Under the pieces are notes generated by a model. That model was not told where the DNA came from, did no database searches, and was given only the letters and a program-made list of their open reading frames with translations. 45,644 nucleotides of DNA from Cyanobacteria bacterium P01_D01_bin.156. Its GTDB lineage: Bacteria; Cyanobacteriota; Cyanobacteriia; Phormidesmidales; Phormidesmidaceae. The stretch lies in NCBI GenBank assembly GCA_039024555.1, contig JBCCQQ010000051.1:1-45644 (forward strand), in the 5' to 3' direction. The first letter of the stretch is position 1. Each line of letters opens with the position of its first letter. Below are positions 1-45,644 of this stretch, in pieces. Both the position numbers and the translations under genes were made by a program.

Positions 1-551
1 CTCTAGATAGCTTTGGTAGATTGACGGTATCATAGGGCGTGATAGGTCGTGTTCGTAAAACTAGCCTATCTTTTTTTATCTACCCATTCTTAACCACTGA
101 ATTTATAAGGCTTGCAGCAGTTGTGTAACCCCGTCAGCACAGCTACACGTCTCGACGGCTTTATCGCTACTGAAGATGACTCATGGGATTAGCTTTGTCC
201 ACTGGGCGATCCCAATGATTCAGCTACCCAGAGTTTGTTGCTGAGGTCAGTGCAGTCGTGATGGGCTCGGTTATCTATGAGTGGATAATTCGCCATGTTG
301 CTACAACCATTGCTGAAATTGGAACAGCATGGCCGTATACTCAGCGTTATAAGATCGCACACTCAATATTCGGTCAATAATTTCTAATGAGGTTTGATAA
401 CTGTTATCGAATCGATGGTTTGCTCTCGCAATATTGGCGGTTTGGGTAGTGTCTTACGCTCTTAGGGGTAGATGTTGTTGGAGAGTGAAATAGATAGGGG
501 CTGTATATTTACTGTTTTGTTATCCTGTATCTGTTTTGTTAATGCAGCTAG

Positions 552-1439
552 ATGACTCAAGATAGATTAGAAAGTAAGCAACACTTTTCAGCCAAGATTG
601 ATCGGACTACCTGGAGGTGTCATCTAGACTCCCACCATCAGATGATTTTAGGGGTTAGAGAATTTTTTGCCCACTTAAACTATCCGCCGTTGACAGATCA
701 GTTTTTAGGACTGCTTCGTTTTCGTTGCTTTGAGACAGCTGGACCAAAAGCAGAACTTGAAACGCTCGCCATTAAAGCTATTTCATCAGATACCCTTGGT
801 GTAGAGGTGAGTGTTTTTAACCGCCAAGAACACTTTTCTGACACTTTTACAGTGCGGATTAGCGATATTAAAGACTGGTCTTTGAGTCGTGAATGCTTAC
901 TCCACACTCAAAGACTAGAGATAGTTCTGTTATTGTCATCCCATGAACTGCAGTTAACGACTACCTTAAAAGAACCGTTGGTATGGCAAATGCGGGGTGC
1001 CCATTATTCACCCATGGCGAATCTCTACTCTACATATGAGCCTAGTCAAGATAAACACCCCTGGTACAAATACTATTTTGCTATACGTTTGACTAAGAGC
1101 CAACAAACCATCGGCTTTATTGGTTTTTACCAAATCTCGCAACCTAAAAAGGTTTCTCCCCATATTAGCCAGATCCCATACCAGTCAGTGATGCTCAGCT
1201 ATGGGCTTGCTAAAGACTACTGGGGGCATGGATTGATGTCTGAAGCTTTACGTGATTGTGTTCCCTGGTTTATTAAAAATCACCAGGTGCAAGAGTTAGT
1301 CGCTTTTGCAGAAATCAATAATCTAGGTTCGCGCCATATTCTTAAGAAGTTGGAATTACTAGAGTATGGATTACTAGAAAATTCTCTAAATAGTCCTGAC
1401 CTAAAAGATACTTATCACTTTATGATCTACAAACAATGA
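552..1439 (+). CDS. GNAT (RimJ/RimL-like) N-acetyltransferase with an unrecognised ~160-aa N-terminal extension
   Basis: C-terminal IGFIGFY...LSYGLAKDYWGHGLMSEAL...NNLGSRHILKKL matches the GNAT acetyl-CoA-binding motifs. Confidence 0.75.
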   Translation: MTQDRLESKQHFSAKIDRTTWRCHLDSHHQMILGVREFFAHLNYPPLTDQFLGLLRFRCFETAGPKAELETLAIKAISSDTLGVEVSVFNRQEHFSDTFTVRISDIKDWSLSRECLLHTQRLEIVLLLSSHELQLTTTLKEPLVWQMRGAHYSPMANLYSTYEPSQDKHPWYKYYFAIRLTKSQQTIGFIGFYQISQPKKVSPHISQIPYQSVMLSYGLAKDYWGHGLMSEALRDCVPWFIKNHQVQELVAFAEINNLGSRHILKKLELLEYGLLENSLNSPDLKDTYHFMIYKQ

Positions 1440-1808
1440 ATTATTCAAAATGTATCAAGCAAGCAAGTCTATTATTACTAACTTGCTATGCTTGGCAAGC
1501 ATTTCAGAATGTTCCATGGTTCGTGTGGTGAGTAGTCAATCTAAATCTCCGACTATGCAAGCTCGAGGGAATTTAAGACGGTCCTATGAGTCTCCTAAGC
1601 CTGCAGAATTTGAGAAAACTGGAGACAGTTTGCAAGAGACTCCATTGTGTGATGATCTGATTATTGAACTGAATACGACCTACCGTTTCCTGTAACACAT
1701 CAAGGTATTTCTATCTGTTGGTGTAAGGAATTTCTGGGGAAAACTATACCGCAACGACTGTGAACCTATTCTGTTCGTTGTAGTTAACAGAGAGAGTGAA
1801 AACCGTCT

Positions 1809-3701
1809 ATGTACCAGATTTTTCCTGGGAAATACTCAGGTTATTTGGCGTCTACAGAAGAGCACGCGAAGTTACCTAAGTTTCTCGTTGCGATAATCTT
1901 TGCTGTCTGCCTTTTACCGTTTTTACTGAATCTCCTAGGAGCGGACTTTGGGACAGTAGTCAGTTCCTTAGATGTTATTACTGATCCGGAACTAAGTACT
2001 CATCAGTTAACTGAGACAGTGCATCATATTTTGGCAGGTAGTTATATCCATACGATTCTTGAGTGGAGCGCATTTTGTGCAGCTATTTTTACGGTGGTTC
2101 TGGCCTTTGCTCATTTTTGGATTACTCAGGACATTACTACACCCATTATTGGTATAACTCTCTTCTGTGCAGGAATGATGGATGCGTTCCATACATTAGC
2201 TGCCGATCGTCTAGTAGAGGCTGTTGCAGATAACCGTAACTTAATTCCCTTTACCTGGGCATTGTGTCGCATGCTAAATGCGGTGCTCACCATCATAGGT
2301 GTAAGCTTATTGCTGAGCAAACGGTGGACCCAGTGGAAAAATAAAGCGAGTTTTGTCGCTGCTGTGAGTCTGTTATTTGGATTGTTAGCCTATGTCATCA
2401 TTCGTGCGTGTGCGACGAGCCATGCGTTGCCTCAAACGATGTTTCCCAACTCGTTTATTACTCGACCTTGGGATGTAATTCCTCTTGTTTTATATGTCAT
2501 AGCAGGTCTTATTATTTATCCTCTATTTTATCGAACCTATCCCAGCTTGTTTTCCTATTCGCTGGTAGTTGGTGTTGTTCCTAATGTGGCTACTCAAATG
2601 CATATGGCATTTGGTTCAACAGCGTTATTTGATAATAACTTTAACATTGCGCATTTTCTCAAAATCATTGCTTACATAGTTCCTCTAACAGGCTTGATCC
2701 TGGATTACATTCACACCTATCAAACGGTAAAACTGTCTAATCAGGCCCTTAAAGTAACCGTAGATAAACAACAAGAAACAGAAATAGCTCTACGTCAGTC
2801 AGAGAACGCCCTGACCCATCAAAATCATCGCCTCCAGGAAGCTTTTGTGGAATTAAGGCAAACTCAAATGCAGCTGATCCAGACTGAGAAGATGTCTAGT
2901 CTAGGGCAGTTGGTGGCTGGAGTTGCCCATGAAATCAATAATCCTGTGAATTTTATTCATGGTAATGTAACCCATATCAATAACTATACTCAGGATTTAC
3001 TGGAAGTTATTCAAGCCTATAAAAAGTACTATTCAAATCCTCCTCAACAGCTGCAAATGTTAATAGAGGATGTAGATCTTGACTTTATTCAAGAAGATCT
3101 AGGTAAATCATTACAGTCGATGCATTTAGGTACTAACAGAATCCGCGATATTGTTCTTTCATTGCGTAACTTTTCACGTCTGGATGAGGCTGCTCTCAAA
3201 GATGTCGATCTCCATGAGGGAATTGATAATACGCTATTACTGTTAATGCATCGTTTGAAAGCCAATGATGGTTATCCTGCGATTCAAGTGATGAAAAATT
3301 ATGGTCAGCTGCCTCTAGTAGATTGTTATCCAGGCCAGCTCAACCAGGTTTTTATGAACTTGTTTGCGAATGCTATCGATATTTTAGAAGAGAGCTCTAG
3401 GCAACAGGAGAAAGGACAGAAAATTGCTGGATGTATTGATATTGAAACCCAGGTAATAGATAAGGATTGGGTGCAGATTACTATTGCTGATAATGGTCCT
3501 GGGATGCCTGACAATGTCAGGATGAAGATTTTTGATCCTTTCTTTACGACTAAACCGGTTGGTAAAGGAACCGGTTTGGGGTTATCTATCAGCCATCAAA
3601 TTATCACTGAAAATCATAAGGGTAAACTGCAGTGTAATTCTTCTGAGAAGGGGACTGAATTTGTTGTGCAAATTCCTAGCTGCCAGTCAGATGGCGTATA
3701 G
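1809..3701 (+). CDS. Membrane sensor histidine kinase (multi-TM MASE3-like sensor, HisKA, HATPase)
   Basis: Several hydrophobic helices with HTILE and DAFHTL; H-box [10 protein letters not shown]-box [12 protein letters not shown]1 DNGPG; F-box FDPFFTTK; G2 GTGLGL. Confidence 0.92.
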
Positions 3702-3950
3702 CCGAATGGCAATGACTTGTAGTCCTTACAATGAGGCTCAATGTCTTCAAAGTGTTCTATTTGAATGCTGTAGAGAAGGTTCTCTCTTTTGGATCAAAGC
3801 AGTCTTTTGGTCATAGTGGTGTCTAGTTTGCTCCAGTATGAGTGGAGTATTCCAAGTCCTTAGTGAAAATTCAATTCTATAGAGTTTTATCAATGTATGG
3901 TTAGGGAAGTGCGTGAAAATAAGACACCTTAATAAAGCTTGGCGATACCT

Positions 3951-4052
3951 GGTTCCCCTTGCCAAGGGGAACCGTTAGGGAGGGGTCTGGAAAACTAGCG
4001 CAAATGGCCGAAGACCCCTCCGCCTAAGGCACCTCCCCTTGTTAAGGGGAGG
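3951..4052. repeat. Nested palindromic REP/REPIN-like element
   Basis: GGTTCCCCTT-GCC-AAGGGGAACC (3951-3973) and CCTCCCCTT-GTT-AAGGGGAGG (4032-4052), with internal inverted arms TTAGGGAGGGGTCT / AGACCCCTCCGCCTAA. Confidence 0.8.
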
Positions 4053-4288
4053 ACGTTGCTTAATAAAATCCTGCTTGGAATTTTATTTTTGTGCAATCGC
4101 CTTAGAGCTGATGCAAAATAGAAATATGTTTAGGATTTTGGTTTGTAAAATGCCAGCGCAGCGTTGTGTGCATTATGCATTCCAAGGCGTGTATTGGTTT
4201 GCTACCTGTCGAATTTTGATGGTATGTATACGAATGAAATATGTAGTATTGAGTGGTTTATATAAACCTTCATTGTTTCTACGTTCAT

Positions 4289-4738
4289 ATGCAATTCACT
4301 GATCTGCTAGCACACCCTGAAGGAGGCCGTTATTTAGAGGTCTATCGTTCCGGACGGGCTGTTGTGGCTGATGATAAGGTCAAGACAGCTCTTACACATA
4401 TTTACTTTTCCCTAGACCCCCATGAGGTCAGTAAATTTCATCGTGTTAGTAATGATGAGGTATGGAATCTTTATCAGGGAGAGGGACTATACCTGTATCA
4501 ATGGGATGGTCAATCGAGCAAAGTAGAGTCTATTGAACTCTCCGTTCAATCTATGAGTTTCTGTCATGTAGTGCCAGGAGGCTATTGGCAGGCAGCGGTC
4601 CCCATCAAAGATCGGATACTGGTCGGGTGCTCTGTAGCACCGGGGTTTGAATTTGAAGATTTTGAACTGATTGATGCGAATTCAGATATTGCTAAAAACT
4701 TACTAGATATTGATTCCAATTTATCCAGACTGGTTTGA
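4289..4738 (+). CDS. Cupin_5 (DUF985) family protein
   Basis: HPEGGRYLEVYRS, THIYF, SKFHRV-DEVWNLYQG, VVPGGYWQAA, LVGCSVAPGFEFEDF; ATG 4289 preferred over GTG 4253. Confidence 0.88.
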   Translation: MQFTDLLAHPEGGRYLEVYRSGRAVVADDKVKTALTHIYFSLDPHEVSKFHRVSNDEVWNLYQGEGLYLYQWDGQSSKVESIELSVQSMSFCHVVPGGYWQAAVPIKDRILVGCSVAPGFEFEDFELIDANSDIAKNLLDIDSNLSRLV

Positions 4739-4781
4739 CTTTTGAGCGGTTACTAACCTTTTCAGAGCTATAAGATTGACG

Positions 4782-6374
4782 TTAATCCTGCTTCAGGTAG
4801 AGTATGTTTGCCTCTGGAGGCTCCATAAAGGTGAGCTCTCCCCATTTAGCTGTAGCTTGCTGTTGTAGAGCGCTAGAGGGACTGTAAAATACTACATCTG
4901 TAATATTCGAGGTTCTAACTTTTGAAAGCCCTTCTGCGATCGCATCCTCATTGATTAACAATAGCTGCACATCCTCAGCTAAGCGATAGCTGAGAGAAAT
5001 CAGATTCCCCTGATTCAGATAACTGTCACCCAGATCGCTAATCACCAAAGGAGTCTCTAGGCTGTTTAGTAAGTTGGCTGTTTTATCATTGGCTACACTA
5101 ACACCTTTACTCCACCAGGATGATGAGTAGGCGCTGACTACACAGGAGGCAAGACTGGCAGTGAGTATGGTTGCCCAAATTCCTCGCCAAACCCGACGAT
5201 TGGGAAGATATGTTCCGAGTAAGTAAGCGACGGCTAGTTGTATGCCAGGAAATGAACAAACAAGATACCGTGTGATAGCCGACCGCTGCCCCCCGAGAAT
5301 CAGGTCTGGAAGGGCTAAGGCTAGAAATGGGATCAGGCTTGATGCCAAGACAAACCGGCTGGCAATGTGAGAAGCCTTTTTCCAGAGGAGATAGAATGCC
5401 CAAACTATCAAAACGATAAAGGGCAGTCTGAGTAGATAGGTGATGGGATGGTTAAATCCCAGATCGAGATCAAAGAACAAACTACTAAAGCTGAGTATCC
5501 AAAACTTGATTAGGGTTACAAAATGAAGCGATGAACTGAGCCAATTTGAAGATGCATAGGTGCGTTCTCCGCCGGTCAGCAGGGCAACTGTCCAAGGAAT
5601 ATAGAGAATAAAAGTACCCGCTATTGCCAGAACATAGGGGAAAAGACTTCTCAGTTTGTGTAAGAAAGGTTTTGATGGAGCGCGTGTAAAAAGTTGTTGA
5701 CTAACCGTAAAAACCCCTTGTGCTAAGAGAGTCAAACTAAAAAATAAATGAGTGTATAGGCCCATGGCGCAAACAACTGTATACCATCCCCACGCTTGCC
5801 AACGGTTGAGTCGTAGGGCTCGTAATAACAGCCAACTACTGGCAAGGATGAGTACGGTTAGCAAACTGTACTGGCGGACCGTTTGCGCAAATAAAATATC
5901 GAAAGGAGAGAGGGCGATGAGCCCGGTAGCCAACGAGGCAATAATATGGGAGGAAAAGAGCTCTATCCCTAATAAGAACATAAGAGGTAGGGCCAACACA
6001 CTGATTAAGGCGGGAAGGCATCTAGTTAGGGTAATTGAGCTGCCAAATTGTCGCATCCAGAGAGAGCCTAAGCTGTAGTAAAGTGGCGGGTGTTTGGCAT
6101 CTTCTTGGATTAAGACATCAATGGTATCCAGCAGATTGCTGTTGGGTTTTGGTTGCTGATACTTTTGTAGCGCTGGTGCTGTCAAGATCTGGTTCTGGAA
6201 TATCTCTTGCCGCACTTCTTCAATGGTGTACCCAGCCATGCGGGTGGTGCTATAGACCTCGTCAAACCAGTAGACTTTACGGTCTAGATGAAAGAATCGG
6301 AAGAATATGCCAAGGATAATTGCGATCGCAATCACCCCCTTAAACCAACCTGATATCTGTTTGCCGTTGTGCAT
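4782..6374 (-). CDS. Glycosyltransferase family 39-like (ArnT/PMT-type) integral membrane transferase
   Basis: YWFDEVYS, KHPPLYY, SPFDILFAQTVRQYSL, LYTH; many TM helices. Confidence 0.85.
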   Translation of the reverse strand: MHNGKQISGWFKGVIAIAIILGIFFRFFHLDRKVYWFDEVYSTTRMAGYTIEEVRQEIFQNQILTAPALQKYQQPKPNSNLLDTIDVLIQEDAKHPPLYYSLGSLWMRQFGSSITLTRCLPALISVLALPLMFLLGIELFSSHIIASLATGLIALSPFDILFAQTVRQYSLLTVLILASSWLLLRALRLNRWQAWGWYTVVCAMGLYTHLFFSLTLLAQGVFTVSQQLFTRAPSKPFLHKLRSLFPYVLAIAGTFILYIPWTVALLTGGERTYASSNWLSSSLHFVTLIKFWILSFSSLFFDLDLGFNHPITYLLRLPFIVLIVWAFYLLWKKASHIASRFVLASSLIPFLALALPDLILGGQRSAITRYLVCSFPGIQLAVAYLLGTYLPNRRVWRGIWATILTASLASCVVSAYSSSWWSKGVSVANDKTANLLNSLETPLVISDLGDSYLNQGNLISLSYRLAEDVQLLLINEDAIAEGLSKVRTSNITDVVFYSPSSALQQQATAKWGELTFMEPPEANILYLKQD

Positions 6375-6528
6375 GACTACTCAAAGCCCTGTAGAATCCT
6401 CAATGCCAAGATCCTACAGGGCGTTTATGAGTAGTCACTGTGTCTAATGCAGTACAAACGGTAAGCCCAACGATGGAGCACCATCCCCTTTGCACGGTGC
6501 AGAATTTCAAGACTGAATGTATCTCAAT

Positions 6529-6936
6529 CTAACGAACCTGGTTATTGATGGGACCGTTATAGTCGAGAGTTACCGTGCGATCGCGCCCTATACCTTCAAC
6601 CGTGACGATACTGAGCGTCGTGTAAGTTTCAGTGAGCACAACAGCCGTGGGCTCACCACCGCGAATCATAAACCGCCACGTTGCTGGCCCCAGCATTTCG
6701 CAAGGAGCGTCAATCGAAGCACCGTGCATTGCTGGTTCAGCCCGATAAACTTCTAACCCTCCATTGGAGAGTTCTGCCATCTGCCGGGCCTCATTTTTAG
6801 CCGCATTGAGGGCTAGCTGCTCCGCCGGAGTAGTGGCTACACAGCCATTTTGCCCAGTACCATTACTCTGAGCATTGGCTGAGAGCCCCAGCACGGTGAC
6901 CATAAGAAAGCCGTAAGCCGCAATCATTCGCTTCAT
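6529..6936 (-). CDS. Conserved cyanobacterial secreted hypothetical protein
   Basis: Signal peptide ending ANA-Q; motif AKNEARQMAELSNGGLEVYRAEPAMHG; two Cys. Confidence 0.7.
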   Translation of the reverse strand: MKRMIAAYGFLMVTVLGLSANAQSNGTGQNGCVATTPAEQLALNAAKNEARQMAELSNGGLEVYRAEPAMHGASIDAPCEMLGPATWRFMIRGGEPTAVVLTETYTTLSIVTVEGIGRDRTVTLDYNGPINNQVR

Positions 6937-7001
6937 GTGAAGTTCTTCCAGATGCGAGTTTCTACTTACCAGTACACTTCATAGACTGAAAATCAGCACA
7001 T

Positions 7002-8756
7002 TTACATACGCTCTAATACGGAAATACCGAGTAGGGATAAGCCCAATTTGAGGGTACGCGCTGTCAAATCACACAGCATTAATCGAGATGTTCGTTGGGG
7101 CTCTTCTGCTTGTAATACAGAACAGCGATCGTAAAACTGATTAAACTTTTGACTGAGTTCAAACAAGTACTGGCATAGGCGATTAGGATATAGCTCTTGT
7201 GCCACTTCCATCACAATGGCATCCAGCTCTAATAAATGTTTAGCCAGCGTTAGTTCCGAAGCGTCTTCCAGAAGCATAGACGCATCACCCAGCTGAGTAA
7301 AGTCAATATTGCCTTTGCGGCTGATGCCTTGCACCCGGACATAGGCATAGAGCATATAGGGGGCGGTATTACCCTGCAGGGCCAGCATTTTGTCAAAACT
7401 AAAGATATAGTCACTGGTGCGATTTTGGCTCAGGTCTGCATATTTCACTGCACCCATGCCGACGGCCGTAGAAACCGTCTCGATGAACTCGGCTGTTTCA
7501 TCTCGGTTTTCGTCAGTAACCCGCTGACGTAGATCCGTTTCAGCCTTGTCAATGGCTTCATTTAGCAAATCTTTTAGCTTGATGGTTTCCCCAGAGCGAG
7601 TTTTGAGCTTTTTCCCATCTTCTCCTTTGACCAGACCAAAGGGCACATGCACTAGCTTGACTCCCTCAGGTATCCAGTTAGCGCGATTCGCCACTTGAAA
7701 GACTTGTGCAAAGTGGTTAGCCTGCCCAGCATCGGTAATATAGATGACGCGCTCGGCTTTCTCCTCGATAGTGCGCTGACGGATAGCCGCTAGGTCTGTT
7801 GTAGCATAGTTAAATCCACCATCAGATTTTTTGACAATCAGCGGTTGGGGATTCCCATCCTTGTTGGTAAAGCCTTCTAGAAAAACAACTTGAGCACCCT
7901 GGTCTTCTTCTAGCAGACCAAGAGATTTGAGATCGGTGACAACATCGTCTAGTAGAGGATTGTAGAAAGACTCTCCCCGCTCTTGTACGGTGATGTTGAG
8001 GCGATCATAGATTTTCTGAAACTCTTTTCGAGACTGTTCACACAGGACCTGCCATGCCCGACGAGCAGCTTCATCGCCCGACTGTAGAGCAACCACTGCT
8101 TCACGGGAGGTAGCTTTAAAGTCTTCGTCTTCGTCGAAACGTTGCTTGGCTTGCTTATAAAAGGTGACGAGGTCGCCAATATCCACAGTGGAGGATGTTG
8201 TCATTGCCTCAGGACACACATCCCGCAGGTGGGTAATCAACATGCCAAACTGGGTGCCCCAGTCGCCCACATGGTTGAGTCGCAGCACATCGTGACCCAA
8301 AAACTCTAAGGTGCGGGCAATACACTCGCCAATAATGGTGGAGCGCAGATGGCCCACATGCATTTCTTTCGCGATGTTAGGGCTGGAAAAATCCACAATC
8401 GTGCGCTGGGCGGGATTAGCCAGAGGGACGCCCAGACGTTGATCTGCGTAAACCTTCTGAAGTTGGGTTTGTAGATAATCGGTTTTGAATTTCAGGTTGA
8501 TAAACCCAGGACCGGCAATTTGCGGTGCTTCACAGAGGTCATCGATGCTAAGGTTCTCGACGATTTTCGTTGCGATCGCACGAGGCTTCTGCTTGAGACG
8601 CTTGGCTAGGGACATGGCTACGTTGGCCTGGTAGTCTCCAAACTTGGGATTGTTGGTTGGTACCAAAACCGGATCGGTACCCTCTAACTCAGGGCCAAAC
8701 GCAGTGACAAGGGCTGTTTGTAGGCGATGCTTTAGATCGTCGAGGGTGGATAGCAT
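7002..8756 (-). CDS. argS: Arginine--tRNA ligase
   Basis: [37 protein letters not shown] (HIGH-like), [12 protein letters not shown]-terminal ERM. Confidence 0.98.
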
Positions 8757-8923
8757 ACCGATTTAGAGAACCAATAGGACGGGAAAGCAATCTTTAGCCT
8801 ACCAACTCATCTCCCTTATTTCGTGCCATCCTCCGGGGGGTAGTCAAAAAAAACTGTGGTCTATGACCATGGTCATGTCCTCGACTTTCTTGAGATAACG
8901 GGAATAGCTTCGGTTAGTTTCCT

Positions 8924-10291
8924 ATGACAGTGTTGAATTTTTCCTACCGCTGGGGTGTCAGTGTGCTGACGTTAAGCCTCCTTACAGTCACGAGTTGGGG
9001 CACCATTGCTGCTGTGGATGTTTGCAACACCCTGGCCCTGGCAAGTCGTTCCTACGATCAAGATGGGCGGGATGGTCGCAATGGCCGCTCGGGTCGCCAG
9101 GGGCGGGATGGAGTAGACCAAACCCTGCAGGCAACAGGCACGCCCATGCGTATCGATCTATCGGGTACCGATGGTGAAGATGGGGACGATGGTGAGGATG
9201 CAGACTGGCTGTTTTGTCGGCGGCAGCCCCGGTCCGTGCGTCACGATTTGCAAGCACCGGATGGTGGCGATGGTGGTGACGGGGGCCGTGGTGGTAACGG
9301 GGGGAGTGGTGGCACTTTGACGGTGTACTACACCGAGCCCAGTGCTCTACAACAGATTTTGGTGACGGCGGCAGGCGGTCGTGGCGGTCGCGGCGGTCGC
9401 GGTGGCGAGGGGAGTCGCGGCTGTGACTGTGACGATGATCGCTGGGTGGTGGAAGTTTGTAAGGATGGTAACTGCCGATTAGAAAAGTATGAGTGTGATG
9501 ACGGTCGTGATGGGCGCAATGGGCGCAATGGGCGCAATGGAGAGAACGGTAGCCTGGGTCAACTCGTGTTGATTAATCAAACCGACTTGTTGCCTCAAGA
9601 AACACCAGTACAGTCGCTTGCGATCGCACAATTAGCCAATCAACCAGTTACCTTATCTCGAAACCTGTGGGAGACTCGCAGTAATGCCAGGAGTTTACTA
9701 GCTCCCGGTTCTACGGTGGCTAGCGACTATCAGTTTTATACCGGCCATATCCAACGACAATTTGCGTTAGATTGGCAGGCTTCCCAGTCTGCTCAGGCAT
9801 TTACTGAAGCCGTCAATTTGGAACTGCAAGCCAGCGGAAAAGTCAGCGTTAATTTTCCAGAGACCTACTGGCTCCTAGGAGAAACTATCGAGCAAGATTC
9901 ATTAACCACCTATCGCGTGGACAGCATTGTACCCGTATCAGAGGTCACCCGCTTAGCCCTAGGACGGGTCGATGGCCGGAGTCGTACATTTGAGGTCAAT
10001 GTGGTGGATTTGGCTCAATATTCGGAGGTGGTGGACACTCGTTTTGAAGTTCGATACAGCACCACTAACGATGCTGGCAGCCGGAGTCGCTACTTTGTTG
10101 AATTTGAAGGCCCTGTCCCTACCAACCTGGTGCAGCAGGATCACAATCGATTTACATTAGCCCTGGGACGACTCCCCATTCAGTCCCAATTACTCAGTGG
10201 CGGTACCAAAGCCCGGATTGAGCTAACAATCATTCGCTCCCATGGCAATAACTCCACTGAACAAACGTTGACCTGGCAAGGCGAGATTTAA
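8924..10291 (+). CDS. Secreted collagen-like (Gly-X-Y repeat) protein
   Basis: Signal-like N-terminus; several GXY blocks (GRDGRNGRSGRQGRDG, GGDGGDGGRGGNGG, GRNGRNGRNGENG) separated by Cys-containing spacers; globular C-terminal part. Confidence 0.8.
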   Translation: MTVLNFSYRWGVSVLTLSLLTVTSWGTIAAVDVCNTLALASRSYDQDGRDGRNGRSGRQGRDGVDQTLQATGTPMRIDLSGTDGEDGDDGEDADWLFCRRQPRSVRHDLQAPDGGDGGDGGRGGNGGSGGTLTVYYTEPSALQQILVTAAGGRGGRGGRGGEGSRGCDCDDDRWVVEVCKDGNCRLEKYECDDGRDGRNGRNGRNGENGSLGQLVLINQTDLLPQETPVQSLAIAQLANQPVTLSRNLWETRSNARSLLAPGSTVASDYQFYTGHIQRQFALDWQASQSAQAFTEAVNLELQASGKVSVNFPETYWLLGETIEQDSLTTYRVDSIVPVSEVTRLALGRVDGRSRTFEVNVVDLAQYSEVVDTRFEVRYSTTNDAGSRSRYFVEFEGPVPTNLVQQDHNRFTLALGRLPIQSQLLSGGTKARIELTIIRSHGNNSTEQTLTWQGEI

Positions 10292-10370
10292 TCAATCAAC
10301 GTCGAGAGCCAAGGGTCTACACGTTTTTCTACTTATGCCACGATGTGCAGTTGACTGAAACCCATCCCAT

Positions 10371-10402
10371 AAAAAACGATGCAGCTATAAAAAGCTGCAT
10401 CG
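10371..10402 (-). terminator. Rho-independent terminator after the PEP-CTERM gene (possibly shared by the convergent genes)
   Basis: 10-bp stem CGATGCAGCT/AGCTGCATCG with a 6-nt loop; A6 tract reads U6 on the minus strand. Confidence 0.8.
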
Positions 10403-10447
10403 CTAAAAGAGTTGATTGAGAAAACGGAGCTAGACAGCTAAACCCGC

Positions 10448-11239
10448 TTAGCTATGAACCCGCTTACGCTTCACCAGTAGACCCGCCACTGCAAAGGCAC
10501 CTAGAGATAACAACGCAGCTGGTTCAGATACAGGCTGAGCATCAAAAGAAATATCGCCGATGCTAATACCGTGTCTCTTTGGATTATCGACTGCTGTATC
10601 TGGGCCATCGGTGTAAATCAGCTCGAAGCTATCAATAGCACCAGCAAAGCTCACCGCAACATTGCCGCCATCGGCGTCAGTATTCGGTGAATTTTGAATA
10701 CCCGCTACTGTGTTTGCGTCAACTTGAGCAGTCGTCGTGTTGTCAAAGATGTTGAAAACAGGAGCGACCTCCACACCATTCAAGAATCCTGTGATACTCA
10801 CTTGGTCTTGCCAAGTCAAGTCCTCAGCAATATCAACGTCCAACACGTCAAAGGAGACACCGGTCAAAGGACCGCCAAAGCCACTAAATGAAGTGACCAT
10901 GCTGACGAAGTTTGCAGCCGGGTCGACATTAGCACTATCTATTTGAACGTGTAGAGTCCGATCATCATCTCCATCACTCCCATTGATAACGCTGTTGACG
11001 TCGGGGGTGACTGGACTGTCGAAATCTGAAAACTGGGAATTACCACCTAGGCCAAAGTCAATGTCTACAGTGCCGCCACCAATTTGGAAGCTACCGCTCT
11101 GCTGACCACTGACCCATTCACCATCTTGAGCGATTTGTTCCCAATCCAGCACATTTTGCGCCTGAGCCTGTGCTGTTTGAAATGCAACGCCTACAGTGAC
11201 TGACAGAAGGCCTGCTATCGCTATATTAGGAAGTTTCAT
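10448..11239 (-). CDS. PEP-CTERM-type exosortase-sorted surface protein (VSEP variant)
   Basis: Signal peptide (AQA); acidic beta-rich body; C-terminal QPVSEP, TM helix, then KRKR. Confidence 0.85.
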   Translation of the reverse strand: MKLPNIAIAGLLSVTVGVAFQTAQAQAQNVLDWEQIAQDGEWVSGQQSGSFQIGGGTVDIDFGLGGNSQFSDFDSPVTPDVNSVINGSDGDDDRTLHVQIDSANVDPAANFVSMVTSFSGFGGPLTGVSFDVLDVDIAEDLTWQDQVSITGFLNGVEVAPVFNIFDNTTTAQVDANTVAGIQNSPNTDADGGNVAVSFAGAIDSFELIYTDGPDTAVDNPKRHGISIGDISFDAQPVSEPAALLSLGAFAVAGLLVKRKRVHS

Positions 11240-12003
11240 ATTGCGGCATCCTTAAGCTGCTTTATTCCAGTTACTCCTATTGGTACTACTCATCAAAATT
11301 AGCCTTCCATAGGTAAAAGCTCGAATTTCAAGCACCTGACAGAAATAAAGCAGTAATGAGTAGACAATTAATTTTGATCAAACAGGTCCCACCTGACCCA
11401 TATTATAGCTTCTTGATTAGTTATTCATAGGTCCTTAATAAAATATTTGGTGCCGTAAATAGACGTAAGCCAAATGTTAGAGGAGCACATGCTTCCTCTA
11501 ATTTTCTCTAGCTGTAAGGAAAATCAAAGTGAATCGTAGATTTGGCCTTACTTGAGTGTCCTAGATCTTGTATTTCTCACTGTATTTCTTGTGTGAGGAA
11601 GCCCTGGCATATGAGGCTAAATTTTCTTTGCCTACCTTTATTACTGAACCTACCCACAAACCCGTTGGATGAGCTGTAGTCCTTAATGGCAGAAGGTTAT
11701 ACGGTGGCACCATCATGTCAAAGTGAACGTTGGACCGGAGATCCAACCATGCTCAAGAGGTCTCAGTATCTCTACCTTTGATGAGCGGTAAAGAACAAAA
11801 CTGTTTGGGGTCGTTAGATCCGTGAAAAACGAATGTTTCTTTGTCAAAAAGTGATGCCCAGAGCTTTGTAATGCTGGCAGCTTAGCTTCTGTGTAGGTAG
11901 GCCTAAGTGTTCGTCTTTTTGAATAATTACAAGGACTTTTTCTAATTTAAAGTTTAAGTAAAGATATCAGCAAAATCATGAATTATAGGCAAAGTTGGCT
12001 ACG

Positions 12004-13254
12004 TTAATGTTTGTTGGGCGCAGATGTCATCGCTTGTCCTGCTAGCCAACTGGTTGTCCAGGCACTTTGAAAGTTGAATCCTCCGGTAATCCCATCGATG
12101 TCCAGGATCTCTCCAGCCAAGAATAAGCCTGGCTGTAAACGACTTTCCATGGTTTTGAAGTTAACTTCTTTAAGGCGAATGCCTCCACAGGTGACAAATT
12201 CATCTTTGAAAACTCCTTTCCCCGCTACTGTATGGCTACTTTGGCAAAGTTCCTGAGTCAGTTTGTTGATGGTTTTATTAGACAGGGTTGTCCACTGTTG
12301 GCATGCATCGATGTGGGCGCGCTGTACAAAATATGTCCATAAGCGTTTTGGAGCTGGGGTGGGATTGTGATTGGAGATCGCCCGTTTGCCACCATCGTGT
12401 CTTGCCTGTTGTAACAAGGTGCGTACTTCGTCTTGATGGAGGTGGGGTAGCCAGTTAACTAAGAGCGTTCCTTTATAGTGATGTTCATATAGAGCACGAG
12501 CTCCCCAGGCTGATAGCTTGAGGATGGCCGGACCACTCAGGCCCCAGTGGGTAATTAGGACAGGGCCAGTTTGTGTGAAAGATTTTTTTTGTCCAGTGAG
12601 CTTTAAGCTCACTGTGGCAGGATTCATAGATAGCCCACTTCGTTCCCGTAGAGCTGGTTCATTAATGGTGAATGTAAATAATGAGGGAACGGTTGGTTCA
12701 ATTGTGTGCCCCAGACTATGGGCAATGCGGTGACCTTGGGAGCTACTGCCTGTGGCTAGAAGAATGCGATCGCACCGTATGCTCCCACTCTTCAATTTGA
12801 GTGTAAATCCTGGGTTGTTGGCAGTGACTTGGCGGACGGGCGATCGGGTTTTAATCGTTACGCCTGCTTGGTGAGCCGCCTTCATGAGACAGTCCACAAT
12901 GGTGGCAGAATCATCGGTGACAGGAAACATGCGCCCATCGGGCTCCGTTTTTAGCTTTACCCCCCGTTGCCGGTACCAGGCAACCGTGTCCTGGGGGTGA
13001 AACCGAGAAAATGCACCTCGTAGTGCTTTGCCACCACGAGGATAATTTTGTACAAGTTGAGCCGGGTCAAAACAATGGTGAGTGACATTACACCGACCGC
13101 CACCGGAAATACGCACTTTGGCTAAGCATTCGGGACCAGCTTCGTAAAGGGTGACGGTGGCTTGAGGATTTGTTTGGGCTGCTGCGATCGCACCAAAAAA
13201 ACCGGCTGCCCCACCACCAACGACGGCTATGTTTGCGTTCATGCGATCGCTCAA
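12004..13254 (-). CDS. HI0933/BaiN/YhiN-family FAD-dependent oxidoreductase
   Basis: VVGGGAAG, KVRISGGGRCNVT, GRMFP, THWGLSGPAIL, VTCGG, GEILDIDGITGGFNFQSAW. Confidence 0.93.
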   Translation of the reverse strand: MSDRMNANIAVVGGGAAGFFGAIAAAQTNPQATVTLYEAGPECLAKVRISGGGRCNVTHHCFDPAQLVQNYPRGGKALRGAFSRFHPQDTVAWYRQRGVKLKTEPDGRMFPVTDDSATIVDCLMKAAHQAGVTIKTRSPVRQVTANNPGFTLKLKSGSIRCDRILLATGSSSQGHRIAHSLGHTIEPTVPSLFTFTINEPALRERSGLSMNPATVSLKLTGQKKSFTQTGPVLITHWGLSGPAILKLSAWGARALYEHHYKGTLLVNWLPHLHQDEVRTLLQQARHDGGKRAISNHNPTPAPKRLWTYFVQRAHIDACQQWTTLSNKTINKLTQELCQSSHTVAGKGVFKDEFVTCGGIRLKEVNFKTMESRLQPGLFLAGEILDIDGITGGFNFQSAWTTSWLAGQAMTSAPNKH

Positions 13255-13745
13255 ACCAAATTCCTATGAACTGTGGGTTTTGCTCGATGGATACCAAGCA
13301 TTGCTCACACTATCACCTGTGTCACCCTGGGATTTTATTCGCATTCACAATAAATTTTATATTTTGTACTTTTATTGGCTTATATTAATGAATGTGAAGG
13401 CATCTCAGATTTCTATCAGTAGAAGTCCAGGTGCTAAATAGTGATGATTGCCTTGGCTGCTCAGGACTTTATCGGTTTTGGGTAGCCAATTTCTTTTTGA
13501 AGGCATTGTCATAAAAGCTTAAAATTGTTTCAAAAGGTAACGTATTCGTCATGGCTAGCAAAGACCAAATCCGTAAGCATCTTTCCATTAGTGCGTCTGT
13601 AAATCTGGGTGTATCCAAACCCAGTAACGGTGACGACACCCAAAAAATGCGCAAGCTTGAACATGTTCAAATGAGCCAAGGTTCTACGGCTAAGTTTTAG
13701 GCAATAAGAGGGTATCAACTCAAGCCGAGCAACCCTTGCTAGGAG

Positions 13746-13817
13746 TGAATTCGGAAGTTGGAGTTTGAAAGTCGGAAGAAGGTGATGCCGACTTCAAATT
13801 TTAGAATTCCGAATTCA
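13746..13817. repeat. Imperfect inverted repeat built from degenerate ~7-nt units (STRR-like), upstream of the DUF1016 gene
   Basis: TGAATTCGGAAGTTGGAGTTTGAAAGTCGG ... CCGACTTCAAATTTTAGAATTCCGAATTCA. Confidence 0.7.
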
Positions 13818-13875
13818 GCTGATAGTCAGACCGCTATAGTTGGGCTAGATTTTTCCAGGCTGGTCTGTCGTCTTT

Positions 13876-14919
13876 ATGTCTAACCCTCTGTCTACTGATA
13901 ACTATCGCCAGTTTTTACAGTCTCTGAAAGATCGGATTCAGTCGGCTCAGGTTAAAGCGGCGCTAGCAGTTAATCAGGAGCTAATTCTCCTGTACTGGCA
14001 GATCGGGCATGAAATTTTAGACCGACAACAGCAGGAAGGGTGGGGCACGAAAGTCATTGAGCGACTGGCAAAGGATCTTAAGCGTGACTTTCCGGATATG
14101 ACTGGGTTCTCGGCTCGTAATCTTAAGTATATGCGGGCGTTTGCTGACGCATATTCCGATCATCAGATGGTGCAGCAAGTGTTTTCTCAAATTCCTTGGG
14201 GACATAACGTGCGGCTGTTAGATGCCCTCAAAGATCCAGAAGAACGTCTTTGGTATGCCCGTCAAACCATTGAGCATGGCTGGAGTCGGAATGTATTGCT
14301 CATGCAGATTGACCAAGGTGCGCACATTCAGACCGATAGTGCTGCGATTACTAATTTTGAGCGGACGCTACCGCCGGATCAGTCCGACCTGGCTAAGAAT
14401 TTAATTAAAGATCCCTACAACTTCGACTTTCTTACTCTGGCCGCTGATGCTCAGGAACGGGATTTAGAAAAGTCGTTACTGGGCCATATTCGAGACTTCT
14501 TGTTAGAGCTGGGGGTGGGGTTTGCGTTTGTTGGTAGTCAACACCCTATCCAGGTGGGTAATAAAGAATATGCTATTGATTTGTTGTTTTATCACTTAAA
14601 GCTGCGATGCTTTGTGGTGATTGACCTCAAGCTAGGAGAGTTTGAACCAGAGTTTTCTGGCAGAATGAATTTTCTAGTTTCGGCGGTAGATGACTTGATG
14701 CGCCATGCTGACGATCAGCCCACCATCGGTATGATTTTGTGTAAGTCTAACGATGCAACGGTGGCCGAGTATTCTTTGCGGGATGTGAATAAGCCCATTG
14801 GTGTAGCCACTCACCGTTTAGGACGTGAACTACCGGCTGACTTGCAAGGGACATTACCGACGGTAGAAGAGTTAGAACAACAGCTTGAAAGTGCTCAGCT
14901 GTCTGGAACTCAGGATTAG
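13876..14919 (+). CDS. YhcG/DUF1016 family PD-(D/E)XK nuclease-domain protein
   Basis: VNQELILLYWQIG, GFSARNLKYMRAF, IKDPYNFDFL, FLLELGVGFAFVGSQ, IDLLFYHLKLRCFVVIDLK. Confidence 0.93.
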   Translation: MSNPLSTDNYRQFLQSLKDRIQSAQVKAALAVNQELILLYWQIGHEILDRQQQEGWGTKVIERLAKDLKRDFPDMTGFSARNLKYMRAFADAYSDHQMVQQVFSQIPWGHNVRLLDALKDPEERLWYARQTIEHGWSRNVLLMQIDQGAHIQTDSAAITNFERTLPPDQSDLAKNLIKDPYNFDFLTLAADAQERDLEKSLLGHIRDFLLELGVGFAFVGSQHPIQVGNKEYAIDLLFYHLKLRCFVVIDLKLGEFEPEFSGRMNFLVSAVDDLMRHADDQPTIGMILCKSNDATVAEYSLRDVNKPIGVATHRLGRELPADLQGTLPTVEELEQQLESAQLSGTQD

Positions 14920-15141
14920 TGGTTATTGCTGTTGAGGGTTGTCTGCTCTTTGATCACAACACATTGGGTTCTGCGCCAGTTTGAAACCCCAGGGCAGTCC
15001 TCCACCTGATCGATTGCTTTCGTGTGTTGTGGTGAGCACTCTTCAGGTTGAATTTAGGAATGATGTATTTCACAGATGTGTCTGGCTTTGGATGCAGTCG
15101 CTTGTGGCAAGGCCAATCAGTTAGTTATTTGTGAAGATGTT

Positions 15142-15363
15142 TTATGGATCAGCCTGGGAGGCTTCGTATTCTTTGGGGACTAGATAAAGAAACAAATACC
15201 ACCACACTAGAATCACAAAGGCTGCTGGTGTGGTAATCCACCAGCGATGCAGCCAAACCCAGCTAACAGTCGGTACCGTTAGACCGGTTAATACAATCGA
15301 CCAAGGCTGACACCACCATGGTTTGAGTTGCCAGAGCGATCGCGATTCTTTAGATGATTCCAT
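15142..15363 (-). CDS. DUF6737-like small Trp-rich membrane protein
   Basis: W-x-x-KPWWCQPWSIVLTG motif followed by two short TM segments. Confidence 0.8.
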   Translation of the reverse strand: MESSKESRSLWQLKPWWCQPWSIVLTGLTVPTVSWVWLHRWWITTPAAFVILVWWYLFLYLVPKEYEASQADP

Positions 15364-15397
15364 ACTCTAAATTTTTTGCTCTAGGGTAACCGTATCG

Positions 15398-15438
15398 AAA
15401 AAAAAAGCGGTTGAAACAGTAAATCTGTCTCGCCCGCT
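15398..15438 (-). terminator. Strong Rho-independent terminator (end of a candidate sRNA or leader)
   Basis: Minus strand AGCGGGCGAGACAG-ATTTA-CTGTTTCAACCGC followed by T9. Confidence 0.75.
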
Positions 15439-15815
15439 CCTTGTTAACCCACCCCAGGAGCTACCTGAATAAAACAGACAGCCCCGGTTCTGAAATTGCT
15501 AGCGCCGCTAGGCACTAACAAAACCTGAGGAGTTCATAAACATCCTAGACCCCTTGTAACTATAGGGCTTTTGGCTGCTGTCACGTATGCAAACCGATTT
15601 CACAAGGAATATTTCGAAACCGTTAGAAACGTGTTGAACTATCAACTTGAGTTAAGAATCCCATGGGAATATGACAAATAGATTTAATTACTTATTTTCT
15701 TTAGAATTGCTTTTATTTTGTTGTCGTTGATACTATTTTTTAACTTTTGGGCTGTGATTGGTCTTTCTAGCAAGGGTTTTGTACGTTTATGATTTGGTTT
15801 TGAGGGGCTGTATCG

Positions 15816-16610
15816 ATGCTGGATCTAAGTGCTCCCTATGAGGTCAGCAACCTAGATTTTTATCGTAAGTATCACGGGCAGCAGCTTTACTACCGATGGG
15901 AGGGGATTGTCTGGTGGCGGCTGTCAGAGGATGCACCACTGGAGAAGATATTTGCGATCGCAGGTATGAATGCTACAAAAGTTTTCCTATGTTCTGGCGA
16001 AAACGGTGAATACGGTCATCGTATTAATCGAGAGCTAGGTCTCTACTGCCACCCAGAAACCGGTGACGTCTTAACCCAATGGCAGCCGTTTCCTAATCAA
16101 ATTCCTGTATCAGTCGTGCCCATAGCCAATCGCGTAGTGCAGGGCGATGTATCTCCTAAGACCACAACCATTCCTGCAGGTGAACCCTATCTGAAAAAGG
16201 TTCAGGAAATTCCCCTAACCTATCCTCATCCTCTAGCCGATGATCTGAACTATCGCGATCATTGCCCTGGCCCGCTTTTTCAAGGGACCGAATATTTCAC
16301 CACATATGCTGTGCGTCCCGGAGTCGATGCTCCGACGCCCCTATGGGCACGAGATTGTCCCTGGCTTCCTTGGATGAAGTTAGGCTACGAACACCCCGCG
16401 CGTCTGCGATTTGAAACCACCATTCAACGAGTTGATAGCTTTGAAGACCTCAAACCAAAACTGATTGAAGTGATCCGTCAGCGCGTTCCTATTTACGAGC
16501 ACACTCCAGACTCTACGGATGAGCCCAATGTAACTAGTACGACATACTTCAAAAAGTATTTTGATGCGTATCAGGCTGGTGAGGAATTTCCCATTAGAGA
16601 GATACAATAG
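15816..16610 (+). CDS. DUF1838 family protein
   Basis: YYRWEG, IFAIAGMN, RELGLYCHPETG, VVPIANRVV, WARDCPWLPWMKLG. Confidence 0.75.
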   Translation: MLDLSAPYEVSNLDFYRKYHGQQLYYRWEGIVWWRLSEDAPLEKIFAIAGMNATKVFLCSGENGEYGHRINRELGLYCHPETGDVLTQWQPFPNQIPVSVVPIANRVVQGDVSPKTTTIPAGEPYLKKVQEIPLTYPHPLADDLNYRDHCPGPLFQGTEYFTTYAVRPGVDAPTPLWARDCPWLPWMKLGYEHPARLRFETTIQRVDSFEDLKPKLIEVIRQRVPIYEHTPDSTDEPNVTSTTYFKKYFDAYQAGEEFPIREIQ

Positions 16611-16732
16611 CTATACCTAAATTGTCTTCTTTTGGTACAGCACAGCTAGATATCGCAAAAGCCTCTGTGCTGTCAGAAGCTGAGAGAGTGTTGATTCTGA
16701 AAAAGAGAGATTTTCAGAATATTGTTTTAACC

Positions 16733-17017
16733 TTAAACATCGTACATACGAGCTTCTAAAGCATCAGGATTCTCTTCGCAGTAGCAGGCAAATGACACTG
16801 TTGGGTTTGATCTTTGATGACTGTTCTGAGCTTTTTCCAATTCTTCAACAGCTTCCCAAGCGATGGCGGTATCAATGCTTTGTGTACCATGCATTTCAGT
16901 GAGACGACGCGCATGTTCTAAGGCAGCTTTCAGTTGAGTTTCCAAGGCTGATTGGGAAGAAAGCTGCTGCGTATTTGAAGAGGATGCTGTAACCGCCGCA
17001 ATAGTTGTGTTAGTCAT
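16733..17017 (-). CDS. cp12: CP12-like protein (atypical Cys pattern)
   Basis: Core AWEAVEEL (canonical AWDxVEEL); tail YCEENPDALEARMYDV. Confidence 0.85.
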   Translation of the reverse strand: MTNTTIAAVTASSSNTQQLSSQSALETQLKAALEHARRLTEMHGTQSIDTAIAWEAVEELEKAQNSHQRSNPTVSFACYCEENPDALEARMYDV

Positions 17018-17230
17018 GTTTAAAGAGGGTTTTGTTTGAACTGGTTACAGCTTAGCTATAATTTCTAAAGATGTGAAGATGCGAAATATATAAGTTTTAT
17101 CTATGATTCATTAGTTCTTTTTACCTTTGAGGGGGGTGATCGTTGGATTCCAAGGGACAAGTCACAAGTAAGGTTTGTGACTTGTTGTTGGAAAGGTAGA
17201 GGGTTGTTGATCCCTGAAAAAACTGGTGAA

Positions 17231-17527
17231 CTAATGATCAGAGCGCTTAGAAAATGTGTTCAGATAGATGGGCTCAATCTTCTGCTCAACAGTTGTTTTA
17301 CTGCGAGTGGTGAGTCCCTCAAATTGGATCTTTTCAACTTTCTTCCTCTGGTTGTTGAAATGTTCAGTACGTAGCTTCTGAATAGAGTTTTTAGTGTGGC
17401 GATCAAGAGCCTCTAAACGAATTCTTTGAGCATTATCGTTGGCAGGCTCAATTGCTAAAGCCACAGGAACAATGGTACTGGAAGCAACGAGAACAGTTAA
17501 GGCAGAAAGAAGTGTACGTTTCATCAT
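17231..17527 (-). CDS. Small secreted protein with ~15-16-aa degenerate repeats
   Basis: AAGGAG RBS before ATG 17527; signal peptide MMKRTLLSALTVLVASSTIVPVALA; repeats QRIRLEALDRHTK / QKLRTEHFNNQRK / EKIQFEGLTTRSK. Confidence 0.7.
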   Translation of the reverse strand: MMKRTLLSALTVLVASSTIVPVALAIEPANDNAQRIRLEALDRHTKNSIQKLRTEHFNNQRKKVEKIQFEGLTTRSKTTVEQKIEPIYLNTFSKRSDH

Positions 17528-17656
17528 TAACAGCTCCTTGATTAACTTGATAGGTCTGTGCTGCATTGATTACCAGTATGCAGATAGCATCTGAAACTGT
17601 TGTGATCGCAACCTGAACGTTGCCTAAGGTATTTCTAAAATTGGCTGAGCTAATTC

Positions 17657-17672
17657 GGTGACAGTTATCACT
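17657..17672. promoter_or_regulatory. Candidate CRP-type binding site
   Basis: GGTGA-CAGTTA-TCACT, close to TGTGA-N6-TCACA, in a divergent promoter region. Confidence 0.4.
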
Positions 17673-17808
17673 AAGTCCAACGATGCGAACAGGTCGGCAT
17701 TACTCTTGACCCAGACTCTATAGCTTGTCTGACTTAAGATTCTCGCTCATCTTGCTCTGCCATAGCCGTAAAATACTAAAGCTTAGGCTTGTATTTGGAG
17801 GATAGGGT

Positions 17809-18999
17809 GTGTCTAAATCGCGGGCAGTGGAACGTTCCGCCGATTGGTCGTGGCCATGGTGGCCGCTGATGCCGTTGTATCCCTATGGCCAGCGTCGTAC
17901 ACTACGCCGTGCGGTAATTCCCAATCAGATTTGGACCTTTGACCAAATGCAGGGCATTTTCTATGTCGTTGTACCTATCCGAATGACGGTTGTGCGCCTT
18001 GCTTCGGGTGGTTTGCTGGTATATGCCCCCGTTGCTCCCACACCTGAATGTATTCGACTTGTTAATGAATTAGTGGCTGACCACGGTGATGTAAAGTACA
18101 TCATCTTGCCTACAGTGACCGGACTAGAACATAAGGTATTCGTCGGGCCTTTTGCACGAAAGTTTCCTGAAGCAAAGGTCTATGTGGCTCGTCATCAATG
18201 GAGTTTTCCGCTCAATCTACCCCTAAGCTGGTTGGGTTTTCCGATGGGCCGCACCCATTGGTTGCCAGATCATGCAGCGGATGCGCCTTTTGGAGATGAA
18301 TTTGACTATTGCATACTGGGGCCAGTGAATTTGGGAATTGGTCCCTTTTCGGAAGTGGCGTTTATGCATCGCGCTTCTAAAACCCTATTGGTGACAGATT
18401 CTGTAGTGTCAATTCCAACGGAGCCGCCAGAAATTCTGCAATTGGACAGCTACCCGCTGCTATTTCATGCCAAGGATGGGGCTGCGGATAATCCGGTAGA
18501 TTCCCCAGAAAACCGTCGTAAGGGGTGGCAGCGGATTGCGCTATTTGCGTTTTACTTTCGTCCCGATGCTTTGAAAGATCCACAGTGGGGGCATGTTTGG
18601 CGAGCCAGAAAAGAATCTGTGGATCGGTCTCGGCGAGCGTATTTTGGCCTTTACCCGTTTGATTGGGAGCCTACGTGGCAGCAGTCGTTTGTACGGCTGA
18701 GTGGCAATGGGCGCTTACTCGTAGCTCCAGTCCTGCAGGCACTGATTTTTAATCGTGGGACGCAGGCTGTTCTAACCTGGGCCAATCAGGTGGCTGAACT
18801 ACCGTTTACTCAGATTATTCCGTGTCATTTAGAGGCTCCTATTAAAACGAATGGAGCAACGTTTCGCGAAGCTTTTGCATTTTTGGCTTCTGAGAATACC
18901 TCAGGTCGAGGTGGGCAGCTACCGGAAGCAGATTTTGACTTGCTTAATCAGATTAGTCGTCGGTTGGCAAAGTTTAGAATTACCCCGCCACCGGCTTAG
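17809..18999 (+). CDS. DUF4336 domain protein (metallo-beta-lactamase-like fold)
   Basis: WSWPWWPLMPLYPYG, IRMTVVRL, VYAPVAPTPEC, GLEHKVF, IIPCHL. Confidence 0.85.
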   Translation: MSKSRAVERSADWSWPWWPLMPLYPYGQRRTLRRAVIPNQIWTFDQMQGIFYVVVPIRMTVVRLASGGLLVYAPVAPTPECIRLVNELVADHGDVKYIILPTVTGLEHKVFVGPFARKFPEAKVYVARHQWSFPLNLPLSWLGFPMGRTHWLPDHAADAPFGDEFDYCILGPVNLGIGPFSEVAFMHRASKTLLVTDSVVSIPTEPPEILQLDSYPLLFHAKDGAADNPVDSPENRRKGWQRIALFAFYFRPDALKDPQWGHVWRARKESVDRSRRAYFGLYPFDWEPTWQQSFVRLSGNGRLLVAPVLQALIFNRGTQAVLTWANQVAELPFTQIIPCHLEAPIKTNGATFREAFAFLASENTSGRGGQLPEADFDLLNQISRRLAKFRITPPPA

Positions 19000-19051
19000 C
19001 TAATGCAGAAAGTGTAACGGCGACAACGTGTTGGCTAATGCCTAACATTGG

Positions 19052-20188
19052 TTAGCTGTCTTGCCTATAGGGGTTAGATGTTGGCTTGTTGATTTTAAAG
19101 AGCAGATTGGTGTAAATCTCAAAAGCGGTATCCCAATCGCTGGGTTTACGTCGGTCTAGGTCTAGGTGAACCTTAATGTGGGGCAATAAAGGCATCATTT
19201 CCAATGCGCCCCGGCCAAAGTTCGTGAATTCTTCGTGTACGGGACAATCGGTGACCCGGTTTACGTGGTCCATCAAGCCATTCCAGCGAATTCGGGTAGA
19301 GGTGAGATTGGTTTGGTCTGGTACTAAAGCTGCACTATGGCGAAATTCGTAGCTGCGATCGCACACTCTCAAAATAATTTTCCGCCCATGAATATGTAAA
19401 TCAATCACCTGGGCATAGTCTTGCACTAGTTCTTTGCGCTTTGTCTTACCCCAGGCTGTTTTATCATTCACCTCTTCGAATACCGGCAGCTGTGCTCGAA
19501 TAATTTGGCTAACTTCAGACCAATCAAACTGAATAGAGCCCGTTTGGCCAGTTGGGCTCTGGCATACCACAATCGGTTGTGGAGCAAGACTCCGAAAATG
19601 CTTAATTGAGAATATCTGTACCGTTGTCAGCTCATCAATGGTTGCCCAAATACTAGGCACCCCTGCTGGACGCAACGCCTCACCGTAGTATTTCATCTCA
19701 CCGATAGGCCCTGTACGCTGAAGTCGCAGACCTTGTTTTGGCAGCTGTAACCGAGCCATGTAAGGATCAATACGCAGTATCTCTGCTAATCCCATCGCGG
19801 CCTTTTGCAGATCCTGGGGGGGCATAATGACGAGCACACCCGGTTCTTCGCTACCCAATACCGCTGTCGCTTCATCTAAATCTGCCTGGCGACTCGCTTC
19901 CCGTGCCTGTTGTACTCGTTTTAGTCCGGCCCGGGCCTGACCCATGAGTTTAGGGTTATTCACCCGTTTAAGAAATGTAAGATAGGTCTTCTCCGCAGCA
20001 TCCCACTGCAATGTCCCTTCCTGTAAGCGACCAATGGAAAGTAACATCAACGGGTCCTTGGGCGATGCTTTACGCCACTGTTTAAGGAGCTGCTTGGCAC
20101 GGTGATAGTCCTGGGCGTTAAGGGCAGCAGTGACGAGTTGATGCATAGTAGTCGGCAGCGACGTACAAATCTTCCCCATTGTAATCAT
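19052..20188 (-). CDS. TPR-containing conserved cyanobacterial hypothetical protein (start may be ATG 20146)
   Basis: N-terminal TPR-like helices (DYHRAKQLL, WDAAEKTY, QARAGL); C-terminal DYAQVIDLH. Confidence 0.7.
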   Translation of the reverse strand: MITMGKICTSLPTTMHQLVTAALNAQDYHRAKQLLKQWRKASPKDPLMLLSIGRLQEGTLQWDAAEKTYLTFLKRVNNPKLMGQARAGLKRVQQAREASRQADLDEATAVLGSEEPGVLVIMPPQDLQKAAMGLAEILRIDPYMARLQLPKQGLRLQRTGPIGEMKYYGEALRPAGVPSIWATIDELTTVQIFSIKHFRSLAPQPIVVCQSPTGQTGSIQFDWSEVSQIIRAQLPVFEEVNDKTAWGKTKRKELVQDYAQVIDLHIHGRKIILRVCDRSYEFRHSAALVPDQTNLTSTRIRWNGLMDHVNRVTDCPVHEEFTNFGRGALEMMPLLPHIKVHLDLDRRKPSDWDTAFEIYTNLLFKINKPTSNPYRQDS

Positions 20189-20363
20189 CGATTTCCATAG
20201 GGGTGTAGCCTGAGGCTGATTGTTGCTGATTGATGGGCTGGGCCGACTGATGCTGCTCGACTGGAACAGCCGCTTTCAGAAAAAATCATCCTGATAATTA
20301 GCAACGCTGACGCTTTAAAAAGCATCGCTACAATAAGACTGGCAATCTTCATCCCCCTTCACT

Positions 20364-21608
20364 ATGCGTAACTCCTCATTTTTTACTCAGATATTGATGA
20401 CGGGGACAATGGGGGTAGCCATTGGCCTATGTTTGGGGTGGACGAAACAAACCACTACACAGGCGCAAACGGTACAGGGTAGTGATGTCCCCATGGAGTT
20501 TTTGGTCTTAGCAGGTGGTGGTGCCCCCAGCTATAACGAAATAGCCCTCGAAAAAAATGTGCGTTACTTTCAGCGAACTCTGGGGGCATTAGGCATTGAT
20601 TTCACCGGCACTCGTCAGTATTTTGCCAATGGTAACAGTGGTGAATCCACCGTTCGCTATCTCAACTTTTTGGGACAAGAACAGTTTAAGCCACCAGAAA
20701 TTGACAACTTAGATGGTCCTGCAACGGTTGATAATGCCCAAACGTGGTTTGAAAATTTAGCGAATAAGTCCTCCCCGTGTCCCGCATTTTTCTATTTCAC
20801 AGGGCATGGAGCGTATAACAGAGAGAATCCTGATAACAATGCCATGATTCTTTGGGAAGAGAAACTAGTATCGGTGCAACAACTTACCAGCTGGCTCGAT
20901 CAGCTGCCGCCTGAGCAGCCTTTTGTAACCATGATGGCCCAATGTTTTTCAGGGTCTTTTGCTAATCTTATTTATGAACAGGGAAATCCAGAAAATCCGG
21001 TAGCATTGCAAACTCGCTGTGGTTTTTTTGCCACTGTCAAAGAACGTCCTTCTGTGGGCTGTACTCCGGCAGTCAATGAGGCCGACTACCGCGACTACAG
21101 TTCTAGCTTTTTTGCTGGGCTTAGCGGTGTTGATCGTATCGGTCAGCCAGTAGCCTCTGCTGATTATAACAACGATGGTGTTGTAGCCTATTCCGAGGCC
21201 CATGCCTTTGCCAAGGTGGATGAAGAGACGACAGATTGGCCAGTATCTACTCTAGAGGTTTGGTTGCAAGAACAAGCTGGGGAAGACAAAATTGCTGATA
21301 TTTTTGCCCAATCAATGTCAGTTCGGTTGAAAAATGCATCTGTTCAACGTCAGTATGTAGTGAGATCCTTAACCGAAAAACTTGGTTTAGATATTGATAA
21401 ATCCTATGCTGAGCAAATGCCGCCAGTGGACTTTGAGTCGGTGACAGGGGCTTATTGGGTACGGCTGGGTATGGAGCTTATCAATATTGCCATGATCCAG
21501 GAAATTCGTCTAAGCGAAGATACGGCAGCTAAATCTACTTTGGATAAGCTCACTAGCTGCGAAGATGGGCATTTTCCTCCTTCAACAGAAGAGAAAAAGC
21601 TGTCTTAG
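20364..21608 (+). CDS. Exported clan CD cysteine peptidase (caspase/peptidase C13-like) with an EF-hand-like motif
   Basis: Hydrophobic N-terminus; His motif FFYFTGHG; Cys motif MMAQCFSGSF; DYNNDGVVAYSE. Confidence 0.8.
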   Translation: MRNSSFFTQILMTGTMGVAIGLCLGWTKQTTTQAQTVQGSDVPMEFLVLAGGGAPSYNEIALEKNVRYFQRTLGALGIDFTGTRQYFANGNSGESTVRYLNFLGQEQFKPPEIDNLDGPATVDNAQTWFENLANKSSPCPAFFYFTGHGAYNRENPDNNAMILWEEKLVSVQQLTSWLDQLPPEQPFVTMMAQCFSGSFANLIYEQGNPENPVALQTRCGFFATVKERPSVGCTPAVNEADYRDYSSSFFAGLSGVDRIGQPVASADYNNDGVVAYSEAHAFAKVDEETTDWPVSTLEVWLQEQAGEDKIADIFAQSMSVRLKNASVQRQYVVRSLTEKLGLDIDKSYAEQMPPVDFESVTGAYWVRLGMELINIAMIQEIRLSEDTAAKSTLDKLTSCEDGHFPPSTEEKKLS

Positions 21609-21810
21609 CGAAAGATTATGGCAGTGTGGTTCAAATATAGCCATGGTCTTGAGAAAACTTCACTCCTCACTCTGAAATAAATCACTCAAATTAGAATCGG
21701 TTAGAAAAAGTTCAATAACAGCTCTGAATATATTAATTGATTGATCTTAAGAGATTTGCTATGATTCGTGTTTGCTAGAATCATAGCCGCGAAACCGTAG
21801 TTTCTGATAT

Positions 21811-21861
21811 AAAAATCTTCTTCTATCTCTGCTAAAAGTAGAGATAGAAGAAGAAGATTTT
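21811..21861. terminator. Long stem-loop, probable terminator between convergent genes
   Basis: 15-bp arms TCTTCTTCTATCTCT (21816-21830) / AGAGATAGAAGAAGA (21840-21854), flanked by A5 and T4. Confidence 0.7.
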
Positions 21862-21890
21862 GCCTACGTTGAGTCACGGGAGTACATCCC

Positions 21891-22201
21891 GATAAATTAG
21901 AAAGAACTGTTAAAGGGTAATAATATTGTCATTTTTACCCTCAATTACCTCTTTCACTCTCAATAGAATCATATACCAGCAGGCCTGATACTTAGTAGTC
22001 TGCACAGTAAACGTACTTTTTAGTTCTTGGGCACCAAGCATAACCCCAGCCTCCATTTACGACTTCTGCATGTTTGTCGGAAATGGGTTGCCAAAGAACT
22101 GGCTTAACTTCTTTTGACCTGTGAGTAGCCATAGACATGGTGTTACACCTTGATAAATTAGAGAAAACTGTTGAAGGGAATAATATTTGTTTCTTTCCCT
22201 T
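21891..22201 (-). repeat. Two copies of a ~50-bp direct repeat (21891-21941 and 22152-22201) flanking the peptide gene
   Basis: GATAAATTAGAAAGAACTGTTAAAGGGTAATAATATT vs GATAAATTAGAGAAAACTGTTGAAGGG-AATAATATT. Confidence 0.8.
21992..22138 (-). CDS. Double-glycine-leader peptide precursor (bacteriocin/RiPP-like), 48 aa
   Basis: AGGT RBS before ATG 22138; leader MSMATHRSKEVKPVLWQPISDKHAEVVNGG; core WGYAWCPRTKKYVYCADY. Confidence 0.75.
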   Translation of the reverse strand: MSMATHRSKEVKPVLWQPISDKHAEVVNGGWGYAWCPRTKKYVYCADY

Positions 22202-22341
22202 ACACATATCATCCTCTCATAGAGATATGGCTGGTATAACAGTAAGACTGCTGAGCCTCTGATTAATGTCCTATTCAGTTATCTCTGAAAAGACTTTTAG
22301 TGTTGTTCAATCCTATTAATGAAATGGATGTAACAGCTGAG

Positions 22342-23766
22342 TTAATTTACCTTTAGGGTGCCACCGTACTTCATAGGAATCTGGCTCTCATAGGATAGTC
22401 CCTTGATGTCGCTGTAGAGCCTGATGTATTCCAGGGCAGAGTTTTCCCAACTAAAGTTCTCTGCCATCGCTCGCTGTTGCAGTTTCTTCCAGAAAGGCTT
22501 GTACTGAAAACCTTCCCAAGCGCGAACCATGCAGGTAAACAAATCTAGAGGTTCGTAACGGTCAAAGCAATAGCCCGTGCCAGCACCGTTGACTGGATCG
22601 TGGTGGCTAACAGTATCCACCAGACCCCCAGTGCGGCGTACGATGGGGATGCAACCGTAGCGCATGGCAATCATCTGGCTAATGCCGCAGGGCTCAAACT
22701 TAGATGGCATCAGAAATGCATCAGCTCCAGCGTAGATCTTTTGAGCCAGCTGGCTGCTGTACATCAGATATACCGACACTCGGCCTGGGTATCGATTAGA
22801 AAGCTCCCACAGCTGGGTCTCGTAGTGGCGATTGCCAGACCCTAACAACACTAGCTGGGCATCGGTATAGGCTAAAAATCGATCAATTGTCTGCAGAATG
22901 AGATCGATTCCCTTTTGCTCGACTAATCGACTAACTAAGCCGATTAGAAAACGGCCATCGTCCACTTCAAGCCCCATTTCTTCCTGCAGGGTTTGCTTAT
23001 TAATGGCACGCTTCTCTAAGGTCTCAGCTGTGTAGGTTTGGGTAATTTGATCATCAGTTTCAGGATTAAATGTTTCAAGATCAATGCCGTTGACAATACC
23101 GCTCAGTTTTTCGCTGATGTAAGACAATAATCCTTCTAGCTTTTCACCATATTCCTTGGTTTGAATTTGTTGTGCATAGGTGGGAGACACAGCATTGACT
23201 CGATCTGCGTAAAGTAGAGCTGCGGCCATGGTGCTGTCGCCTTGCATATACCAAGGGCACCAGGTGATTTTATCCAGCTTCCAACGCCAGGGACCTTGGT
23301 AGGCTAGGTTGTGAATGGTAAAAACGGTGGAAACGTCTGGAGTTTGGTGCATCCATACTGGCAGCATGCCCGTATGCCAGTCATGACAATGAATAACATC
23401 GGGCTTCCAATAGTTCCAGCAAAATTCGGCAGCACCATTGGCGAAAAAGGTAAAGCGCCAATCTTCATCCTTGGTGCCGTAGACTTCATCGGGGTCAAAT
23501 GCTGGATGGCCAAAAAGATATAGGGGGACATCTGACTTTGGCAGCGTTGTTTCATACACGCCAAAAGCATTGAACATGGCGTATCCCCACCACATGGGTT
23601 CTTCAGGGATGTCCAATTTCTGCCCCATAAACCCGTAGTAGGGCATGAAAACACGTACATCGTGGCCCATGGCCCGCAGAACTTTGGGCAATGTACCGAC
23701 GACATCTCCCATACCGCCCACTTTTGCTAAGGGTGCGGCTTCTGCTGCCACAAATAAAATTCGCAT
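22342..23766 (-). CDS. glgA: Glycogen synthase
   Basis: [56 protein letters not shown]. Confidence 0.97.
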
Positions 23767-23941
23767 TGCGTTCTTGGTGCCCCGTTAGTAACCCTGCTCC
23801 ACGGGATCAAGTCTAGATGGGGATTGACCCTGTGCATAGTGCTGAAGCCTACGGATATAGCTTCAATAGAATGACTGAGCCCAAAAATGGAGGGTAGGAA
23901 TTGCCTATCCTCCAAATAATGATGAATTTTCTCGGCCAGCG

Positions 23942-24898
23942 CTAACGACTTTCAGCTGCGATCGCATCCAAAATTTCCTGGGCACCTGCTTCCTTGGCTC
24001 GCTTGGCTAGGGTAGTTCCCATCTCGTCGGCTGCATCCACAGGACCAGCGATCGTATCTTTCACTAGCGTTTTGCCATCTAGGCTGGCCACAATGCCAGT
24101 TAACGTTAGGCTATCTCCCTCGATCACCGTGTTCACCCCAATAGGTACCTGGCAGCCCCCTTCGAGCTCCCGTAAAAATGCACGCTCTGCATAGCAACGC
24201 TGGGCTGTGGGCATATCCTCCAGAGTTTTAATCACCGCCAGAATGTCTGAGTCCCCACTGCGACATTCAATGCCTAGAGCACCTTGACCAACAGCATGGA
24301 GCGAGATCTCGGCAGGTACCACCTGTTGGATGCGATCGCCCATGTCTAAACGTTTTAATCCTGCTACCGCCAGAATGATGGCATCGTACTGACCTTCATC
24401 TAGCTTACGTAAGCGGGTATTTAGGTTGCCGCGAATATCCTTGAATTGGAAGGATGGAAAATGATGACGTAGCTGAGCGAGGCGACGTAGTGAAGATGTG
24501 CCAATAATGGCCCCGTCCGGCAGCTGATCGAGGGTCTTGCCGGCGTGCTTTTCGTGAACTACTAGTGCATCAGCGGGATCTTCCCGTTCCGTTACACAGC
24601 CCAGCATCAGCCCTTCCGGTAGACGGGTGGGCAAATCCTTTAGGGAATGCACGGCAAAGTCAATGCTGCCGTTGAGCATGTCGTCTTCTAGCTCTTGGGT
24701 AAAGAGACCCTTGTCGCCAATCTTGGATAGAGAAATATCGAGAATCTTATCCCCTTTGCTCTCCATGGTTTTAACTTCAAAGTTAATCTCAGGAAAACGC
24801 TTTTGTAGCTCACCCTGGACCCAGTGCGTTTGCACTAGGGCAAGCTGACTTTTACGAGAACCAATCCGGATAGTGCGGGTTGCTACATTTGGGGACAT
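23942..24898 (-). CDS. hemC: Porphobilinogen deaminase (hydroxymethylbilane synthase)
   Basis: [52 protein letters not shown]. Confidence 0.98.
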
Positions 24899-25130
24899 AG
24901 TGAACAGATTTGTTATGGTGAATTAGCCAGCGCCCGCTGGCCGGATGACTTGCCGCTGCGTATGTATTAAAACGTATTCACGTCCAGAACAGTCATTGTT
25001 CCGTCAAGGAAGTGATGGACCTTACCTGAACGTGGTTTACTAGCAACGACAGAAAATACATAAGACTTTAAGATTACAGCACCGATGACCGCTCACGGTG
25101 GCTAATCCTTTCGAGTACAAAGTTCTGTAA

Positions 25131-26567
25131 ATGAATGTTTATTTTGGTTTACGAAAGTCTCCGTCCCAGCAATTTGGCAACTGGCATCATCGGTTCGTTG
25201 GCTTGGCGGGGGCTTTAATTGCCTCTGTAGCCATTGTCTTACCCCTGCCAGCCTATGGCCAGCGAGTAGATCCGGTGCTGTTGGATGCTTTCCTAACCAA
25301 TCCGTTGGAGGCTGAACCACGGGATCCATTAGTTCCTGAGACAGTGGTAGATCGTCCCCTGAGTCCGTTGGAGCTTTACTCAATAGAGCTAGAACTGTTT
25401 CGGATGGATGCTCAGGCCCAGCAGCTACTATTAGCAGGCCAGCCCGACGAAGCCTTTGCTCTCTGGATGCGAGAAGTACAGCTGCGACGCCTATTTGGTA
25501 TCGAATCTGAGTTAGAAGCGTTAGGGCGGATTGGGCAGCAGGCATGGAACTCTCAGCGGTCCCTAGAAGTGCGATTAATGTCCGTGCGGGTCAAGCGAAT
25601 TTGGGAGATTGAACAGGAAACAGCTTCTCTGGAGCGGGTAGAAACTATCGCGAATATTGCTCAAATCCTACGGATGCGCGATACATCCACTGACATTTAT
25701 CAGCAGCTGATCACCATGACTGCTGGTGAAGAACAGCGTGGGTGGGAGGTGATTTTAGCCGCCCACTATTTACAGTGGTTTGATTTTTCCAATGCTGCTC
25801 AGATGTATACCGAGCTGGTTGCCCAGGCCAAGGCTCAGGGAAATATTCTGGAGCATACTCAATTTCTTAAAGACCTGATTTATAGCTATCAGCAAACAAA
25901 GCAGTTGAGCCTGGCGCTACCCTTTCAGGCAGAACTGTTGCAGCTATATCGGGCGACGGGGCAGAGCGATCGCGAACCTCCTCTAGAGATTGATATGGCC
26001 CGTAATTTGAAAGCAGTTGGGCAATATTCCCAGGCGGTTGATTACTATCAGCTGGCCTATGCAACTGCTCAAAAGCTAGAGCTCTATGGCCATGTCAGTA
26101 CGGTGCTTAAAGAGCTAGGAGACTTGTACGCTGAGCAAGGTCTGACCAATGAAGCCTTAACCATGTACAACCTGTTGGTGCGAGCGGAGCAACGGGTCTA
26201 TAACCAGTACGGTATCTTAGCGGCCTACGATCGTTTGGGGCAAACGTATCTCGCTGCTGGCGATCAGCAGAACTCCCTAGTGGCGTTTCGTGCCGGTTTG
26301 GCGTTTGCAGAGTCCTTAAAGTATCGCGAGGCTTATTTCCGAGGGGAGGTGGCAAAACTTAGTTTGAATGCTCCAGTGCCTGAAGAGTCAGAAGCAGAGC
26401 CTTCCTTAGGTGATTCGGTGCGGGAGGAGTTGCGAGACAACCCACCGTTTGATGCTAGCCCTGATGACGTGGAGCCGTCGAGCCCAGCTCCTGAAATGCC
26501 CGTGGCTCCTCCAGATGTGGAAATTATTACTGACGAGACCGTGGATATTATCCCTGCTGGGGAATGA
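25131..26567 (+). CDS. Exported TPR protein with an acidic Pro-rich tail
   Basis: Signal/TM segment; DPLVP...RPLSPLE; TPR-like helices (GQYSQAVDYYQLA, LGDLYAEQG, LGQTYLAAG). Confidence 0.8.
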   Translation: MNVYFGLRKSPSQQFGNWHHRFVGLAGALIASVAIVLPLPAYGQRVDPVLLDAFLTNPLEAEPRDPLVPETVVDRPLSPLELYSIELELFRMDAQAQQLLLAGQPDEAFALWMREVQLRRLFGIESELEALGRIGQQAWNSQRSLEVRLMSVRVKRIWEIEQETASLERVETIANIAQILRMRDTSTDIYQQLITMTAGEEQRGWEVILAAHYLQWFDFSNAAQMYTELVAQAKAQGNILEHTQFLKDLIYSYQQTKQLSLALPFQAELLQLYRATGQSDREPPLEIDMARNLKAVGQYSQAVDYYQLAYATAQKLELYGHVSTVLKELGDLYAEQGLTNEALTMYNLLVRAEQRVYNQYGILAAYDRLGQTYLAAGDQQNSLVAFRAGLAFAESLKYREAYFRGEVAKLSLNAPVPEESEAEPSLGDSVREELRDNPPFDASPDDVEPSSPAPEMPVAPPDVEIITDETVDIIPAGE

Positions 26568-26586
26568 GTCCTTTTTGCCTAGATGC

Positions 26587-27321
26587 CTATAGCAAAAGCT
26601 TGAGGCCGATTAGACCCAGTAGTACTAAGACGACCTGGCGGAACTGTTCTGCGTTGATATAGTTCGATAGCCAAAACCCTAGCCCCAAACCACCGACAAA
26701 AAATGGGGTGGCATAGCCGATTTGAGTAAAGAGCATTTTGTCGAAGTGACCTTGCCATAGGTGAGTTGCGATCGCAACCACCGACATCACTGAAAATGCT
26801 CCGGGCATATGGCTTTTAAACTGCTCAGGACTCCATTCATTAAAGTTGCCGTAGATGACAATGGGCGGTCCTCCAGTATTGAAAGCACCTGCCAGGACAC
26901 CTGAGGCCGCCCCAAAGGCATAGGCCCAGCGTCGTCCCTGGATATCGGGAGCCGATAATTGCAAACTTGAATAAATCACATAGGCCAGAACAAAGACACC
27001 CAGAATTTGCAACGCTAAATGTTCGGGGATGTGGTGCAGGCCGAGGACACCGATGGGAATAGTTAATAGTCCTGCTCCCAGCAAATGAATGATGCGGGAC
27101 CATTCGAAACTATCTCGGTAGTGCCACCATAAAGCGATGTTGCCCACCAGACTGACGACCAGGACTAAGCTGACAGCAGGTTGGAGATCCATGAAAAAAG
27201 GCAACAGGGATATGGCCACAAGGGCAAACCCAAATCCCGTTAAACTCTGGACAAATGATGCCAGTCCCACGATCAATCCAATCCACAGGGTGTTAATTAA
27301 GCTGTCATCTAGAAATTCCAT
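26587..27321 (-). CDS. TauE/SafE family membrane transporter (sulfite exporter-like)
   Basis: ASFVQSLTGFGFALV, GVLAGAFNTGGPP; about 8 TM helices. Confidence 0.9.
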   Translation of the reverse strand: MEFLDDSLINTLWIGLIVGLASFVQSLTGFGFALVAISLLPFFMDLQPAVSLVLVVSLVGNIALWWHYRDSFEWSRIIHLLGAGLLTIPIGVLGLHHIPEHLALQILGVFVLAYVIYSSLQLSAPDIQGRRWAYAFGAASGVLAGAFNTGGPPIVIYGNFNEWSPEQFKSHMPGAFSVMSVVAIATHLWQGHFDKMLFTQIGYATPFFVGGLGLGFWLSNYINAEQFRQVVLVLLGLIGLKLLL

Positions 27322-27445
27322 TCAGCGATCGCGGCAACATACCCCCTGATCTTACAGAGTATTAAGAAAAATCATCAAATGTAAATTCAGTTAATAGGCA
27401 ATTCACTATATTTGAATATGCACCTATGGTTTTGCCGATACAGTT

Positions 27446-27955
27446 ATGACAGCGACTTCTGGTACTCCTAAAGAACGTGCGCGCCAAATGACCAATGACT
27501 GTATTGCCATGCGTTTACGGCAGCTTAACCGGATGGTGACCCGTCTTTATGATGAAGCGCTGCGGCCTTTAGGGTTAACGGTTAATCAGCTCAATATTCT
27601 GGCTACGGTTGTGAGCCGTGGGCCCCTAGCCCCTGGTCAGCTAGGCCAAATGCTAGCTATGGAAAAATCCACCATTAGTCGCACCATAGACCGCATGCAT
27701 AAACATGGGTGGATCGACATTGGTCCTGGTAAGGATAGGCGTAGTCAATCCCTGAAAGCCACAACTCAAGGACGTCAGGTGTTACTGGCGGCAGCGCCAG
27801 TATGGGATGCACTACAGGCCAACGTGTTAGAAGCCACTGCTGAGAATGCTAGTTTGCTGAGTGCGTTTGGTCTTGATACGTATCGTAGGGATAGCGATGA
27901 AATGACCGACGAGACTTTCTATGACCATGATTGGACCGCAGCATTTTATGAGTAG
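27446..27955 (+). CDS. MarR family transcriptional regulator
   Basis: CIAMRLRQLNRMVTRLYDEALRPLGLTVNQ, EKSTISRTI, DRR, T-x-x-G wing. Confidence 0.9.
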   Translation: MTATSGTPKERARQMTNDCIAMRLRQLNRMVTRLYDEALRPLGLTVNQLNILATVVSRGPLAPGQLGQMLAMEKSTISRTIDRMHKHGWIDIGPGKDRRSQSLKATTQGRQVLLAAAPVWDALQANVLEATAENASLLSAFGLDTYRRDSDEMTDETFYDHDWTAAFYE

Positions 27956-28213
27956 CACCGTCGGCTGGAGACAGGCGTGATGTTATGTATGATGAGATGT
28001 CTCAAAAAAATGTTGCACTATATTTGATAAAAGAACGTGACCTGTAGATCCCTGTCTACTGGGTGTTCTAGAAAACTGTTGTCCTTGTAAGGAGCGTAAA
28101 ACCAGTGATTTTAGAGCTGCAAATCTGTGCAAAACAGACCTGTAAAACACAATAAGCTGTCTAGATGTCTAATTCAATGCGAGTACGTATACTCAACAGT
28201 TTTCCTGGGTGCT

Positions 28214-28648
28214 TCAAGATTGTTCTAAAAAGGCAAAAGCTTTTTGCTGCATCATTTTGAAAATGTTGTAAAACCCGTTAGCGCGTGAAGGGGTGAGACT
28301 CACATCCAATTGAGTCTCTTTAATAAAATCTGGGTCCAGGTGAACAATTTGTTCTGGTGGGAGCCCTTTTAGCCCCTCAATGAGCAATGCCACCAGTCCC
28401 TTGGTTATTTGCGCATCAGAATCACCAAGGAAATTAATGTGCCCATCTTCATCAGTGCTAGCAATGATGTAAACCTGTGAAACACAGCCTTTGACCTTAT
28501 TCTCTGTTGTTTTAGCGTCTTCTGGAAATCCTTCTAGGCGCTTTGCGTACCACAGTAACTGTTCGTAGCGGCGGCGAGGATCTTGGATCCGTTGAAAACG
28601 CTTAACGATTTTATCTAAAGCAGGGGGGCGAGTAGAGTTTACGGACAT
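28214..28648 (-). CDS. sufE: SufE cysteine desulfurase activator
   Basis: NKVKGCVSQVY, GDSDAQITKGL, SLTPSRANGF; ATG at 28648. Confidence 0.95.
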   Translation of the reverse strand: MSVNSTRPPALDKIVKRFQRIQDPRRRYEQLLWYAKRLEGFPEDAKTTENKVKGCVSQVYIIASTDEDGHINFLGDSDAQITKGLVALLIEGLKGLPPEQIVHLDPDFIKETQLDVSLTPSRANGFYNIFKMMQQKAFAFLEQS

Positions 28649-28737
28649 GGGCAATGGAGTCTGGGGCGCTACTGTTTCTAGTGTAAACCCCCTAGGTGGT
28701 ATTCCAGGCTAGAGTGCCCCATCATAGAGTTATGTGG

Positions 28738-28998
28738 CTATTCGCCATTGGCCTCTTTATTGACTAGAAACCGGTTGGCTACAGTTTCGGGCTGTAGGGC
28801 TGATAAAATTACGTGGTCAGAATCGGTAACAATGACTGCCCTCGTCCGTCGTCCGTAGGTGGCGTCCACCAGTTGCCCTGTATCTCGTGCATCTCCAATC
28901 AGGCGTTTAATAGGAGCTGATTCAGGACTGACAATGGCAACCACCCGGTTGGCGGATACGATATTGCCGAATCCAATGTTGATGAGTTTAATGTCCAT
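28738..28998 (-). CDS. remA: RemA/DUF370 family protein
   Basis: [48 protein letters not shown]. Confidence 0.9.
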
Positions 28999-29491
28999 AA
29001 TATTAAATAGAGACCTGTCAATGCAGAGTCTAGAAGACTAACAAAATGGTGCTTTTAACTGGCAATCTCCTGCGCAATGTGCCAGTGACTAAATATCTCT
29101 TACCGAAATGCTAGCGAAAAAAACAGGATCGGATCACAAAAAACAGACTTAACTATTGCAAAAATTAAGATGCATCGTTTCAATCTGCATAAAATCAAGT
29201 CTCGTGGCGGAAAAATCAAGTAAAGCTTTGCCTTAGTGGTCCATTATAGAGTTTTAGTCTGAGTTTGTACCTTGGTGTGTTGGTAAAAGTAGTGAGAAAA
29301 TGCTGTGGCCCTTGTGACTGGCTGTCTATCCTCAAAAAGGTAGAGATCTTGTAAAACCTACCCAAGGTTCCTAAAAGTATCTGTTTGAGGCGTTGAATCA
29401 GCAATTTCAAGGCAAATTTTCTTGAAAGTATTGAAATCAGTCCAAAATGTATTGAAAAGCCGTTCTTTTTAGCAGATTAGAGGAGATTTTT

Positions 29492-31249
29492 TTGCAGCCT
29501 GTCGATGTGACTACCCTAAACGCGATTTGCAATGAGTTAGCGACTCAATGGTTGCCTGCCCGTTGTGAACAAGTTGTACAGCGAGATCGCAATACTGTTT
29601 GCTTGGGATTGCGTACCGTTGAGCGTCGCGGCTGGTTAACGATTTCCTGGCATCCTCAAGCGGCCCGTATTCACATCGGAACCGCTCCTCCTAAAAGGCC
29701 TGACACGTTTACCTTTAGTCAGCAGCTCAAGCACCAGTTCAGTGGTCTGGCCCTGACTCGTATTGAATTTTTATCCCCGTGGGAACGAGCCATTGATTTA
29801 CAGTTTGCCCGCCGACCGGATGAAAGCCCCTTGTGGCATCTCTACGTGGAAATCATGGGCAAGTATAGTAATGTGTTGCTGACAAACGACCGCCAAGAGA
29901 TTGTCACGGCTGCCCGCCAAGTGAATGAAATGCAGTCTAGTGTACGTACCATTCGCACGGGGGGACAGTACAGACCACCACCGGCCATCATGGGCACATT
30001 GCCACGGTTAGATGAGCCATTGACCACTTGGCAAGAACGGATTGGCTTGGTTCCAGGAAAACTGAGCAAAATGATGGTTAAAAGCTACAGCGGTCTCAGT
30101 ACGGCTTTAGCAAAACAGTTGGTAAAAGCCGCCAAACTAGAGCCTAGTCAACCAACCGACAGTTTGACGGCTGAGGATTGGCAACAGCTATACGTTCAGT
30201 GGCAGCGTTGGCTGCAGTGTCTAGCCAACAAAGACTTTCATCCAGCACATACAGAAACGGGCTATACCGTTCTCGGTTGGACGTCAACATTGCCCACCGT
30301 CAATAGTACTCAAGCGTTAATTGATGGCTACTATACTGATCAGCTAAACCAACAATCATTCTCCCAGCTGCATCATCAACTGACTCAAAAACTCAAGGGG
30401 GTCACCGCTAAACTACGCCAAAAAGTGAGTAATTTTCGTCAGCGCCTTAGGGATTCTGACCAAGCAGATAGCCACCGTCAAAAAGCAGATCTTTTGATGG
30501 CTTATCTTCACAAGTGGCAGCCTGGTCTGTCATCTATTCGGTTGCCAGATTTCGAGTCAGGTGAGCAGGTGACCCTATCGCTTAACCCTGAGAAAAATGC
30601 TGTACAAAATGCTCAAGCCTTCTATAAGCGACACCAAAAACTCAAACGTACACGCGATGCAGTAATGCCGCTTTTACAAGCAGTGGAAACGGAACTGGCA
30701 TACTTTGAGCAGGTGGAAGCTGCCTTACTGCAAACTTCTCACTATGAGGGTGTTAGCGATCTATCAGCCTTAGAAGAAATTCGTGATGAACTGGTGCAAC
30801 AGGGGTATATGGAAGATCCCTACCAGCGCGTCAATAAAGGACGCTCAGAGCGACTGCCGGACTTTCATCGTTTTTGTACTCCCCGCGGTACAGATGTGTG
30901 GGTAGGACGGAACAACAACCAAAATGAAGCCTTATCCTTTAAGGCGGCCAATGACTACGATTTATGGTTTCATACCCAAGAGATTCCTGGTAGTCATGTG
31001 CTACTGAGGCTAGAACCAGGAGCGGAAGCCAATGATGAGGATTTGGCCTGGGCGGCAAATATTGCGGCTTGGTTTAGTCGTGCTCGTCAGTCGGAGCAAG
31101 TGCCAGTGGTCTATACCCAGCCTAAACATGTGTATAAGCCTAAAGGATCTCGTCCCGGCATGGTGATTTATAAGCATGAACAGGTCCTCTGGGGGCAGCC
31201 CCAAAAAGCAAAACAGTATTTAGAAGAGCAGGCGAGCCATTCGCTGTAG
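29492..31249 (+). CDS. rqcH: NFACT/RqcH (FbpA-like) ribosome quality-control protein
   Basis: EIMGKYSNVLL, NAQAFYKRHQKLKR, VGRNNNQNEAL, WFHTQEIPGSHV, VYKPKG; TTG start. Confidence 0.9.
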   Translation: MQPVDVTTLNAICNELATQWLPARCEQVVQRDRNTVCLGLRTVERRGWLTISWHPQAARIHIGTAPPKRPDTFTFSQQLKHQFSGLALTRIEFLSPWERAIDLQFARRPDESPLWHLYVEIMGKYSNVLLTNDRQEIVTAARQVNEMQSSVRTIRTGGQYRPPPAIMGTLPRLDEPLTTWQERIGLVPGKLSKMMVKSYSGLSTALAKQLVKAAKLEPSQPTDSLTAEDWQQLYVQWQRWLQCLANKDFHPAHTETGYTVLGWTSTLPTVNSTQALIDGYYTDQLNQQSFSQLHHQLTQKLKGVTAKLRQKVSNFRQRLRDSDQADSHRQKADLLMAYLHKWQPGLSSIRLPDFESGEQVTLSLNPEKNAVQNAQAFYKRHQKLKRTRDAVMPLLQAVETELAYFEQVEAALLQTSHYEGVSDLSALEEIRDELVQQGYMEDPYQRVNKGRSERLPDFHRFCTPRGTDVWVGRNNNQNEALSFKAANDYDLWFHTQEIPGSHVLLRLEPGAEANDEDLAWAANIAAWFSRARQSEQVPVVYTQPKHVYKPKGSRPGMVIYKHEQVLWGQPQKAKQYLEEQASHSL

Positions 31250-31325
31250 TTCGTTGGGGCTGTGCCCATGTCAATGGTAAATAGTTCCATTGGCCGTCGT
31301 TATTGAACTATCCATTGGTCACACC

Positions 31326-32351
31326 ATGTCCACTACCCCACTGTCTCAACGTCTGCATCCGCTCAGTGTGGCGCCGATGATGGATCGTACCGATCGGCAC
31401 TTTCGTTATTTCATGCGTCAAATTACGCGCAAAACCTTGCTGTACACTGAAATGGTGACAGCACAGGCGATTCTTCATGGCGATCGCAACAAGCTGTTAG
31501 GATTTGACCCGGCTGAAAAACCCCTATCTCTACAAATTGGAGGTGATGATCCTCAGCTTTTAGCTAAATGCGCCCGAATTGCTGAAGATATGGGCTATGA
31601 CGAAGTGAATTTGAATGTAGGCTGTCCCAGCAATCGGGTTCAAAACGGTAATTTCGGCGCGTGCTTGATGGGACAGCCGGAGCTGGTAGCTGACTGTGTC
31701 GCGGCGATGAATTCAGCAGTGAAGATTCCAGTGACGGTCAAGCACCGCATTGGGATTGATGAGTGCGATCGCTACGAAGACATGAGTAACTTTGTGACTA
31801 CAGTGGCAGCGTCAGGCAGCCATCGCTTTACAGTCCATGCCCGCAAAGCATGGCTGCAGGGGCTTAGTCCTAAAGATAATCGCACCATTCCACCCCTGCG
31901 GTACGACGATGTTTATCGCCTCAAGCAAGAAAATCCGCAGCTGTGGGTCGAAATCAATGGTGGTATTAAGACCCTGAAGCAAGCGCTAACTCATCTGCAT
32001 TCTGTAGATGCGGTCATGATTGGCCGGGCTGCCTACGATACACCCTATATCTTTGCCCAGGCTGATAACGACATCTATTCAGAGGACACTACCTTGACCC
32101 GTCATCAGGTAGTCGAGGCGATGTTGCCTTACATTGCTCGTTGGACGGAGCAAGGGACAAAACTCCATTCCATTACCCGTCATATGCTCCAGCTATTTCA
32201 TGGTCAGCCTGGTAGTCGTGCTTGGAAACGCTATTTGACTGATAACAGCTGTCGTTCTGGTGCAGGGATTGATGTTGTCAAAATAGCCTTGAGCCAAGTC
32301 TCAGAAGCGATGAGTAGAAATACTTATAATATGACTGCTTTGTCAAGGTAG
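31326..32351 (+). CDS. dusA: tRNA dihydrouridine synthase DusA
   Basis: SVAPMMDRTDRHFR, NLNVGCPSNRVQNGNFGA, VHARKAWLQGLSPKDNR, VMIGRAAY; ATG 31326. Confidence 0.95.
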   Translation: MSTTPLSQRLHPLSVAPMMDRTDRHFRYFMRQITRKTLLYTEMVTAQAILHGDRNKLLGFDPAEKPLSLQIGGDDPQLLAKCARIAEDMGYDEVNLNVGCPSNRVQNGNFGACLMGQPELVADCVAAMNSAVKIPVTVKHRIGIDECDRYEDMSNFVTTVAASGSHRFTVHARKAWLQGLSPKDNRTIPPLRYDDVYRLKQENPQLWVEINGGIKTLKQALTHLHSVDAVMIGRAAYDTPYIFAQADNDIYSEDTTLTRHQVVEAMLPYIARWTEQGTKLHSITRHMLQLFHGQPGSRAWKRYLTDNSCRSGAGIDVVKIALSQVSEAMSRNTYNMTALSR

Positions 32352-32471
32352 CTCGTGATGACATTTCAAAAAATAAATACCCTGGCTAATAAAATTTCGA
32401 CTGTTAATAAATATTAAAAATAGTTACAAATTAATACAGAATGGTGATCAATAAGTTGGTTCACCCTTTTG

Positions 32472-32744
32472 ATGTCACGAATAAAAATTACGGTATATGG
32501 CCGGGTTCAAGGTGTGGGCTTTCGTTATCACACGCGTAAAAAGGCTAAAGAATTAAATTTGACAGGCTATGTAACGAATAAACCAGACCATTCAGTAGAA
32601 ATTGTGGCTGATGGTCCAGCTGAGCAATTAGAAGCACTAGTCGCTTGGTCAAAGCTTGGACCTGAGCGAGCTGATGTCAAACGTATCGAAATAGAGGATT
32701 GTCTGCCAATTAATCGCTTTGATGAGTTTGTCATTGAATATTGA
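32472..32744 (+). CDS. acyP: Acylphosphatase
   Basis: VYGRVQGVGFR, GYVTNKPDHSVE, GP. Confidence 0.93.
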   Translation: MSRIKITVYGRVQGVGFRYHTRKKAKELNLTGYVTNKPDHSVEIVADGPAEQLEALVAWSKLGPERADVKRIEIEDCLPINRFDEFVIEY

Positions 32745-32753
32745 GCCCAGACC

Positions 32754-32796
32754 ATAAAAAGCAGCCCTTGATCTTTAACCAAGGGCTGCTTTTTAT
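32754..32796. terminator. Bidirectional Rho-independent terminator
   Basis: ATAAAAAGCAGCCCTTG-ATCTTTAAC-CAAGGGCTGCTTTTTAT between convergent genes. Confidence 0.9.
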
Positions 32797-32845
32797 ATTT
32801 AAAATCACGCTTAATGCCGGCTATGCCATATGTTCAGCCGTCACT

Positions 32846-33484
32846 CTAAAGCAGAGTAAATACAAGTGCTAAAGCAATACCTGCCATAAATGCCAGGATG
32901 AGTGTGTCACGAACAAGCGTACTACGAGAACCTCTGCGTACTCTGCCTTGGGTAGCTGCAGGATACGGCATAGCGGCTATGCCTGAATTGGGACCTCCCA
33001 TCGCGTAACCGTTGGTGACCTGTGGGGGAAATGCAGTAGCTGGCATCGCCATTGCAGGCGCCGAGACCGCAGCATGTTGGAGGATAACAGCCTGGGGTGC
33101 CATCTTAAGAGGCTCTACATTAGGAAACATAGAATCCTGAATGACCAGACTAACTTCATGATTGCTCCAGCCGTTTTCGCGTAGCACATCTGCAGCGGCA
33201 TCCGGGCCACGGTTCAAGAAGTCCAACTCTGATTGATTTGGTTCGGTATGGCCCGCATTCATGGAATCAGCAGGCGCACCAAAAACTTTTTGCAGCTCGT
33301 CTAATTCTTTAGACTGTTCCTGCATGGTTTCAAACTGCTCTTGGCTAATGGAAACATGCTTCAATACGACATTGATTTGCTCGCATGACCAGCCATCCCG
33401 GCACAAAGTGCGAGCCGCTCTAAAGTCGAGCTCCTGCTCCAATAATGTACTCTGCTGAAACGTACTCTGCTGAAGGTCTTTCAT
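32846..33484 (-). CDS. Hypothetical tail-anchored protein, paralog A
   Basis: Two A-x3-L-x3-GW-x4-[IV] units; C-terminal TM helix; similar to 33698-34270. Confidence 0.75.
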   Translation of the reverse strand: MKDLQQSTFQQSTLLEQELDFRAARTLCRDGWSCEQINVVLKHVSISQEQFETMQEQSKELDELQKVFGAPADSMNAGHTEPNQSELDFLNRGPDAAADVLRENGWSNHEVSLVIQDSMFPNVEPLKMAPQAVILQHAAVSAPAMAMPATAFPPQVTNGYAMGGPNSGIAAMPYPAATQGRVRRGSRSTLVRDTLILAFMAGIALALVFTLL

Positions 33485-33697
33485 ATGCGTTTCGATTTAC
33501 CAGGCACCTGGATTAAGAGTTTACCCATACGGTAATCTGCAGCATTAGCCAAACACAACCGTGATGAGCTAGCGAGGGAACGTTACTCAGATCCTAGTGC
33601 TCTAAGTGGTAACCCTGTAAATATTTAGTGCACTTCCCCTACATATAAGTGATAAGCCGTAGTTTTGCTATTTTTCAGAGCTAACCTCGAAAAAACT

Positions 33698-34270
33698 TCA
33701 CAGCATATGAAGGATTAGCAAAAAGCCGATAAAAGCGAACACTCCTACCCAGAACATGCTCAGCAGGGCCTTAAATGCCGCTGCCTTAGAATACCGTTGG
33801 GATCCCTTGGCTAGATGATAAGGATAGCGGTAGAACGAATAATGGCTCAGATCATAACCGTCTTCATCATGAGTTAACGCAAACCCTATATTTTCTAAGG
33901 GCGTAGCATTACGTTTAAGGACCTTGCGAATTTGACTGTTTGTCCAGCCGTAGTGAGTTAATACGGCAGTAGCTTCTTCCACCCCACGATTTCTGACGCG
34001 GATGCGAGGTAATTTACTCGTATCTATATTTCTATGACTGATCTCGGCGGTAGATGTACTAGATGGTGTACTCGGAGGACTAAACTTTTGTTGGAGTTGT
34101 TCAAAAGTTGTTGCTTGTTGCTGAATAATACGAAAGTTGCCTGGGCGAATAAAGCCACATTCTAAAACACCGTTGATTTCTTCGAGCATCCAGCCAGCCC
34201 TGCATAGGGAGTGGGCAGCTCGAAGATTCAGCTCTTCTCTAGATAAGCTGTGGTGATAAAACTCGTCCAT
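33698..34270 (-). CDS. Hypothetical tail-anchored protein, paralog B
   Basis: ELNLRAAHSLCRAGW and NRGVEEATAVLTHYGW; C-terminal TM helix. Confidence 0.75.
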   Translation of the reverse strand: MDEFYHHSLSREELNLRAAHSLCRAGWMLEEINGVLECGFIRPGNFRIIQQQATTFEQLQQKFSPPSTPSSTSTAEISHRNIDTSKLPRIRVRNRGVEEATAVLTHYGWTNSQIRKVLKRNATPLENIGFALTHDEDGYDLSHYSFYRYPYHLAKGSQRYSKAAAFKALLSMFWVGVFAFIGFLLILHML

Positions 34271-35031
34271 GGGAGTCTTCTGGGGCTTGAGACAACTAAC
34301 TGAATTGCTGATTACACGGGCTAGCCTGATGAGTCAGCAATTTCTTCAGAGAAGATGAAAAGCTGAAACTCCACAGACATCAATACAGTCGATCACTATA
34401 GAGAGTTATAAGTATTAGCAACTCTGTAATTACAAGATCCACGAAGTAAAGACTATCAGTCCTCAGCAGAAGTGTAGATGACCTTAAGAATTTATCTAGA
34501 GTGTTGATAAAAAACGTGTCGCTACTGCGCTTTGCTCAGGCAACTACACGCTAGATGTAGGAATTTAAACTTTTACTGAATATCTCATAGTTTTTATGCT
34601 GGTTCGTAACATGAACCGATTTCGATGGTGGCGCAATATTATCTCTTTATTGGGAGATTCTGTTTCTGAGAGCATTGATAGTGCGCATGAGAATCTTGTC
34701 TAGTGTTACCAATTAGGAGATGAATTGTGTTGTCTTGTGGTTTGTAGTATTTAGGTGATCTGCAACGTGTTTTTTAATAGATAACTCATCTCTCTATGGT
34801 GAAAAGAGATAGACTCTAATGTCGTTGACTCTCGGTTAAAGACATTCAAATAAAGATATTGATGTATCCGGCTGATCGGCTCTGGTCCCACGTTATCGGT
34901 GCCTAAAAGATGAACTCCCAATCTCAGTGTGTTCATCTTTGCTCGGGTTTGATTATGGACAGTTCAGGTTACGTCTCTTAAGATCTTAGAGATAAGCATC
35001 ATGGGCATTTGCCGTTTAGATAGTAAACACC

Positions 35032-36345
35032 ATGACAGATGTTAGGTCTCCGGAGCAGTCTGGCAAGATGTTACGGGTGACAGTTGACCCGGTGGTCAAA
35101 TCGAATCGAGCCTTGCGCGTGTTGGCAATGTGGTTGATGGGGGTTACGGCCTTATCTGCTGCGATCGCGATATATCTGCGCTATCGGGGTTCCCAGGATG
35201 ATGCTGTAGTCGTGCCCTTTCATACGGTAGAACGCGCAGGGGTTGAGCTTACAGTCACCGCCAGTGGAACGTTGGCTTTGGGGGGGCAGCAAACCTTGAA
35301 GTCTCCACAGAGTGAGGCGACGGTTGAGCAGGTGTTAGTGCGGGTACGCACTCCTGTAGAGGCGGGGCAGCCTCTGGTGGTATTACGCGATCGCGACAAA
35401 GAGCGGGACCTGAGATCGCAGCAAGTAACTCTTCAAAAAAACCAGCTTGACCTAGCCCGCCGTCAGGAAAAAGTCATCGAAGTGCAACAGCGAGTTGCGG
35501 CCGCTGTCGAGCAGTACCAAGAGTCTCAGGAACTTTGGGCACAAGGGTTTATTCCCGAAGATGACGTACGTAACGATTTAGCAGAATTAGACCGCATTCG
35601 TTCTGAGTTAAAAGATGCTCAGTTAGAAGTCACGAAGACTGAACTGGATCTTAGAACTAGTCAGGAGACCCTCGCAGCCCTGGAGCAGCAGCTCAACGAT
35701 CGGGTCGTGGTTTCGCCGATTGATGGTGTGGTGCTAGACGTAGACGTGGCGGGTGGTGAAGCCATTGCTACAGAGACAGCCCTACTCACCCTAGGGGACC
35801 CCCGTCAGGAAATTGTCAATCTCACACTCACAACACTGGATGCCGCTAAAGTCAGCATTAACCAACCAGCCAGAATTCGTGCCATCGGTCCCGATGCCCA
35901 AGAGTACATGGGACGAGTGGTGGCGCTGGCCCCGCAAGCACTAGCCACCGGAGATAGTGGTCGGGGAGCTTCTCCAGAGGGGCAGGCTCGTGTCAATGCC
36001 AATATTCAGTTGGATCAGCCGAGCCAGACATTAATCCCTGGCAGCTTTGTCAATGTGGAGATTATTACGGAACAACGACAAAATGTCACTGTAATTCCTC
36101 CGGAAGCTGTTCAACGAGATCAGGGAGCTACCTTTGTTTGGGTTCGTAATCAGCGAGGAAAAGCTGAGCAGCAGCCCATTGAGCTGGGGTTACAGGGCCT
36201 AGATATTTTTGAAGTGACGAGTGGGTTAGAGCTTGGTGATCAAATTGCTTTAGTTCCTCCTACCTTGGCCATTACGCCTGGTATGGTCCTGAATGATCCT
36301 GCAGAGCTAGCTCCCTCAACGTCATCTTTTGAAGCACAGCCATAG
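35032..36345 (+). CDS. MacA/HlyD-type periplasmic adaptor (membrane fusion protein)
   Basis: N-terminal TM; lipoyl half-motifs (VEAGQPLV, VSPIDGVV); coiled-coil hairpin; IPPEAV, LGLQG, SGLELGD. Confidence 0.9.
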   Translation: MTDVRSPEQSGKMLRVTVDPVVKSNRALRVLAMWLMGVTALSAAIAIYLRYRGSQDDAVVVPFHTVERAGVELTVTASGTLALGGQQTLKSPQSEATVEQVLVRVRTPVEAGQPLVVLRDRDKERDLRSQQVTLQKNQLDLARRQEKVIEVQQRVAAAVEQYQESQELWAQGFIPEDDVRNDLAELDRIRSELKDAQLEVTKTELDLRTSQETLAALEQQLNDRVVVSPIDGVVLDVDVAGGEAIATETALLTLGDPRQEIVNLTLTTLDAAKVSINQPARIRAIGPDAQEYMGRVVALAPQALATGDSGRGASPEGQARVNANIQLDQPSQTLIPGSFVNVEIITEQRQNVTVIPPEAVQRDQGATFVWVRNQRGKAEQQPIELGLQGLDIFEVTSGLELGDQIALVPPTLAITPGMVLNDPAELAPSTSSFEAQP

Positions 36346-36350
36346 ACATT

Positions 36351-37535
36351 ATGGGACTACCTTTTAACGATCTTCTGTTTATGACCTGGCGGTCCATTAC
36401 CAATCAGTGGTTACGCTCTGGTCTCACTACATTTGGGGTGTTTATGGGGGTAGGTGCCGTCAGTGCTACCCTAAATATTCAAACGATTACTCGAGAACAG
36501 ATTGATCTCAAGTTGGCTGAACGAGACCAGCCCTTTGTGAGCCCTTGGGTACGGATGAGGAACGGTCCTACACCCCCTCTAGACGAAACCATACAACGAT
36601 CTCTCAAAGAGTCAATTACAGAAATTCGCTCCATTAGTTCTATTGGCAATGTGTATAGCATTGACACTGCATTGTACGAAGCCCAAGAAGCCGAAATACG
36701 AGCACGCAGTGTTTCCCTCAATTATTTAGATACTACAGGACGACGGATGCTGAAAGGACGGTTTTTTAATCCAGCGGATGTGGACCAATATCGGCCTGTT
36801 GCCATCATTGATGAACAGTTGGCCGTCAGTCTGTTCGAAGAACAATCACCCTTAAATAAAGCTGTTTATGCCAATGGTAATCGGTTTGTTGTGATTGGTG
36901 TGACAGAGTCTAAATCAAATTCTGAATGGAGTGATGGGGGAGAGCTCTGGATGACCCAAACGTTTGCCCAGGTTCTGGCTGGTGAATATCAGTGGGATTC
37001 TATCCAAATCAGTGCTTATTCCCTGATGCAAGTGAATGATTTAAGCGAAGCTGTAGAAGAGTTTTTATTACAAAATTTTCCCCAGTCAGAAGTTTATGTG
37101 TGGAGTAATGCGGACGACTTGTTAGAAGATCTTGAAGTTCAACAGATTGCATCTGCTGCCCTCACTGCCGTTGGTTTAATTGCGCTGATTATTGGTGGCG
37201 TGGGCATTGCCAATATTACGGTTGCAGCTGTGTTAGAGCGTACTAAAGAGATTGGCATTCGCCGTGCTATCGGTGCTTCAAAGCTAGAAGTGATGAGTCA
37301 GTTCATTCTAGAAGCTGTGGTTTTGAGTCTGCTAGGGGGCGTGATTGCTGTTGGTACGGTTCATGGGCTAACTCGGTTAGCCACGACTGTGGTGGTGGAA
37401 GCACCCTACACATTTTCTCTTCGTAATGCTGCTCTTTCCATGGGCTCTGCCATCGCCGTAGGTGTGGGCTCCAGTGTTATTCCCGCTTTGCGGGCTACCC
37501 AGATTGACATTGTTAAAGCCCTGCGGAGTGACTGA
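36351..37535 (+). CDS. MacB/FtsX-family ABC transporter permease
   Basis: LRSGLTTFGVFMGV, GRFF, IGGVGIANI, ERTKEIGIRRAIGA, QFILEA, PALRA...ALR. Confidence 0.92.
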   Translation: MGLPFNDLLFMTWRSITNQWLRSGLTTFGVFMGVGAVSATLNIQTITREQIDLKLAERDQPFVSPWVRMRNGPTPPLDETIQRSLKESITEIRSISSIGNVYSIDTALYEAQEAEIRARSVSLNYLDTTGRRMLKGRFFNPADVDQYRPVAIIDEQLAVSLFEEQSPLNKAVYANGNRFVVIGVTESKSNSEWSDGGELWMTQTFAQVLAGEYQWDSIQISAYSLMQVNDLSEAVEEFLLQNFPQSEVYVWSNADDLLEDLEVQQIASAALTAVGLIALIIGGVGIANITVAAVLERTKEIGIRRAIGASKLEVMSQFILEAVVLSLLGGVIAVGTVHGLTRLATTVVVEAPYTFSLRNAALSMGSAIAVGVGSSVIPALRATQIDIVKALRSD

Positions 37536-37596
37536 TGCCCAAGCTGAGCGTTGATAGTGCTGTCTTTACTTTCACAGAATTAGGGGAGATCTTTGG

Positions 37597-39084
37597 ATGA
37601 GCCGTTGTTTGGTACTCATAGGCCTAGGGCATGGATTGATGCTGGCTATATCGCAGCCGTTATTTGCCCAATCTGGTCTGCCTGAGTTGCCCCCTGTGAA
37701 TCTGAGTGTGCCAGACGACAATGAGCCATCGACTACGTTGACTGAGCCCCTGGTGCTGACGGATGAGGATGTGGTGACGCTGCTGCTGCAGAACAATTTA
37801 GAACTAAGAAATGCGACTTTATCTAGAATTTCTCAGCGTCAGGAACTCAAAGAAGCGGAGAGTATTTTTACACCTGATTTTACTCCCACATTGAGTGTAG
37901 GCGTTGAAGATACTAGCAGCAGCTCATCAGAAGTGACGCGAGAGATTCAGCTGGGGGCAGAGCTCTTGACTCCTCTCGGTACTACTTTGGAGGTAACCCT
38001 TGATGCCCTGGATGACCAAGACTTGAATCTGACGGTCACACAACCCTTGTTGCGAGGAGCTGGTAGAGCGGTTAATAGGTCTCCTGTTGAGATTGCTCGT
38101 TTACAAGAAACCAATAATCAGTTCGAGTTACAACAGCAGGTGATCAACAACATTACCCAAGGGGTACAAACCTACCATGCGTTAATCCGGGCTGAGGCGA
38201 ATCTGCGTATTCAGCGATTATCGTTGGAAACTCAGCAACAGCAGCGACGTTCAACAGAAGCCTTGGTGAAAGCAGGGCGGTCCGCACGGTTTGAATTGGT
38301 AGAAATTGACGCTAACTTAGCGGCGACTGAGGCAAATGTCTTGGCAGCAGACAATGATCTAGAGCAGGCAAAGTCTGATCTGTTAGATCTACTGGATTTG
38401 TCAGAGCTGTTAGATATTACCGTAGCTAGTCAAACGCTGGATAACTTACGAGAGATTGCTCAAGATGCTGATGACCTCTTATTAGAGGAGTTGCTGGCAG
38501 TTGCCTATGAAAACCGTCCTGATTATCAACAGGCTCAGCTTAATCTGGAAATTGCGAAAGTTAATGGGGTTGTGGCGTCAGATAATCGCCGATGGACGTT
38601 GGATGTGCGGGCTAATGCCAGCACTGGTGACTTTTCCCGTGCCTCGACTGAACTTGTACTAACGCGCGTTTTGGATGATGAGTCTCTGGAAACGGTCTTT
38701 CAACAAAATCAGGTTGATCAACAGCAGTTGGAAAATGACTTAGAGCGTTTGCGGTCTGATATTCGGTTGGATGTTGCAGATCAGTTACGCAATGTAGACT
38801 CTGCTCGTAATCGCATTGAGGTGACTCGCTTAGCTCGTGAATTAGCGGAGCAGCAATTGGAGAATGCCCGAGCCCGAGCTCGTCGAGGGCGCACGCGTAA
38901 TATTTTTGAGGTTCTGGAGTTTCAAAATGATGTGGTAGAAGCTCAGAATAATGAGGTAGGTGCGGCCATTGATTTAGCGGATGCGATCGCATCCCTCAAC
39001 CAATCTTTAGGCACCACCCTCACCGTTTGGTCTGCCCAGGTAGAAGCGAGTCAGCTGTTAGCCATTCCATCCCCGGATCTGTAG
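37597..39084 (+). CDS. TolC family outer-membrane efflux protein
   Basis: LLQNNLEL, TQPLLRGAG, AYENRPD, two OEP-like repeats. Confidence 0.88.
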   Translation: MSRCLVLIGLGHGLMLAISQPLFAQSGLPELPPVNLSVPDDNEPSTTLTEPLVLTDEDVVTLLLQNNLELRNATLSRISQRQELKEAESIFTPDFTPTLSVGVEDTSSSSSEVTREIQLGAELLTPLGTTLEVTLDALDDQDLNLTVTQPLLRGAGRAVNRSPVEIARLQETNNQFELQQQVINNITQGVQTYHALIRAEANLRIQRLSLETQQQQRRSTEALVKAGRSARFELVEIDANLAATEANVLAADNDLEQAKSDLLDLLDLSELLDITVASQTLDNLREIAQDADDLLLEELLAVAYENRPDYQQAQLNLEIAKVNGVVASDNRRWTLDVRANASTGDFSRASTELVLTRVLDDESLETVFQQNQVDQQQLENDLERLRSDIRLDVADQLRNVDSARNRIEVTRLARELAEQQLENARARARRGRTRNIFEVLEFQNDVVEAQNNEVGAAIDLADAIASLNQSLGTTLTVWSAQVEASQLLAIPSPDL

Positions 39085-39114
39085 GGCGCGCTGCCCGATG
39101 GTTGCTCGGTAGAG

Positions 39115-40557
39115 TTATTTTGCTATGTAGCGCCAATGCCAGGGTTCTTTCTCTCCGGCTGGATTGCCCCGCGGGTAAGATAGCTCAAAGCCATAGTTCT
39201 TGGCATAGCGTTTTAACCAACGGTAGCCATCAGTACGCTCAAAGCTAACATCCCAGTCAGTACTCTCGTCCGCATTCTTGTCACCAATGGCAACGGCATA
39301 ACCGCTGTGATAATCACTTTGTTGCAGCCACTGTCTAATATTGATACCAGTATTTGTTCTCTGTTGTAGCTGTCGTCGCTGTTCTGCTAAAGAGAGATAT
39401 CCATTTAAGGGCAATAGCTCTACACCTTCAGCCTCCGCTGCTGCCACCATGGCCCAAAATGCATTCACTGTTTCAGGCTTGGCCTGAATGCTGCCATCAT
39501 CTAAGAGATCGACTAAAGTGTCTGGTTTGGCTGCTTCGTACTGTTGGGGGCTGGGTTTAACCGTATCCCAGCGTCTGCTTAGGGTATAGGCCGTCCACTG
39601 GTATCCCCTTACCCCAAAGCCCAACATCATCAACACGAGGGTAATCAATCCAATTACCTTCAGAAGTAGCTTGGGTGGAATCAGTTTGGCTGGTGCTGTA
39701 GACGCTGTTGGAACTGGTTGTGAATCTTCGATTAGGCCTTTGGCGGCAACATGGGTGGGGAGTTTGCTATCTTGCCCAACCTTGATGCCCGTTATCGTGC
39801 GTTCTAATTCTTTGACGGCATCTGCTGCTGTTGGAAATCGCTTTTTAGGATTGGGGTCGATCAGGTGTTTAATAAATCTCTCTAGGGCTGGGTTAATGGT
39901 TTTGTCTGACCATCGCACCTGTTGAGTCAAGGGATTAATAGGGAGTTGTTTGGGATGGAGATCAGTGAGGGCTGCGATCGCAACCATACCCACTGCATAG
40001 AGGTCGCTGGCATAATAATGCTTTCCCCGTAATTGTTCGGGAGCCATGTAGCCAGTTTGGGTGGCTAGGGGCTGCTCCTGTTGACTATGGCTGATATCTT
40101 TTACCGCACCAAAGTTGATCACAACAATATTGCCATTACGTTGACGGATAAGGTTAGTCGGTTGAATATTCCGATGAATGACTCGCTGTCTATGAACAAA
40201 TGCCAGAATATTTAAAGTATCTGTTAGTAACTTGAGCACATAGCCCTCATCCAGACATTTTTTTTCCCGAATTTCCTGAGATAGGTCGTGACCCTCTATC
40301 AGCTCTTGAGCAATATAAAATTTGTCGTCATCCTCAAAAGAAGCGATGAGTTTAGGAATGTGGGAATGTTTCCCTAAAATATCCATTACTCTGGCCTCTT
40401 GGCGAAATTTATCTAAAACCTGAGGGCCGTAGCAGTTGAGCTCCATAAGCAGGCAGGGAGTTGGCTGAGGAGCATGCTGATCGATAGCACGATACGTAAT
40501 CCCATAATTTCCCTGATCTAGGATGTTGAGAATTTCAAAACGGTTTGCCAGTTCCAT
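39115..40557 (-). CDS. Ser/Thr (pseudo)kinase - TM - VanY/M15 D,D-carboxypeptidase-like (pseudo)peptidase fusion
   Basis: Kinase fold (HRNIQPTN, NFG, GYMAPEQ, SDLYAVG); TM helix; M15B-like C-terminus (WLKRYAKNYGF, EPWHWRY). Confidence 0.85.
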   Translation of the reverse strand: MELANRFEILNILDQGNYGITYRAIDQHAPQPTPCLLMELNCYGPQVLDKFRQEARVMDILGKHSHIPKLIASFEDDDKFYIAQELIEGHDLSQEIREKKCLDEGYVLKLLTDTLNILAFVHRQRVIHRNIQPTNLIRQRNGNIVVINFGAVKDISHSQQEQPLATQTGYMAPEQLRGKHYYASDLYAVGMVAIAALTDLHPKQLPINPLTQQVRWSDKTINPALERFIKHLIDPNPKKRFPTAADAVKELERTITGIKVGQDSKLPTHVAAKGLIEDSQPVPTASTAPAKLIPPKLLLKVIGLITLVLMMLGFGVRGYQWTAYTLSRRWDTVKPSPQQYEAAKPDTLVDLLDDGSIQAKPETVNAFWAMVAAAEAEGVELLPLNGYLSLAEQRRQLQQRTNTGINIRQWLQQSDYHSGYAVAIGDKNADESTDWDVSFERTDGYRWLKRYAKNYGFELSYPRGNPAGEKEPWHWRYIAK

Positions 40558-40758
40558 GGGGTTAGGTATCTATGGGCAAGGGCTCAAGGCTCGTCAGTCA
40601 AAGGCCGCTCATTTTCTGATTCCATTGTCTTGTGAAGATTTGCCCAGCCCTCGAACCTACAGCATTCTTTAATGGGATGTTTGTCAGACAGGCTGTTAGC
40701 TCATGTTTCTGATGTGACGGGGGTTAAGCTAAAGATTGGTGTTTATGATCCATGGTCC

Positions 40759-41694
40759 ATGGTAAGTCGCTGTCAGCTGCTATTTTCCTTAACCTGTGCT
40801 GCCGTGGTGGGTAACGGCATAATGAGCCAGGCTGTACAGGCACGTCCGACCATTGTGTGCAGCTATGATCCGAGTACTGGAGCGCCTAATCCTCTCGGGA
40901 TGCGGGCATTTATCACCATGACGGAGACTAACGGTACAACAGAAGTCACCTATGAGCGATTAGGTGCATTTGTGCCTGGTCCTGCAGAAGCGATCCTCAC
41001 TACGGAACGCTCCTTAGTTTTTCCAGGTAAGGCCATTGATCAAACGCGTCAATTGCTCTTGGACAATGTTTCCTACTATCGAGAACTCGTAGGATTTAAC
41101 GATCCTGACGGCTTTGCACCCGTCAATAGTACATTGATCTGTCGAGCTGGGGCACCACCCTCTGTGCCCCGCCCATCAACGGAGCTACCAGACTTACAGC
41201 CCGCCCGCGAAGAGTTACCCGATTTGGGTACTCCTAGTACATCGAATAGACCAACCAATACGGCCGATTCTGCTCCTGCAACATTTTATGGAACCATTGC
41301 TGGCTTAGCTGATGGCAATTATCGGTATGTCTCTGGGCCTGCTGCTGAGCGGGCATATTCTGAACAAGCATTGCTCAGACGTGGTGGTGTGCTCTTTAAT
41401 TTTCGAAAAACTGGAGATCAAGTGATGGGTTTCTACAGTTACATTGATGGTGACTCCATCTGCGTCGAAGGTCGAGTCACTGGCAATACCATCACGGGTC
41501 AGGCATACCCTAGGAATGGCGTTACTCAAACTTTAGGAGAGGACTTTGCCTTCTGGGGACCAGCATCCTTTTTACGAGTTCGCCGTAGCCAGGGAGAAGG
41601 CGGCCAGCGTTATTACAGCAGCGCTATTCTAGAACTCAGTGACTTTTCCAGAATTAATGCTGGCTCATCGTTGCCCCCTAGTAGCTGTCAGTAA
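40759..41694 (+). CDS. Secreted two-domain hypothetical protein with a Pro/Thr linker (ORF track start 40672)
   Basis: Signal peptide ending AVQA; Cys pair in each domain; PST-rich linker; LADGNYRY motif. Confidence 0.7.
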   Translation: MVSRCQLLFSLTCAAVVGNGIMSQAVQARPTIVCSYDPSTGAPNPLGMRAFITMTETNGTTEVTYERLGAFVPGPAEAILTTERSLVFPGKAIDQTRQLLLDNVSYYRELVGFNDPDGFAPVNSTLICRAGAPPSVPRPSTELPDLQPAREELPDLGTPSTSNRPTNTADSAPATFYGTIAGLADGNYRYVSGPAAERAYSEQALLRRGGVLFNFRKTGDQVMGFYSYIDGDSICVEGRVTGNTITGQAYPRNGVTQTLGEDFAFWGPASFLRVRRSQGEGGQRYYSSAILELSDFSRINAGSSLPPSSCQ

Positions 41695-41701
41695 ATCTCT
41701 C

Positions 41702-42553
41702 TTAAGCGTTTGGGTGGTTGTCCTGTGAGACGTCCTTGATTAACTGATCTAAGTTGGTTTGCATATGCGCAACAACTTGGTCATAGCATTGTTGTACATA
41801 GTGTTTGTCGTTAGCAGCTTGGCGTCCGCTTTGTTCAAACGTAATTGGTGAACAAACACGGGTGTGGATTTGCTGAGGCCAGGGTATGTGGGGAATGGGA
41901 CCGATGGCCAAGCCCCATGGTAAGCCTAGATAGATTGGAAAGACTTCTGGATCGATACCTAAAACCCAGGGTAAAAGACCCTGTTGATTGAGCCATTTAG
42001 CCTGGTCGTAACAATTGTCTAGCACGATAAAGGTATCGTGGGCACCGAGGGAGACAACAGGGATAATGGGCACATTTTCTCGCAGGGCGAGCTTAATAAA
42101 GCCAGTGCGGCCCATCAGCTGAATTTGGTGGCGCTGTCGGTGGGGGCGAAACACATCTTGGGCACCACCGGGAAAAACCAGAACATCCGCGCCTTTCTGT
42201 AGGGCTGCGATCGCAAACTTAGGGTGTGCCGGTATTGCCCCACACTGGGCTGCCAGCTCTGCTAAACCTGGGTTCACCTGCCAAATTTTGGCATGCATTA
42301 AACCATACATGTCCCGGTCATAGCCAAACCGCCGAAACCAGTCCACCATCAGCATGACTAGATCAGGCGCTGCCAGACCTCCATTGTGGGACGCCACAAA
42401 TAATGTCTGCTGTTTAGGAATGTGGTGCCAACCATCGGTGCTTGTCCTAAAGTAATGCTCATAGAACCATTCCCATTTAGGTAGCAGTGCCGCAATGACC
42501 TTAGGGTCCCGTTTTGCCAGAGCGACTTCAACACTAGATTGGCGATTGGGCAT
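41702..42553 (-). CDS. Lysophospholipid/glycerol acyltransferase family protein
   Basis: VASHNGGLAAPD, VLVFPGG, RTGFIKLAL, PIIPVV...G. Confidence 0.88.
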   Translation of the reverse strand: MPNRQSSVEVALAKRDPKVIAALLPKWEWFYEHYFRTSTDGWHHIPKQQTLFVASHNGGLAAPDLVMLMVDWFRRFGYDRDMYGLMHAKIWQVNPGLAELAAQCGAIPAHPKFAIAALQKGADVLVFPGGAQDVFRPHRQRHQIQLMGRTGFIKLALRENVPIIPVVSLGAHDTFIVLDNCYDQAKWLNQQGLLPWVLGIDPEVFPIYLGLPWGLAIGPIPHIPWPQQIHTRVCSPITFEQSGRQAANDKHYVQQCYDQVVAHMQTNLDQLIKDVSQDNHPNA

Positions 42554-42714
42554 AAATGACTTTAAAGCGCTTGAGGACGTGTGTATCTGAACTAAACTAC
42601 CGATTCATCAATCGCTAATTGTGTAGATGACCATACTATCTAGAGAAAAGTCCTGAATTAGAAAAACTGGTTTGGATAATGAAGCACTCTAACCTATTGA
42701 GTACCTGTAGACAC

Positions 42715-42742
42715 AAAAAGGGCTCCCACCGAAGTAAGAGCC
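42715..42742 (-). terminator. Rho-independent terminator with a UUCG tetraloop (end of a candidate sRNA)
   Basis: Minus strand GGCTCTTAC-TTCG-GTGGGAGCC-CTTTTT; two G-U pairs form only on the minus strand. Confidence 0.7.
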
Positions 42743-42984
42743 GCAGTAAGCGTTATTCCTTAATATTTGTATTGTGCCAATTAAGCATGCTCAAAGTTGT
42801 GACGATGATCATGCCTTAGCCGTGTTTATGTTCATATCGCTGCACAAGATTATCCAGTACCTCTGCAAGACAAGCGATTTACCCTCAGCCTTTTGAAGGC
42901 TATCTGCGCTGTAAAAGATTTACCATGGAGGGGCAGGTCCTGTGAACCTGGTCTTGCCCCCTCATAAAAAAGTCATCTATATCC

Positions 42985-43293
42985 ATGCAATTGCTAAACC
43001 GTTTGTTAGGTCGCAATCCTGATTCAGTAAAGGCAGCTGTCGAAATCTACACATGGCAGACTTGCCCCTACTGCATTCGTGCCAAGCTACTGCTTTGGTG
43101 GAAAGGGGTCAACTTTACTGAGTACAAAATTGACGGAGACGAAGCTGCCCGCGCCAAAATGGCGGAACGGTCCAACCAGCGTCGTAGCGTGCCCCAGATC
43201 TTTATCGATGACCGTCACGTTGGTGGTTGTGATGACCTGTATGCCCTCGATAGCAAGGGCCAGCTTGATCCCCTTTTAACCCAGACTGTATAG
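42985..43293 (+). CDS. grxC: Glutaredoxin 3
   Basis: CPYC active site, SVPQIFI, GGCDDL. Confidence 0.95.
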   Translation: MQLLNRLLGRNPDSVKAAVEIYTWQTCPYCIRAKLLLWWKGVNFTEYKIDGDEAARAKMAERSNQRRSVPQIFIDDRHVGGCDDLYALDSKGQLDPLLTQTV

Positions 43294-43341
43294 GCTGGGT
43301 ACAGCCCACTATCGAGATGAAATCCTTGTAAGGTCCATAAA

Positions 43342-44208
43342 TTGGCAAATTTTCGTATCGGTTGTGCTGTCTGGGCTTATAAAGAATGGCTCGGAGATTT
43401 TTACCCACAGGGCAGTCGCGCCACTGACTTTTTACGACTCTACGGTGAGCGTATGACCTGCGTAGAGGGAAACACCACGTTTTATTCCATTCCCTCAGCG
43501 GACATGGTGCAGCGTTGGGCTGAAAAGACACCAGCAGATTTTCGTTTCTGTCCAAAACTGCCCCGCACAGTTACCCACGAAGGGACGCTGATGCCGCAGT
43601 TAGCGAGTGCGCTGGATTTTCTCAAGTTAATGCAGGGGCTGGGGCCAAGGCTGGGGCCTATTTTTGCTCAGCTGCCGCCTCGATATAGTCCAGCTGCTTT
43701 TGCAGATTTAGAACAGTTTGTGACCTGCTGGCCTCACGAGCAAAAGCCTGTAGCAGTGGAAGTACGTCATTTAGATTGGTTTAAGCCACCTTATTCAGGA
43801 CGGCTCGATGCTTTGTTATGTCATTTTGGGGTGGGTCGAGTGTTGTTGGATACTCGGCCAATTTATACCTGGAGTAATCCTGTTGAGGACCCACAGCTGC
43901 GATCTGAGCGTAAAAAGCCGCGAGTGCCATTGCTACCAACTGCGACGGCTTCTTTTGTACTGGTTCGTTACATTAGTCATCCTAAGCTGGATCGAAATCG
44001 TGATTTTTTGGCTGAGTGGGTTGACTATGTGGGTAATTGGCTGGCGCAGGGGGTGTCAGTCTATTTTTTCGTTCATTGCCCTGAAGAGGCTCAGTCTCCT
44101 GCTATTGCTCGTTATTTTCAAGAACAGTTAGAAAAAGCGGGCATCAATGTACCTCCCTTACCCTGGTCTTTAATCCAAGCTCCACCCCAACAGTTGGGTT
44201 TATTTTGA
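43342..44208 (+). CDS. DUF72 (YecE-like) protein
   Basis: RIGCAVW, VEGNTTFY, FRFCPKLPR-VTH, QLPP, AVEVRH; TTG start. Confidence 0.9.
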   Translation: MANFRIGCAVWAYKEWLGDFYPQGSRATDFLRLYGERMTCVEGNTTFYSIPSADMVQRWAEKTPADFRFCPKLPRTVTHEGTLMPQLASALDFLKLMQGLGPRLGPIFAQLPPRYSPAAFADLEQFVTCWPHEQKPVAVEVRHLDWFKPPYSGRLDALLCHFGVGRVLLDTRPIYTWSNPVEDPQLRSERKKPRVPLLPTATASFVLVRYISHPKLDRNRDFLAEWVDYVGNWLAQGVSVYFFVHCPEEAQSPAIARYFQEQLEKAGINVPPLPWSLIQAPPQQLGLF

Positions 44209-44425
44209 AAAACTGTTGTTAGAAGATATTAGATGCCAAAGTTAGGATGCTAATTTCTTCAGTAGAGACATCATAAACACTTTGACCATAATCAAAGCTC
44301 ACTATAACAATGTAATGGAGAGAAAGAGTTATCTTAACTGATAAAAATGTTCTTATAGCCTTGTCAAAGACTCCTTTCTCTCTCACAATCACAATTATTC
44401 AGTGTTCTATCGAATAATTCCATTG

Positions 44426-45507
44426 ATGGCAAAGTCAACTGCACGTACAAAATCTAATACTGATCGGCTTCAATCTTTTTCCCTGTGGGGTATTGTGGCT
44501 GGCAGTATTGTGCTCAGTTTTGCTAGTCTGTGGTTTCTTTTGATGGTACTGCCCCACAGGCAGGTTCCTAATACTGTCACTGAAGCTCAAAAGCGTCGTG
44601 CGGATCTCATAAATAGCAATCGAGAAAATGTATTTAAGGGAGTACAAGCATTAGCAGGTCTGGGCTTTGTCCTAACAGCCTATCTGGCATGGCGTAATTC
44701 TCAACTAGTGGAGGATAAAAATGTTGCCGAGCGCTTTACTAAAGCGGTGGAAATGCTTGCTGATGATAGTAAGCTTGCCGTTAGGCTAGTGGAGCGTCAA
44801 AGCTAAAAATTAGGATTGACCCAGTTATTCAGTGAGTCGTGAATCGCATTCTTGATAAGGTCTAGCGGTAGTAAAGGCGATTCTCATCGATCCCAAATCT
44901 CAGTCTTGACGCTCCACTAGGAGGGATTTATGCCTTAGAACGTATTGCTAGGGACTCTACAAAAGATCATCCCGTGGTTATGGAAGTCTTAACAGCCTTT
45001 ATTCGTGAAAAGACTAAGATTGGATTCTCTGATCAGCCTGTACACCCGCGTGATGATGTGCAAAGTGCACTGATAGTTATTCTGCGCCGAGTATATAAAT
45101 ATGATCAACAAGAACTTGATCTGAATAGTTGTTATCTCCAAGGTGCCAATCTGGAAAAAGCTCAACTAGAGCATGTCGATTTATCTCTAGCAAATCTGAA
45201 AGATGCGATTCTAGTGGAAGCAAACCTGAAGGATGCGAATTTAGGTACATCTCAACTAGAGCATGTCCTTCTCAGCAACGCCTGTTTAGAGAAAGCGCGA
45301 TTATATAGAGCTGATCTAAAGCGTGCAGATCTGAGTGAGGCTAATTTGGATCAAGCAAATTTGACTGGTGCCGATTTAAGGGATGCGAATTTAATTGGTG
45401 CGTCTCTTAATTCTGTAAATTTGACTGAAGCACATCTAGAGAGAGCAAATTTGACTGGTGCGAACTTAGAAAATGCAGATTTGATGGGCGCGAATCTAAA
45501 AAATTAG
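44426..45507 (+). pseudogene. Membrane-anchored pentapeptide-repeat protein gene interrupted by a MITE
   Basis: Removing 131 bp (44790-44920) joins ...ERFTKAVEML...AVRL to GGIYALERIARDS...VMEVLTAFIRE and A(N/D)L pentapeptide repeats, giving a 316-aa ORF. Confidence 0.9.
44786..44920. mobile_element. MITE (non-autonomous miniature IS), 131 bp net insertion
   Basis: Perfect 15-bp inverted ends CTAGTGGAGCGTCAA / TTGACGCTCCACTAG, extending imperfectly to ~34 bp; CTAG (or TA) target duplicated; no coding capacity. Confidence 0.92.
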
Positions 45508-45644
45508 GAGTTACGCATTGACAAAAGCCCATCACTAGTATCAAGCAAAGGTGGCTTCTGTGGCATGGTCCAGAATAAACTGACGGATGACGGGTACAAA
45601 TAACTGTCTCGATATCTCGTAACAGTTTCCAATCACTCCTTGAA

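Follow-up and report, generated by a model that had tools for sequence, protein, structure and literature searches.

A predicted cyanobacterial membrane protein joining a degenerate Hanks-type kinase domain to a zinc-ligand-deficient M15B peptidase domain

A 480-aa protein encoded on the 45,644-nucleotide contig of Cyanobacteria bacterium P01_D01_bin.156 analysed here (the window) combines a Hanks-type kinase-fold domain, a predicted membrane helix and a peptidase fold of the M15B type, and both domains of this copy are very probably non-catalytic and nevertheless under selection. The protein represents a real, conserved and apparently undescribed variant of membrane Hanks kinases. From comparison with 79 distinct full-length fusions, all from one cyanobacterial family, we infer a single origin of the fusion and, for this copy, the loss of both activities.

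Architecture and active-site residues of the window's copy

The reading frame is uninterrupted at 39115-40557 (minus strand), and Pfam matches were obtained for Pkinase at residues 8-248 (E 1.7e-31) and for VanY at residues 358-479 (E 3.7e-20); no NCBIfam model was matched at its cut-off by the 480-aa protein. The gene and its parts are as follows.

39115..40557, minus strand: whole gene, 480 aa, comprising pseudokinase, linker, predicted membrane helix and pseudo-M15B domain (ORF and Pfam)
39814..40536, minus strand: Hanks-type kinase-fold domain, residues 8-248, predicted cytoplasmic (PF00069; model match to S. aureus PknB 4eqm)
39610..39666, minus strand: predicted transmembrane helix, residues 298-316 (single hydrophobic 19-mer, mean hydropathy 2.38)
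39118..39546, minus strand: LdcB/VanY-fold (M15B) outer domain, residues 338-480, predicted periplasmic (PF02557; model pLDDT 91.6)

A helix with a hydropathy of at least 1.6 lies between the two domains in 77 of the 79 fusions. The charge bias around it (Lys/Arg, 2.2 versus 2.6) leaves the orientation unfixed, and a topology with the kinase inside and the peptidase fold outside (periplasmic) is presumed because of the kinase itself and because the stand-alone paralogue carries the same membrane anchor before its domain. One Logan contig spans the whole stretch with 0 differences, and its run is possibly the window's own source; no RNA run was listed as carrying the gene. An assembly artefact was ruled out because identical substitutions recur in relatives from other assemblies. 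A pseudogene was likewise ruled out, by purifying selection (dN/dS) and by the absence of stop codons: approximately 20-33 stops would be expected in the frame after 0.3-0.5 neutral changes per site, and none is present.

The kinase motifs DQGNYG, CLLMEL, HRNIQPTN, NFG, APE and SDLY begin at residues 14, 35, 128, 148, 172 and 184, respectively. The following segments carry the changes.

40444..40446, minus strand: Met38 at the beta-3 Lys position (92% of the 83 outgroup kinases have Lys there)
40162..40170, minus strand: catalytic loop reading N130-I-Q132 where D-x-K is canonical (the catalytic Asp is now N130 and the Lys Q132)
40036..40116, minus strand: NFG (Asp to Asn, N148) to APE, a shortened activation segment, 7 residues below most relatives

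The beta-3 Lys, catalytic Asp, catalytic-loop Lys and DFG Asp are thus all lost together (M38, N130, Q132, N148). Compared with an active Hanks-type (Pkn2) kinase, this copy keeps the fold with its APE motif (E174), the alpha-F Asp of SDLY (D185) and the Arg of subdomain XI (R240), and lacks the beta-3 Lys, the HRD Asp and the DFG Asp; by the sequence definition of a pseudokinase given in the available text of bioRxiv 2025.01.12.632604 (at least one triad residue lost, fold kept), it is a pseudokinase with all three residues lost. The span from DFG to APE is 27 residues here versus 34 in 71 of 79 relatives, an in-frame shortening by 7 residues that was missed in the initial annotation of this DNA. 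The first Gly of the Gly-loop is also missing in many relatives that keep the triad (LDQGGYG), and its absence is therefore no mark of decay in this copy. Among 96 sites conserved in intact copies, 12 are changed in this kinase, and the copy stands on a long branch in the trees. The predicted kinase model was superimposed on S. aureus PknB (4eqm) with Z 25.1 and rmsd 2.6 over 244 aligned residues, and PknA/PknB structures were also matched.

For the outer domain, the model matched LdcB (4jid) with Z 14.9 and rmsd 2.9 over 141 aligned residues; LdcB, VanXY and VanY ranked first, followed by Hedgehog (Z 8.3), and the LAS fold of M15B peptidases is present. The motifs NGYLS, SDYHSGYAVAIGD and EPWH begin at residues 385, 414 and 471, and in alignment to B. 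subtilis LdcB (4ox3) NGYLS corresponds to SGYRS, SDYHSGYAVA to SEHQTGLAMD, and EPWH to EPWH. Four features are referred to below.

39454..39456, minus strand: Trp368, invariant in the fusions (79/79) and variable in stand-alone peptidases (Leu, at 19%, commonest in 67 stand-alone rows)
39394..39396, minus strand: Leu388 where LdcB has its carboxylate-binding Arg120 (from the LdcB alignment)
39289..39318, minus strand: S414-D-Y416-H-S-G-Y-A-V-A423, with the zinc His changed to Tyr, the zinc Asp to Ala and the Ser kept
39136..39147, minus strand: E471-P-W-H474, with the catalytic Glu, the Trp and the third zinc His kept

Residue numbers of S. pneumoniae LdcB, from the available part of PMC4087270, were transferred by motif spacing. 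On this basis, Leu388 replaces Arg120, Tyr416 replaces the zinc ligand His153 and Ala423 replaces the zinc ligand Asp160, and the residues kept are Gln393 (Gln125), Ser414 (Ser151), Glu471 (Glu204), Trp473 (Trp206) and His474 (His207). As far as the same source was available, it describes contacts of Gln125, Ser151, Glu204 and Trp206 to the terminal D-Ala and the stem, three universally conserved zinc ligands, and an enzyme that is inactive in EDTA (PMC4087270). Of the features of an M15B enzyme, the catalytic Glu (E471) and the D-Ala-specificity Ser and Gln (S414, Q393) are therefore present, the zinc set of H-x6-D plus a distal H is reduced to H474 (Y416, A423), and the carboxylate-binding Arg of SGYRS is L388. 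Where stand-alone peptidases carry the SAPPG loop, this domain has a W410-L411 segment instead, which the model shows as a helix. A homodimer prediction with two copies of residues 338-480 scored 0.00, which is evidence in neither direction.

The initial annotation, made from the letters of this DNA, had described an intact 480-aa ORF with substitutions in the catalytic motifs of both domains; the ORF and every substitution it quoted are present, the residue positions agree with a lack of catalytic residues in both domains, and the folds it assigned were confirmed by the predicted models of the kinase and of the outer domain.

Distribution and divergence of the fusion family

In a protein search, at least 40 relatives with both domains were found among the 120 matches listed, with named relatives from Leptothoe, Leptolyngbya, Phormidesmis and other cyanobacteria. 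Genome searches supplied further fusions. For the working set of 79, duplicates were removed, four rows were left out as partial or internally gapped (L025, P0033, P0034, P0035), and four further rows were added. Of the 22 genomes of the window's genus, 19 carry the fusion; those lacking it are 70%, 89% and 98% complete, and the 98% one also lacks the stand-alone gene. In a second genus, at least 21 of the 38 genomes sampled have the fusion, and it was also obtained from five more genera of the family. Outside the family, it was not found among the 150 matches listed from 401 genomes of the class (408 others unlisted) or among the matches listed from 401 genomes of the phylum (3 candidates scored per genome; 81 unlisted), and no kinase fusion of a non-cyanobacterial type was found in the ESM Atlas or by a metagenome pattern scan, the pattern being blind to different motifs. 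Across the class, 395 of the 401 genomes have a stand-alone M15B gene. In the Atlas the relatives form an automatically named 64-member cluster, and databases name the fusions after one domain or the other.

The Lys/Asp/Asp triad is complete in 29 of the 79 fusions (all six checked residues in 24) and in 10 of the 19 genomes of the window's genus, and is lost in the remaining 50 members. The fused kinase domains (40 included, with 35 outgroup kinases) formed one clade with support 98, into which one long-branch degenerate kinase of this genome was drawn, and the triad is present on the clade's deep branches. Triad state changes 8 times on the 79-row tree, 6 of the changes being forced by well-supported branches, and with a complete ancestor assumed these are most simply repeated losses. 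One old loss covers 33 rows, in which a full-length dead kinase has been kept over long branches; the copy in the window belongs to a small clade with P0002 and P0004, adjoining complete kinases.

Dead kinases gave dN/dS values of 0.153 and 0.145 versus 0.097 for complete ones, the tree of the dead set including some branches that precede the loss; 11 close pairs in which both kinases are dead gave 0.08-0.23. Selection on the dead kinases has thus relaxed only in part. After exclusion of nine catalytic and Gly-loop sites, the ratio of kinase to outer-domain terminal branches was 1.72 where the triad is lost versus 0.89 where it is not (17 and 19 rows, with kin non-independent). Retention in the 50 degenerate rows falls to 10% for Lys38, 14% for Asp130, 4% for Lys132 and 24% for Asp148, with many different replacements at the catalytic sites; of the 96 sites that complete copies conserve, those for ATP binding and catalysis drop to 4-34% in these rows. 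Eight other residues (E8, H90, L102, Y106, I144, S158, P209, L232) are kept in 86-100% of dead rows and occur in 0-37% of the 83 outgroup kinases, and all eight are retained in this copy. The most distinctive is the following.

40240..40242, minus strand: Tyr106, family-specific residue (24/24 intact and 50/50 degenerate copies, 0% of 83 outgroup kinases; 77/79 rows)

Loss of catalytic sites together with retention of family-specific residues suggests a non-catalytic job common to live and dead members.

The outer domain shows a uniform state. The first zinc His is kept in none of the 79 fusions (78 Tyr, 1 Ala), an Asp precedes the position in 78, and the three zinc ligands never occur together (0/79). 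The pattern SEH..G...D is intact in all 20 stand-alone paralogues of the genus and in 127 of 145 newly listed representatives, the other 18 being mostly fusions, fragments or Clostridia-type rows. The carboxylate-binding Arg is kept in 17 of 79 fusions. Hardly any fusion departs from E471, W473, H474 or the newly acquired D415-Y416 pair, and the conservation of Trp368 is accompanied by that of L348 (79), D354 (76) and S356 (74); conservation of W368 and the DDGSI stretch is confined to the fusions, with W368, D354 and S356 variable in stand-alone peptidases. Q393 and S414 are present in 94% and 96%, respectively, of the 50 rows not of the Phormidesmis type. In the 29 Phormidesmis-type rows, residues 393-413 are mostly deleted and Q393 and S414 are lost, yet D415, Y416, W368 and EPWH are kept, so conservation across the whole family cannot be explained by a D-Ala pocket.

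In a quick tree of 96 outer domains, weakly resolved because it was built on only 142 columns, the fused domains (26 included) formed one clade (SH-aLRT 96) inside the cyanobacterial SEH peptidases. Under the GY codon model, outer-domain dN/dS in the genus was 0.085 for 9 sequences with a complete kinase and 0.093 for 9 with a dead kinase, this copy included, and 0.099 for 20 sequences of the intact stand-alone paralogue; these values are rough because synonymous sites are near saturation, those of this copy being saturated against all 18 relatives in the genus (pS 0.62-0.91). The value was 0.157 in 25 Phormidesmis-type sequences and ranged over 0.07-0.45 in 13 close pairs, the pairs being mutually non-independent. 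Selection on the outer domain is not relaxed in the genus despite the loss of zinc ligands.

The initial annotation had proposed, as a check, to see whether its substitutions are conserved among orthologues with dN/dS below 1. Purifying selection was observed on both domains, and the loss of the first zinc His proved constant in the peptidase and the substitutions inconstant in the kinase: close orthologues that keep Lys, HRD and DFG, named in advance as evidence against the reading, do exist for the kinase half, at the counts given above. Its idea that the protein signals through a pseudokinase accordingly fits this copy, whose kinase lacks the triad, and does not describe the design of the family; since close orthologues keep the triad, pseudokinase signalling would be a derived state of some lineages.

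Proposed role and alternative explanations

The following history, read from the trees, and the following mechanism are proposed. An active cyanobacterial Pkn2-type kinase would have been joined once to a copy of an ordinary cyanobacterial M15B carboxypeptidase, and the zinc His of the fused peptidase copy would already have been lost in the family's common ancestor. The kinase would have stayed complete in many lineages and lost Lys, Asp and Asp repeatedly elsewhere, this copy included, with the fold and the family residues kept. The product would be an envelope receptor whose outer domain may hold peptidoglycan stem peptides with no cutting, and whose inner domain may relay the outer state via partner docking and not via phosphorylation, phosphotransfer being optional. 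Stem-peptide binding by the outer domain combined with a scaffold relay by the inner one is regarded as the best of the explanations considered, at somewhat short of an even chance. Peptidoglycan as the ligand is suggested by the ancestry of the domain, its location, and the retention of Gln393, Ser414, Glu471 and Trp473 in the window's clade. The remodelled cleft, the low count of the carboxylate-binding Arg (only 17/79) and the replacement of the SAPPG loop argue against it; judging from the model, the helical W410-L411 segment could plug the groove. Against a receptor with a relay stand the faster evolution of the kinase after triad loss, the long branch of this copy and its shortened activation segment, all of which would also fit partial decay.

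A real, though rather unlikely, rival takes the outer domain as a repurposed protein-binding module: the cleft would be plugged, a candidate surface at Trp368/DDGSI would bind an envelope protein, and the inner domain would serve as a scaffold. The near-complete conservation of W368, L348, D354 and S356, of which W368, D354 and S356 vary in stand-alone peptidases, agrees with such a surface, as does its persistence even in the clade that has lost the lid, Q393 and S414. The fold has a precedent in this use, Hedgehog being of the same fold (2ibg, Z 8.3, rmsd 3.3, 109 aligned); according to the available text of PMC4102407, Drosophila Hedgehog has two zinc ligands replaced by Thr and Tyr and binds Ihog. 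However, no conserved neighbour gene suggests a partner, and the window's clade retains Q393, S414 and E471. A further alternative, considered improbable, reduces the function to the anchor and the outer domain as a wall tether or spacer, with the kinase a folded, idle and fading passenger that is part-way to loss in this copy. It would account for the repeated triad loss, for the faster evolution of dead kinases, and for the 12 of 96 conserved sites changed and the shortened activation segment in this copy, but dN/dS of dead kinases stays at 0.08-0.23, the 33-row clade retains a full-length dead kinase over long branches, the family-specific residues persist in dead copies, and 0 stop codons are found against the approximately 20-33 expected under neutrality.

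Retention of E471, W473 and H474 and the near invariance of D415-Y416 could also reflect atypical catalysis, that is, slow phosphotransfer without the triad, or metal-free or other-metal chemistry with Tyr416, Glu471 and His474. Synechocystis SpkE lacks key motif residues. It was first reported as inactive and later as active, according to the available text of PMC11863333, a reason for care in calling a kinase dead from its sequence. Atypical catalysis is nonetheless held to be quite improbable for this copy, in which Lys, catalytic Asp, catalytic-loop Lys and DFG Asp are all gone; dead kinases of the family show varied replacements and not one alternative active site, two of the three zinc ligands are gone, and LdcB loses activity in EDTA (PMC4087270, as available). 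The initial annotation had also raised a decoy of an active paralogue, and a role as decoy or regulator of the intact stand-alone M15B peptidase of this genome or of an active paralogous kinase is judged very improbable indeed. An intact paralogue (SEHHTGYAVD) does occur in this genome and in 20 of 22 genomes of the genus, and approximately 27 other kinase-like frames are present in the genome (nearest, 40% identity). However, that paralogue, the sole intact stand-alone one, is located on contig C40 and the fusion gene on contig C51, with no linkage, and stand-alone M15B genes are spread over 395 of 401 genomes of the class whereas the fusion was seen in one family only; the decoy proposal thus gained no support.

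Known systems, genomic context and a parallel in Clostridia

The envelope receptor proposed above resembles the PASTA Hanks kinases (PknB, PrkC, StkP and Stk1) in combining a kinase and a single membrane helix with an outer module that is akin to cell-wall enzymes but non-catalytic, provided that the presumed orientation of the fusion is correct. PASTA domains bind peptidoglycan fragments (PMC5786024, PMC6428115, each in its available text). Unlike these kinases, the fusion has no PASTA domain by Pfam and scores 94 bits with NF033483 against a cut-off of 450, its outer module is a dead M15B hydrolase, it is carried by a cyanobacterium, and 50 of the 79 members have lost kinase catalysis. By analogy, it may work like a PASTA kinase but is not one. 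LdcB/DacB, VanY and VanXY (MEROPS M15B, LAS superfamily; 4ox3, 4jid, 4mur, 5zhf) share the fold of the outer domain (Z 12-15) and the Ser, Gln, Glu, Trp and last His of the site; they differ in lacking the changes His to Tyr, Asp to Ala and Arg to Leu, the replaced SAPPG loop and the kinase in front. The N-terminal signalling domain of Hedgehog, in particular the zinc-free Drosophila Hh, likewise uses a LAS fold in signalling with zinc ligands replaced, one of them by Tyr, but Hedgehog is a secreted ligand that lost other ligands (D148 and H183 of Shh), whereas the fusion domain stands on a predicted receptor; with 18% identity in the structural alignment, the likeness is one of analogy and not of close kinship.

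Bacterial membrane pseudokinases (the MviN pseudokinase, EssB/YukC, ActPs1-3, GLW, CP1, DYD and DLHK) provide a third comparison, with a triad-less fold, a link to the membrane and a scaffold role; MviN links a pseudokinase to peptidoglycan synthesis (available text of PMC12599244). The ActPs, GLW and DLHK families are dead almost throughout, as far as the available text of bioRxiv 2025.01.12.632604 describes them, unlike the fusion family, which mixes live and dead members. CP1 is described in the available text of PMC12599244 as a mixed cyanobacterial family without a membrane helix and linked to COG3899; the fusion has a predicted membrane helix and no COG3899 ATPase domain in its 480 aa.

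No operon or conserved functional neighbour was found around the gene, the neighbourhood containing no cell-wall or signalling gene and showing ordinary synteny only. Named by sequence reading, the neighbours in the window's genus are a 340-aa gene of no assigned function and an acyltransferase; those in the Phormidesmis-type clade encode a small membrane protein, a thiC-like product and an aminopeptidase-like product. A promoter scan gave 5 sites versus 2.5 expected, and a terminator scan gave 1 versus 2.0 expected. A literature search, with most subscription papers outside its reach, returned no paper on a kinase-VanY fusion or on a Tyr-type dead M15B domain. VanY is absent from the main text, as available, of a review of bacterial pseudokinases (PMC12599244) and from that of the bacterial kinase atlas (bioRxiv 2025.01.12.632604), which may list the architecture in its supplementary domain tables, and the available main texts of cyanobacterial kinase surveys (PMC2176072, PMC11863333) contain no VanY or peptidoglycan-sensing domain on Ser/Thr kinases. 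PMC12419801 mentions VanY in other contexts only, and the subject of PMC5778951 is the catalytic acid of ChiX.

The family offers a concrete candidate receptor for cyanobacterial sensing of thick peptidoglycan. It also forms a natural series for pseudokinase evolution: orthologues 60-70% identical, within one genus and usually at one locus, carry either a complete or a dead site, so that both versions are directly comparable.

A change of the same kind was found outside the cyanobacteria. In a search of representatives, kinase-free single or tandem M15 proteins reading SDYQTGLAVT were obtained, some of them named in their sources as Clostridia or Aristaeellaceae. A motif scan of metagenome contigs gave 65 matches, 31 of them in frame and 27 with an M15 domain; these 27 comprised 13 kinase fusions, 4 short cyanobacterial-type frames (possibly incomplete) and 10 kinase-free Clostridia-like proteins. 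In the Clostridia-type set (37 proteins), the zinc His position is aromatic in 49 of 50 domains (Tyr 43, Trp 5, Phe 1), and these domains group in a clade of their own (97), placed among canonical SEHQ-type domains and separate from the cyanobacterial clade, so the aromatic change at the zinc His arose at least twice. A broader and doubtful reading would have the SEH-to-SDY change turn M15B peptidases, in cyanobacteria and in Clostridia independently, into a zinc-free module for reading peptidoglycan. In filamentous cyanobacteria this recurrent module would form the ectodomain of an undescribed cell-wall receptor, a diderm counterpart of the PASTA kinases, which would signal through its scaffold surface to such an extent that phosphotransfer was discarded six or more times. 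An aromatic residue at the position of the zinc His marks proteins named 'D-alanyl-D-alanine carboxypeptidase' or 'M15 family metallopeptidase' in databases as probable non-enzymes.

M15 domains with an altered zinc site outside the fusion family

Replacement of the zinc His of the M15 active site was also found in a kinase-free family of Clostridia type, part of which carries the name Aristaeellaceae.

Proteins P0123, P0158, P0170 and P0274-P0307, and loci L179, L191, L210, L213, L219, L224, L227 and L237: Clostridia-type M15 family, kinase-free

The M15 domains of this family are single or in tandem, without a kinase, and the N-termini are signal-peptide-like in appearance. The zinc His position is occupied by Tyr, Trp or Phe and the zinc Asp position mostly by Thr, and the active-site Arg is retained. 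These proteins are probably non-catalytic despite their database annotation as metallopeptidases, and the family is independent of the cyanobacterial fused clade.

Two membrane-anchored proteins begin with a long charged N-terminal tail, carry an additional outer domain and end in an M15 domain from which the Arg is gone as well (SGYVS, AGYTS).

L205:821-2749, (+): membrane-anchored M15 protein with SDYQTG in the C-terminal M15 domain
L220:2416-4044, (-): membrane-anchored M15 protein with SDYQTG in the C-terminal M15 domain

Beyond both main groups, Tyr was also present at the zinc His in the M15 domains of P0346, which falls away from the Clostridia clade, of P0217, a stand-alone cyanobacterial-type protein adjoining the fused clade, and of P0161, a row on a long branch within the fused clade.

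Genes adjoining the fusion genes

In the Phormidesmis-type clade, a small predicted membrane protein was found immediately 3' of the fusion gene and on the same strand in all four loci inspected; it is present at 28 loci of this type (duplicates included) and is a possible partner of the fusion.

L107:905-1399, (-), with its relatives: putative small membrane protein of 130-165 aa

The fusion gene of the window is flanked by the following genes.

40672-41694, (+): 340-aa ORF, divergent to the fusion gene
35032-39084, (+): row of efflux genes (membrane-fusion, MacB-type permease, outer-membrane efflux)

The 340-aa ORF, which had no match in Pfam or NCBIfam, is retained next to the fusion gene in several genomes of the window's genus. 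The efflux row, among which no ATPase ORF was found, is convergent with the fusion gene and ends 30 bases from its stop, and was not seen as a conserved neighbour.

Degenerate kinases and further ORFs

Further kinase-like frames with altered catalytic motifs were found on three other contigs of the source genome, P01_D01_bin.156, so pseudokinases are not rare in it.

G000:C14:141-1982: kinase-like frame with IHCNIKPEN and LIGFG
G000:C6:76778-82276: kinase-like frame with IHKNINPGN
G000:C40:3040-4380: kinase-like frame, catalytic motifs unrecognisable

Two further ORF pairs lie in the window.

32846-33484 and 33698-34270, both (-): adjoining paralogous ORFs
44402-44806 and 44974-45507, (+): consecutive pentapeptide-repeat-like ORFs

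The paralogous ORFs (31% identity across 121 residues, E 8e-18), with no Pfam family above the cut-off and no NCBIfam match, share a seemingly internally repeated helical motif and a hydrophobic C-terminal tail. The consecutive ORFs look like one membrane-anchored pentapeptide-repeat protein halved by a stop or frameshift.
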